Source of the DNA: Craspedostauros australis
Lineage: Eukaryota
Direction of reading: 5' to 3'
DNA length: 64,000 bases
Assembly (NCBI GenBank): GCA_030167865.1
Contig: JALAGF010005488.1
Coordinates: 1-64,000 of the forward strand
Part shown: piece by piece, positions 1 through 64,000 of the stretch
How positions within the stretch are numbered: position 1 is the stretch's first letter
Layout of the letters: each line of letters starts with the position of its first letter
Notes under the pieces: generated by a model
What the model saw: only the letters and a program-made list of their open reading frames with translations
What the model was told of the DNA's origin: nothing
Database searches by the model: none
Position numbers and translations under genes: made by a program

Positions 1-380
1 CTGCGGTAGATCGTCGCTTCTCCACGGCCTTGTCTTCCGCCTCCAGCAAGCTTTGATCGCCGGTGATTTCGGCAAAGTACATGGGCATATCCTCCAAGGA
101 CCTGCCTTTCGTTTCTGGCAGATTGAAGAAGATGAAGAGCGCCGATATTGTGCAGACGGCGGCAAGCAGCAGGAAGGCCCCCGTCCAACTCATCGCCGAT
201 GCCGTGGAAAGGAAGGTGGAGGACATCAAGGTCCCCGTCAAGCGGTTGAANAAGGTNGCGACGCTCNTCGCCTTGNTGCGGACGCTGCTTGGAAAGACTT
301 CCGAANGGATCAACCAGATGCCTGGTCCCATGCCNANGCTGAAGNATGCGANNTANAAGNCCAGTCCAGTCCAGCCCGGN
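1..380 (-). pseudogene. C-terminal fragment (about TM10-12) of a sugar-porter MFS transporter; 5' part missing, stop lies outside the window; pseudogene or assembly artefact
   Basis: Manual minus-strand translation (not in the ORF track): FSxGMGPGIWLIxSEVFPSSVRxKAxSVATxFNRLTGTLMSSTFL...IFFNLPETKGRSLEDM, containing the sugar-porter SEVFP..R and PETKGRSLE motifs. Many scattered Ns at about 250-411. Confidence 0.7.
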
Positions 381-466
381 AANGTTGATCGGTGTCCAGG
401 ACGTGGTGANNTCGCCAACGAAAGCGACACGGATAAGTGCACAGATCCACCATATGGTATTCTAGC

Positions 467-1186
467 TTATGACTTGTCGACAAGAGCAACAGAGTTGGGA
501 CTCGGTTGCACCATCCCCTTGCGATACAGCGCACCCACCGCCTTCTTGAAGGATCCCTTGCTGACGCCGGGGAACAGTGCGTTGATGTCCTGCGGCGACG
601 ACTTGTCACCGACTGCGATCGTCCCGTCCTGCGATGCCTCGAGCTGTTCCATGATCTTGGTGCTGATCTCATCCGCCTTGCCTTTGCCACCGTAGACGCG
701 CAGAGAGAAGAGCATCTTGCCATCTTCACGCGAATTGTCCGCCACGTAGGCTGGCAGTATCTCACCGCGCACGACATCCAGGTTGTTGCGACCTTGACGG
801 AAGTACGATATCTCGTCCTGCAAGATCAATCCCAGACCGTAGGGCTCGTCGTCCACCGACAGCAGATTGCCCTGTTCATGGCCGATGCCGATCAATTCCA
901 CGGAGGCTCCGAGCGGTCCGAAGTCCACCACCTCGACCTGCACTTTGCTTCCCTTCGTGAACGTGGGCTCCGCGTCGTGGCTGTCGCTGGACATCCAGCG
1001 CTTGGACGCAGGATATTGGGCCGTCGCAAAGGCGGATTGCGACGCAATCGGTATTCTCGCTTGATGGCGAATCGCATCCATGCTGTGTGATATCGAATGG
1101 GGCATTGAGGATTGGAATGCAGCGGTTGGTCTTGTTGTGGAGAACAGCATCATGCAGAAGGACGTTGTGTGGATGGGAAGCTTCAT
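467..1186 (-). CDS. CvfB-like RNA-binding protein (S1-like domain plus C-terminal winged helix), probably organelle-targeted
   Basis: Single exon. S1-like KGSKVQVEVVDFGPLGASV...REDGKMLFSLR; CvfB-type WH segment VGDKSSPQDINALFPGVSKGSFKKAVGALYRKG. Start chosen at MKLPIHTT (ATG 1186). Confidence 0.75.
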   Translation of the reverse strand: MKLPIHTTSFCMMLFSTTRPTAAFQSSMPHSISHSMDAIRHQARIPIASQSAFATAQYPASKRWMSSDSHDAEPTFTKGSKVQVEVVDFGPLGASVELIGIGHEQGNLLSVDDEPYGLGLILQDEISYFRQGRNNLDVVRGEILPAYVADNSREDGKMLFSLRVYGGKGKADEISTKIMEQLEASQDGTIAVGDKSSPQDINALFPGVSKGSFKKAVGALYRKGMVQPSPNSVALVDKS

Positions 1187-2783
1187 GATCGCGGTGTCGT
1201 GGTGGTGACGACGTCGTTGCAGCGGCGTTCGCTGTGTGGTCGGTGCTCTGAGGAGGGCTGTTGTTGATGATGATGATGCGGTTGTTGATGATGCGAATGT
1301 TCTCAGGTTGGATCTTTGATGGGTCGATGAGACGAAACGAATTCGTGCACAACCTCTTCTCCAAGATGTTGACATCACCAGTTCAGCCGGAACAGCCAAG
1401 ATGTATTCTAGTATAGAGTATAACAGTTATTGTATGATCGTCGCTGGTTGTTGATATGTTGGATGCTTTCGTCGAGTACGACTATTCGCAGCATGAGGAT
1501 CCCCTGCGCACGAGTGGCTGTTGATGTCGATCGTTGGTGTGGAGGAGTGGAGTTTGTGATGGATTCTTCGTGTCTGAAGGAAGACATGATGTGATGTGTT
1601 GTGATGGGTTTTTGGTTGGTGTTGGATACGATCTGGTCTTGTTTGGTTCTGGTTGGACGATTCGCAAATTTGGTCGTCTGGTTCGGCAGTTCTGATCTCC
1701 GACCAAATGGACCACAAAAGTATCATCGGACACAAGAACAGACACGTCAAGAGAAATGCCGCGAGCTTTGTTCCACACGCGCGTGTTGTGGCAACAACAC
1801 GAGGATGATGCCTGTGAGGTCATTTTGCATGTTCACTGCGACATGGCAGCCACGATGGTTGTTGTCAGTGTTTTTGTGGGGGAGCGCGTTGTGTTGCGTG
1901 TCATGTGTTTCGCGCGTCTTCCCCCCTCTTGTGTTGCGGCTGCCCCCTTGTTGTTTCGTGTGTCCTTTTGCTCCCGACCCGCAGACTTGAGACGGAGACC
2001 GCCAACGCCAACAGCACCGGCCTGACGCCGCACGCAAGCAACTGCGCAATCCACAGAGGTCTCTCCTTGTGGCTTGTTGGTCTTGCTGCATGACCGTCGT
2101 GGTGTGCTGCATGAGTATCTACGAACTAGAACACCGATCGAATCTACTATCATCCATCCTGGAAACAGAGCAGGCTCTCTCTGCCTCCGTCTCCAGAGAG
2201 CAATCGGGTATCGGTCCTCGTACATATAGTACAATACTGCACTATACTGATACGAGCAACATCAGTGTTTGGAGCAGCAGAGCTTCGCCATCAGAAAGCG
2301 CACGATTGGCGTAGGCAGCTGCATCGGCGTTGACTTTGGCTTTGGCTTTGGGTGATTTCGTTCGCCGTTCCGCGCCAACCGCCATCGTCGTCGTTGTCGC
2401 ATCACGTCAGGGACACGGCACGGCGCCAAAGACATCCGAGGCACGACGCACGGCTGTTGGACGCTTGCGTTGGCGGGTGATACCTTCATTGGCGCAACAA
2501 CCATAAGATTGCACGCAACCAGGACAGTCCAAAGAGTGTAGAAGGCGACCGACTACTCTTCTGCTCCACGCGTCCTCGCCTTGTTCGATCAGACCTTGCA
2601 CTCCAGCCACACAAGCAGGTGGACTCGAGCACATCGGCAGGCAGGACGCTGGACGGATACACCAGCAGACACCTCACGCGGACGATCCATCACATCACAT
2701 CACCATCATCCACAAATACCATCTGGACTCGTACCATCCATACCACACTCATACTCACACTCTACAACAAGCCGCAAACCACC

Positions 2784-4970
2784 ATGAACACCAAGGACTA
2801 CGCCTACTCGTGGCACCTGTCCCTCCGCGTGGACCGACCTGTGGAGGGATGCAACATGAAACCAGCTGCCTACATGTACGGAAAGAAATTGGACGATCGG
2901 GAAGCCGACAAGCCTCTGCCGCCGCATTCCAAAAAAATGAGCGAGCCGCCGCCGGATCACGAGTTCAGCTTCCGCTGGTTCCGAGGGCCGACCACCGAGC
3001 CGTGCGCGTTCGAGGAGTGCCCCCGCAGGACCTCCTTCAGCCCTCACGACTGGTCGATGCACGCGCTCGGCGGCTCCGGTTGCTCCCTGCAGTGCGTCTC
3101 CACGCAGTCCAGCTTGTTCAAGTGCACCTTCTGCAACCCATCCTGCTTCGTCAATGCCTGGAAGACGCAGTACACCGTGCCCAAGGAGATGCGCCAGCAG
3201 CATCTCAGCCGCAGCCGCAGCAACACACCCATGCGCCAGCGATCCCCCTCCTACGGCAGCAACGACGACATGCAATCGGTCGCATCCACGGGCAGCATGG
3301 GACCCCGCCTCAACGGCACCCGCTCACCTGCCAACTACAACGACAACGGCTCGCAGCCCGTCACCCCCGTCCGCGGATACGTCGGCAGCTACCACGATTA
3401 CAACGGCCGCATGCCGCAGGGCGAGGATTGGATCGAGATCAGCCGCGACCAGCTCTACACGCCGGGACCGGAAGACGTCGGTCGCAAGCTCAAACTAGAG
3501 GCCGCGGCCTACTGCTCCGAAACGGGGGAGCTCCTCATGCACCGCGTCGTCAAGACGGACATCGTCCTGTCGCGCGCGCCCGATCCCAGGAAACGACGAT
3601 TCGTCACCACGCAGAATGTCGGCGGGGCGGGTCCAAGATTCCGCATGGTCAGTTACAACGTCCTGGCCGAGATCTACGCCACCCAGCAGCAGTATCCGTA
3701 CTGCGATTTCTGGGCGCTGTCGTGGGATTACAGGTACGTGCGGAAGCGAATTGGTGTTCATTCATCGGTGCAGTAGTATCGAAGTGGATATTGCACAGTA
3801 CGACGCATAGGATGGCATGGCGTGATGTGTTGAGAAGTTTGAGAGGAAGTGGAGTGAATTGAATTGAATTGAATTGAGAAACTCTTCTTTTCGGGCCAAC
3901 GCGTTGCTTGCAATTCTGAGTCAACATACCCTGCTCCATACCCTGTCTCTGTACATTCTCACCACTGCGATGCTGTATCTCCCACCTTGCGTGGTTTGCT
4001 TGCCAATTCCGTTGCCACCCGTACGAGTAGATTCCAAAACATCATCCGAGAGCTCGCTGATGCCAACGCCGATGTCGTCTGCTTGCAGGAGGTCCAGGCC
4101 GACCATTACGAGAATCATTTCTATGCTGCCATGATCGAACAGGGATACGAGGGGGTCTTCAAACAAAAGACCAGACAGGCAATGGGGCTTGCCGGCAAGG
4201 TCGACGGATGCGCTCTCTTCTGGAGGCGCTCCAAGTTCCACCTCATCGAATCGTACAGCATCGAGTTCAACGACCTGGCGCAGAGACAGGCAACGCAGGT
4301 CCTCGGCCTCAACCCACGTGGCGAAGGCGCCGCTTTCATCAGCCGGTTATCGAAGGACAACGTCGCGCAGCTTATAGTGCTGGAGCTGGCGCAGCCGACC
4401 ATGACCTCCAGATCCAACCGCGATGCCATCAACCAGGTCTGCATCGCCAACACGCATCTCTACAGCAACAAGGACTTCCCGGACGTCAAGCTGTGGCAGG
4501 CATGGCAGCTCCTCCAGGAGCTCGAACAGTTCGTCATGAGCCGCGCGCAGAACCTCCCCTTGGTCATTTGCGGTGACTTCAACTCAACGCCCGACACGGC
4601 CGTCTACGACCTGCTGGCCAGACAGACCGTGCATCCACGGCACCCGGACGTCAACGTCGAGCCGGGCGAGGGCTGTCCGAAGGTCCTTCCCAACGCCATC
4701 AACATCACGCACTCCTTCGAACTGGGCAGCGCGTACCAAACGGTTCTCGGCGAAGAACCCAAGCAGACCAACTTCACGTCCAACTTCAAGGGCGTGCTGG
4801 ACTACATCTGGTACTCTTCCGTTTACCTGAAACCAATCGCCGTCGCACCCATCCATGATGAAGCAGCCCTGACGAGACACGGAGATGCACTGCCATCGAC
4901 GGAGTTCAGCTCAGATCACATCATGCTAATCACAGACCTTCAGATACTCAGTGGCGGGAGACCACCATAA
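2784..4970 (+). CDS. CCR4: CCR4-family mRNA deadenylase (EEP nuclease), plant-type N-terminus without LRR; exons 2784-3733, 4031-4970
   Basis: EEP motifs SYNVLA, CLQEVQ, NTHL, CGDFNS, LDYIWY, SDH; GT-AG intron 3734-4030 restores WDYR-FQNIIRE. Confidence 0.9.
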
Positions 4971-5350
4971 GCAAATAGAATCAAGAGGTTATGTCACAAT
5001 TGACTGCGTCAAATGCATCGTTCTGCGTTGTTGGAGTGTGGGGAGGCAACGCAGAGTATTATTCCGATGGTGCCACATGACGACTACTCTGCATCCTTCG
5101 TCACTGCGTCGAACAGGTCGGGTACCATACCATACAACAACTCCGAGTCGAGGAGAGTGGAGTAGAGGTAGCAAGTACAACAGCGAAATACGATGCATTT
5201 CGCAGAGAACACTTGGAGTAGTCATACGCACATACTTCTCCCAGCCCATGTAACTAGTACATATAATAGACATGATTTAGTGGAACACTCCACTCTCCAG
5301 AGCATTCTCACTTAATAGTAGCTTATAACGATCTCCCCACTCTCCCCACT

Positions 5351-6622
5351 CTATTGACGCTGGAAGTAGTCCACAAGTCCCCTCCACATGACCGTGAAGA
5401 GGATGGATTGCACGGCGTTGGCAACTATTCTGGTTCGCAGTCCACGGCCGAACAATCCCTTCCATCCATCCGCGGCCACGATCATGCGAATGATCTCCGC
5501 ATACGACATGTCACGCTTCGTCGCAACCGATTGCTTCGTTGTTTTGACCACGCGGGCGGCATTCACAACGGTGTCCGATACCATGCTGGCAACGAGGCCG
5601 ATCAAGGCGTTGCGCAGCAGATCCCGTGGAAGGAAATGATGCAACTGCTTGCTCGTTGAGAGGATGTTGTAGGTGAGGAACCTGCGTGGAGAGCGGAGAT
5701 GGATAAACATAGAGTAGAGTGCGTGCAATGAAGAATGAGACGAGGGAAAAGCAAGGAATGAGGGCGAGTGGTTGAGTCGTTGATCGAATGAGGGCGAGCG
5801 CAAGCGCACGATGACATGCCAACAAGCGCAGGCAATGCAACGTAATGCACTGTAATGCAATGCAATAAGAGTACGATACACGCATTCTCCGCGTTAGTAT
5901 GAGTGCAAGGACCCCTCAACATACCATGGATAGTGCGACGCCGAAGATGATATGGCATTGGCGACAGCTCCTTGGTACAGGACGCCCAGTTTGCCTTCTC
6001 CCACTCGCTGCATGAGATTCTGGTAGCCTTCCGTGGAATCCACTTGCAGGACGGTCTTCATGGTGTCGATCGGCATGAGGCTCATTCGGATGATACCAAC
6101 AATGACGGCCGCCACCAAAGTGGTCACGGCCGGCCCCCAATTCTGCGTCAAGGCCAGGTTCGCCAGCAAATACTGCGTGCCGTCATTGGAGGCCGTGCTG
6201 ACGAAACGCGACATGGGCGCCTGGAACAGGGCAAAGCCAAGCCCGCGGTAGAACCGACGCACGCCGTCCTCCTTGTACAGCGTCTTCATGGCCTGCGTGA
6301 AGTTGGTGCCGTAGCGACATTGGTAGTTGATGACGGTGCGCAGCCACATCAATGACAGAACCTGCACGACGCCCGCGATGGCACCGGGGATGCCACCGCC
6401 CAGCGCACGCTTCGTGGCCTTGGCGAGGATGAGGCTCGTCGTCGTGAAGGATGCGTCGTCCACTTGCACGGTCGATCCGCCGCGCAGGGTTCTGTGCGGA
6501 GCAGCGCTGTCGGCATTGTCCGTCGGCGCGGAGTCGTTGACGTCCAGCAGGAAGGCGACCGCGACACTGCATGCCAGCAGCTGCCCTGTGGTTGGCGCAA
6601 ATCGGCTGCGCTTCATGTTCAT
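5351..6622 (-). CDS. Mitochondrial carrier family (SLC25) protein with N-terminal extension; exons 6622-5925, 5681-5351
   Basis: Carrier motifs MPIDTMKT..Q, EDGVRRFYRGL, ADGWKGLFGRGL; intron 5682-5924 joins SHYPW-FLTYN. Start uncertain (6622 or 6814). Confidence 0.85.
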
Positions 6623-7051
6623 GATGATTGCTATATTACAATTGTTGTTGCTGCTGCTACTGCTGCTGCTGCTGCTGCTGATGTTGTGGTTATGGCCTCT
6701 GCGCGCCGATTTGATGGACGAGAACGGAGAGAGTGGGTGATGGAGCGAATTGTTTGATTCAATCGCGTATTTTCTTTCTTCTCTTGTGCGAAAGAGAGTT
6801 GGTGAAGAAAACATGGTGTCACGTTGCTGCCTTGTTTTGGTGGGTGGGGGACAAGCCGCCGAAAGGAACCAAATTGTGGCGGGAGAAGACAAAAAATGCG
6901 ATGATGCGCTCTCTAGACTTACGGAATGAATGTAGGCGATGTTCATCGTGAGACAAGGAAGAGCATTCAATGCGAGAGCACTCTTGATACCCAACGGGCA
7001 GAACATGAATGAATGCAACTCCTCTGCGTATGATAATCTTATTATATGATT

Positions 7052-8608
7052 TTACCAGCCGTGAGATCGCAGCATCTCCAGTATGTCGCTGTCACCACCA
7101 TTCGATTCCCAAATGGAGCTCGGAGTGTGGCCTCCTTTATCCGGCGTGCCAGCCTCCGCCTTCTCCTCCATGGACAAACCCGCCCCGCCATTCGATGCCA
7201 TCCAGGACAGAACCGCCGCGTTTCGATGCTGCGCGGCTTTGTGCAGCGCGGAATGGCCGTGCGTCTGTTTGCGCGTGAAGGCAACGCCATGCTGTCGCAG
7301 GAATCGGCACAGACGCCAGATCTCATCGTGCTGCTTATTGATGGTCATGGCGACCCAGTGTGCGGCGGAGCAGTCCCAATCATTGCGAGCATGTATGTCC
7401 GCACCGTGATCGACGAGGCAAGACACGGCCGCAAGATGACCTCCGTAACATGCCATGTGCAACGGGGTCGTGCCATCGCCGGATCGGATGTTGGGGTCGC
7501 ATGGCGGGTCAGCGTTCCGCAGCAAGTACTTGAGACATTCCAATCGTCCATTCCTGGCGGCGTAGTGCAATGGAGTCTTTCCGTCACGCCGTCTGTTTGG
7601 TTTCGTCGCTGTGACAACGGCCATGTTGGTTGATTTCGACTGTGCTGACGGTGATGCTGCAGTCGTGTGCTTCCTTCGAAGATCCATGAGATATTGCAGG
7701 CAGTCCACGTGCCCACCGCCGGCAGCCCAGTGCTCGGCGGTCGATCTGTGTCTATCCTCCGTGGCCAGCAACTGCAGAATCGAATCGGCCTGTTTCATTG
7801 CGAAAGCCGCATGAACGGCATTGACTGTCTCGTCACCATTGTTATCTACGCCAGTAGGATCATTGTGGCTCTGTTTGAGGATGGCATCTGTTGTCTGCTT
7901 CACAAGCGCTTTGAGTTCTGCGATGCGTCCATCAGCTGCAAGTTGCAAGAAGCGCGGTAAGCTTGCCTTGTACGATGTTGCGTCATTGCCATTCTTGTCG
8001 ACCTTCCTCTTCTGGTTTGTGTAGTTCATGTCAACATTCGGGCCTTCCAGCTGCACCTTCTGCCGTTTCGGCCCTGGTGATGATCCAGCTGGACTTGCAT
8101 CATCGTCATCAATGTCACGTTGCATCGCGTTGCCACTTTTGGCTCCATTCTCGTCCTGCCCTCCCATCGCTTTCAACACATCGCAAACTCTCGCATCCCA
8201 TTCATCGATCTCCGCCTGCGACGGCTGCCAAGGCCGCATCGGCTGAAACGATGCACTCGCCCTGCGACTGGCCGCGGCCCGATCCTTCGCATCACGTCGT
8301 GCCTGGGCTTCGTGATGCCGTCGGCGGATCTTGTTTTGCAGCTTCGTTGCCTTCCACGGCGCATGCACAGTATGAAGATGCATGGCGATGCCTCGGCCCA
8401 TTGCGAACTTCTTGGCGGAGACGTCGCCGCACAGAGGACATCGCGTCCAACCAGCATCGCAGCCTCTGCCGGCAGACGTGCTGCTGCGATCGAGTCGTCC
8501 CAAGGAATCGGCGGACTTTCGTTTGCGCGATCGTGTTGTGGTCGGATCAGAGTTCGACGATGCAGCGCGTTGCTGCTGCTGCTGCTGGTGTTGTGAATGG
8601 GTCTGCAT
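7052..8608 (-). CDS. Ankyrin-repeat protein with N-terminal C2H2-type zinc finger
   Basis: Ankyrin repeats GKTPLHYAARNG, GTTPLHMACYGG, GHSALHKAAQH; CPLC-x12-MHLHTVH-like zinc finger. Start taken at MQTHSQH. Confidence 0.85.
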   Translation of the reverse strand: MQTHSQHQQQQQQRAASSNSDPTTTRSRKRKSADSLGRLDRSSTSAGRGCDAGWTRCPLCGDVSAKKFAMGRGIAMHLHTVHAPWKATKLQNKIRRRHHEAQARRDAKDRAAASRRASASFQPMRPWQPSQAEIDEWDARVCDVLKAMGGQDENGAKSGNAMQRDIDDDDASPAGSSPGPKRQKVQLEGPNVDMNYTNQKRKVDKNGNDATSYKASLPRFLQLAADGRIAELKALVKQTTDAILKQSHNDPTGVDNNGDETVNAVHAAFAMKQADSILQLLATEDRHRSTAEHWAAGGGHVDCLQYLMDLRRKHTTAASPSAQSKSTNMAVVTATKPNRRRDGKTPLHYAARNGRLECLKYLLRNADPPCDPNIRSGDGTTPLHMACYGGHLAAVSCLVDHGADIHARNDWDCSAAHWVAMTINKQHDEIWRLCRFLRQHGVAFTRKQTHGHSALHKAAQHRNAAVLSWMASNGGAGLSMEEKAEAGTPDKGGHTPSSIWESNGGDSDILEMLRSHGW

Positions 8609-9098
8609 TGCTTTGGACGTCCAATGATGGGAGAGGAATAATTGTGTGTCTTGTGTTGTGGGGTTTTGGGAACGAGTGAATTCTTCCACGTCTCCAAAAC
8701 ACATCCATCTCATCTCTTTCTGTCACGAACCATCAGCCGACGAGCACGACTACACTCAACTCGTAGTCCAATAGAGTAGAAGATTGCAGATATGAGTGCT
8801 CCACCATACACTTCAGTCATGCTCTCGTCCACACATGAATGAGCTACTTGTACACTGCAATACAATACAATACAATAAAATGCAATACAACGAAAGAAAA
8901 TCAATATCGCTCAAGGTTGAGTATATCCAGCACAATGTTCGGAGGCAGACATGTGCTACTCTTGATTCCATCGTGGCTCGTATGTATCGAGGTCATCTGT
9001 TCGCTGCAACACCAAATGAAGCCGACACTAGCTTTGCATCAACGTGTCCATGCACATGCACATGGACACGCACGTCTCTCCACCCTCTGTTAACAGAC

Positions 9099-10322
9099 TT
9101 AGATCACGCCATCCGCCCGCATGTTGCCTTGCCGCATGATACTCTTCATCTCTTCACCATCCGACGGCTGCGGCGGCAATTCGCACGATGCGAACAAGCC
9201 CTTCTGCTCGCGGGCAAACCACATGTACTCGGAAATCATCTTGCATTCCGTGAAGACGCGGTTGCCCCAAATGAACGGGTACATGCTCTCGTCCACCATG
9301 CACTGCATGTTGGTTTCCGGCTGCGCCGCCATGCCGGAAAGACGTTGCTCGAAGCCGTACAACAACGTGATGGCCTTCCACCCGCGCAACGACATCGACA
9401 CCTCCCACACCATGTCGCTGACTTCATTCTCGTAGTACAGGCCGACATCCGCCAGCGTCGTCGCCTCGTCACGCACGGCGCCGATCAGATGGAACACGGC
9501 ATCGAAGGTGCAGCGCTCCCACATGCGACGTCGCCAATCGCGGTAAAAGTCCATGTCGCAATGCACGTCGTGGCGTTGCAACCGCTGCGCGATGGCGCCG
9601 TTCCATTTGCCGCATGCCGTGCATCGTCCGGCCCACTTCTCCTCGCCCATGGCGTCCGTGCCCAACGACACACCAACGTCCACGAAGGACTTGGCCGGCG
9701 TCATCTTCAAGCCGGTGATGAGGCACTGCGTCATGGAGTCGCGGCAGTATCCGTACTCGCGCAGGACGTCCTCGATGTTGCCGTAGACGAGGCCGCCCGA
9801 GAAGAAGACGAAGTCGTCGTAGCGCTCTTCGTAGCTTGCCGGCAGATTCTGGATGAAGTATGCAATCTGCTGTGGCGGCAGCGTGACGTAGATGGGGTAC
9901 TCGGGGTTGCCGTTCACGTCAGGTGGCAAGTGCTGATCCGGCGTGAGGACCAGATCATTGCCGTCCCCCATTCGGTGCAACGCTTCGGCCAGCTCCAAGT
10001 TGCCTTGTCCATCGAATGGTCGGATGATCACGGAGGGCACATCCTCCTTGCGATCTGGCTCTTGCTTGCCGGAGGACAAGAACTCTTGGTAGTCTCGGAC
10101 AGCGCGGCTGTCGCTCCATGTGGCATGCAGCGCGATGGAGCGAGGATCACGGTTGGCATTGACATTGATGTTGGCGTTGGTATTGACTGTGATGCTGCTT
10201 TTGACAGCATTGCCGAGAGATGCACCGAAGGAGGCAGGGGTGATGCTGAAGGGTGCCACGGATGCGATGCACGCCGCTGCGATGCATAATGCTTGAACGG
10301 CAACGGACTGGAATCGGCTCAT
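9099..10322 (-). CDS. Plastid-targeted conserved protein, resembling the plant At1g16080-type ketopantoate-reductase-like family
   Basis: Signal peptide ending SVAP-F plus a transit-like region; segments ALHRMGDGNDLVL, DDFVFFSGG, MWERCTFDAVFHLIGA recalled from this family (memory-based); strong coding bias. Confidence 0.6.
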   Translation of the reverse strand: MSRFQSVAVQALCIAAACIASVAPFSITPASFGASLGNAVKSSITVNTNANINVNANRDPRSIALHATWSDSRAVRDYQEFLSSGKQEPDRKEDVPSVIIRPFDGQGNLELAEALHRMGDGNDLVLTPDQHLPPDVNGNPEYPIYVTLPPQQIAYFIQNLPASYEERYDDFVFFSGGLVYGNIEDVLREYGYCRDSMTQCLITGLKMTPAKSFVDVGVSLGTDAMGEEKWAGRCTACGKWNGAIAQRLQRHDVHCDMDFYRDWRRRMWERCTFDAVFHLIGAVRDEATTLADVGLYYENEVSDMVWEVSMSLRGWKAITLLYGFEQRLSGMAAQPETNMQCMVDESMYPFIWGNRVFTECKMISEYMWFAREQKGLFASCELPPQPSDGEEMKSIMRQGNMRADGVI

Positions 10323-10989
10323 TGTCGCAGCTGCTGCTATTTATTGTTATCGCTCAAGTGCTGGCTCGAGTGTGTGGGTACTTGGAGGGATTGCCGATCT
10401 CGCTTTGATCTCCGTTGGCGATGATTGGGGAAGTTGGTGAATGTGTGGTGGGAGCGATGTTGTTGATGCCTCCGTGAAATCCAACAAGTGACGTTTGCGG
10501 AGGAGTGGGTACCACTGAGTGATTGGTTGACGGCACAGGAATACCGTGACGGTCGGATTTGGATATAAGGCAAATAGTGACATTTTATATATACGTCTGA
10601 TCACGTGTTGATCGGTGATTTTCACTCCTAACAAATCACCGCTTTCGTTGCAATTGAGTCTTGTTAAACACAATGTGCTTAAAATAAGGCATAAATACAT
10701 TAACCTGTACTCCAACGTAGAAAATGCGGTACCATATCCTGAGTACAGTGGAAGACATCACCAATCACGAAAGATACGATTTCTCTGCAATCACAACCAC
10801 AAACCAATCAAGCGATCAAACGAACTTCAGCATGATGCCGATGCCACCACTCGCCGTCGTTTACGTGGAGGTGTCAGTCATGCACGTATTCAACGAAAAG
10901 TACTTAGATCTGTTGGCATAAGATTCGGTGGAGCGTCGTACCTACAGCGGCAACCTTGTCGCCTCTCACCTCTCATCAAATCAGCCGTC

Positions 10990-12100
10990 ATGATGCCGTG
11001 CGTAGTCGTACCCACGGCAATTCGAGTACGATCACGTACACCGCTGCTCGTGATGGTGGCGGTGCTGTGTTTCCTTCTGCAACGAGAAACGAATGCGTTG
11101 AACCCGCGACAGCCAACACGCGATGATGCAATCAGCCGGCGTGCCTTCACCCACACAACGATCGTCGGTTCCGTCGCCACGATATCTGGCAATGCGGCCT
11201 CCGCCATGACGGCCGATGAAGCATCGGCGGCCTACGACACCTTTGCCCCCAAGTACGATGCGTTGGACGGAGGTGAGGCATCCACCGTGCTCGGCATCGA
11301 TGCGGCGCGCGCCAAGCTCTTCCGAACTGCCAAAGGCGACGTTCTTGAGATCGGCGTCGGCACTGGACTGAATTTGGACAAATACGATTGGGGTCAGATC
11401 GATTCGTTGACCTTGGTGGATATATCGGAGGGCATGCTCGCAGAAGCAAGAAAGAAGGTGAACGATCTGCCTCTACTGCAGGGACAAGAGGGTACATCAT
11501 CACGGCGCATCAAATTGATCCAGGGCGATGCCACGACGCAGCTTGTGGAGCTATTCGGCGAGGATGCATTCGATACGGTCGTGGACAGCTTTTCACTTTG
11601 TGTCATGGGGAATCGGGGTGCGCTGAACTGCTTGAATCAGGTCGCGGGCGTTGTGAAGAAGCAGAGTGCTTCAGGGAATGGCGGTGAGTGGTCTGTTTCC
11701 ATTGCAGAAATGATGCATGGGACGGAATGAATGTAATCCTATGGTCCAGACGACGTGCGAGTGCGACTTTACGGAGAATCTGCGCGCACCCATCTGTCAC
11801 TTCTGACACCTGTTCAATCAACATTTTGCTCCACGTATGTGCGAGTATGCACATTCGGCTGTGTTCCCAATTCCTCCAGGCAAGGTGCTTCTGCTGGAGA
11901 ACAACAGATCATCGAATTCATTTCTCGGCATGTACCAGGACGTGACGGCGCAGGCGGCGGCATCCCTCGGAGGTCGAGGCTGCGTGTACAATCAAGATGT
12001 GGAAGGCCTCATCCGTTCCACTGGGAGGTATCGAATCATATCGCAGGAAGCTTATTCGGCTGGCCTATTTCGGTCCTTCCAATGCACAGTCGTGAGATGA
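10990..12100 (+). CDS. Class I SAM-dependent methyltransferase (type 11 / METTL7-like); exons 10990-11683, 11880-12100
   Basis: Motif I VLEIGVGTG, acidic VDISEGML, FDTVVDSFSLC; intron 11684-11879 joins NGG-KVLLLE. Confidence 0.88.
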
Positions 12101-12313
12101 GCATCGTGAAACAGAGCTGGACCCATCAGCACATCGATCACGCCGAGCGCACATGGCAACGGCAATAGAACATCACTTCGTCTTGTTGACATTTACTTTC
12201 GATGAAGCAGAGCGTTGTATCATGTTACCGGGACGTGACATCCTCTGGCGCTTCTCGCTCTCTGCCTTTCTGCAGTCTTGTATTATTAACTCTCTTGCGT
12301 TGCCTCGATTGCA

Positions 12314-14579
12314 TCAACCACGCTGTGCCTGACGCGCAAGCGCTGTGCCCCTCCTGTCTGTCCATGTGAACCCCTCGAATGCGTTGTCGCCCTTGCCATG
12401 GAGCTGAGACCTCTGGAGGCTGTGCGGGCTGGAGAATGGCATGTTCGTGAACTCCTTGTCGAACTGGCTGGTGTCCTGATCGCTCTTGATCTGTGGCACC
12501 CACGGTGGCTTGACGTCCCTCACCTTGAGCTTGTCCCAATCGATGGGGTTGAAGAATTCGTGCGCCTTGATTTCGTCGGCGTCACTCGGTCCGCTGCCGA
12601 GACGCTTCTTTGGATCCTTCGTGAGTAGACCCTTCAGGAGGGCCCGGGATGAGGACGACAAGGATCCGGGGTACTGCAGCTCGCGCTTGCGGATGTTGTC
12701 AAACAACCGATCTCGGTTTTCACAGTAGAATGGAGGGAGGCTGGTCAACATTTCGTACAGCAACGCACCGAGACTCCACCAATCGACAGCGAAGCCATGT
12801 CCCTTCCTGTCAAGGATTTCTGGAGACAGGTACTCTGGAGTGCCGCAGAAGCTGTAGGCGCCGCTGGAGCTGGAGGTGACACCCTCCTTGGACAGTCCGA
12901 AGTCGGTGAGCCGAATGTGGCCCTGGGCATCGAGGAGGACGTTCTCTGGTTTGAGATCGCGGTAGATGATGTCGAGGCTGTGGACGTAGCTGATGGCCAG
13001 GAGGATTTCGGCGGTGTAAAACCGGGCTCTGCTCTCGCTGAACTTGCCCACCTTCTGGAGGTGGAAGAAGAGCTCACCTCCTGCGCAGTAGTCGAGGACG
13101 AAGAAGAGCTTGGAGGAGGATTGGAACGCCATGTTCATCCCGACGATGAATGGATGCTTCACGTATCCCAGCACGCTGCGTTCCGTCTTCGTGTGCTCGA
13201 CTTGATTCCTGCGGATGATGTTATCCTTCTTCAGAACCTTCAATGCGTACGCATTGTGTGTCTTGAGCTCCTTGACGAGAAATACCTTGCCTGTGTGTGG
13301 CGGTGTTGTATGGCGTGATCGTTGTTGTCGTAAGTCATCACCAGAGATGGTTGGTGTTGCGGAAGAGGATAGAACAGGTACATCGCCATCACAGGATGAA
13401 TGAGAGTGTGCGGAGATGCGCAAGTGAGAAAGCGAAAGTGAGAGACAGGTCAAGACACATGTGAGCATGCGAGGATGAGATGAATCGTAAGAGAATGACA
13501 AACATGCAACATGCGAAATGGACCAAGCCACGCGCGTGCAGTGCAAACTCACCGAAGGAACCCTTTCCGATCACGCGAATGAGCTTGAAGGAGTCCAGCC
13601 TGGGGGCTGATTCTGGCCTGCTCATGGTGAAGCTGCTGTAGTCAACACCTTCTCCGGAAGGCATGCCCGCACTCTCCATGATGTTGCCGATCCCGCCACC
13701 GTGCGCCGAACCGGCATTTCCGGCTGCGATCGTGCCCAGTTCCAGTGCCGCCATCTCCTGCTTGCTCTGCTGAGCCTGCATCTGCCGCATGGCGCCCAAT
13801 TCAGCCTGCAGCTGCAGCGATTTTCCCAAGGTTTTTGCCCCCATGCTCTGGGCCAACGACCCTACGTCCTCCACCATCTCCACCTCGCGGGCCATGCGCA
13901 GGAAGTCTTCTTCGTCCTCCATGGTGACCTCCTCATCGATGGGCCTGTACCGTTCCTGACGATGGAAGTCGTCCTCGTCGTCCGTGTCGCCCTGGCCGAG
14001 GCTCGCGCCGTCGTCGTCGCCGCCGTCGAACATCTCATCCATCTCCATGTCGTCGAGATTCTGCGATCCGCCGTAGCCAGCTCCCGCCGACTGACCGGAG
14101 GAGCCGTACGGCTGGGACGTGGAGAGGACCGATCCATCGGGCGCGAAGCTCGTCCATGGGATTCCCTCGAACTGAGGCGGGATCATGTTGACGGCGTAGG
14201 TGAGGAAGTTGATGATGGCAGGCGAGCTGCGCACGCTCTCGTGGACGAGCAGTTCGTTGAGCCATTGCTGGAGGTCATTCCTCGCTCGCACCAGGCTGTT
14301 GATGTCGCCGCTGGCGGATGATGCGGCTTCCGTTCCGCCTGCTGTGTCGGTGCCGCTGCTACTCTGCGGGCACAGCGGCAGCTCGGGAACAACGTCCTGC
14401 AGAGCGTTGCCAATTGCTACGAAGTCGTCCTGCCCACGAATTACTGTCCACGATTGCGCAGGCTGTGTGACCGTAACGGCATGGACGAGGCCCGAACCAA
14501 CCGGCGCCGACGCGACGATCATCACCGTGTAGTTCGCCGCGCCGCCATTGTCACCTGCATCAGCTGTCTGTGAAGACAT
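12314..14579 (-). CDS. AGC-family Ser/Thr kinase (S6K/SGK-like) with N-terminal PX-like domain; exons 14579-13553, 13290-12314
   Basis: GKGSFG split by intron 13291-13552; YRDLKPEN, DFG, SFCGTPEY; AGC C-tail DTSQFDKEF and hydrophobic motif FEGFTW. Confidence 0.92.
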
Positions 14580-16778
14580 GGTGTGATGTGGATTGTGGAG
14601 CGTGCAATGAGAAGGAAGTGAAGGGAAATGAGGGACAGCGAAGCGGGAAGAAGAGAAGTTTGTGTGTGAGAGAGAGTTTGCGTGCATGCGCGCGTGTTCG
14701 TTTGTTTGTTGGTGTGCGTGGCCGAATGGATGTGTAAGTTTGTGTGCGAAGGGGGGTGGCAAAGATGATGTGTTCGGGTGAGCTGGTTTGATTGGGGCAA
14801 GGTTGTTGAGAGGCAAGGCGTGGTAGCCGCAGCAGCTGTTTGTGTGCGTCCAGGCGTGTGGGTGTGTGTCATTGTGGGATCCAGTGTCGCAGTTGTTGTT
14901 GCCGGTTGTGGGAGTGGACAACAGGCAGAAACAACGAGAGCAACAGCAACAGTAACAACAGAAGAGAGAGAAGAAGGCACTCGGTTGATGTGGTGTTGGG
15001 ACGACGAATGCCCAAGGCAACAGGGAGGCAGAAATCGTGATGGGACCCCTTGTGCACGACTGCAAAACGTCCAATGTGTCTGGTGGGTGAGGCTGTGTGT
15101 TGTGTTCTCGTAGAGCCCGCTTTTGACCTTTGTCGTGCTCTTCGTTGAGCAGTGGAGAATGATGACGGGTGTTCGTATGGCATCGCAAGGCAAGGTATGG
15201 AATGGCGTAGATGCGTTGATGGATACCAGATAGTTGGACATTTCGATGTCCATGTTCATGCCCATGTGCGAAGGGAAGCAGAAAGGACCCGCACGCCGAA
15301 GACCCTGGAATACGCGGAGCCATCAAGAGTGACAACCTTCCATTCGAGGGTCGCCGTCGAGAAGATCCAATGGATGGCAAGAAAATATACATGCAAGCCT
15401 CAGCTACTGTTGCCATTGCATGATCCTGCGATCATCCTTGCTTCCTCCCATTCGAACCTACCTGCTGCTGATCACCGGTGGAAGCCATGGTCGCGACGTT
15501 GGCGTTTGTGTTGCCGTCGTCGATGCCGTTGCGCGCTTCTCGTGCGCAATTGTGAGCACACCGCAGTTCTTCGAAGACGCGCCGAACGCCGCTGTGATCA
15601 CGATCACAAATCCGCAAAAACGCGATAGCAGCGCTGTTCCGAACCGTCATGCAAGTTCACACAGAGACAAGGTGTGAAGGGGACACGTCGCGTTCAGTGC
15701 CGGCACATCGGCAACGCCCATGTGGCTGCAATCAGGCCTGTCGTGTGCCGCTGCCACCTCGTCTCTCCCCAACTCACACAGACCCCCAAGCGAGGCAAAC
15801 AAGACGAACAGTTACGAGCTATTGTTGTGCTCTGGTACAAGAACCACCCACGATCTAACTACGCCTTTCCTGTGCCATGGCGTATTTGTGCCAGTGCTCT
15901 GCTGTCCCGTGTACAGTAGAGTAGATCGTATCTTTGCTGTGCCTGGGGTGGTGCCACCACGAGGTCTCGCATACCTCGAAAACACCACTCAGGCAAAAAT
16001 ACACGCTGACGAGGTCTCCCTGACGGTTACGCACATCGCGGCTGATCTGTGCATTGACAAAAACCCAAAGGACATCGCATTTCGCAACATGTCATCGACG
16101 AATGCCGGAAATAACCACTGGGAATCGCTCGGATGCCCAGTGATGGACAAGATGATCAATTATGCGTTAAACGCAATTCGGCACATGACAGTCAGAGACA
16201 GAGCGAACACACCGATCATGACGTCTGCGACTTCGTGTTTTCCGTTCCTCTTCTGTTTGTTGGGTACCATGCCAAATGGTACCTTCGCCTCCAATCCACA
16301 CTTGAATGTACAATTACACAATTCACTATGTATAGATATATTGCCGTAACCCCTAATCGTACTTCGGAAGGCCCTTTATTGCGACAGGAACGACTTGGAT
16401 CAAGAAGGAAACAACGCCACAATTCCGCCCCCAACACAACAACAACAGGAACCGCCACACCAAGCGCGTTGCATGTTGTGGCGACCAAATCAACGCAGAG
16501 TGAAGGTACCGTGCGTGCACACAGGCACAACAGCGTCGCATCTGCTTCACATGAACGCGTAACAAGACCGACATCACCCGCCAACATTCCACAAAAGGAA
16601 AACAAGGACGGTTCCAGGTCCCATCCGAGTAGAAAAGTAGTAGTCGTAGGAGCATTCGTACCCGCACATCAGGAACTTCTCGCATACCTGCTCATTCCCC
16701 GACAACCATATCAACAGCAACAGCAACAGCAAGAGTTGCAATAGAGTTTAAGCTCCAGTGCCCCAGCAGGCGACGGAG

Positions 16779-19372
16779 ATGACCGTGGAAGCAGAGACGG
16801 GAGCAGCGGCAATGATGGGTGGGGGCGCCACAGGTGCTATCGCATCGTCTGCCTCCGACCCCCAGCATCTTGCGGAGGTCCATGACAACGACAACGACAA
16901 CGATAGTGACGAATTCGTCACGGACCAGGAGCCGTCGAAGATCGAATCGGAGAACAGCACTGATGAAGGATCCGACTTGATCGCAGCTGGGCTAGCGAAC
17001 ATGCCTCGGATGCAACGACGAGGTGCCGTGACGTCCAACTTCGCGCCCTTCGATGAGAGCTACCATCCGGCGGCGTTGCATCTGTACAGCCCTCCTAGGC
17101 AGCGGCAGCGATGGGATGACAAGCAGATCCTGCCGCGCATCAATTGGGGTGACCTCTTCTTTGATTTGTTCTATGTTGCCGCAGCCTACAATGTGAGTAC
17201 GAATACTGTTGCTGCTGCTGCGTGCACATGGGTTGTATTCGTGTTATATTCGTGTTCCGCAATAAAACCAGGACTAGTATTAGTACTGGGACCAGAGTAC
17301 ATGGTATTCACAACATGTCAGTGCTCGGCACGGAAGATAATCATCATACACTGACAAAACACTCGCACTCCCTATGCACTCACACACACACACAAACGTA
17401 TTGGCCAACCCAACCGCTCATCTTTCAACCCATCATTCGAAATCCTCCGCAGACCTCCAACATCCTTGCCGAGGACCCCTCCGGCGAAGGTCTGCTCTAC
17501 GCCGCCGCCACCTTCTTCTCCGTCATGTTCGTATGGCAAGCACGGGTGTACTTCGACGGAGCCTTCGTGACCGGAGATGATCTCTGGCACCGATTGCAAG
17601 CTGTGATCGGCCTTTGCGCTATCGCTGGTGCAGTCGTCCACATCCGACCGGTCTCCATCATGTCCAAACCGGAGGAGAATTATGAAATGTTCGCATTCTG
17701 TGTCGCCATACTTGCTGGACGCGTCATTGGCACCATCCGCCAAATCGAACTATATTTCTTCGGCATCGGCGATGCGGCCATCAAGGTCGTCGCGGTCCGA
17801 ACTTGCATCTACAATTCAATTTCGATTGTCTTCCTTGCCGCCGCGGCGATCGTTTCTGGGATGGCGTTCTACGGAGACAATGATGACAGCGGCGACGACG
17901 GTGCTTACAGCGGTACCTCGAAGGCTGACGACTCAGGCTCTGGTAGCCACAGGTTTCTTGCCGGCGAGTCGGAGAAGGCGTACGGCGACAATGACGATGG
18001 ATCTACCAATCGCATCCCCATCTGGCTCGTGTTCTGGGCCTTCATCGTTCATTTCGGCGTATTCTCATTCCAGATCCTATTCTGCTTCCCCACCAACGGC
18101 CAGCACAAGAAACTCAGTGAGTCTTCCGAGTCTTCCAAACTCAATTGCATGGTGTCATACGTCCACGTCCATCTATGTTTCGCTCCTTGCTATCTGTGTT
18201 TCATACCATACGTGTGTGTGTGTGCTTAGGAACTTTACTCCGTTGAAACAAGACGGCCTTCATTCCGTGCTGTGCTCAGCGCGTGAGCTCACATCATACG
18301 CCCTTCTCCCAACTTTCTCTCTCTCTCCCATTCTTGCATAAATCCACTCTATTGTATTATTTACAACACTACGCCCCGCCTGCCATTGCCACCTCTCGCT
18401 TCTTTCTCAGTGGTTCCGACGAATGTCGATTTCACCATCCACCGCCATGGCGAATGGACCATGCTCATGTTGGGAGAATCCATTCTGAGCATCCTGATCG
18501 TGGATGTACCACACGAAAGCGGCGAGTATTTCGCGACGTTCTTTTGTGCTCTAATCACGGTCGCGCTGATACACAACCTCCACTTCCGTTCGCAGCCACA
18601 CGGCGCCGACGGACATGCCATGCGACGCAACAAGGATGCTGGGATTGCATTCACGTGGATTCAGTTCGTCTACTCATTGGCACTCGTTGCGCTGGGTGCG
18701 GCCTTCACCATCTTCCTCCTTTTCTTCTCGACTGACACAGGGCGGCGACTGGAGCTCGAGCCACCGACGTCGCAAAGGTTCCTGGCTGGCGGGTCGGAAT
18801 CCAAGTACGACCAGTACGAACTGAGGGAGCGAGGGGCCCACCTCTTCTCGATTTCCTTGGCGATCATCTTCTTCTCGCTCGACGTCACGAGTCTGTTGCA
18901 CATCGGCTTGGAGGATAGCAGGAAGCGTTGCGTGTGCCGCGAATCCAAGAAGAAAAATACGAAGGGATACCTCCTTCTGCTGACCCGCGCAGTCGTCATC
19001 GTCGTGGCGGCCACCTTGAGCTTCTGGCTGGAGGAGGTGGAGCAGCTGACAGAGGCCGGCATGGTGCTGTGCCTGCTCCAAATCACGCTGCGAGTGTTGG
19101 GCAACAAGTACTTTCCTGAACCTGCGGCGCGTGGACACGGACATGGACACGATCATGAAGGCGATCCTTATGAGAAAAACGATGCTCAGCAGCAGCCCTC
19201 TGAGGAGAAGGCAGAATCAATCAATTCGCCCTGGCAACATGCCGCGAAGCTCGTGGCATTGGTATACGACAGCGACGAGGACAACAGCAGCAGCAGCAAC
19301 GCCGATGATGTTGATGATGCCGATGCAAAGAACCTCGGCAGCATGGGTGGATCCGCTGAGCTCCAGGCGTAA
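16779..19372 (+). CDS. LtrA (low-temperature requirement A)-like polytopic membrane protein; exons 16779-17192, 17453-18116, 18411-19372
   Basis: WGDLFFDLFYV and RHGEWTMLMLGESI resemble LtrA signatures; about 12 hydrophobic segments; two GT-AG introns keep the frame. Confidence 0.75.
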
Positions 19373-19510
19373 TGGATCATTCCCAACCACGATGCGAGTA
19401 CTTAGACATGGTATGATGCTCAGCAAAGCTACTACTGGTACCCGTATGCTTGGAAGGATTAACAGCGAATGGAGTACTCGTATCCTGCGCTCGGTTCTGT
19501 GCGCATTTAG

Positions 19511-21287
19511 TCAAATAACTTTCATGTTGATACCTTGCTTGACCGATGATGTCGATGGAGAGGTGCTGTTCTGTTGCTTCCGTCTGTGTCGCTCGTACAC
19601 CAGCTTCAATTTCCCTTGCAGTGCTGCTCTCTTCTCGTCTTCATCGATTGATTGATTCGTTTGCAACGCCTTGCCGAAGAATTGAGGAATGAGGACCGCA
19701 TCGATCGTATCCAACATCAGCCTCTCGATCACTCTGCTGAGTCGATCTCCGGTCTGCTTGAAATCAGGACCGGGATTGACCTCGAGCAGATACACGCGCC
19801 AATCGACATCCACGATAAAGTCCAAGCCGTAATGCTCGAAGCATGACTCCAACGGCGCAAACACGCCAAACTCGCTTTCGTACGCCCGGAACAGTTCTCC
19901 CGTAATGTCCCTCATCTGTCGCTTGACGTCATCGATCCTCTCACATGCCTCCTGCGAGTTTCTGCAGGCCTTGCTCTTGAGCAGCATGGGAGCAATGGAC
20001 TCCCCATTCCAAACAAAGATGCACTCTTCTTCCTTGAAACCGGGATCGGCATCTTGGTAGGCGGTGTTGGTGATGTGCGCAAACAGGTTGTTCGTGTTGT
20101 CCTTGCTGTATTTGGATCCTGAGCACAGCACCAAGGTGTCATCGGAGAGGTACACGGACAAATCGCCAGCGGCCAGAGCGTATGCACGGATATGGAACTT
20201 TCGTCGTTGCAGCAGCAGCGGTGCGGAGATGTATCTTTGCAGGACCCTGTACGCACACACACCCAGAGTAGCATTTATGCGTTGTGAGAGAGCGCAAAAT
20301 GGAGGTTGTCGATTGTCAGCGAGTGCATCGTGGACGTCATAGTAATGGCTGCAACAATAGCAGCTGCATCATCAGTCTTCAAACGCAACAGAATTGCGCC
20401 CATCCACTCGTGTTGACTCACCATTCACGTATGTTCTCCTCGCTCCAGCAAATGTCCACGAGCTGTTCGTAGAGATGAATGATCTGAATGCCGCTCCCTT
20501 TATTGATGGTCGATGGTTTCAGAATCCACGTCGGTTCCATGTTGGAAGTCCCGTCGGCATACTCGTCTTCTGCCTTCTGCATTGCTCGTTTGGATTCGGC
20601 AAGACATTGCTCCAGTATCTCCCGCCGATTGATGCTGCCGCCGCTGCCACCACCACTCGTGGATGACGCCATGACGATATCAGCGAATCCTTCCTGCCGC
20701 GGACCCATGTCATCCTCGAACACGGCCCACGTATCGATGATGCAGGTTTGCGGCATGCAGGATCTGAGGATGCTGTCCGGATTCTTGCACACATGCCGGT
20801 GGGTGTGGAATGCCAGCTGGGCCTTGCGACTCAGACCCTTGCGCACGCAGTAGGACGATGCACCGTGCTTGCCTGCGAGGACGGCCGTCCAGTCGACGCG
20901 TTCGTATTCGGACCATTGGAAGTGGCAATGGTCGGGAAGTTCGACGGGTTCCATTCCTTCGCCCAGTCCCATCGTGGGCTGCTGGAAGAACTGTGATCGT
21001 GTCTGGAATGCCCTCTCCAGCACATCCCTCGAGTATTCGGCGTCGACGTCGAGATATACGGTGGCCTTGTCATTCTCGTCAGGCAGAGTTACGAACAGCG
21101 CTTCCACCGACTTTTGATGGGACGAACTGTCACCACCATCATCATTGTTGGTGCTTGTTCGCGACGATTGCTTGAATGATGATGGTTGGTGCCTATGATT
21201 CGTTGGGACCATGACATCGTCATGCTTTTCGTTTGCGTCGCCCAACACTGCGAACCTCGCTGTCTTGTGCAATCGCAATGACTTCAT
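19511..21287 (-). CDS. Tubulin-tyrosine ligase (TTL)-domain ATP-grasp protein; exons 21287-20422, 20246-19511
   Basis: WILKPS..NKGSGI, WVLQRYI..PLLL..RKFHIRAY, HITN, FEHYGLDF, LLEVNPGP; intron 20247-20421. Confidence 0.9.
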
Positions 21288-23150
21288 CGTTGCAGAAGCA
21301 GTGATTGCAGCAATTGAAGAATGTGGCGGACACGTCGGAGCGTTGGATTCGAATGGAGTCGAATGAACTTGAATAGAGTATGATACTATTCCATAGGAGG
21401 GCACTCCTTGATTGTCGTTCTGTTGTGTGTTGTGTGTGATGTGTGTGTTGCAAGGATGGATTGCCACAAGATCCAGGTCTCGATGTGCAGAAATGACCAA
21501 ACCACAAGGCAGAAAAATGAAGTGATGGCTCGTCGATTGGTTGGTGGATGGAGGAGAAGCACCAAATGCAACACCATTGAAGTAGACAGACCAAACACGA
21601 CTGGTTACTCACGAATTGAGCAGAATGCAACGACCTGCGCCACAGTCGTCAGACCATTCGGACACAGACGAGAAATGCGGCAAGCGATGCTCCTCAATGG
21701 CATCCACACTGCTCTATTACCATACAAGTGATCCCTCATCATGCTGTGCTGAGATTGCATTTCGTTGAGGTCTGTGCAGTGCCTAGCGTGATTATCATTA
21801 GTGTTTTCAGGCAAGTGCACTGTCCATCATCATCGTCTCAAAGATACCCAACATGCTAAGCTGACAAGCGCTCATCACACGGTCTTGGTGAGGATGTGTC
21901 TTGGTTGGCCGAGTCCGGATGGAGTGATTTGGAGGAAGCTGTTGATATCACCCCTGAAAGAACCTTGCATGACACCGGCCTCCGCCGCTGGTGCTGTTCC
22001 GAGGACCTTGCCCATCTTGCTGGCATCTCCGAACGCTGAATACATGCGCCGAACACGATGCATGATGCATAGCAGTATTTCGTATATTCGGAGGATGGAT
22101 TGTTGTGATACCCAGATTGGAAGTGAAATACGGAAGAGAGAGAGAGTTAGAAAGCGCATCGTGGAAGGATGAGATTTGCATCAGTTGACCAATTCGATGA
22201 AGCTCATCGAGCCATGCAAATAAGCCATCAAGCGAGTGAATGGGTAACCATCTGTCGAGAGGGCCTCTCTTGGAGCTTTTCTGGTTTCCAAAAGTCATAC
22301 TCGTAGCATCCCCATCCAAATCCATTCTGCGCAGTTGCGTGAGCAAAGGCGATTCTCCAATCAACTAATCCGTCGTTGCTTGTTTCACACGCACCAGGCT
22401 TGAACGGCATGCAGCTCTTCAGGAAGGTGTTTTGGAAGCTGTCATCCGATGGGATGGTGTCGCATGATGTCCACATGTACGAGCAGAGAGCACCAATGGA
22501 TGCGATCATTGTCGTGACGTAAATTCAATTTTAAAACAAGCAAAAAGGTATGGTGGTTAGTTCGGAATTCCTGAAAAACGAAAACGCAGAAATTGAGAGA
22601 ATCGCCAACAACCACATGGTGCGGCATACACGTAACAACCATCCAATGCAAATTGATGCCCGTTCATTTCGCAGCACCGTCCCAGCCTCTCAAGCGTCGA
22701 TGCAAATCAAGAGCATGGCACTCACCCCGTCAGGACCGTCTTGTTGGTCAACACGCGTGGGATCGTCATCTTGCGTTGGGTGGATAGGTACTTCGTTTTG
22801 TTTTGTGTTGTGTTGTCGCGTTGTTGTTTTGCTCTCTCCACTTTGTTCGGTTCGGTGTGCCGTTCTTGTTGTTGTCGATTTCGTCATCGTCAACCGCTCA
22901 CGACAACGGGAAATTTGACTAAACAGACTCAAAAGTCAATGAAACGAGAAACATAGACTGCCAGTCACGAGAGTAGAGATGGTGTGTTGAAACAAACATG
23001 TTGCAACCCAGTCAAGCGACAACACATGTACTCTTCGAGTACTCATGCTGAAAGCAGATCACACCATCGCAGCTGGAACGAAACACGTCAACAAATCTAC
23101 AAAACCGAATGCATCATGTTGTATTGTGGCGTTTACCTGATACGTCAGAT

Positions 23151-24849
23151 TCACTTCTCCGCCATCTCGACGTACGGTGTCTTGCCAGCCTCCTTGTCAT
23201 CGTCATCGTTATTGCTGCTGGCATGCTGCTTGCTGTCGACTCCTCTCGCCCCGTAGGTTTCCGGCATGCAAAGGCCGAAGATGAGAACGGGAATGACGGA
23301 GATCACCAACGAGCCGCTCAGACTGGCAACGTGTCCGAACTTTTCGACCGCCTGCTGTCCCAGGTAGTTTGACATCGTGCCGCCAAGGCCGAACATGGAC
23401 GCAGTGAGCCCCATGAGGACGTTGAAACGGCCGGTGCCGAATGTGATGTCGGCCACCAAGTAGGGATGGACGAGACCCAAGAAGCCACCGCCCACACCGT
23501 CGAGGATCTGCGTGGACAGGAGGAAGGATTCGCCGGCATCCTTCCAGTAGATGATCAACGCACATCTTATTGGGAGGCTGAATAAACCGATGAGGAATAG
23601 CGGCCTTCTGCCGACGCCCAAATGAGTCGCCCTGTCACCGGCCCACGTGGCGCCCGCCATCGTGATTTGTGCCAGTACGATCGCCCCCGCGATCAACGGG
23701 ATGGCGTTGCGACTTGGACCATCCTCGTCGTCATCGCCGTCACCCATCAGCTCACCCAATACAAGAAGCACGTTCGCATTGGCAAAGCTGCAGCATGCGG
23801 CGGAGTGGAGTAGAAGAAATTGGATTGAGCCAGAGATGTCCGTATGCGAAAGAACAAATGATGAGTGATGAGATGCGCTTTTGCATTGAAACATGTGGAG
23901 AGCAATAGAACGCGATTTACCAGGCATACCATACACTGATTGTGCACTCCACTACTCCGATCAAACAATCAACCGTGATAATTGAAGCAGGTTGCGCAAT
24001 CCATCGAGCATATAGTGCACATCACACAGACGACCATACAAGTCGCCGCACGTACTGAAAGAAGAATCCCGTGAGGCACAGAATGTAGGACCGCCGATCC
24101 GAAAAGACCTCCCAGTAGGTCGCGGCCGTCGGACTTGAATCATCCTGCTTGATCGTCGTCGTCGTGATTTCATTCTGCGATGTATCCTCCAAAGTCTCGA
24201 CGTGTCCGAATTCATCCAACGCCACCTTGCCGGCGAATCCGCGTCCCATCTGCGGGTCACCTTCGGGCAGGAATCGGACGAAGAGGACGGCGACGAGGGC
24301 GGACATTCCGATGACCAAGAAACAGAACTTGATGTCGGGGTATAGGAAGTAGGCCACGGCGCCCGCGAGGATGGCGGCGACGACCGATCCGATGTGTCCC
24401 CACAGGATGTTGCTGGCCATGACGGCATCGAAGTGGCGCGGACCGAATGTGGCCAAGGTGAGCGCCGCGAGGCAGGGGCCGATGAAGGACGAGGCCACGC
24501 CCTCGATGATCTTGGAGATGAAGATGAGGCCGTGATCCTGGTTGCCTTCCCGGACGAAGAAGATCATGGATGCCGATGCCGCGGTGGTGATGCTGGCGAC
24601 AACGAGGAAGAGGCGTCGGTCGATGGTGGTCTTGTCGACGAGATCTCCGGCCCACGTCTGCACGATGAGGGCCGTGAATCCCATGAGAGACAGCGCCGTT
24701 CCGACCGAACCCTCATTCCAACCGATGCCGACGAGGTAGATGCCCTGGAAGATGTTGAGGCCGTCTCCTAACTCACCCAGCGAGAATGAGACGAGCAAGA
24801 ATGCCACCGTCGGCGACAGCATCGACAGCGTGCTGGGGCGGTCTTCCAT
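23151..24849 (-). CDS. Major facilitator superfamily transporter (MFS_1 type); exons 24849-24056, 23787-23151
   Basis: Motif A-like GDLVDKTTIDRR and GVGRRP; about 12 TM segments; intron 23788-24055 joins FFH-FANA; DITFGTGRFN. Confidence 0.9.
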
Positions 24850-24883
24850 CGTGTCGCGCTGTGCTGTGTTGTGCTGTGCGATT

Positions 24884-24930
24884 GTTGGTGTGCGTTGGTG
24901 TGCGTTGGTGTGCGTTGGTGTGCGTTGGTG
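24884..24930. repeat. 10-bp tandem repeat (GTTGGTGTGC) x about 4.7, about 35 nt upstream of the MFS start codon
   Basis: Read directly from the sequence. Confidence 0.9.
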
Positions 24931-25600
24931 GGAGATCCTGCGAAGTTTGATGGATCTTCAGCCGAATGTCTTTGGTAGAGTAGTCGTCTGGTACGCTGCT
25001 GCTCCAGTTCACTACCAATGCCGATTGTGCTCGTGTCTTCCGATTCTCTTTTTGGTTGTGGTGTTGGTTGGATGTGCCGATGCGTGCTTCTTGTTGTTCT
25101 TCTTCTTTGTTGTTGGTTGTTGGTCATCGGTCGGCAATGACGAAGATCCATCACAACCAACGACACGAACGACACTAACGGCATCAACGGCATCAACGAC
25201 ACCAGCGGCACCAGCAGCACCAAAAGACGAACAACAAACAGCGAACGGATGAGTGGTGGGAACGCCGTTTGCATGTGTTCTTGGCACTGCAACCGACGCA
25301 ACACATTCGAAATGAGAAACGCAACGATCCACACAGAAATCTGACAGTCAACGAATAACGTCAAGATAACGTTTTGGTCGCCGGTCGTCCAGAATATGAT
25401 TTCGCACGATTGATTCGTGACTTAAGCGTCTATCCGTCCATCCGCGTGATATCTGTTCGATTCCCGAGTTGACGTTGTGGACACAAGATACAATGCTGAT
25501 GTCGTGAGGACATCAAAGTCTCGACAAATTGAAACCCCGAATTCGTATGAAACCTGCCGACAGGCACCTCTCAGATCCAAGGGAGAGAGGTGTCGGCACT

Positions 25601-25636
25601 GAGAGGCAGAGAGGCAGAGAGAGAGAGAGAGAGAGA
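25601..25636. repeat. GA-rich microsatellite in a divergent intergenic region
   Basis: gagaggcagagaggcagagagagagagagagagaga read directly. Confidence 0.85.
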
Positions 25637-26258
25637 AGTTGAAGCATCACGCAGAGTCAGCAACAGTGACAACAACAGTGTCAACAACAGTGACAGCAGC
25701 GAAGAGAGGTGAGAGAAACAAGTGCGACGCAGCCATCGCACGCGCAACATTTGTAGGTGCGTACAGTGTCCGACTATTGGCAGAGTTGGCAGTGATCATC
25801 GGCCAGTCAATCATCCAAGCTGCGGACGTCCAACTGAATCCATCACATCATTCAAACGGAGACGCTGTTCACACGTGGAACAGCTGAGCGATCAGAACAC
25901 GAACCCTGCCATCGCCTCAATTCGCAGTCCCTCTCTCTTGGATTCATCCATTCATTCATTCGATCCATCCAGCGGTGTCACGCATCCATCCATCACCTCA
26001 TTTCATTTCATTTCCAGTCTCATTGAAGTCTCATTGAAGAGCCACATCCCCTCTTCGTGCAATCCACACTTCGTCAAGTCGTCCATCGGAGTCACCTGTT
26101 GTTGCGTTTGCTTTGCGATTCTGCCGAATTCTGACGAGACCGTTCCATTCGAGTGAAGGCCACTGAAAGCACAGGCTCTGCATACTTCACATACATCTAC
26201 ACCAACATCTACACCAACAGCTACACCAACAGCTACATCTACTTGGCTGAGCTCCATC

Positions 26259-27254
26259 ATGGTTGCCTGGGGTCGAATATTGATGCTGGGATTTGCGTCC
26301 AATGGACAGCACCAGTCGCAGCACACCCATCAGCACAACAGTCGGTACAGTCAGTACAGCAACCCCCAGCAGCAGTTTCACTCGCCGCTGGTCAGATCGA
26401 CAGCTGCGCCAGCCTTCCTGACACCCAGGATAGCCAAGTCGCATCACCGTTCTGCCGCTCCGGGATACCTCAACGCCGCATTTGCGCAACGAGCCAAGAA
26501 AGCTGACTCCGGCGCCGAAGACAACAGCAGCTCGGAGATCTCGTATCTGGAAAAGGAGGTCGTCGCGGCCAGCCAGGCCAAGGTGGACGTCAAACGATTG
26601 AAGGCCGCCATGGAGGAGGCCGATGTCGACGACACCGGTGTCGCCGATGCCCTCTCGGCCTCCCTCTCGTCGGCGTCCGACTACATCCTCGCCTCCATCG
26701 ACAGCCTCAGCGAGGCATCCGTCGCCGAAGGCATGTCGGCGCAGGACAAGCAACGCCGACGGCGGCAGGTGGAGTCCACCGTGCGCATCCTCGGCGATCG
26801 CACCAAGGTGGCCCTCACATCCGCATTCACGTTCGGAATCGGATCCACCATCGTCACGGACAACATCTACGTCGGCCTCTTCTTCGCCATCATGGTGCTG
26901 TTCCTGGGCAACGCGGACCCCACCAAGGAGGAATCCGTCGCGGGGCCCATCCTGCGCATGATCGGCCGCTTCGTCATCGTCACGGTAGAGATGGCCAGGC
27001 CGAAGGTGCGCGCCATCACGCGTGCTGCCATGACGGACAAAGGGGAGGTGGACGAGCTGCAGGATCGCATACAGGAGCTCGACGATCAGAAGGAGGAGCT
27101 CAGGCAATGGAAGAATCGGAGATTGTTGGCCGAGGAGATGGTCGCCATGTACAAGCTCAAGGAGCTCAAGGACATGGCCAAGGAAAACAGCATTGCCGCG
27201 GACGGGACCAAGATGCAGCTGCTCATTCGACTGCTAGATGAAGGTGTTCTGTAA
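26259..27254 (+). CDS. Membrane protein with two TM helices, a coiled coil and a C-terminal SAP-like domain
   Basis: Hydrophobic pair VALTSAFTFGIG / IYVGLFFAIMVLFLG; heptad stretch VDELQDRIQELDDQKEEL; YKLKELKDMAKENSIAADGTKMQLLIRL fits the SAP consensus. Confidence 0.72.
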   Translation: MVAWGRILMLGFASNGQHQSQHTHQHNSRYSQYSNPQQQFHSPLVRSTAAPAFLTPRIAKSHHRSAAPGYLNAAFAQRAKKADSGAEDNSSSEISYLEKEVVAASQAKVDVKRLKAAMEEADVDDTGVADALSASLSSASDYILASIDSLSEASVAEGMSAQDKQRRRRQVESTVRILGDRTKVALTSAFTFGIGSTIVTDNIYVGLFFAIMVLFLGNADPTKEESVAGPILRMIGRFVIVTVEMARPKVRAITRAAMTDKGEVDELQDRIQELDDQKEELRQWKNRRLLAEEMVAMYKLKELKDMAKENSIAADGTKMQLLIRLLDEGVL

Positions 27255-27599
27255 GCTGGAAGCTCTTGGCCATCGGCTCACTGTACTACTCCTGCTCATC
27301 TTCGTATTCGTACGTTGAATAGTAGATTACGATACTTCGCTCCACCATGCAACGTGCATACGAGTACACTCTGTAGGCTATGCACAGTGTTGCAACACCC
27401 CTCCGGTATGATCTGCTGCATACCATACATCATTCGACAATACAACACAATGCACTGCACTGCACTACAACACACCCTCCTAAACCTAATAATACGCTAT
27501 CCGTCATGTGAATACAGTCACCTACTGCACCAATTCGTACTCCGGCTCAAAGAGTAGAACCCAACGGCAAAGGATAGCATACTTCTTTCCGCCATCAAT

Positions 27600-30500
27600 T
27601 TACTTCTTGCGATTATCACCACCTCTCCTCTTGCCGTTGCCGTTCTTGTTAGGCGCCACCGTCGTTGTCTTTGCCGTGCTGACCACCTTGCGGTTCGTCT
27701 CCGTCATCGCACTTCCAATATTGCCGCTCATCGCTTGATCGCCGCTCCGTTCTTGTCTACCAACCTCATCAGGACTACTGTCGTCGTCATCATCGTCATC
27801 CAACAATTCTCCCGAATCCTGCTTGATGCGATACTCGAGCCCGACCATCATGCGCGGTCCGCCGGCCTGCGTGGACCACAGATCCATCTTGGCACCGCTC
27901 AGGATCTCATCGGTCAAGGTCAGCACGATGCGGGCGATCAGATTGGCGATCTGCGTGCGCACCACGCCGCCACCCAGAATCTTGTGATGCCACTGATCCA
28001 AGATCTTCAACCCTTCGCTCACGTCTTCTGCCGTGGCCTTCACGGCGATTTCGAATTCTTCCGGCTTGGCGCGTCGGTTGTTGAAGCCGCGGCCGGCGAA
28101 GCCAACGTGGTTCATCATGTCAGCCGCCGTGATGGGTTTGAAGGCGAAGGACAGGGTGTGGCCCAGGATCTGGAATTGCAGTCCGTCGAAGAAGTCCGAC
28201 ATCACGTTCGTCGCCAGCGTGATAATGTTGCCCAGCAACGCGCGTTGCCACGCCAGGGGGAACAGCGTTAACAGCGGCGCTGAGATCTGGCAATGCGACA
28301 GCAGCATCTCGGTCACGGCGTCGTGCTGCACGAAGGTCTCATCGCGGTGGTGCCGCCCCTTGGAGCGTCGCCGATGCTTCTTGCTCTTGCGCTTCATCAC
28401 CGTCTTGATGGCCTCCTCGGCGTAATTCTTGGCATCGGGGATGGCATCGTGACCGATAGGAGGCAGGTCCGGAGCTTGCTCCAGGTACAGCCGGATATCG
28501 GAATGCTGCATCACATTCACACCGTGCAACGAAGACAGGATGCGGGCAAGGAAGGACATGGTGGCCTTGCATACTGCCTTGTACGCCGCAGTCTCCACGG
28601 TCTCGCCGATCTTCTCGCCCAGGCTCGGGCCTCCGATCAAGCTCTGACGCAGCAACCAGCTTCCGCCGGAGTTGCTATTCTTGTAGGGAACACTGTCGCC
28701 ATCATTCCAGCTTCCGCCAGCCCCGGATGTTGCTGACGCGTACAGCCTGTGCGCATCCGCCGATGGCGTGAGCAAATCATCTCCGATGGTCTCCTCTTCC
28801 TCTTCGGCTTCGTCAGTGTTCTTCCACAGGTGCGTGTGGTTCATTCGAATCAGTTTTCTGCTCGAGAACACCATGTCAAGGTACTCCTCTACCAAGTCGT
28901 CTGCCGGGAAGTTGAAATCACGAGAAGCCTGCATCGAAGACTCCGAGTCTTTCTCATCCGCTTCTTGCTTTCCCTTTTCCTCCTTCGTTGTAGTTGTCTC
29001 GTAGTTCCATAGCGGGTTAGGTCGACGTTGCAGCACGTCCTTCTCACACACCAGCTTCTGCAAGTCTTCTTGCCCTGCGGTGATCAGTCGGTCAATCTCA
29101 CGCACGCGTTCCATGCGCTCTCTTTCTTCCTTCGCCATTTCTTCGCGGCGGCGACGTTCTTCTTCCCATCGCACCTTCATCTCCAGCAGACGCTGCTGCT
29201 GCAGCCGCAGATCCTCTGCGACGTTGACATCGAGTTGGTCCTGATCAATTTCTTCCTCCTTCGATGATAAATCCGATGCTGAGGCGGATGTGATGGCATC
29301 AGCATTATTGCCGTTCCCGCGTGATGCTTCATCGACAGCTGGCGAAGCATCGTCGAGGGATGCAACGTCCCTCGTCGCACCTCTTCGTCGGAATAGCCCC
29401 CTGCGGGCCTTCTTCCGCCTCTGATTCTCGGCCTGAATGGCACGTTCGACGCCAGCACGCGCTCTGTCGATGGCAGCGATGCGGTTGCGAATGGATTCGA
29501 TCGTTGCATTGGTTGGCAGCGAGGTCTCCAGGGTGGTTGGGATATTCGTGCCAATGCTGGCTGCGCTCTCATGTGGTTTCCCACTCATGACACCGTGCAG
29601 ACCGGTCAACTTGGCTGAGAACTTGCGGATGGGCCGGATGTTGCGTGACAGCCGTAGCAACGGCACCCGCTTGGACAATCCCAAGGAGAGAACGGCATCC
29701 ACTGTTTGCCAAGCACCAGATGACGTCCACGGACTCTCGCTTTTGGGCGGCGACTGTGGGTAAGACGAGATTGCGGAGAGACTTTGCGAGCTGACATCCT
29801 TTCCTGGCGTCGCTGCCGTCGTCGTTTTCGCTGCTGCTGTCGTGGCAAGTGCGTCAGAATCATCAGTGACATTGCCCTGCGTGGCAGTCACTGCTTGTTG
29901 TCCGGTCGTCGTGACAGTTCGTGCGTCTGTGTCTGCCTCTGCCTCTGACTTTGCGTATGGTGACGTCAAGGTGGTGTTCCCAGCGAATTCATTTGTGTTG
30001 ATAATGTCAGCGCCATCGACAACTTCGGAGTCTTCGGATGGTTGCACGTCGTCCTTTTCATCCACAAGTGAATCCTCATCCTTAGTGCTGCCATTCTCCT
30101 CTTCCTTCTGCTTCATCAATGCTGAATTGTGGGTAGGATCGACAGCTGCGTTAGCAGATTCTGCACTCTCGCCTGAGGCTGTTTCGTCTTCGGCCTCCAC
30201 ATCCTGCGATGGTGCATCATTTGGACCCGAGGATCTACCTACGTCGGTCTCGTCTTCGCTTTCATCTGCATCTGCATGTGCATCGACATCCACATCTTCC
30301 TTTACGTTAGCAACTGAGGATTTCGGTTCTTTGTTGCTGTTGTTGCTGTTGTTGCTGTCGGTGATCTTGTTTTTGTTCTTGTGCTTACCACCAGTATTGT
30401 TCTGCCGAGAAGACTGCGATTTTGATTGCTGCGCATCGATGTTTGTCATATTGCTGTTGCCATTGGTGATTGTGGTTGGTCGATTTTTGCGGCGGGACTT

Positions 30501-31376
30501 CTTCTTGCCTCGTTTGGATTCGACGCTAGTCGCACCCCCCACCAGTGCAGGTTTTGAATTTGCAGCATCTATTCCCAAGGCCTCCTCGTCCGACGATTCT
30601 TCGTCGTAAATGGTCGCATCATCATCACCAGTTCGTGGCTCAGCTTGGCTTTCGCCATCCATGCTATCTTCTGATACCGACATCGTTGTCGATGGCGATG
30701 CCGTTTCAGAGTCTGTAGCAACACTCACAAGTACTTCGTCTTCATCCTCTGACATTACCTCCAACACCTGTTCGTGCTGTTGTTTCTGATCGGAGGAGGA
30801 GGAGGAAGAACCAAAGATCCATCGGAAGAACGATTTTGATTTTCTGTTTGGATCTTTTCTCGACTTCGACTCTGATGTGTATTCGTCGTCGGCATCCTCC
30901 TCCATTTGATCTTCAGCTGCTGTGCTTTGATCATCAGCATCTCTCAATCCATCATCGCCATCATCAATAGCAATCATATCGTGACTTGACGACTCTGCTT
31001 CTTTGTTTCCAGCTTTGTTTCCAACTTTGTTGCCATCGTCATCACTGTCACTGCTGACCTTGTCATCGTTATTGACAACCTTCGCGCCACCTCTCGGTAC
31101 CACCTGCATGGATGGTGTGATCTCACGCATTATTGATCCGCCTCGTGTGTCAGAGGGAACGCCAACGCAATCAAGATTGGGCCTTGAACCCACAAAGGCT
31201 CGCATCCTCGGTGTCTCTGTGATCGCCTCTGCCATGCAGACCACCGACATCAAAAGCGGCATCAGCAGCAGAGCCATTGATTGCACCATCGTGGAAGATG
31301 GAACGGAACGGCGGCGTCGGTTGCTTCTGGTGAGTAATCGTGAGCCGCCCATTGCCGGACATGCTTGTCTCTGCAT
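27600..31376 (-). CDS. Large hypothetical protein (1258 aa): signal-peptide-like N-terminus, long acidic low-complexity region, coiled coil, globular C-terminus
   Basis: Uninterrupted 3.8-kb ORF with coding-like composition; hydrophobic MALLLMPLLMSVVCMA; function not recognised. Confidence 0.8.
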   Translation of the reverse strand: MQRQACPAMGGSRLLTRSNRRRRSVPSSTMVQSMALLLMPLLMSVVCMAEAITETPRMRAFVGSRPNLDCVGVPSDTRGGSIMREITPSMQVVPRGGAKVVNNDDKVSSDSDDDGNKVGNKAGNKEAESSSHDMIAIDDGDDGLRDADDQSTAAEDQMEEDADDEYTSESKSRKDPNRKSKSFFRWIFGSSSSSSDQKQQHEQVLEVMSEDEDEVLVSVATDSETASPSTTMSVSEDSMDGESQAEPRTGDDDATIYDEESSDEEALGIDAANSKPALVGGATSVESKRGKKKSRRKNRPTTITNGNSNMTNIDAQQSKSQSSRQNNTGGKHKNKNKITDSNNSNNSNKEPKSSVANVKEDVDVDAHADADESEDETDVGRSSGPNDAPSQDVEAEDETASGESAESANAAVDPTHNSALMKQKEEENGSTKDEDSLVDEKDDVQPSEDSEVVDGADIINTNEFAGNTTLTSPYAKSEAEADTDARTVTTTGQQAVTATQGNVTDDSDALATTAAAKTTTAATPGKDVSSQSLSAISSYPQSPPKSESPWTSSGAWQTVDAVLSLGLSKRVPLLRLSRNIRPIRKFSAKLTGLHGVMSGKPHESAASIGTNIPTTLETSLPTNATIESIRNRIAAIDRARAGVERAIQAENQRRKKARRGLFRRRGATRDVASLDDASPAVDEASRGNGNNADAITSASASDLSSKEEEIDQDQLDVNVAEDLRLQQQRLLEMKVRWEEERRRREEMAKEERERMERVREIDRLITAGQEDLQKLVCEKDVLQRRPNPLWNYETTTTKEEKGKQEADEKDSESSMQASRDFNFPADDLVEEYLDMVFSSRKLIRMNHTHLWKNTDEAEEEEETIGDDLLTPSADAHRLYASATSGAGGSWNDGDSVPYKNSNSGGSWLLRQSLIGGPSLGEKIGETVETAAYKAVCKATMSFLARILSSLHGVNVMQHSDIRLYLEQAPDLPPIGHDAIPDAKNYAEEAIKTVMKRKSKKHRRRSKGRHHRDETFVQHDAVTEMLLSHCQISAPLLTLFPLAWQRALLGNIITLATNVMSDFFDGLQFQILGHTLSFAFKPITAADMMNHVGFAGRGFNNRRAKPEEFEIAVKATAEDVSEGLKILDQWHHKILGGGVVRTQIANLIARIVLTLTDEILSGAKMDLWSTQAGGPRMMVGLEYRIKQDSGELLDDDDDDDSSPDEVGRQERSGDQAMSGNIGSAMTETNRKVVSTAKTTTVAPNKNGNGKRRGGDNRKK

Positions 31377-32207
31377 CGTGCTGTTTCTCTTTCTGTGCCG
31401 TTGGCTGATTGGTTGACTGGTCGACTGGTTATGTCTCTTCGTATCTTCCCGTCTCTTTCATTCCTCGGTCTCGTTGGTTGTGTGAGTTGTTGCTCGATAC
31501 TGTGAATGAGTGGGAGTGCAGGTATGAGGACGAACAGGTGCTCTTGTCACCTCGACAATGCGCTTGGTGCTCGCTCTGTCTTCCTGTTCGGATCAATTCC
31601 TCTCCCACTCGCAGGTATACTTCTCTTGATTTCTCTTCCGATCGTCACGACAGATGGAAGTTGCGCGCACAAACCTCAATTCTTCCTGATTTGAACCTGG
31701 AATGAGACGCGGTGACGCAGACGCGGCTGGGTGCCTCCATTTGGCGTTTTGAAAGTGTCACATGTCGCCGACAGTTGAAGTTGACGGATGGTGTCGTCAT
31801 TTCATTCCGAGTGGTCACGATGCACAACAACAAATATACTACACAACACAGATGTACTAATAATGGTATCTAATATATAGTATACTTAAAGAGGAATTCG
31901 CGCCACAAACAAGGCGAATGTGTGTCGTGTGTGGTCTGCCTGCTCGTGAATCGTGACAAACGACTCATGTGGAGAACGGCACAAAAAACACGAGATGGGG
32001 CGTACAAGCCACGATGATCTACTGGCACGAGTCTCGTTTGGTGTCACGCTGAAAGCCACAACGGCGCCATCTTCGACTTCTGCACATTTCTCGGGCGTCC
32101 ATTGATCGTTCTTGGAACGACCAACAATCCAACACCCAGCATCAACCATCTTCGGCTTGAAGGTGCAGAGAACAGGAGAGATAACACCCCTGTGCACGAC
32201 CTTCATC

Positions 32208-34652
32208 ATGGCGAGTCAGTCAGGGATGTTCCTGCGTTCAAAGGATCGCGAAGCCCTGATCAACGAGCTCAACGCCAATGGACGCAATTCCAAACACAAG
32301 ACCGGCGGAGGGAAGCCGGGCAACAACCACATGACGAAGGGGTCATCATCTGCATCATCGCCATCAATAGTGAAGGACGTAGCAGAAGGAGACAAGCGCC
32401 ATCATAAGCACGGACACAAGCACGGACACAAGCACGGACACAAGCACGGACACAACCACAGCCGCAAGCATAAGCACAGGCACAAGCATATGCACAATGC
32501 CAATGATGAGACGAAGACGAAGAAACCGAGCAGCCAAAACTCCACGCAGGATGATGGCAACGAGGAAGAAGAGGACGATACCTTTGGAACCGGCTGTTTG
32601 GCGTGTGGCAATGATAATGACCACGCCAACATCTTGCTGTGCGAACGATGCAACGCCGAGTACCATACCTACTGCCTCGATCCCCCGCTCAAATCGATAC
32701 CAAAGGGTGACTGGTTTTGCGGTGAGTCCATGGAATCAGGGCATGTGCACACCTCCGCTTACATGCTGTTGTATGCATTGTGACATATGATATTATATCT
32801 CGGGAACCACACACGAATACTCAGTGCGGTTGGTGTACACGCAGAGCGCACGAGAATCATCAGGAATATCAAATTCAGACGGAAATCGTATTACTCTGCA
32901 TCTTTGCAATGCTTGGATGGTTCAGGCACGATCATGTTGCTCACACCTACCGCTATCTCTCCACTTGTGCGATGTCCTACCGTCCACACGAATGCATCTT
33001 GATTGTTCTGCTCCAATCCAACCCCCTGTCTTCTTCGCCGTCACCATACTCGTTCCCACATGAACATGCAACGTGCAACGTGCAACTTTGACCACCGACA
33101 CACTGCAGACAAATGTAAGGCATGGGCCAAAGCGATCGGGGCCGACGACGGTCTGGACAAGCTCGTTAATGCGCTGTCGCCGACATTCACATCGCGGTTC
33201 GGGGAGGTCTGCTGGGCGCAGGGCGGCACCGGTTTTGGCTGGTGGCCATCTTTCATCTACGATCCGAGACTGACCATCGGGAATGCGCGGCAGCTGGCGA
33301 GAAAGAACCTGGGCAAGCGCCATCTCGTCTACTTCTTTGCCTGCCACGACACGCCCTTCACCGTCCTGCCAAACTCTAAGATCACGAAGTGGGAGACGGG
33401 GCTCATCGATGACTATCATCTGGGAAAGACGGCGAAAGCCACGGGGAAGCCACGCATGACTCTCTTCTTGCAGGCCATGCAATCCGCGATGGTCGAAGGT
33501 GGCAAACCGATAGAAATGCGGATGGATTTCAATCACACGGAGCAGGCGCAGATATTGCCGCTGCCAAAGCCGACCGTCGCGGCGGCGAATGATGAAGCAG
33601 GTGCATCTCCTCGAAAGGGATCAAAGGCTTCTCACAGTCAAGGAGGAAGGAACGGAACCACTCAAGAATTGAGCGATGATGACAGCCCGACAGCCTCTTC
33701 ATCATCGTCGTCACGAACGTCATCGTCCTCCTCTTCTGTCTCGTCACGGGAAACCTTCCCATCCAATGGCAGGGGCAAACAGCGAAAATCAAGCTCAGGC
33801 GGCTCACAGAAACACGATGAGAAGAGGAGCCGAAAACGGAGCAAAGGCAGGAAATCAATCTCCTCGTCGAAGCGGCAGAAACGATCATCGTCACAATCAC
33901 CTCAACTCATCACGGGCGACGCCACCCCCATCGAATCCGGGGAGGATAATTCATTGTACTGCAAGCTTCTCAAGAGAATGGCGGATGCGCCTGGTCCACT
34001 TACCGCCGGTGCAGTACAAACGAGGACACAACCACAGCTGCCAGCACAATCAAAGCAACCACAGTCGCCACAGCTGCAGTCGCGACCGTGGGCCCCAAAC
34101 CAGTATCCCAGCAATGATGATCTTTTTGCGAACATCGGCTTCGTCAAATTGGAGTCGAAAAAGACCGCAACCTTCGTCGATGCGCGGCGCGCCATACAGA
34201 AGGAGCTCGTTCCGGACGGCGTCGTCACTTGCAATTCATGGCGATTCTACATTCCATCCCTGGGCCCGGTCAGTTCGCGTCAGGAGGAGACCCTTGGCCC
34301 CATCCTGGAGCTCTGCCGCCGGCCGGCCTCAACGTCGGACTACCATCTTGGCCACGGCACGTTCGCAGATCCTCTCAAGCTCGTGATCCTGGATTTCGTC
34401 CAAACACCAGTCGACGCGCCAATATCGAAAATTGCGATGGCCAAGAAGGCGACGGCTGTCACAGTTGAAGAGGTAAGAAACACCGTTGCCATCAACCAAA
34501 AGAAGGAAGACAGAAATACCGAGTTGGTCAGCCCAAAGGCCGCGCTCCCAGTGAAAGATGTAACCGCAGACAAAGCCACGGACCACGCACCAACAGGCAA
34601 CGCAACCACGAGCACTGTGCAGCCATCGCAGACAGTTACAGCCGAGAAGTGA
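32208..34652 (+). CDS. PHD-finger plus PWWP-domain chromatin reader; exons 32208-32721, 33109-34652
   Basis: PHD C4HC3 (CLAC...LLCERC...YHTYCL...WFC-DKC across intron 32722-33108); PWWP-like FGEVCWAQ...FGWWPSFI...LVYFF. Confidence 0.88.
32406..32453 (+). repeat. Coding 12-bp tandem repeat (AAGCACGGACAC) x4 encoding (KHGH)n
   Basis: Read directly; lies in exon 1 of the PHD-PWWP gene. Confidence 0.9.
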
Positions 34653-34687
34653 AGAGGATCAGTGTGGGTATGCAAGGGCAGTATCGA

Positions 34688-34738
34688 AAATGGTCAGGCA
34701 TTCAGAGTTGTGTGGTTGCTCTGAACGCCTGACCATTT
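34688..34738. repeat. Inverted repeat with 20-bp arms (19/20 match) and 11-nt loop, between convergent 3' ends
   Basis: AAATGGTCAGGCATTCAGAG (34688-34707) versus CTCTGAACGCCTGACCATTT (34719-34738). Confidence 0.85.
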
Positions 34739-34968
34739 ACATTCAATCGTATCTTGACGGATCGCGCTACAGGCTACGCCAGGTCTGACTTTGTGCAATG
34801 CCTTACGCGTATGGATGAGATCTCAGGGAAACATAGAATGACACGCGACTGTCACGTAGATTCGTGTGTCGTATCTCTGTACGTTCACTCTCTCTCTCTC
34901 TCTAAACTATTGGGAAGTGCAAGCACGTTCTCTGGCACTCTCTAGTATCAGTCTAATTGCCATCAACG

Positions 34969-36953
34969 TCATGTGGCCTTTGGCTGCACCCAATCTTCGG
35001 GAACGAAACTATCCGAGATGATCTCACGGTGACAGGACCAAACCAACTGGATAGCCTCTGGCGTTCCGATGCCGCAACCGCGCGGGTCACCGGCGGGCCC
35101 AAACCAATGATTCTGTGGCGCCCCTGTAGTGCGCGCGCGACGGCCAGCGTACGTTGTACCATTGACCGTATTTGCGAGGATCTTGGTCTGGAAGGCAGGG
35201 TCGTTGGAGACTACAGCTGCCGTCAGATGGTGAGACACGCCTTCCAATGCCTCCAGCACGACATCCACGTTGCTGTCGTTGTAGTAGGTAACCACTTGGA
35301 ACGGCGCGAAATACTCGGTCACGCAGGTCTCAAAGTGATCCGGTTTCATCATTTCCTCCAGCGGGACGAAGACGGCGGTTGGCTCGACCGCTCCGTACTT
35401 GTCCGGGATGTTGTGACCCGTCACAGCTTTGCCACCCCAAAGAACGGATGCGCCTGGGATGCTCGACAGTCTCTTTGTGTGGTCCAACAGCTCTTGCGTC
35501 GAAACTGTCAGCACGGGGCCGTTCGTGAAATCATCGAATGATCGTTTGGACGCGAGAGCCTTCATCTTGTCCAACAGACCAACCTCCTTCCAATTTTCAT
35601 GAACGAAGCAGATGGACTGAGCTGAGCACTTTTGACCGATCGTGGCATACGCGTCTTGATCACACTGCCACGCCACGTAATCCACATCGTCGACGTCAGG
35701 TCCGATGACTTTCCAGTCGAAACCGGCATCCTCGAGCACGACCTTGCCGTTCGTGGCTTGGGACAGCAGTTCGCCCACGCGAGAAGATCCCGTGAACTGC
35801 GTCAACCGAACGGGAGTATCGACGATGAGCTCCTGAGCGACAGGTCCCTTGCAGTTGAGCAAATCCACGTCCGCCGGGTCCATCCCACAGTCGATGAGAA
35901 GGCGGATGAACTGTTCCATCACGATGGACACCTGTTCCGACGGCTTCAGCACCGGCTTGTTCCCCATGAACAGCGCTCCCATCAGCTGCAGCACGGGGAT
36001 CTCAAGAGGGAAGTTGAACGGTGTCACCAATGCCACAGGTCCATAAGGCCAGCGATGACCGATGGACATTTGGCCGTAATGATCGCCAGGCACGCCGAAC
36101 GACTTGGCCAGCCGACGGACGTTGTCGCCGCCGAAGTTGTTGAGAAACGCGGCGGTGACCATCACCTCCCCCCGGGCCTGGCCATGGGATTTTGGCACGC
36201 ACTTCATGATGGTCTGCGCAAAGTACTCTGCGACGTCAGGTTGGGACAGAGCATGTCCAGCCTGCAATGCCCATGATGGAGAAAGAGAGCAATGGCGATC
36301 AGAATAGATGATGGAATCGGATGAAAACCAACGGAGTGAGTGCCGCGGATGGTATACAAGAGTGTTTTGTGGACGAATGCATGATGGACGGCAGATGCTG
36401 GCTGCATCTCACAATGCCATACTCGGACGTCGACTGGCACAACAGTCGTCAGTGTCACAGTTGTGGACAGATGACGTGCACAAGGCAGGTTGCAATTTCA
36501 TAGCATGTATTATGACAATACATTTGCATCACTCACAAGTCGACTGATCTCTCCGTACTGCAAGTATCGATCTGGATTCTTCAGAGGGTTGTGCATCCCT
36601 GACTTGGGCACTTTGCGTAGGCTTTCGACAAATGGTGCCAACTCGTCGACTTGCGTGTCAGGGGTCGTAAAGATGGGCGGCGCATCCTTGTTGGTTGGAT
36701 CAGGAATGCTCATCGATGCTTTGGCCGGCGTCCATTGGCCATCGACCAAGTTTTGCATGTGGTAAGGCTCGGTATCCACACCCATCGCTGATGGATCCAC
36801 GGTTGCCCACGATGGAACAGTCACGCCAGCCAGAGAGGCAAAGTGCGCAGAGAAGGCGCCTTGTCCGGGGCCATACCTTGCGAACACTCGGCGTGCTGAT
36901 GCACCACTTGATGCCAAACGCGCAGCTTTCAGCAAGGAGGAAGATTGCAACAT
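34969..36953 (-). CDS. ALDH12: Delta-1-pyrroline-5-carboxylate dehydrogenase, ALDH12 (plant-type), mitochondrial; exons 36953-36537, 36261-34969
   Basis: TPFNFPLEIP, FTGSS, catalytic LEDAGFDWK and GQKCSAQS, TTGAPQNHWFGPAGDPRG; mitochondrial-type presequence MLQSSSLLKAARL; intron 36262-36536. Confidence 0.93.
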
Positions 36954-38763
36954 GGTGACGGGTTGATGGTTCTCTCGTTTTGTCTTGATTTGGATGCGGC
37001 AATTGATCGGCAAAGATATCTGCAGAGAGTGGTGCCTGCTTCTTCCGTTTGATGCTGATGGCTGCCGCTTGTTGTGTGCTTTGTGCTTTGTATAATACTT
37101 TCCTTTACGTCCGCTTCCTTGGAGATTGATGCGTGCGCAGCGGCGAGATCTTCGTACTTGTATTGCAGACAAGAGACGCAATGAGAAGTATGGTACTCCT
37201 GCCCAACGTCTGTGTTTGCCACGGCCAGGTTTGACAGCAATCGTGGCGGTACCACGCTGATGGCGACAACATCGGTTCTCTGTTGTGGCTTGCGCGCTCT
37301 GCGTATCTTGTGTATCCGCATCTCCTCTTGCGCCTGGCCGTTTGCGAAGAGCTTGCATCTGCATCCGGACCAGCACGACCGACAAGTTATCGAGAAAGAG
37401 AACACAGCCAACGCCACAACGAGGTCGAAAATCCAGATCTCCAATCGCGTATCACTCTGACGTTCATGCACGACTTGGAAACAGGCGAAACAAATGACAA
37501 ATCTTCTTCCTCCCATTTCGATCCTTCACGAAACGCCGCTGCATGGACGAGAGCAACCACGCCAGAGACAGACAGAGAGAGAGATTCCCAAAGAACGTGC
37601 GATGGATTTGCTTGCTGCAATCGGTTCCCTCCGTGGTCTCCGTACAAGAATGACATGCGTTCAATAGAGCCACGGCTCATACGACTGGAAGGGGTTAGGC
37701 TGGCCAAGATTGTTCAGATATCACCAAGGTTGCGCCAAATGATGTGCAAGAGGATGTAGAGTGATTGCAGTTCATGGTGGAATACCTTGTAAGGAAGGTA
37801 TAATAGTTTCGAACACAGACTGCCATATAGTACTTGCGTAGCCGAGAGTAGAGTAGAGTAGAGAGTGACAATGTCAGGTCCCGCCGCACTGACTCCTGCA
37901 CACGTTTTCGGATCGGTGCAAATCCACATGCTCTACGAGTATGAGTTTCCGCAAAGATGAACGGAAACAAGAAGTTCTGGTTGCAATAGGGTTGACCGTG
38001 CAAACCCCAAGCAAGAAAGCAACAAACATCAGCATATCGTCAATCAAGAGAGGTACTGCAACAGATGGAAGTGCTGGGCATGGTACTCGCTGTTGCACAT
38101 TCGAGTGCATGCCTTCTCATCGTATCGCTTGGTCTTGGTCGAAGCTAACTCTCTCCAGAGGCGAAATGATTCCAGTTCTCCAGTGTGCATTGCCAGGTCA
38201 TATGCTTCTTGGTCGGTGTTCGGTGGTAGGTCACAGGTCGCAAGGAACGGCACCTCCACGACACTCTAATTGTGTGGAACCTATGGATATGGTGGAATGA
38301 TATCTGTGCACTGAAGTCGCAATGATTTCCGATGAATCACGTCGTAGATTGAACGATAACACATAGGCGACTGTTGGAGGGTGAATGCCCAACGAGGCTC
38401 TTTGATGCTTTCTGACACTCACCCGCTGTATTTGTCCTACTCTGTCCAGCACTATCATGATCTTGCTGACCTCCAAAGTTCAATCGTTTCGCGCCAAAAC
38501 GAAATTCGCACCGCCACGGGTATTCGTGACTGAACTCGTGATTCCATCCATTTGGCAAACATTTGACGAAACGAGACGTTGGCGAACAAAGCTACAGCCG
38601 AAAAAAGGTCAGGGCAACATTGTCAGCCAAGTAAGCACAACACTGGACGCAAGCAACCAAGACTGCCCAGCATACCGCCCGGGTGAACGGAGACACTCAT
38701 TTGAACCATCACTCTGGTAAGCCGAAGGAATCCTACGGAGCAGGTGGTCTGGTGTCAGTAAGG

Positions 38764-41700
38764 ATGGAGAAAGAGGAGGATTCATTCGCCGACAAGGACG
38801 GATCACTGACGTCCGCTAACAAGAAGGCGCAAGCCACGACCAGGGCCAACCTCGATGACAAGACGCTCAAGATAATCAAGGATTACCTAGCGAACGGGAT
38901 CGAAAACGTATACCTCGACGAGGAGGAGGTCGCCTTCACGGCCATAAAAACGAGCCGTTACTCGAGCGAGCGGTCTCGTTACCGCAAGGACGTCCTGGAT
39001 CATAGCGACCTGTCGGAAGAGGAAACCTACTACGACCGCGTGTACAAGGAGGAAGAGAACTATGCGCTCGCCAACGAATTCTTCAGAGACGTAGTCACCG
39101 ACGCCGAGCTGACGAGTGGAGAGGGGGCTGACTTCGAGCTGGACCGTCGCTCATTGGCCTGGCTCAAGAAGGCGGCAGGTTTACAGCGCCCGTACGACCC
39201 GCGGGAGAAGCATGCCAGTATCTCAGACGACGACGACTACGTTGAAATCGACAGCAGACCGGTCGATACGAGCCAGAAGTCTCATGTTCCCGGGCGTCGC
39301 GTCACCCGCGGGGCTGCGAAAGCAACCCGCGTGAAGCGGCGCGAGGAGAAGATACGACAAGACCACCAGGGCCTGTACGCACTCGTACATGCCATAGACA
39401 ACATAGAGAAGGAGAGAGGGCCGTTCCCGCGCTCAAATGGCAAATTCAAGGTACGTCAGCATTGGTGGCATTGCCAACATGAATCAATGATCTTGGTTGT
39501 TCACGTGTGCATCCAAGGCGACAGTTCGGTTCACACCATGTTTCTCAACCTATTGCCACACGTTTGTACTCCTGATGATCACCATCATCGTCGTCACCAT
39601 CGTCGTCGTCATCATCATCGCTACCACCATCGCCGTTATCAGTCACGGCGACGTCGACATAAGCGCCCGAGAGAAGGGAAGTCTGCGAGCGCAAGACGAA
39701 GCGAAGATACAGAGCACGATGGGTCTCCAAGCAGAAGTGAAAATGGACGGTACTGGAAACGACGGTACAGCAAGACTCAGCTGGTTGCCCGTTTCCCGAA
39801 CGGTCAGAACTCCTGGCGGTTCAGTGAGCGGAACAGCCATGACATCCTCTTGCGGAGGGTCCTTGTCAACGGGAAGCATCTATTTGACAGTGACACTGAG
39901 CTCGATGTACGTCCTTGTCGTCGCATCTTTATTCGTGTGTTTGTTGACTCGCACGCTGTTTGTTTGTATGTTTGTGTGCTTGCTTGCTTGATTGATTGTT
40001 TGCTTGATTGTTTGCTTGACTGTTTGCTTGAATGATTGCATGATTCCGTGATATGATGATTCTCGTCATGTGCGCTTCGTCGCGTGCATGTTTCAATCCC
40101 TGCACCCCTGCGGGAGTGTGCGCCTATCCTGCGGGGGCGTTGGTCTTGTTGATTGTCGATATGTCACCTAATCGCAAATCGTGCATCTCATCGATCTCGT
40201 GCTTACCCTATCTTGTTTGTCGTCATCTGATTTCGCAGAAAGCGCTGTTGGAGCGCAAGAGACAGAAGGATCGGGAATACCAACGGGCTAAACGTGAAAG
40301 AGAGATCAAGAGGGTAGAGACAGAAGCGTTGGCGAACGGAGAGCCACCGCCGTACATCGAGACCACTCGCGCAAAGCCGAAGGAAAGAATCAACGCAACC
40401 AGAAGAGTGGAGAGTGACCACGAGCAAGTGACACTCGATTTGTTCAACCGAATGTGCGACGCAGCATCCCTTCCGGCGGATATGAGCCCAGCCGCCGCCA
40501 GAGAGAGAGAGGCTAGGGGGCCATCTGTCGATACGCGATTCACCTACGTCACCAATAATGGCGCGATACGCCAGTCACAGAGCAAGCGCCGAAGGATCCA
40601 GATCCCACCGCAATCTCAAACGCCAACAACAGGACTGCATACAGGGCTGGCAACGGATCGATTGCCGCAAATGAGCGCAGACACCAACACGGAGGGGGCC
40701 ATTGAGGCACACATGGGTCCAAGTCTTGTTACTGCGGTGCATCGTCCGATCGACTCTGCAAGGCTCTGCAAGAGACTGCTCAATACTCTGAACGGTGCAG
40801 CGAAGCAGTGGGCCAGATACGAGTTCTTCTACAGCGATCTCGACAGAGCATGGTTCGATTCGAACGACTTTGGCCGCGCTTTGACGAAGATGGGCATTGG
40901 CCCTGACATGAAATTCACCCGGTCGGAATGGAGTCTCATCCGACAGGCGATCCCAAATCGCCCAAAGCGTTTCTCAACGCAGTTCGTGCTACGTGAGCTG
41001 CACAAGCGCAACCAGCACCGCCAACTCATCCGAGCAGTGCAACGCGATCCCAACCTGGCTAAACACGTGCGATGCGATATCCCAACCACAATACCCGTTG
41101 GCGCGACTGTGTCCGCGTACAACAAGCGGTTGCAACTCATCCAACGGGGCAAGGTTCTGTTCCATGACACTCGTTTTCACGGCTATTTGGTGCAATTCGA
41201 ACGCCCAGAACTTCTACACGAGTTTTGCCCAGACTCAGAAGTGGCACGGCACGGACCGCCAGAGCTCATCACTGTCGCGTTCCCCACTTCTTTTTCCAAT
41301 AGTATCGCCACGTTTCATATTCCGAGTAACGACCCTGCTTCAGCTGGATACCAGCAGCAATCACGCGGGATGATAGGCGCCGCGCTTTGCGCAAGCCAAG
41401 GTGAGTTCAAGCGTCGAGTACACCCAGCCATTTGCAGTGAATTTTGAAGGGTTGTAGCTACCACATGGGCTACATGGCATACCAAAGCTACTATTTGAGC
41501 ATCATGTATGCATCGGTGCTGTGCAAGCATTGTATGGTAGGATTGCTGAAAACGCACAGTGCAAACGCGCATCACGATGGAGATATGACCATGATACGTG
41601 GAGTATGAGACTGATACTAGTACTACTACTAGTGCTGCTGCTAGTATATCTGACACGTCACCGCATTGCTTCTTCCTTCCATCCTCCGACATCATGCACA

Positions 41701-42880
41701 TCGATTGCTCATGACAACTCGCTCGTATGGGCACAACCACGAACATGACTGCACCCATGGCATTCCCCTCAACGCATGTTACTCCGTAGACAACACAATC
41801 ACACGGAAACAAGAAGCGGTGGACTGGATCAAATCTCCCAAGTGGGCACTGATGAATGAGGATTCGGTGCAAGGCACGGGTCGCACTAGCATCTCCGTAC
41901 ATTACGAGAACGGCCATAACAAGGAGAATGAAGTCAGATCAGTCCCCCCAGGCATTGCCAACATAGAACGACAGCTATTCACGGAGTTGCTTCTGAACGC
42001 CCAATTCTCGCTGAAACGAAAGGAGATGCTGTTGCAATGCATAAAAAAGATGGGAAAGTCGCCCACCAACTACGCAGCTTCGGATGGGAAGTCTCAGACG
42101 GCTCGTTCTCTGTCGAAGAGAGAGAAGTCAAACCTCGCCTGGTTGATTGCGAACTTGAATGCGACAAACAAGGCATTGGAGTCGACTTTGTCTCGAGTGG
42201 ACATACTCTACGGGCCACTGCAATCCAAGTCGGGCACAAACGCACGGGCGATGCAAAACGACAAAAAACGCAGGGTGGATGCATTCCTTCGAGAACACTT
42301 GCATGAATGGGACCAATCCATGATGTCGGAACAAAGGAGCGACGACTACAACAGCGGCAATGGGCATGGCAGTGGCGTCACCACATCAACATCATCTCTG
42401 GGAAATCACGTCACCATGCGACATATGTGTGGGGAGCTGAGCAGCATTGGTACTGATTGCGGAGCGCCAGTTTCTGCTGATATGATGCCGACGATACAAC
42501 AAGCCACGAAACTCCTGATAGATCTGGAAGACGGGGTTGATCAAATACTTGCCATACGTGCGAGGTCTAATCGCGGTATCCAGCGAATCCATGATTGTCA
42601 GAACTCGCACATGATTGATATCAACGACTTGATGCAGGCGATGGAGGCCTCCAACTTCGTGAGTGTCCGGGGGGCTGGCATGACAGATGTCGACGATGAT
42701 ATAGACATGAAAAACGGTCACGAGGGCGGGATTTCAAGCGAGGAGCTTGTGCAGATCGAGCACGCTAAGGAAGATGCGCTTGCAGATTTGAAGCAAGCCA
42801 TGGCATTGCTCAGTGCCGAGAAGGATGCTATTCGCGCCATGTCGATTTTGCAACGCAAGAAAAGAAATTCCCTATTCTGA
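38764..42880 (+). CDS. LIN-9 / ALWAYS EARLY-like DIRP-domain protein (putative DREAM/MuvB subunit); exons 38764-39450, 39643-39906, 40239-41400, 41790-42880
   Basis: DIRP signature WARYEFFYSDLDRAWF...TRSEWSLIRQAIPNRPKRFS..F...E, followed by a Tudor-like segment (VGATV...GYLVQFERPEL...PDSEV); three GT-AG introns are phase-compatible. The exon structure outside the DIRP exon is less certain. Confidence 0.8.
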
Positions 42881-43294
42881 CACGTAATCGTGCAGACCAG
42901 TACTGCACTTCATGTGTACTTCCATGCACGAGTACGGGTATAGTAGAGTCAACGAGTAATATGTTCGCTTGGTATTCTACGAATAAAGAGTAATAGTTCT
43001 GTCTATCGACGCTGTGGGGGAAAACTCTACTCTGCTCTCTGCACCACGCGATACAGTAGAGACGACACATTTCGACAGCCACCCTTTGGGATGGCAAATC
43101 GCCTGGGCAAGTTGGCACTGCTGCTCTGCAAGGACTCTGCGCTGACACAATTGTAACCGGAGAATACAGCCTCGATTACGTTGTGGTTTCTCAGATTGTC
43201 AAGATTTGCGTACTCTCTCTCTCTCTCTGTCCAAGTTATTACCATTGGAGCGAAAGACAAGTCGGCCTCTCTCTCCAGACACGAGTAATCTGCT

Positions 43295-44653
43295 CTATTT
43301 TAGCTTTTGCTGAACTTGCTCGTAGGCGATGAAGAAGATGGCAACGCTGGGCGCGATGTACACCACGCGTGGAATGACGCCGGTTGTTAGTCCCGCAAGA
43401 CCGTCTTCTCGTAGAATTCGTGCGGCACATCCTGCCACTGTGGTTGCGTAGGAGCTATCAGTCATCATGATGGTCTTGATACGATCCAACGGTGCCGTGA
43501 TCGCCGCCGAAAACGACCCAGCGACCGCCCCGCAGAATGCCGCCTCGATGGGAGACAGATCTAGGCTCTTGTCATCATCGTTGTTGGCGCTGTTGCTGCC
43601 ATTGTCTCGTCGTCGCTGACGTGCTTGGACATCCGCTCTATGCTTTTGCAACCTCCTCTTCTTGTATTTGAGATACACGCTCTTGGTTACTTCGTATGTC
43701 GTCAGTTGTGCCACACGGAATGGCACATCTCTCGAGACACCACCCCAGTACCCTTGGTACAAGCCACGAATGCCACCTGTGCTCCAGATCTTGGAGAATG
43801 CTTCGGTCGTGCTGGAATACATCCCGGCCTGCATCTGCTGCTTGATGACTTCGGATGGGCAGAGCCAGAAGCTGCCCGTTAGATCGCCCAAGATGGCAGA
43901 CAGCGCATACGTCATCACAGGTGGAAAGTGACGCGACAGCGATTGCTTGTACATTTCGTAAGAGCCGAAGGTCAACACCCCGTACGGTACCTGCCCGAAC
44001 AGGCTGCCTGCCACGCCGCTGTAGAGACTGTCCATTCGGAACGGCGATGCTTGATCCATCTGAATGCGTGTCTGCATCATACAGATCGGTGGAGGTTGCG
44101 GTAGTAGTAGCAGCAGTACCAGTCGCCAGGCAGCAAAGAGTACAACAAAGTAGAGTAGAGTAGAGTAGAGTAGGGTTGAGTACCGTCCACGCAGCGTCGA
44201 GAATAGCAACATACAATTTCATACGTTGGAGAATACTCGACATTGTTCACAATATCACGTGATGAAACTGTCGCCGGTTCGAGAGTACAAAAAAGCACAC
44301 TCACGCACATACACAAGAATTCGTTCAACAAAATGAACACAGATCTTCATCAGTGGTTCGTGGCATAGCCTGCCCGCCTGCCTGTCGGCTTGCCTACCTA
44401 CCTTGATCGTGTCAACAGGGTACATGGCGAAGATAGAGATGGAACGTGCGACCGCGGCCGCTGTTAGATGCCTACGGGCATCTTTGATGGTCGCCACGAA
44501 GTTTTGGATCGGCGACTTCTTGTCCGGCTGTTGCGCCGAGGTTGGCGTCGGAGTGACCGAGTTGGAGGGGCGGGAGAATCGAGCAGCTGACACCACACCG
44601 ATCAGCGTGAGGAACAGCAGGGCGACTGTCCAGAACGATGGACTGGCCTTCAT
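43295..44653 (-). CDS. Mitochondrial carrier family protein, SAM-carrier-like, with N-terminal signal peptide; exons 44653-44402, 44071-43295
   Basis: Three carrier signatures YPVDTIK-TRIQ (across intron 44072-44401), CPSEVIKQQMQ, APLDRIKT; RDVPF motif typical of SAM carriers. Confidence 0.88.
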
Positions 44654-45280
44654 TGTGATCGGTGTTCCAATTGCGGCTGACGGTTGTGGTGCAGCGCGAG
44701 TCTGTGAATTGTGCTACGTCCTTCCGCCGCTATGAAACTATGATCACCAATGAACTCATGGCCTGAAAGGTGATTTTGTGCCAACACTCGTAAAAGGCGA
44801 ACAGGAAGCCGACGCTGTGAACGGCGCCTTTTTCCTTCTTCTTGTGGCGAAACGTGTGTCTGGTAGGAACAGCCAAGAGCATGCTGGAGTTGGTATCTTT
44901 TTCGGCGGTGGATTTTGTTGGCGGTTTGTGAACTCCTCGTATTCTTTGCTAGACTTCAGAAGTACAGCCACCATGTTATGATAAATACTGTTGGTAAACT
45001 TGTGCAAAAACGACAACACCGCACCAGCCACAGAAAGGGGATAGGGAGATCAGGAGATCCGGCGGAGCACCCACACCAGCCACAACACCAGCGACAACAC
45101 CTACAAACACCAACAAAACACATCCGGACACTTCGCTGTAGCAACTGGTAAAGAGCGGGTCCTCGTGCACACTTTCTCCGATAAAGAGTAGGCCGTACCC
45201 AATTCTTCATTGTCTATTATCCAAACCAACAACCAGCTTCCAATTCAATCGCTTCCCCAAGCTGACCAGAGACCGCAATC

Positions 45281-46888
45281 ATGGGTATCATGGAACGAAT
45301 CAAGGAGATCGAGGCCGAGATGGCCCGGACTCAAAAGAACAAGGCGACGAACTATCACTTGGGAACGCTGAAGGCCAAGCTGGCCAGACTCCGAAATGAT
45401 CTGTTCGTGGAGCAATCCGGCGGAGGCGGAGGTGGCGGCGAAGGCTTCGAGGTTGCACGCAACGGTGATGCGCGCGTGGCGTTGATCGGCTTTCCTTCCG
45501 TCGGCAAATCGTCGCTGCTGGGTGCCCTCACAACGACCGAATCCGAGGCCGCGGCCTACGAATTCACCACGTTGACATGCATCCCCGGCGTCCTGCGGTA
45601 CAAAGGATCTAAGATCCAGGTGCTGGATCTTCCAGGGATCATCGAAGGTGCCGCGCACGGTGCCGGCCGTGGAAAGGAAGTCATCGCTGTGGCGCGTGGT
45701 GCCGATGCCATCCTCATCGTGCTGGATGCCGGAAAGGAGGGCCTGAATCGACATCGCGAGATTCTGGAGAAGGAGCTTGAGACAGTCGGCATTCGTCTGA
45801 ACCAGCGCCCGCCGGATGTGACGATGACGAAGAAAAAGTCGGGCGGCGGGGTTCGATTTGCCTCCACCGTGCCACAGACCAAGCTGGGCCCGGATCCGGA
45901 GAAGGTGGTCACGCAGATCATGAGGGAGTACAAGATCTCCAGCGCTGACATCCTGGCGCGCGAAGAAATCACGGTCGATCAGTTGGTGGATGTCATCCAG
46001 GGCAACCGTGAATACAAGCCGTGCCTGTACCTGTACAACAAGATCGACACGATCACCATCGAGGAGGTCGATCAGCTGGCGCGTCAACCGCACTCCGTCG
46101 TTGGCAGCGTCCGCGCCAACTTCAACATCGGCCAACCTGAGGAGGACGATCTGCTCAAGTCCAAAATGTGGGAGTATCTGGGACTGACACGAATCTACAC
46201 AAAGCGAAAAGGTACGAGTGTGTCTGATGCGGTTCAGCTCGCTTTGTCCCAGTTCAGGCCATCAACAATCGTTGATGTCGTCAACGCCACATGATGGGAT
46301 GGGCTGTAATGTAATGGGATGGGATGGGATGTGACACGTATGATCATGAATGTCGACAGGTACTCGTGTTTTGCATGTGGTGTGGACATCGGAAGTGGAC
46401 GCGTCCAATGCAATGCTCTGCCCTGGATGCAATCCTATCTTACATCTTCTTCTTCCTATTCTCGTTGTTTTCGCCGACCATGCCTGTCGCAACTGCTGCC
46501 TGCGTGATTCAACCATCGTGATTATCGCCCATTCTTCTATGTGTATTTTGATTGTACAGGATCGCCACCGGATCTTGAGGAGCCTGTCGTGCTGTCGGAG
46601 ATCCGAAAAGGAACCGACATCAAGGCACTGTGCGCCAACGTGTCGTCCGAACTGCTCCGTGACTTCAACTACGCGCTTGTGTGGGGCACAAGCGCCAAGC
46701 ATGCCCCACAGCGTTGCGGCCTGAGCCACAAGCTCGATGATGAGGACGTGGTGCAGATTGTCAGCAAGACCATCAAGCAGCAGCAACAGGATAAGAACTA
46801 CGGCCAGCTGGCACAGATCCATCACGACAAGATCGCCAAAAAGCGTTTGGACGCCAAGAAGCACAAGCAGAAGCAGCTGCGTGGTTAA
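45281..46888 (+). CDS. DRG2: Developmentally regulated GTP-binding protein 2 (OBG family, TGS domain); exons 45281-46211, 46560-46888
   Basis: MGIMERIKEIEAEMARTQKNKAT, GFPSVGKS, YEFTTLT, DLPG, NKID; TGS segment VWGTSAKH...DEDVVQI; intron 46212-46559. Confidence 0.95.
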
Positions 46889-47158
46889 TGATGCTCTACT
46901 CGAAGAGTATGAGCGCGAGTACGACAGGAGCAGTCAACTTTACTCACTCAATACCCTAACGGCGAGGCGCAGTGTTTTTTCTAATATTTCTGAATGAGTT
47001 TGCTGCACACGGTACTGGATCGTACTGTTATTGAAAGAACGTCAATAGACACAGTGCGAAAGGGCTGTCCCAGCCATGCCAATACATGCAACAGAGGGCG
47101 TTATCCTGCACCTGCACGTATCAAGACGCAGTCTATGCATGTGAGCAGGGCGTGTCGT

Positions 47159-50100
47159 CTACTCTTCCTCATCCATGTCCGTCGCAGCTGCCTGGGCCGA
47201 TCCACCGTGCGTCGACTCCAGCTCCATGATGATGATGTCTTCTGCTGACAGCACGAGATGGTCCTTGTTGTGCGGGAGCTGTCGTTGGAACTCTGAAAGC
47301 CCCATCCAAAACAGTCTCTGCTTGTGCAGTTGCACGATCAGATCGTTGCCGGCCTGGATGCGCTGGGGGTACTTGCGAAAGTCCTGGGCCGTGTTTAATG
47401 CCGCTGTGACGCCCAGAATGATGGGGACGACCCATTGCATCGATAGAGCTGCGGCCGCTCCACTCAGCATGGTGATGAACTTGATGGAGCTAGAGACAAT
47501 GGCGTTCCGTTTGGACATGAGCTGGATGGATGTGGTCTTGGCTGCGGTGGCACGTTTCACGCGCGCCCTCAAGTAATCGTTGACCTTGAGAGGTGAGTAG
47601 TGATCATCGAGGAAAGGTCCAGTGAGCGCCTTGGCGCCTTCGTCTCCATCCTCGTCATCATCGTCTTCGTCGTCATCATCAATTTCTGGGTCATCGTCAA
47701 CACCCCCACTGCCGCGTCCAACGAAGAGCCCGCCCTGTTGATTCTCGACGTCCTCGTCGCTTTCGAATCCCAGCAAGTCCTCAATACCTCCGCCGATATC
47801 CTTCATCATATCGACTGGCTTGTTCAGCATTCCTGTGACAGCGGAGGCTCTGCTCTTTAGTGCGTTGCTTGTGCGGGACGCCAGTCCACCCGCCATGAGT
47901 GGCGTGATTTCTGATACCGCAGCTTCCGCGTTGTTTGCTTCGTCAGGCAATGCAGTCCCAGCCTGCTCGGCCGAACCCAGCAAATCAGCGGGGGATTGAG
48001 CAGCGGATGCCCTTGCCTCTGTTTTGGCCTTGGACGCGACATCTGCGGCCCTCGAGACGATGGTGGCTTCCCTCTCCTCCAGCTCCCTCATTTTCGTGCC
48101 CAGCTTGTCTGTTGTGGCCGGGGCTGTCTCATCATCGATGATCTCATCTGCCGCCTTCTCGATGTTCAAATGCAACATCTCCATGCCATCGTCCTCGAGA
48201 TACGGCTGGACAGCTTTCCAGATGGTTTGGATCTTCTTCGTGAAGAGCTGGATGCAGCGCTGAATGGTCGCGTCGCGCTTGTCTGGGCGTCGGTACTTGC
48301 CAACCTGGCAACGGAACAGGAAGATCTCCGATTCCAAGTGGCTTTTCGCAATCGTGAGAGCCTGCCACTGGCGCATCGACGTGCCCTTGTCGGATTCCTG
48401 CTTGACGGATGTCACGTACAGCGGCAAAAGGATCGTCGCCATGTACCCGGCGGTTTGCGTGTGTTGTTTCATTTGCTCAGACCCATCAGTAGCCGCTTGG
48501 TTGTCGCCTCCAACGACGTACTGATTGTAGAGGACGCTGGCAATGATGCTGGCCAGGGTGAAGATGATGAGCTGGAGATGCAGGTCCTCCGTAGATCCCT
48601 TCTTTTTGTGTGTGTACTGTTCCATGATGTGATGGAAGGACCAGGCGTAATCGAGGGCCTTCTGCTGCAGGGCCTGGATGTCTGGATTCTTCGCGTGCTT
48701 CAATCCGAAACAACGCACGAGCGCTTGAATCAGACGTTCTTGGACCTGCCCTGGCGTGGTGTTCGGCTTGAGTGGATCCACCACGATGGCGCTGTCCGGC
48801 GCAAACTCCAATGGGAATGTTCGGAGGAAAGAATCCATGAGTTGGTAATCCTCGCCCCCACCTGGTGGAACTTCTTCCAGGTCGTCAGCAGAAGCTAAAG
48901 CGGACTCTGTAAGCAAGGTCGTCGATATGGGAGGGATCGTCCGCAATGGGTTGGACTTCTTCTTTGGCGCGCCTGAGGTGCCAGCTTTGGATTTGGTCTT
49001 GCCACTGGATGCCTTGGACGAAGAAGTCGATGCAGACGCAGATGCATTGCGAATGTGGCGCTTCACATGCCGGATCATCTGCGCCAGCTGGTTCACACGA
49101 TGGGTTGTGTACCGGATGCCCACTTTTGCCTTCGCCTTCGTCGGCTTCCTGTTCTTGGCTGTCGTCTGTCCCGAGGCTGTTTTGGGATCTTGCGAGTCAA
49201 GGCCATCGCTGCCCATTGTCACCTCGGGCTCTGTTGCTGCGATTGGTTTCTTGGCCTTCGCCGTGGCGAGTTTTTGGGACGAATCCTTGAGCAGGAGCAA
49301 CGGAGATCCGTTGCGGATGGTGCGCAGCACTGTGTCTCTGCCTCGGAGGGTGAGACGGCTGCCGAAGGCTACCATGTAATCAGGCACCACCTCCATCAGA
49401 GCTTCGCGGAACAGGTTGAGATCGTGATGATTCGCGAAGAAGAGGATATGGGTGAGCTGAGAGCAGGGCGCGTCGTCCATCTTGTCCTCGTCCGCGCTGG
49501 GCTCGTCGCTCTCTTGATCCAGGCGGCACACACGCTGGATGGGCGAACCCACGGGGACCATGATCTCCTCGATCTGATCCTTGATCATTTGCTGGTCCTC
49601 CTGCGCCTCGTTGTCCATCAACGTGAGCAATCCCAAGGCCACAACCTCGGGCGGCTTGCTCACTCCCGAAGCGGCGTTGGTCGCTGTGGACACCTTGGAG
49701 GCCGGGCAGATGGACAGCACCTGATGCGCCACCGGATTCCATCGACGTGGGGATTCCGGGACAATCCACGCATTGACCGTCTTCGCAGAATCGACCACGA
49801 CGGTCTCCAGGATGTGCCCGATCTTGGTTTTCAAGACTGCCTCGTTGGCTTTGATATCGGCGCTGATGGCAGGATCCATGCCCACATCAACCGCGGGGAT
49901 GCCACCTTCGAGTCTTGACTCGGGCGTCGTGATGATCATATTGGGCAATGCCGGCAACCCGATGGCATTCAAGACGTTCGAAACGAAGGGCTTGCATGCC
50001 GATCCTGTGCCTCCCGCAGCGCCAGTGTTGGCATCGGCGCTATTGCGTTGGATGTATCCAACTGGGACGTAAACGAAGGGACGGTCCAGTTTGGGAGGAA

Positions 50101-50272
50101 TGCTGGCAGCGGACGGTGTGGATTCCGCGCCCTCTTCCGGTTCCGTCGCAGATTCCAATTGTGTGCCGGCAGGATTGGCCACAGACTCGTAGCGAATCAC
50201 GCCATGCTGCAGCGGCGTCAATCGATCCGCCTCGTGCGCGATGTCAGTCACCTGAGACTGCGCTGCCGTCAT
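47159..50272 (-). CDS. Intronless SLOG (TRPM/LSDAT-like) plus double SLATT-like two-TM protein, 1037 aa
   Basis: N-terminal motifs LPNMIIT, SAKTVNAWIV, VVALGL, THILFF, PLLLLKDS are collinear with the TRPM SLOG domain. Two 2-TM modules: ...WQAL...LESEIFLFRCQVGKY and YSPL...YLRARV...QWVVPIILGVTAAL...LVLSAEDII. Confidence 0.7.
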   Translation of the reverse strand: MTAAQSQVTDIAHEADRLTPLQHGVIRYESVANPAGTQLESATEPEEGAESTPSAASIPPKLDRPFVYVPVGYIQRNSADANTGAAGGTGSACKPFVSNVLNAIGLPALPNMIITTPESRLEGGIPAVDVGMDPAISADIKANEAVLKTKIGHILETVVVDSAKTVNAWIVPESPRRWNPVAHQVLSICPASKVSTATNAASGVSKPPEVVALGLLTLMDNEAQEDQQMIKDQIEEIMVPVGSPIQRVCRLDQESDEPSADEDKMDDAPCSQLTHILFFANHHDLNLFREALMEVVPDYMVAFGSRLTLRGRDTVLRTIRNGSPLLLLKDSSQKLATAKAKKPIAATEPEVTMGSDGLDSQDPKTASGQTTAKNRKPTKAKAKVGIRYTTHRVNQLAQMIRHVKRHIRNASASASTSSSKASSGKTKSKAGTSGAPKKKSNPLRTIPPISTTLLTESALASADDLEEVPPGGGEDYQLMDSFLRTFPLEFAPDSAIVVDPLKPNTTPGQVQERLIQALVRCFGLKHAKNPDIQALQQKALDYAWSFHHIMEQYTHKKKGSTEDLHLQLIIFTLASIIASVLYNQYVVGGDNQAATDGSEQMKQHTQTAGYMATILLPLYVTSVKQESDKGTSMRQWQALTIAKSHLESEIFLFRCQVGKYRRPDKRDATIQRCIQLFTKKIQTIWKAVQPYLEDDGMEMLHLNIEKAADEIIDDETAPATTDKLGTKMRELEEREATIVSRAADVASKAKTEARASAAQSPADLLGSAEQAGTALPDEANNAEAAVSEITPLMAGGLASRTSNALKSRASAVTGMLNKPVDMMKDIGGGIEDLLGFESDEDVENQQGGLFVGRGSGGVDDDPEIDDDDEDDDDEDGDEGAKALTGPFLDDHYSPLKVNDYLRARVKRATAAKTTSIQLMSKRNAIVSSSIKFITMLSGAAAALSMQWVVPIILGVTAALNTAQDFRKYPQRIQAGNDLIVQLHKQRLFWMGLSEFQRQLPHNKDHLVLSAEDIIIMELESTHGGSAQAAATDMDEEE

Positions 50273-50800
50273 TGTGGCGTCTCTCTCTCCGCCTTCAATT
50301 CAGGCTCGTGATGTTGTTGACGAGGGTGGCAATGGTGGTGATGGTGGCGATGGATCTCCCAGTGTTGAGAATGGCAACGATGATGGCAGTGTCGGAGGTG
50401 GATTGATGAGCTTGGGGGGGGGGACGATAGATCATCAATCTCTCTCTTTGCTGCTGCTGCTGCTTCAACTCCTGGTACTGGTGGGTGATGTCGGCTTGGT
50501 CTCTCTCACATCGTGGTTGCCGGATACGCAACCCTTGCTGTCCGCGTTGCTCCTTCTGCTTCCGTTTCCGTTCCAAAAGATCCACCAGAAAACGCACGAG
50601 ATGGCATCCACAAGTTTTGTTGGATCCATCGTTGATGTTGTCTCATTTTGAGACAAAGTCTTGGATTCAGTTTTCGGCACCGAAGTCAAGTGGAAACGGT
50701 AAAATAACGCTCGATCTGCTTCCACAAGATACAAATTCTGGTTGTCGCAAAAGAAAATGCACCTGTCACCCAAACCTGTGATGGATTCCGAACATGTCAA

Positions 50801-52540
50801 ATGAACATCATTCTCTGTTGCTCGATTGCGATACTTGGTATCGGTTGTGTCATCGCCATTGCCATTGCCATCGCCATCGCCACCATCTCCAAAAGAGAAA
50901 GGCTGAATCTGCCGACGCAGCCGATGAGATTAGGATTCGTAGCACACCCCACTCTTCTCGCTTGCTTCATGTTCATGAAGTTGACGAGAAACTGTTCGGC
51001 ATCACGGTCATTCGCAGGAACTCCATTGACTCGACCATTCCCTGTCGGCCTCCGGAAAGGGAGCGACTTGCTTGCTTTCTCGATGCTGCGACGCAGCAAA
51101 CGGCTGCGCTCGCCCCGCGGTCTTCAGTCGAGTAGCGATGGAAGTACTCCTTCCATCGTGGCCCCTACCAAGCCGCCCCCCAGGGCTGCTAGTAGTGCTG
51201 CGGTTCCTGTCACGCCATCTCCCAAACGACGCAGGCGACAAGTACGCCGCAAAGGGGGCTCCGGTGAATTGATGACGAAAGAGAGAGCTGCCAAGGATCC
51301 TGTCGGTGATGATGATGAGCAGAGTGGTGGACTATCGCTATCGTCCTCATCCTCGTCATCACCATCTACATCTACATCTACATCAATGCATGATCTCATC
51401 AGCAATCTCAACCCGGGTGTTCCTTTCGTCGACCTGGAGGCGGCGCCGGAGGAGCTGAGACCATCCGCGACTCTCACCACGGGGCAATGTTTCCATTGGA
51501 AGGCGTTGGAACCAACCAGTGTGAAAGACGAAACAAAGCAGAACGACCGTGGTGGGAAGGGAAGCATATCTGCTTGGGGAACACACAACGCCACTGAATG
51601 GATAGGGACGATTCGAACGATGTCTGGCGAATCACTTGTGCTGATCATCCGAGAAACGCCCACCGCAACTCTGTACCGGCCGCTCACCGCGGTTCCGAGC
51701 AACCTTGATCTCCATGCATTCTTGCGTTCCTACTTCCAGCTGGATGTTTCCCTGCGCGAGCTGTACGAGGCTTGGTCGGAGGAAGACCCGAAGCGATTGA
51801 AACGCATTGCGCAATGCATACCAGGGGTCAGACTCATAGATCAGGATCCTTGGGAGTGTCTGGTCAGCTTCATCTGTTCCAGCAACAACAACATCCCGCG
51901 CATCACCAAGATGCTGGCTGCCATTCGGCGCGAATTTGGCAAACCCTTGCTCACTGTGGGCGACGAAACGCACTACTCCTTCCCCAGCATGCTCGAGATG
52001 AAAGAAACAGCGACAGATGGGATCCTGCGCGAGAAGTGTGGCTTGGGATACCGCTCCAAATACATCCTGGAAACGCTGCGAATCCTGGATGATCTCGGTG
52101 GCGAAGCGTACTTGCAGGAAGAATTGCGACACCTGCAGGATCCCATTATCGTCCAGGAAAAGCTCTGCCAATTCTGTGGCGTGGGCCCCAAGGTCGCAGA
52201 TTGTGTGGCGTTGTTCTCGTTGCGACAGGATGGCGCTATCCCTGTGGATGTGCATGTGTGGAACATCGCGAGGCGGGATTATGATGCGGACAACGAGTTG
52301 GAAGACGTCAAGAGCATCACGCCAAGGGTGTACAAAACAGTTGGCGACCTTTTTCGCAACCGATTCCAGATCAAGCCTGGTTGGGCACACTCATTGCTCT
52401 TCGTGGCCGAATTGCCAAGCTTCCGAGCAGTTCTGCCGCAGGACATCGTCCAGGAGATGGAAGACTTCCGCGAGGAAGAGCAACTCCGGAAGCAAGCGAT
52501 GAAGAAGAACAAAGTGGTCTCGAAAAAGGTGTCCAAATGA
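50801..52540 (+). CDS. OGG1: 8-oxoguanine DNA glycosylase/AP lyase
   Basis: TLTTGQCFHW, QDPWECLVSFICSSNNNIPRI, GLGYR, HhH GVGPKVADCVALFSL, PVDVHVW, GWAHSLLF. True start may be 50924 or later. Confidence 0.93.
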   Translation: MNIILCCSIAILGIGCVIAIAIAIAIATISKRERLNLPTQPMRLGFVAHPTLLACFMFMKLTRNCSASRSFAGTPLTRPFPVGLRKGSDLLAFSMLRRSKRLRSPRGLQSSSDGSTPSIVAPTKPPPRAASSAAVPVTPSPKRRRRQVRRKGGSGELMTKERAAKDPVGDDDEQSGGLSLSSSSSSSPSTSTSTSMHDLISNLNPGVPFVDLEAAPEELRPSATLTTGQCFHWKALEPTSVKDETKQNDRGGKGSISAWGTHNATEWIGTIRTMSGESLVLIIRETPTATLYRPLTAVPSNLDLHAFLRSYFQLDVSLRELYEAWSEEDPKRLKRIAQCIPGVRLIDQDPWECLVSFICSSNNNIPRITKMLAAIRREFGKPLLTVGDETHYSFPSMLEMKETATDGILREKCGLGYRSKYILETLRILDDLGGEAYLQEELRHLQDPIIVQEKLCQFCGVGPKVADCVALFSLRQDGAIPVDVHVWNIARRDYDADNELEDVKSITPRVYKTVGDLFRNRFQIKPGWAHSLLFVAELPSFRAVLPQDIVQEMEDFREEEQLRKQAMKKNKVVSKKVSK

Positions 52541-52905
52541 TGAATGTTTGCAATGGCATTGCTACGAACCCGGACTGGAGTGGAGCGTACATACACGTAC
52601 TCTACGAGTTGTTGCACCTTGCTTTCTCGTATCATGCATACGAGTACGCACAGACACATCGCCAAGTTTACTATAATACCTTTCAGTTGATTTCTCGTAG
52701 TCGTCTGTGTCAATAGGCATGTTGTGATGTTCCCATGATACTCTAGAGTTCTATACCCTTCTTGTTGCGTGCAACACGGAACCCAGTTTCACTCGTCCTC
52801 CTTCTGTGCAGTCTCGGTTATTGGGCTTCCAATCAGATCAGCTTCCCCCTCCGAATTTGTATGTATCCCACATCTCCTTTGAGATGAAATCTCACCTTCG
52901 GGCTC

Positions 52906-55900
52906 TCACCTCCGCGGACTCTCCTCCGACCGCTTGAGCTGGCGGACGACCTCCTTCCCCTTCTGCAACCACTCTGCGCGATTGTTCAAGGCATACCGAA
53001 GAAGTTCTTTGCCTGATGCTCCGAATGCTGGGCATTGATTTAATCGATGGGCCAAAGGAATGATGTAAAAGTCAAAGAATGCAATCTCTCCCGTGTACCA
53101 GTTGTCAGCAGGGTTTTGTGTCGATCTTCCTTGGTTGTAAGCGTCGTGCGTTTCCTTGAAGAAGCATGAGTTCCACCGGCGGTACACATTCCAGTGCTGC
53201 ATTGTGTGAGCAACGTCAGAAACCTGGATGATGTGCTCGAGGACAGCCGTCTTTTGATGGTTGGACAGGTCTTGGTGCGACATGCTGGCAAGGCTGCTGC
53301 TGGTGCTGCTGTCGTCTTCTGATCCCGTCCCGAACAAGGTGCCCCAGCGCTTCTTGCGAGCCGTCTGCAAGTCTCTGTCGACGATGTCGGTGACGAGGAG
53401 TGCATGGATGAGGAGTTGCTTGAATCGGTCGAATTCCTCCTTGGTGGTGTAGATGGTCCGACGGAGGTCCTTGAAGGAGTCCCTCATCAGGAGCTTCCAC
53501 GCAATATCCAGAGAGTTGCGTTCGGCGAAGCTCGTCTTGTACATAGAGGCCAAACTGCTTCCTTCGGTCTGGAGTTGTTGATTGGAAACGCCCGGGTGGT
53601 CGATGTCATGCACCAGCGCGGTCAGCACCAAAGTGAACTGTGTCAACGGGTCGTCCAGCGACACCTCGGTATGGGTCATATGGCTGAGGAGCTTGGTCAC
53701 TGACATGAGCACATGGCTCGCATGCTCGAAGTTGTGAAATGGGTGAGCGCGGTAGCATGACGCCACCTCGCGAACGTACATGTTGAGCTGTCTGGCCACC
53801 TCGTCATCAAGGACAACGTGATTGGCGTCAACTGTTCCTTCGATGACGGGAAAGTCGATGCAGTGCGATGGCGTGGCATGGCCAAGCACAGCTTCGCGTT
53901 CCAGCGTGTCCAGCTCCGCAGGATCGGCCTTTTTTACATCCTTCAGATGCGAGTTCAGCTCCCTCCAAGCGATGGTCTTGCGTAGGAACATCCCCAGCGT
54001 TTCCGAATGCCACTTGATGAGGCTGGCTCGTTTGTAGGAATCGAAGAAATCCTCCGTGTCTTGGACGGCATCGTCGTTCAGGTAGTGGCTCGAGCTGTTT
54101 TCGGGGCCCTCGGACAAGGTGCTGTGCGTTCCGTCACCTTGGATTTGGAGCCAGTACGTCTGCAGTTCCCCGAGGCCCTTGGCTACGATTCGGTCATCAC
54201 GCTTCTTCACCCAAAAGCGCTTGCCCCGCGCAATCAGAATGTCAGCGGTATCCTTCGAGATGTGGATTCTGCCTCTCTGGCCAGTGCTCTCGATGCGAGA
54301 TGCCGTGTTCATCGTGTCGCCGAAGAGCTGGAAACGCGCTCGCTGACCACGAAGGACACCTGCGGTGACGGGGCCGCTGTGGAGTCCGAAACGCATGGCC
54401 AGGTTGCTGGTGTCAGGACCTAGCTCGAGCTCGAGCTCTTTGACCAGGTTTCCCATTTCGATGAGACAATCCCTGGAAAATCTAGCCATGGCGATGGCAT
54501 GGTCCTTGCGAGGCTCAGGGAGACCACAAACAGCGACGTAGCAGTCACCGACGGTCTCGACCTTGAAGACGGAATGGTGATCTGCGATTTGATCGAAAGC
54601 GTTGAAGATGGTCTCCAGCAGCAAGAACACCTACGCAATCAATTTTGTCGAAGTTGATTGATGAGTTTGATATCGGGAGGAGCAACAAAGTGGTATAACA
54701 TGATATTGTGCATGGAACGTCGATGGAAAAAGGCTTCTTGTGAGACTCATGATGTAACCCGATGCAGCCTTTGCTTTTGGTTTTGGCAAGAGCGGCAACA
54801 CCAATGGCAACACCAACGGCAACACCAACGGTTGAAGCCACAACAGGACGGCGCCGTGACAACTGCCCATGCCATTGTCGCTGGCAGCTGTAACCTCGTT
54901 ACACGGAATACCACAAGAAAACTACACACATGATTGCGATGCGGCTTACCTGCGTCGGTTCTCTCATCGAACTCCAAGCGGTGAAGCCAACGATGTCCGC
55001 AAACATTATCGTAGTGTCGCTGAAGAGGTCGGCAATGGGTTTTGTCCTCACCGGGGCTGGGCCTCCTGTGACGCCGTAGTCCCCAATGGCTTGCATGGTG
55101 ATGTGATCCCTGTGATCTGTCTCCTCCATGATTTGCTCCGCGACGTTCTTTGGGAAGAGAGATGAGACGACTGCTGTCGAGCGTTCTGCGGTGCGCACGA
55201 CCTTCTTGTTGCGGTGTTGAACCAGCACGTCGTAAATAAAGAAAACCATCGCAGTGAAGACGAAGATGGACACCACGATGATGGTGTAGTTCTTGGAATG
55301 GTCTGTGGTCCAAAAGTCAACGAAGTTGTCAGTCATGTGTGTTGAGACGTAATAAGCGCACGGAGACTCGTCTTGACTGTCATCACTTGTGCTCGTGGGC
55401 GTGCCATCGCCGTCCTGTTCGTTCAGGCGACGGTCATCGCTGCTGTCGGCAGTGTCTGGATCGTGCGGGAATATCTTGACGGTCTGAGCGGTGCTGTCGT
55501 ATTTGGAATTGTGCTTGAAGTTGATGCCGATGAAGTCGGTTGTACCGCGGCTTGTGGTCCGGAATGAGTACCTTGTGCTCTCCTCTTCCTGATTTTTACA
55601 CCGGTGTTCGACATCAATGACCATACCAACTGCCTCGCCCTCTAGGATTCCATTCAAGATGTCTGCCCATGCGATTGCTGCGACGGCGACACCGATGATG
55701 GGTGCGTCGGGTGCAAAAGAGTCGAAGATTGGTTCCAAGAGGATGCTGATGGGTTGTCCAGTGGCGATCTCAGCAACGCGGTCCAGCTGGCGGGAGCTTG
55801 ACCCGTCTCCGGGCTCGCCGTATCGGGTGATGATTTCGGCGTCCAAGACGGAAGTGAACGCAGCCGCGCGCCTCGCCACAACGTCGTTCCATGCCGAACG

Positions 55901-57285
55901 GAACCAAGTTGCGGTGAGATAGTCCACCATGATGGTCGACTCAGCAGGGTTGGGTGGAACGGGGTGGACCTGCCAAGCTGGCAAATGGTAGCCAAGAGAT
56001 GGCAAGGGTCCCGCTGGATCTTGATAGTCGACCACGTTTGGGCGGATGGAGCTGGGGGTGCTCTCGTCGATGATCGTCTCTTCGGAATCATGATCATGAT
56101 GCACAATATGCTGTGCTCTGTCTTCGGTGATCCAGCCCTGATGCTCCACCGCGTAGGCTTCCCATGCCGCGAGATCCGCTTCGCCAACAACTGGGAGGAC
56201 GGAGATTGCTTGGGCTTGCCCGAGCTCGGCGAAGTTCCTTGCCCGGACTCCGTAGTTGGGAAGTGTCATGTTTGGATGCGATACGAGTGATGCTCCTTGG
56301 GGTCCTTGGAGATCAGAGCGCGCTTCCATGTCCTCGTGGTGGTTGGGATGGACGACCATCGATGTCCAGGCATCTGTGAGGCCGCGAACGGACTGATCGG
56401 CCTTCAAGAGGCTGTTCTGGGTCGATTCGAACACTTCCTCCGCAAATTCTTCGAACTGGTTGTTGGTTCGAGCGATGACAAACAAAGAGGGACAGAATAG
56501 GACAGGAGCAACCGGAGGGTTGGAAGATGTGCAACGAGGAGCATGACGAAGCGAAGGTAGCCGGGCATAGGCAGTTCGGTAGCGCAGCATATCGGCCGGA
56601 AGAATTTGACAGCCGAAGGATGGTGAGGGTGAGGTTTTGAATTCGAACAGCATGAACAAGTTGTTGATGGTCCGCTGTCGCTGCTGCTGTCGCTGCTGCT
56701 AAGGAGAGATTGATGCTCCTCTTGGCTGTCATTCGGCAGGTAGACCATAGTAGCAACATAGTGTGGTTGGGCATGGCACAGGCAAGCACGCAAGCACCAC
56801 TGGTACCGTGAGCCGTGTCAGGTCGCAACACTGATGCTTACCTCGTCTTCGTACCATACCACGTCTTCTTTTTCCATGAACAAATAGGTTCCAACACCAG
56901 ACGCAGCCGCTGCTATGAAAAGCACGAGGTACATCGCCAGCTTGGAGCGGTTGACGAGCTTTGTTTCCGTCTTGACGAAAGACTCGACTGGTTGCGAGTT
57001 GCTGGGTTTCTCGCCTGGCAATATTGGGAGCTCCGCGTCGTAGCTCATCTCGTCAGGTTGGGAGTATCGCGCGCCGTTGCTCTCCAGCCATTCCTTCATG
57101 GAGGCAGCCGCTGTGGCATTTGCAACGGCGTGCTCAGCAGCGAGCTCAGCTCCCATGGTGCCGCTGCTGTTGCTGCTTCCAACAGGAAGGGTGGCGGATT
57201 GGGGTTTCTCCACCATCTGTCTGCTGGAGTCCGATTCTCCACCCTCCATGGTTGTTGGTTGGTCGTTTGATTGATGTGTACTCAT
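52906..57285 (-). CDS. Membrane-anchored class III nucleotide cyclase (probably guanylate) fused to a class I phosphodiesterase; exons 57285-56842, 56455-54950, 54630-52906
   Basis: Two TM helices flank an extracellular region; cyclase motifs MFADIVGFT, KVETVGDCY, LFGDTMNTASRIES; PDE motifs FHNFEHASH, HDIDHPG, SDVAH; introns 56456-56841 and 54631-54949. Confidence 0.92.
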
Positions 57286-59223
57286 GGTGGAAACGGCTGT
57301 GGTTCGACTGCGATTCTACTTTGATTCCACAAGGGTATCGGTACCTTGCTTTGAGTCTGTTTGGTTTCGATTCCTCAATTTATGTCGACAGTGCAGTGTC
57401 AGACCTGAGGGTGGACGCTTTCCGTGGTGCGCCTTGACACAAGCCCATTCTTGATCAACAACACCGAACGCAAAGCTCCCAACCGAGAAACGCTGCGTGC
57501 CGCACCCCAGACCTGTTGGGTCAACCCAGCTCAACCCGACCCGGCACCTCCCACGTATTTCGTCACGCTCAGGGCTGCAGGCAGGATCAGGACGGGACCA
57601 GAGAGAGATCGTGCCCACCGCTATTCGTCGCTTGTGTTCGCAGGTTGGGCACAGGAAGCCTTCTCCTCTGCGAGGCGGCGTTGCGCTGGTGTGGTTTTGC
57701 GTTCGTGCTTCTCCCTCGTTCCATTTCGTTTTCCTACCTTGACGTGGATATTCTTCCACCATCCCACTGACATTTTACAATCAAGGCCACGTAGATACCA
57801 CAGACAGAACATATCATCACATTTCGAAGAGAGTGTGGACGACGAAAAGGCCGCTGCATTCTCCAACTTGCGATGGACCGAATCGTCTCTTGCACTGTAC
57901 CGAGGCAATTGTACCGCATTCCCTGCTGCTCTGCCGTATCTCGGCCACGTACGAGCTTGGGTGCAAACGCTGTTTTATTCCTCGTTTTGCGGCAGAGGAC
58001 TGTCCCTGGTTGGTGACAAACGCGGCTCACGCTGCCACGATGTGTGCCTATCTTCGGAGGATGACACACTTCAATCACGATTAGCGACGACTATTTCATC
58101 TGCCGGGCGCAGCTTCTTCACGGTACATTGAGTCCTATTCCGGCGAAGTTATTGTATCAACCTTGTTACAGTTCGCCAACTCCCCATAGATATTGGGGGA
58201 CCCACTGCCACAAAGCTAAAAGCGGCGCAATTGAATGATCTTGACAAAAGTGTGTAACTCGTGTTTGCGGCTGTGAACTCGATCGCGCCCCAATGCGCTT
58301 TGGAGCAAACAGCACTCCAAAGAATAGCGGGGGTTGTACCTGTGCGCAGGGAGCACTCTCTCTCCCTTTCTCCTTCTGAAGGGCAAGAGCGCAAACAGAG
58401 AACTTCACGAGTACTGTATGGCACACAACCATGGGTACAAGTACTGTGTCAACTAGGGTTTCTATGACAGAATTGTTCTTCGGGTCCAGTCGGATCGCCA
58501 AACAAAAGGCCCACGACGTTGGCTGAGGCGCTGGAGAAAACAGAACATGTTGGCGGATCCCGCGTGAAAACCGGTGGGCGATGGGTTGAACCACAGATTC
58601 GCCTTGTGGGGTTGTGAAGCGCCGCTCCATCGACGCGTTGCGAACGCCTTAGCGGAGGTTTGAGGATGATTGAGTACCTATGGACTCTGCCTTCTGCGCT
58701 GATGCGAGGAACGCGCCGCTCTCCTGCCATGACGTACACTACGCTCTACTCTGCGACGGTCCAATACGGGCATGGCGCAATACATGTTGCAAAATGGAGC
58801 AAAAAGGCTGTTCGCATTCTTGGCTTGTCGCGGCTTATCCCTTCCGTTCTGGGGCTGCGGAGGCTTTCGAATCACATCCGAGGCCCAGGCAGCGTAGTAC
58901 TGGTATGGACGCTGGACGGCACTGGCGGAAGATTACCCACCAACTCGTACGGGCTACTGTACTCGCAGATGCTGTGGTCCACACTTGATGCGCTTCTGCA
59001 GCAACCATCTCGTCACATCGGAACCAAGAGGGTACAAGCCTCCGTGGAGACAACCAATTTCAACCTTTCGCCAGGTTTGGACCTCTTTGACGCTGTACCG
59101 TTTTCTGATGAACATCGTAATCGTTTCTTGCGAACTTCGTAACAAGCAGACGAAAAACAGACGACCGACAGATGATTACGTACGCGTAAGAGCGTCAAGA
59201 GATCGGCCAGAAGAGCAGCCGGG

Positions 59224-61659
59224 TCATCCCAACAGCACGTCCCGCAAATCTGATGCACCCACAACACTGTCGAATTGGAAGTTCCCGCGAAGTATTTCAT
59301 CAAGACGTCCTGCAAGTGGTTCGCCGAACTTTTTCTTTCCCCGACCGCCATCACCGCCAACCTCATGGACCATCTTTTCCCCGCGAGTTCGATTTGCGCT
59401 TCCGGCAACGTTGCGCCTGATTGCTCGTCCTCGTTTGCGTGGGTTGGTGGTTTCTGGCTTGTGGACAAGCGAGGCATCACGGGAGGGAGCATGCCCACCG
59501 TCTGATTGAGCCGTTCCTGTTTCTCCCCCGACCAGAATTGCGGAGGGCAATCTCCAAACAGCCCCAACGCGGATTGGTCGTCCACCTGGAAGCGGCTGGC
59601 TGGAAAGGACAATCTTTTGTGACTTGCGATCCCACGGCGAAAAAGTGCCTTCGAGGCTCTTCACGGAATTGGAAAACAGTGTGATTGAATCGCATGGCGT
59701 GGGCAAGGGATCATCGGTCGCGGATAGTTGACTTGCGAGTTCTGGTGACATTTCTCCACAGGTTTTTGGTGGCGGTTCTGTTACTGCCGATGGCGAAGAC
59801 GACATCGGCTGTGGTACAGGAAGCGTTGAAGTGTGCAAGTTCCTGTCTTCTGGTGATCCTGTCGTCACTCCCAAGACTGCCCCAGTGCGAACTATCTCGC
59901 AGTCAACACCACCACACGGCACCAAGCCAAACGTGTGCTGAAGCACCAAAGCAAGCAACGGCTTGTGTATTTTGCCGGTTGTTACCTCGAGCCCTGCACC
60001 GTAAACGCACACCTCCATCCAAATGGCGAGGAGGATTTTCGACCATCCTTCGCTTCTTCGCTCTCTGTCGATCCGCACGCCCAGAAGGCAGCTCTCGCCA
60101 CGCGTCGATGGTCCGTGTGTGCGTTTGTTGCTGCTATTGCCGCTGCTATTGCCGTCACTGCTTCCGGCGCGACTATTGCTGGCCTGCGGTGGCTTGTTGA
60201 CCATGAGCAGGAACCCAAAGTGCTTTGATTCATCTTCGTCGATCAGCACCATCTTCATCCCGTTCTTTCTTGGGTTTCGGTTGGGTTGAAGCCCGACTGT
60301 GACTTTGCGTGCCTTCTTGATACTCGCTGCATTCACGCTGTCGTTGTTGCAGCCACTATCCAAAGTGGGCGAAGGACAAGAGAACGTCCCAAGCTTCCAG
60401 TATGCTGTTTTGCCGCGACCGACGCGGGGCAGACACTCCCAGCGTCTGAAGTAAGGCTCATGGTCATCCCCGTCAGCCACAAGTGCGATCGTGCCATTTT
60501 GCTTCTGATCCTGGCCGTACTCCACGTGCCGCGCCATGTCCCATCTGCCAAGCTTTCCACAAGCAGCAACCAATAGATCTTTGGTCCCCTCGTGCAACCC
60601 CGCGCGATCATCCGGGTCGGCATCGTCGTTGTCGGCATCTGCCGTTCCATTTTGTTGCTGGTCCCAAATGGATACCGCCTGATCCACGTTACCCTGTCGG
60701 AGTACGGCTTGGATGACCAAGTGATATGTGACTCTGGTTGGCTGGACTTGGAAGTCTGTCTCCATTCGGTTCAAGAGGCACACGGCCGCGTCTCCTTGTT
60801 TGGCTTTCCCCAGCGCTGTCATAACTGCGAGGCATGTGACCGATGAGACGGCCGCTTTCGGCATCCGATCCAACACCTCGAGGCTCTCCCGCCATGCGCC
60901 GTTCTTCCCGCACGCAGCAATCGCAGCGTTGTAGCAGCCAATCATTGCAGAATCTTGATGCTCAGAATCTTCATTCCCATCGTTGACGCCGCCATCGACC
61001 CCAACCCGATCCATAGTTTCGGCCTCGCGCATCAAATTGATCGCGTCTTGAACTCGTCCATGCTTCCCCAAGATCGAGATCACAATCTGTCGACATTGGC
61101 TGGTGGGGTGCATGCGATACACCTGGAGGGCTTCGTCAGGACATCCCGCCTTGTTGCAAACATGCAGCGCTTGGACAAACGGCATGTCATATTTGGATGC
61201 AGGTGATGTTGGAAGCGTGGCAACATTCCCATGTTCATGTTCATGTTCGTCATCCCTGGATTTTTCCAGTGCATGCTCCACATTATGCTGCTGCTGCCCC
61301 TGTTGCTGTTGCTGACGATGAGAATAGTGGAACTCTCGAATGATGTCCATCACCCGATTCAAGTCCGCACCTTTCTTCCGGCTGCATGCTTGGATGCGCC
61401 GTGCCACGAGCCGTGGGTCGAGCCGGAGGCTGTCACTGCCTCCTCGCCGCTTGCCTTCAGATGGACCTGGTGGTGATTCTGATTCTGATGACGTCACAAA
61501 CAGTGAGGCATCATGTGAGTGCAAGTATCTGTATCTGAAAGATGGTTGGACCTGCTTGGCTGGCAATCCAACATGATGGAAAGATCGGCATGGAGCGATG
61601 GAGATGAGAGAGCACACTGCCGGCCAGACGATGAGAAGAAATCGAGTGTCAGTCTTCAT
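59224..61659 (-). CDS. Pentatricopeptide-repeat protein, probably plastid-targeted, with a GNAT-like C-terminal region
   Basis: Signal peptide ...IAPCRS-F; PPR motifs YNAAIAACGKNGAWRESLEVLDRM and TYHLVIQAVLRQGNVDQAV; single exon. Confidence 0.82.
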   Translation of the reverse strand: MKTDTRFLLIVWPAVCSLISIAPCRSFHHVGLPAKQVQPSFRYRYLHSHDASLFVTSSESESPPGPSEGKRRGGSDSLRLDPRLVARRIQACSRKKGADLNRVMDIIREFHYSHRQQQQQGQQQHNVEHALEKSRDDEHEHEHGNVATLPTSPASKYDMPFVQALHVCNKAGCPDEALQVYRMHPTSQCRQIVISILGKHGRVQDAINLMREAETMDRVGVDGGVNDGNEDSEHQDSAMIGCYNAAIAACGKNGAWRESLEVLDRMPKAAVSSVTCLAVMTALGKAKQGDAAVCLLNRMETDFQVQPTRVTYHLVIQAVLRQGNVDQAVSIWDQQQNGTADADNDDADPDDRAGLHEGTKDLLVAACGKLGRWDMARHVEYGQDQKQNGTIALVADGDDHEPYFRRWECLPRVGRGKTAYWKLGTFSCPSPTLDSGCNNDSVNAASIKKARKVTVGLQPNRNPRKNGMKMVLIDEDESKHFGFLLMVNKPPQASNSRAGSSDGNSSGNSSNKRTHGPSTRGESCLLGVRIDRERRSEGWSKILLAIWMEVCVYGAGLEVTTGKIHKPLLALVLQHTFGLVPCGGVDCEIVRTGAVLGVTTGSPEDRNLHTSTLPVPQPMSSSPSAVTEPPPKTCGEMSPELASQLSATDDPLPTPCDSITLFSNSVKSLEGTFSPWDRKSQKIVLSSQPLPGGRPIRVGAVWRLPSAILVGGETGTAQSDGGHAPSRDASLVHKPETTNPRKRGRAIRRNVAGSANRTRGEKMVHEVGGDGGRGKKKFGEPLAGRLDEILRGNFQFDSVVGASDLRDVLLG

Positions 61660-62375
61660 GGCAGGCTCATTCTTCTACAGTACGGTGTACTACGTAAAAT
61701 ATAATGGATCAGTAGTCGTACGATTCTAATTCGCGGTTTGATGTGACGGAGAGAGCTGCTGCAGTTGTTGCCTGATGCGGTTCGATACTGGCGTTGGTTG
61801 CCACGACGATGGCGACAACGACAGCGATCATTGGTTCGATTTCATTGATTTTGTCGATGTGTTTGTTTGGTCAGAATCGCTGCGCGAACACTTCGGATCT
61901 TTGGAGAGTTGGTGTGAATTTCCATTAACTTTCATAAATCTATTGGTCAACGGCAAAGGCAACAGATTGGTTCACGAACATCCAGTCACGATATGGCTTC
62001 ATTCCCGAACAGAGAGGCCATAGACTTACAAATACAATGTAGAGAGTATACTACACGCCCATGCGTTGTGAACATGCAGGATAACTCATGTCCACACTTC
62101 GTCCTCCTCCAGAGTACTCCATGTAACTATATTCCACCATTACCAACATGGAATACGGTTATTGTTGTATAATAGTTAGAGAGCGTGTGACTCAATTCGA
62201 GCAAAAAGGTCTGCTTTTGGTCGCCGCTGCTGCGGTATTGCTGCGTTATGAATTGTGCACGGCGGTGCGAGGTGTTATGCGTCATGCAAGTACTCCGATG
62301 CGTGATGTCTTCGCTTTCTCCTTCTGGTACCGATGCTGGTGCGTAGCGCGTGGCTGTTGATGGTTGGCGCAGAAC

Positions 62376-64000
62376 TTAAATGTCATCAGGACGGACACAG
62401 AAGTCAGTGCGGGATCCCATCTCTCCCATACATCCGGGGATACGGTCGCCCGAATCGCGCTGGTAACACTCGAGATCATCTTGACAGTCGCTATCGCGAT
62501 CGCAGTCTGTTGGAGTGTGTGGAGTTGAAGTTGGAGTGAAATAGGGATGGAAGGGGTCGTGGGTCAAGGGTTAGATCAGTTCGGTCGAACACATCAAGCG
62601 CATGTTGACATTGGATAGTTACACAAGTTGCATGGGGATGGACAGGAATGCATGCAGATGTGAAAAGGATGAGTTGGCACCTCGGTGACACAGCTTCTCC
62701 ACAAGTGCTGATGCTGGCACAGTACGCACCTCCAACACAGCGGCCCAACGGGAAAGCATCGCTTGGAGGGGAAGATCCCATGTCAACAATGTCGAGGAGT
62801 TCATCGAGGCTGGATGGTGCACAGAAGTCAGAGTTGCTGCCTGTTGGACCGTTGCATCCTGGAATCGGGTCACCAGCGCTGCGTTGGTAACAGGAAAGGT
62901 CCTCCGCACAGTCATCATCAGTGTCGCAGTCTGCATGAGTATCGTTGGAGAGAAGTGGATTGAGTTGAGGATGTCGAGGCGCGATATGGGTGCGTTCAAA
63001 TAGATGTGTACACATAATAGGAGTATACGAGAGCAGTGGAATGGGATGGAAGGTCGAGTGAGTGAGATGACGTGACATGACGTGGAGCGAAGCGAAGTAC
63101 GAGTACAGCAAAGATGAAGCAACATGGAGCACAACATCAAAGTTGGCACGATGCGAGATGGCACGAGACGAGGAACTTGAAATCAAAGGAATTTTGCGTG
63201 ATGGGGAAGCTGATGCTGGCTGCATCTCGTACCGCGAAATGCAGTAATACAAGTAACCTTCCCACACTTCGTATTATACGATGCAACTCACCTCCGTAGC
63301 ACAGTGAGAGAGGCTTGGCGCTGTCCGGTGGACTTGCTCCGAGGTCGGTAATCATGATCTCTATATCGAGCAGTGGTGGTGCACAGAAGTCCGAGTTGGA
63401 GCCAGTTGGCCCTTCGCACCCTTTGATTTCTTCACCGGCACTTCGTTGGTAGCATAGAAGATCGTCGGCGCAGTCCAAGTCAGAGTCGCAGTCTGTGGAA
63501 TGGTCGCAGGCGCGGGCGCAGTTGGAGTGTTTCGTTTTGTTTTTGGGTAAATCAGGAAATGAAAAGCATGGGATGAGCGTTACGTACCGAGTGAGGAGGA
63601 GCCAGTGGCATTAGAAGTTGAGAGATCAAGCCCAATCGAGCTGAAGGTGAACGCATACCAGCACTGCGGATGAGTGCAAACTCATTGCAATACCGCTATG
63701 CCTGTTGAGGTGCAGCGCCGTTGCGTTTCCAACCATGCCTTCTTCATCCTCGAGATCTGATAATCGCAGCCGACGCAGGGTGTAGTCATATTCAACACGC
63801 ACGAAGCAAATACATGATAATACATTGCAATCCGTGACATTACATAGCAACACTCGCATCACGCATGCGACGATTGACTTGTGGCAACTCACCTCCTTCG
63901 CATACTCCCAGCGGGAACCGGTCCTGTGGTGGGTTCGCCCCGAAGTCTTTGATTTCGATCAACGCGAACAGGTCGACATCGTCAGGGACGAGCAGGCCCG
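62376..64000 (-). CDS. Frustulin-like cell-wall protein with acidic cysteine-rich repeats, 5' end outside the window; exons >64000-63893, 63492-63292, 62930-62730, 62506-62376
   Basis: Splicing restores CEGDCD, CYGDCD and CVGDCD, each followed by DC..DL.CYQR......GC.G......DFC, matching the frustulin acr-domain consensus C(E/Q)GDCD. Confidence 0.88.

What the first reader, a model, noticed from the sequence alone, without database searches (positions are those of the whole stretch)
47159..50272. TRPM-type SLOG domain fused to two SLATT-like membrane modules in a diatom: candidate nucleotide-sensing immune or cell-death effector
Seen in sequence: an intronless 1037-aa ORF. Its N-terminal region (about 50080-49280) carries, in order, FVYVPV / LNAIGLPALPNMIIT / SAKTVNAWIV / VVALGL / THILFF / FREAL / TVLRTIRNGSPLLLLKDS. 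Two 2-TM units follow (about 48600-48290 and 47600-47220), separated by an acidic linker. Established: this motif order matches the SLOG domain at the N-terminus of TRPM channels, and prokaryotic LSDAT-clade SLOG domains are fused to SLATT 2-TM domains, which are predicted pore-forming effectors in nucleotide-signalling conflict systems. Inference: a prokaryote-like SLOG-SLATT-SLATT sensor-pore with no 6-TM TRP channel, possibly acquired horizontally. I know of no characterised function for such a protein in diatoms.
Basis: partly seen in the sequence, partly recalled or inferred. Interest (0 to 1): 0.85.

Follow-up and report, generated by a model that had tools for sequence, protein, structure and literature searches.

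The report
TRPM-type sensor on SLATT membrane modules
This diatom-type gene joins the nucleotide-sensor fold of animal TRPM ion channels to two bacterial-style two-helix membrane modules, a design shared by many marine protists whose function has not been tested in any paper I could find.

Summary
The domain reading holds.

- **N-terminal domain (aa ~14-528):** the AlphaFold model (pTM 0.80) matches TRPM MHR1/2 domains far above everything else. Z is 19.8 against TRPM, 8.7 or lower against other SLOG families, and about 5 against generic Rossmann folds.
- **Membrane units:** homologues show the first 2-TM unit is DUF4231 and the second is SLATT_1.
- **Curated models:** the window protein passes no curated Pfam threshold. 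Membership rests on fold and on homology through intermediate sequences.
- **Family:** the same order (SLOG, unit 1, unit 2) occurs in 63 of 157 proteins examined. Named members include a diatom and dinoflagellates. A cyanobacterial protein carries the two membrane units alone.
- **Not supported:** I found no evidence of recent horizontal transfer. An immune or cell-death role is untested.
- **Ligand site:** the glycine loops that contact ADP-ribose in TRPM2 are replaced in this clade, partly by other conserved motifs. The ligand is therefore open.

My best guess is a ligand-gated membrane-permeability device, at confidence 0.5. It is a new member of a computationally described kind. The scan's earlier notes hold only prokaryotic stand-alone TRPM-type SLOG proteins, not this family.

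The parts
47159..50272 (-). Whole ORF, 1037 codons plus stop (protein P0001)
   Evidence: full-length homologues
48689..50233 (-). Cytosolic TRPM-type SLOG (LSDAT-like, MHR1/2-like) domain, aa ~14-528, including low-complexity insertions
   Evidence: AlphaFold model pTM 0.80. Foldseek: 132 PDB hits at E<=1e-3, and all listed rows (ranks 1-49) are TRPM. VIA Z 19.8. Family profile against TRPM5 gives E 1e-11.
49913..49942 (-). Loop after the first core strand, aa 111-120 NMIITTPESR. It sits at the position of TRPM2 'ISVTGGAKNF', and the glycine pair is absent.
   Evidence: GG kept in 3 of 44 aligned rows
49736..49759 (-). Loop PESPRRWN, aa 172-179, after the 'NAWIV' strand. It sits at the position of the TRPM2 loop that holds M215. 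The clade consensus is P-D-C-P-R-R-R-N.
   Evidence: role of M215 from passages of 10.64898/2026.03.30.715250
49112..49285 (-). 58-residue K/A/T-rich insertion, aa 330-387. It lies inside the SLOG domain, is absent from all aligned homologues, and has low model confidence.
   Evidence: No GT..AG pair would remove it in frame. No RNA cover.
49091..49111 (-). Degenerate glycine motif YTTHRVN, aa 388-394. It sits at the position of [ST]GG.AD in relatives and of GSGR(358)VAD in human TRPM2.
48173..48685 (-). First membrane unit, DUF4231-like, aa ~530-700. A long helix at aa 530-587 runs from the SLOG domain into TM1.
   Evidence: DUF4231 hits at this position in 5 of 8 close family members and in homologues above the gathering score; model
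48527..48577 (-). TM1, aa ~566-582
48404..48454 (-). TM2, aa ~607-623, with Pro617 present in 51 of 51 aligned sequences
47621..48172 (-). Acidic, mostly disordered linker, aa ~701-884. Its length varies among homologues.
   Evidence: pLDDT below 50 for aa ~810-868
47198..47620 (-). Second membrane unit, SLATT_1-like, aa ~885-1025
   Evidence: phmmer E 2.9e-7 to P0085, which matches SLATT_1 at 59.9 bits over 1-122 of 122 profile positions. SLATT_1 hits at this position in homologues.
47444..47500 (-). TM3, aa ~925-943
47387..47437 (-). TM4, aa ~946-962, with Pro950 present in 49 of 51 aligned sequences

Best explanation
Shown: the gene encodes a four-helix membrane protein of a large protist family. 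Its N-terminal half, which has no signal peptide and is most likely cytosolic, has the fold of the TRPM channel MHR1/2 domain, the LSDAT branch of SLOG domains. Its C-terminal half is a DUF4231-type 2-TM hairpin, an acidic disordered linker, and a SLATT_1-type 2-TM hairpin. Inferred: the protein is a single-chain sensor-plus-pore. A small ligand binds the SLOG cleft; it is most likely phosphorylated and may be an NAD-derived nucleotide. The resulting movement passes through the long helix that runs from the SLOG domain straight into TM1. The four-helix SLATT module, alone or after self-assembly, then raises membrane permeability to ions. This is the logic of TRPM2, with a SLATT module in place of the TRP pore. 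The ligand is probably not bound as ADP-ribose is bound in TRPM2, because the glycine loops of that site are replaced. Whether the output is physiological signalling or cell death is open.
For: Fold: the model has pTM 0.80, with 338 of 535 residues at pLDDT>=70. VIA gives Z 19.8, rmsd 4.0, 297 residues aligned to TRPM7 residues 87-416, and all 50 listed entries are TRPM. In the Foldseek-independent search of 48,161 chains, TRPMs take ranks 1-8 and 10 (Z 19.8-10.8). Other SLOG families follow: LOG 8.7, DprA 7.4, ThsA 7.4, YpsA 7.0. Generic Rossmann folds score about 5.

Sequence: the 45-sequence family profile hits 48 PDB sequences at E<=1, of which 47 are TRPM, with TRPM5 at E 1e-11 across the whole SLOG region. 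Iterative HMM searches link the window's N-terminus to homologues that carry Pfam LSDAT hits. P0058 scores 51.7/50.1 bits and P0100 26.1 bits.

Membrane units: among P0009-P0094, 27 of 86 match DUF4231 (6 at or above the gathering score) and 35 of 86 match SLATT_1 (11 at or above it). Among P0095-P0157 the figures are 15 of 63 (10) and 33 of 63 (19). The two families always match at unit 1 and unit 2 respectively.

Architecture: the order SLOG, unit 1, unit 2 is found in 63 of 157 proteins and is never permuted.

Coupling: a continuous helix at aa 530-587 joins the SLOG domain to TM1, and pTM is 0.69 for the C-terminal half.

Conserved features: Pro617 51/51, Pro950 49/51, Trp989 47/48, Glu1011 50/50.

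Analogy, from passages I read: ADP-ribose binds the TRPM2 MHR1/2 cleft (PMC6759353). A SLOG domain binds 3'cADPR in type I Thoeris, and SLATT effectors are thought to form membrane-breaching assemblies in CBASS and in type VII Thoeris (10.64898/2025.12.03.692087).

The site looks remodelled, not decayed. The close family conserves T-x-E-T, P-D-C-P-R-R-R-N and H-T-G-x-x-[IV]-D at the three loop positions.
Against: The window protein itself gives no Pfam, NCBIfam or PDB sequence match, and the 8-sequence close-family profile gives none in the PDB. The profile built without Pfam-LSDAT-positive members reaches TRPM only at E 0.29, although all 19 hits at E<=10 are TRPM. The [ST]GG motif, whose second position is R358 in human TRPM2, is YTTH in the window and is kept in only 10 of 44 aligned rows. 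The first GG loop is kept in only 3 of 44. A 58-residue insertion sits just before that motif. No enzyme that produces a nucleotide signal is linked to the gene, and gene neighbourhood carries little meaning in a eukaryote. Pore formation by SLATT domains is a prediction in the literature I could read, and no solved structure resembles the C-terminal half. Units 1 and 2 are not detectably related to each other at profile level (hhalign probability 5%).
Confidence: 0.5

Rival explanations
1. The SLOG head no longer binds a nucleotide. It serves as an assembly or regulatory scaffold that responds to protein partners, Ca2+, phosphorylation of the long linker, or lipids. The protein is then a constitutive or otherwise gated organellar or plasma-membrane channel or membrane organiser.
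For: Both glycine loops are lost in the window and in most of the family. Among the TRPM structure titles listed, ADP-ribose appears only with TRPM2, so the fold is no proof of ADPR binding. The linker is long, acidic and disordered. The close family shares 37-43% identity with the window protein.
Against: Replacement motifs at all three cleft loops are conserved inside the diatom clade, including an Arg-rich PRRRN loop. That pattern argues for a maintained ligand site.
Confidence: 0.25
2. It is a dedicated immune or programmed-cell-death effector. Virus infection or stress raises an NAD-derived signal, the SLOG head senses it, and the SLATT module kills the cell by depolarisation.
For: By the passages read, bacterial SLATT and SLOG proteins work in CBASS and Thoeris and in other conflict systems (PMC7159879). 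A SLATT-domain gene of Gephyrocapsa huxleyi changes expression in opposite directions during virus infection with and without a quorum signal (10.64898/2026.09.30.755861). Its relation to this family was not tested.
Against: 20 of 22 family members match no PADLOC model; P0117 hits RTasSLATT at E 8.7e-4 and P0058 hits Csm3 at E 0.0044, the latter probably noise. The window holds one copy and no paralogue. The neighbours are housekeeping genes. No close relative was found in viral contigs.
Confidence: 0.17
3. The SLOG domain is an enzyme, a LOG-like nucleotide N-glycosidase or phosphoribohydrolase anchored in a membrane, and not a sensor.
For: LOG-family enzymes are the next-best structural matches after TRPM (Z 8.0-8.7).
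Against: The Z gap to TRPM is more than 10 units. The glycine-rich loops typical of LOG enzymes are absent (the LOG motif itself is recalled, not tested here).
Confidence: 0.03
4. It is a recent bacterial acquisition or an assembly contaminant.
For: The two-unit membrane module alone occurs in a cyanobacterial MAG protein, P0114, with DUF4231 at 41.5 bits and SLATT_1 at 76.4 bits. The ORF has no intron.
Against: GC of 0.56-0.59 is close to the flanks at 0.52-0.57. The gene lies between a DRG GTPase and an OGG1-type glycosylase among other eukaryotic genes. Its nearest relatives form a clade that includes a diatom protein. None of the 27 pattern matches in prokaryotic genomes was confirmed.
Confidence: 0.02

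Closest known systems
TRPM channel MHR1/2 domain (Pfam LSDAT_euk), for example TRPM2, TRPM7, TRPM5
   Same: Same fold over about 300 residues (Z 17-20). The family profile aligns with TRPM5 over the whole SLOG region. Both place the domain at the N-terminus of a membrane protein.
   Different: There is no 6-TM TRP pore, no MHR3/4 and no NUDT9-H domain. The glycine loops around the TRPM2 ADP-ribose site are replaced. The window protein does not reach the Pfam score.
Prokaryotic LSDAT (Pfam LSDAT_prok) proteins fused to SLATT domains, as described computationally by Burroughs et al. 2015, NAR
   Same: A sensor head of the TRPM-type SLOG branch joined to SLATT membrane hairpins in one chain.
   Different: This is a eukaryotic family with a TRPM-sized head and long disordered insertions. 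The paper is not held here, so the comparison is recalled. I could not check whether it already lists eukaryotic SLOG-SLATT proteins.
Bacterial tandem DUF4231 + SLATT_1 proteins, for example cyanobacterial MAG protein P0114 (394 aa)
   Same: Same two membrane units in the same order. P0114 is hit by the window protein at E 7.9e-6 in two stretches.
   Different: No SLOG head, and a much shorter linker.
ThsA (SIR2-SLOG) of type I Thoeris
   Same: A SLOG sensor that binds an NAD-derived signal and switches on a fused effector (passages). SeThsA and the BcThsA SLOG domain appear among the fold matches (Z 7.4 and 6.8).
   Different: A different SLOG branch with much lower Z. Its effector is an NADase, not a membrane module.
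SLATT effectors of CBASS and type VII Thoeris (ThsH)
   Same: 2-TM SLATT effectors proposed to breach membranes on nucleotide signal (passages).
   Different: In those systems the signal is produced by a partner enzyme encoded next to the effector gene. No PADLOC effector model matches 20 of 22 family members.

Membership tests
SLOG superfamily, TRPM-type (LSDAT) branch | SLOG Rossmann-like fold that is closest to TRPM MHR1/2 among all solved structures | tested here: met
   Z is 19.8 to a TRPM2 domain and to TRPM7. TRPMs fill ranks 1-8 and 10 of 48,161 chains, and other SLOG families score Z<=8.7. All 50 listed entries are TRPM, as are all listed Foldseek rows.
SLOG superfamily, TRPM-type (LSDAT) branch | Significant sequence-profile relationship to TRPM N-termini or LSDAT members | tested here: met
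   The family profile A2, which includes the window, gives TRPM5 at E 1e-11, and 47 of 48 hits are TRPM. An iterative HMM links the window to LSDAT-positive homologues. Caveat: the profile without those members reaches only E 0.29.
SLOG superfamily, TRPM-type (LSDAT) branch | Pfam LSDAT_euk or LSDAT_prok match at the curated gathering score | tested here: not met
   No LSDAT hit for the window or for any of the 8 close family members. The score is met only by distant homologues P0058 and P0100. This is an operational criterion. The protein is a divergent relative that the curated models miss.
SLOG superfamily, TRPM-type (LSDAT) branch | Glycine-rich loops at the cleft: ...TGGA... after the first core strand, and G[ST]G[GR].AD before the last core helix. 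These are typical features, not strictly defining. | tested here: not met
   The window has TTPE and YTTHRVN at these positions. [ST]GG is kept in 10 of 44 aligned rows and the first GG in 3 of 44.
DUF4231 (PF14015; placed in the SLATT clan by recall) | Significant homology of unit 1 to proteins that pass the Pfam gathering score, with a 2-TM hairpin | tested here: met
   Homologues that match at unit 1 pass the score: P0009 24.8, P0054 35.7, P0058 30.0, P0114 41.5 bits. 5 of 8 close members give sub-threshold, near-full-length hits. The two helices are seen. In P0123 a SLATT_3 hit overlaps its DUF4231 hit.
DUF4231 (PF14015) | Direct Pfam match of the window protein at the gathering score | tested here: not met
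   No hit at E<=10.
SLATT_1 (PF18181) | Significant homology of unit 2 to bona fide SLATT_1 proteins, with a 2-TM hairpin | tested here: met
   Window aa 888-1027 hits P0085 at E 2.9e-7 in a library of 1.84 billion proteins. P0085 matches SLATT_1 at 59.9 bits over 1-122 of 122 positions. In all, 30 homologues reach the gathering score or more.
SLATT_1 (PF18181) | Direct Pfam match of the window protein at the gathering score | tested here: not met
   No hit for the window. One of 8 close members hits at 16.3 bits, below the cut-off of 26.3.
TRPM ion channels | Six-helix TRP pore domain C-terminal to the MHR region | tested here: not met
   Only four hydrophobic helices, no ion-channel Pfam hit, and the C-terminal model is two helical hairpins.
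Known anti-phage defence effectors (PADLOC-DB 2.0) | Match to a defence-system protein model | tested here: not met
   The window gives only KwaA at E 0.024. 20 of 22 homologues give nothing; P0117 hits RTasSLATT at E 8.7e-4 and P0058 hits Csm3 at E 0.0044.
SLATT pore-forming effectors (function) | Ligand-triggered membrane permeabilisation | not testable with these tools
   Needs electrophysiology or leakage assays.

The most novel reading that the evidence does not exclude
Diatoms and dinoflagellates carry a second, TRP-independent lineage of 'melastatin-type' channels. In these a TRPM-like SLOG head gates a four-helix SLATT pore in one polypeptide. This would be the surviving eukaryotic form of the design from which TRPM arose by swapping the pore. 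With its remodelled, Arg-rich ligand pocket it would sense a metabolite not yet known as a signal in phytoplankton, and would control ion fluxes or cell death during stress or infection.
Probability: 0.15. Interest if true: 0.85.

Novelty: new member of a known kind. Interest (0 to 1): 0.5.

Why it matters
A TRPM-type sensor head attached to a SLATT membrane module in a single eukaryotic chain is a compact test system for two long-standing predictions. One is that SLATT domains form regulated pores. The other is that TRPM-type SLOG domains are general small-molecule gates. It also bears on where the melastatin region of animal TRPM channels came from. The family is widespread in ecologically dominant phytoplankton, yet no paper I could search describes a function for it. 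The curated LSDAT models miss the diatom branch entirely, so automatic annotation sees at most the SLATT part.

Tried and rejected
- Single-sequence scans of the window protein: Pfam gave only GIT1_C at E 0.12 and PAP1 at E 0.15. NCBIfam gave nothing. PADLOC gave KwaA at E 0.024, treated as noise. PDB phmmer gave LAS1L at E 7.1.
- The close-family profile A1 against the PDB gave 0 hits.
- C-terminal half against solved structures: Foldseek found 0 hits at E<=1e-3. The VIA wide search gave a best Z of 9.7 to a designed three-helix bundle, with pannexins at 8.2-8.3. This is within the background for helical models, so no solved relative was identified.
- hhalign of unit 1 against unit 2 gave probability 5%, so no internal duplication was detected.
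It is evidence neither way.
The scan with A1 gave 27 pattern matches, none confirmed. That method finds close relatives only.
- Viral contigs with A1: 20 pattern matches, none confirmed.
- RNA evidence: no RNA holder was listed. One run, RNA only by a guess, covers 46700-47777 with identical contigs. Nothing can be said about expression or about the 58-residue insertion.
- Intron test of the insertion at aa 330-387: no in-frame GT..AG pair.
- No whole genome is held, so paralogue number is unknown. Within the window only the gene itself is found.
- FastTree of unit 2, 129 sequences, midpoint root, supports not read: usable only to say that the window sits beside P0002 in the clade that holds the diatom protein. 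The cyanobacterial protein sits on a long branch among eukaryote-like sequences, so no direction of transfer can be read.
- ESM Atlas on aa 1-535: the three best clusters are LSDAT families, but at scores of 0.75-0.77, which makes them a lead only.
- Burroughs et al. 2015 and Burroughs & Aravind 2020 are not held.
- Earlier notes of this scan hold nothing on this family.


Full report
**Observation.** One search lists a single ATG-to-stop ORF of 1037 codons at 47159..50272 on the minus strand. ORFs in other frames over the same DNA are 283 aa or shorter. Hydropathy and the AlphaFold model of the C-terminal half give two pairs of membrane-length helices, at about aa 566-582 and 607-623, and aa 925-943 and 946-962. 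A D/E-rich, mostly disordered stretch of about 185 residues lies between the pairs. GC across the gene (0.56-0.59) is close to that of the flanks (0.52-0.57).

**It is a gene with a family.** The word-index search found 7 proteins at E 2e-144 to 8e-106. They align with the window protein from residue 1 to the end at 37-43% identity. The exhaustive phmmer search of 1.84 billion representatives found 205 proteins at E<=1e-3, 54 at E<=1e-10 and 21 at E<=1e-30. Most hits cover the two membrane units as two separate stretches. The window protein is about 200-280 residues longer than its closest relatives because of low-complexity insertions. One is a 58-residue K/A/T-rich insertion at aa 330-387, inside the N-terminal domain. 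I found no GT..AG pair that would remove it in frame, and no RNA data cover it.

**Membrane units.** The window protein gives no Pfam, NCBIfam, PADLOC or PDB sequence match of any weight. Its relatives do.
- Among the 8 close family members, 5 give near-full-length but sub-threshold DUF4231 hits at unit 1. One gives a SLATT_1 hit at unit 2.
- Among P0009-P0094 (86 proteins, E<=0.01), 27 match DUF4231, 6 of them at or above the gathering score. 35 match SLATT_1, 11 at or above it.
- Among P0095-P0157 (63 proteins, E<=0.001) the figures are 15 (10) and 33 (19).
- DUF4231 always matches unit 1 and SLATT_1 always matches unit 2.
- The window's unit 2 directly hits P0085 at E 2.9e-7, and P0085 matches SLATT_1 at 59.9 bits over the whole model.

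The two units are not detectably related to each other (hhalign probability 5%). That DUF4231 belongs to the SLATT clan is recalled. The one supporting observation here is a SLATT_3 hit that overlaps the DUF4231 hit in P0123. No solved structure resembles this half.

**N-terminal domain.** An alignment of 45 family members with window aa 1-535 as first row gave a model with pTM 0.80, a beta/alpha core at aa 63-330 and further helices to aa 526.
- Foldseek found 132 PDB chains at E<=1e-3. Every listed row (ranks 1-49) is a TRPM channel or TRPM domain.
- VIA-align on Foldseek's list gave Z 19.8, rmsd 4.0 and 297 aligned residues against TRPM7 residues 87-416. All 50 listed entries are TRPM.
- The Foldseek-independent search of 48,161 representative chains gave a clean hierarchy. 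TRPMs took ranks 1-8 and 10 (Z 19.8-10.8). A ciliary central-pair protein took rank 9 (Z 13.1). Other SLOG families followed: LOG 8.7 and 8.0, 3bq9 and YgdH 8.5, MCP 7.9, DprA 7.4, ThsA 7.4 and 6.8, YpsA 7.0. Generic Rossmann folds scored near 5.
- By sequence, the 45-member profile hits 48 PDB sequences at E<=1. Of these 47 are TRPM, and TRPM5 scores E 1e-11 over profile positions 33-295.
- That profile contains distant members that themselves carry Pfam LSDAT hits: P0058 at 51.7/50.1 bits, P0100 at 26.1, and weaker hits in six others.
- A profile without those members still finds only TRPM (19 of 19 hits at E<=10), but at a best E of 0.29, which is not significant.
- Iterative HMM searches within the 157 proteins tie the window's N-terminus to the LSDAT-positive members within one or two rounds.

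I conclude that the domain is a divergent member of the TRPM-type SLOG branch which the curated Pfam models miss.

**The ligand site.** I read passages of two papers: PMC6759353 and preprint 10.64898/2026.03.30.715250. They place ADP-ribose in the human TRPM2 MHR1/2 cleft. Y295 and the beta5-alpha3 loop clamp it. Its phosphates contact R358 and the N-terminus of helix alpha7. M215 and R302 also contribute. The alignment of P0058 with human TRPM2 shows three correspondences:
- R358 occupies the second glycine position of the family's [ST]GG.AD motif.
- M215 lies in the loop after the 'GAWI' strand.
- 'ISVTGGAKNF' is the loop after the first core strand.

In the window these three loops read YTTHRVN (aa 388-394), PESPRRWN (aa 172-179) and TTPES (within aa 111-120). 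Across the 44 aligned rows, [ST]GG is kept in 10, its first glycine in 31, and the first GG pair in 3. Within the diatom-type clade the replacements are themselves conserved: T-x-E-T, P-D-C-P-R-R-R-N and H-T-G-x-x-[IV]-D. This looks like a remodelled pocket, not a decayed one. What it binds cannot be read from sequence.

**Architecture and distribution.** Using HMMs for the three parts, 63 of the 157 proteins carry SLOG, unit 1 and unit 2, always in that order. Another 45 carry the two membrane units without the head, and some of these are fragments.

Names printed by the tools:
- A Pseudictyota dubia (diatom) protein sits in the cluster of close homologue P0009. [quoted passage not shown]
- Distant members come from dinoflagellates: Polykrikos kofoidii, Gymnodinium smaydae and Polarella glacialis.
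- A cyanobacterial MAG encodes the two-unit module alone (P0114).

The window's neighbours are ordinary eukaryotic genes: DRG GTPase, OGG1-type glycosylase, mitochondrial carrier, DIRP, PWWP and PPR. A scan of one genome from each of 185,579 prokaryotic species (GTDB release) and a scan of viral contigs confirmed no close relative. Nothing points to a recent transfer. An ancient prokaryotic origin of the module remains likely but was not tested.

**Mechanism.** Shown: the fold of the head, the family assignment of the two hairpins, their fixed order, a continuous predicted helix (aa 530-587) from the head into TM1, and prolines kept in all or nearly all aligned sequences within TM2 and TM4. 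Inferred: ligand binding in the cleft moves that helix and opens or assembles the SLATT module. This parallels TRPM2 gating, the SLOG-switched effector of type I Thoeris, and the SLATT effectors of CBASS and type VII Thoeris (passages). I put this at 0.5. The main rival, at 0.25, is that the head is no longer a nucleotide sensor. 20 of 22 family members match no PADLOC model, and the only algal hint I found concerns a SLATT gene of a haptophyte whose relation to this family I did not test.

**Novelty.** The combination of a TRPM-type SLOG head with SLATT hairpins was, as I recall, described computationally by Burroughs et al. 2015. I could not read that paper. I only saw it cited in passages of PMC13143021, PMC7306681, PMC9503650 and PMC7159879. 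In the searchable library:
- No paper holds both 'SLATT' and 'LSDAT'.
- 12 papers hold 'SLATT', 'SLOG' and 'eukaryotes'. I read passages of 5 of the 11 listed, and none treats such a eukaryotic protein.
- 'SLATT' with 'diatoms' returns only 4 geology papers.

This is therefore a new, divergent member of a known and experimentally untouched kind. Supplements of the 2015 paper, which I could not see, may already list eukaryotic examples.

Noticed in passing
window 52909-54489 (-), possibly continuing into the ORF at 54902-56653 (-): An ORF two genes upstream on the same strand fuses an adenylate/guanylate cyclase catalytic domain (76.6 bits, profile positions 97-182 only) to a 3'5'-cyclic nucleotide phosphodiesterase (95.5 bits). 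The cyclase match is truncated at its start, so the gene probably continues upstream across an intron. Adjacency to the SLOG-SLATT gene means little in a eukaryote.
   Followed up: no
PDB 9nw3 chain 6A (fold search with the N-terminal model): A 256-residue protein of the ciliary tip central pair matches the model at Z 13.1 with 236 residues aligned. That places it between the TRPMs and all other SLOG families, so a stand-alone TRPM-type SLOG protein appears to be a structural part of cilia.
   Followed up: no
homologues P0149 (1434 aa) and P0179 (1505 aa, Polarella glacialis): The same DUF4231 + SLATT_1 module carries other heads. P0149 has ubiquitin and Tudor_5 hits. The Polarella cluster member is named 'protein kinase domain-containing' by UniRef. 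The four-helix module therefore seems to be a shared output for several sensor types in protists.
   Followed up: no
homologue P0002: The closest homologue carries the source name 'uncharacterized Tic20 family protein'. No Tic20 match appeared in the Pfam scan of P0002, so the name looks like an annotation artefact.
   Followed up: partly
window 49112-49285 (-), aa 330-387: A 58-residue K/A/T-rich insertion unique to the window protein sits directly before the degenerate glycine motif of the SLOG domain. No canonical in-frame splice pair was found, and there are no RNA data.
   Followed up: partly
window 46700-47777: Contigs of one public run (RNA only by a guess) match the 3' end of the ORF and about 460 bases downstream of its stop codon within the laid stretch, with no differences. 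The longest contig (1169 bases) ends at 47599 and begins about 270 bases beyond the laid stretch. Nothing from the run lies on the rest of the gene.
   Followed up: partly
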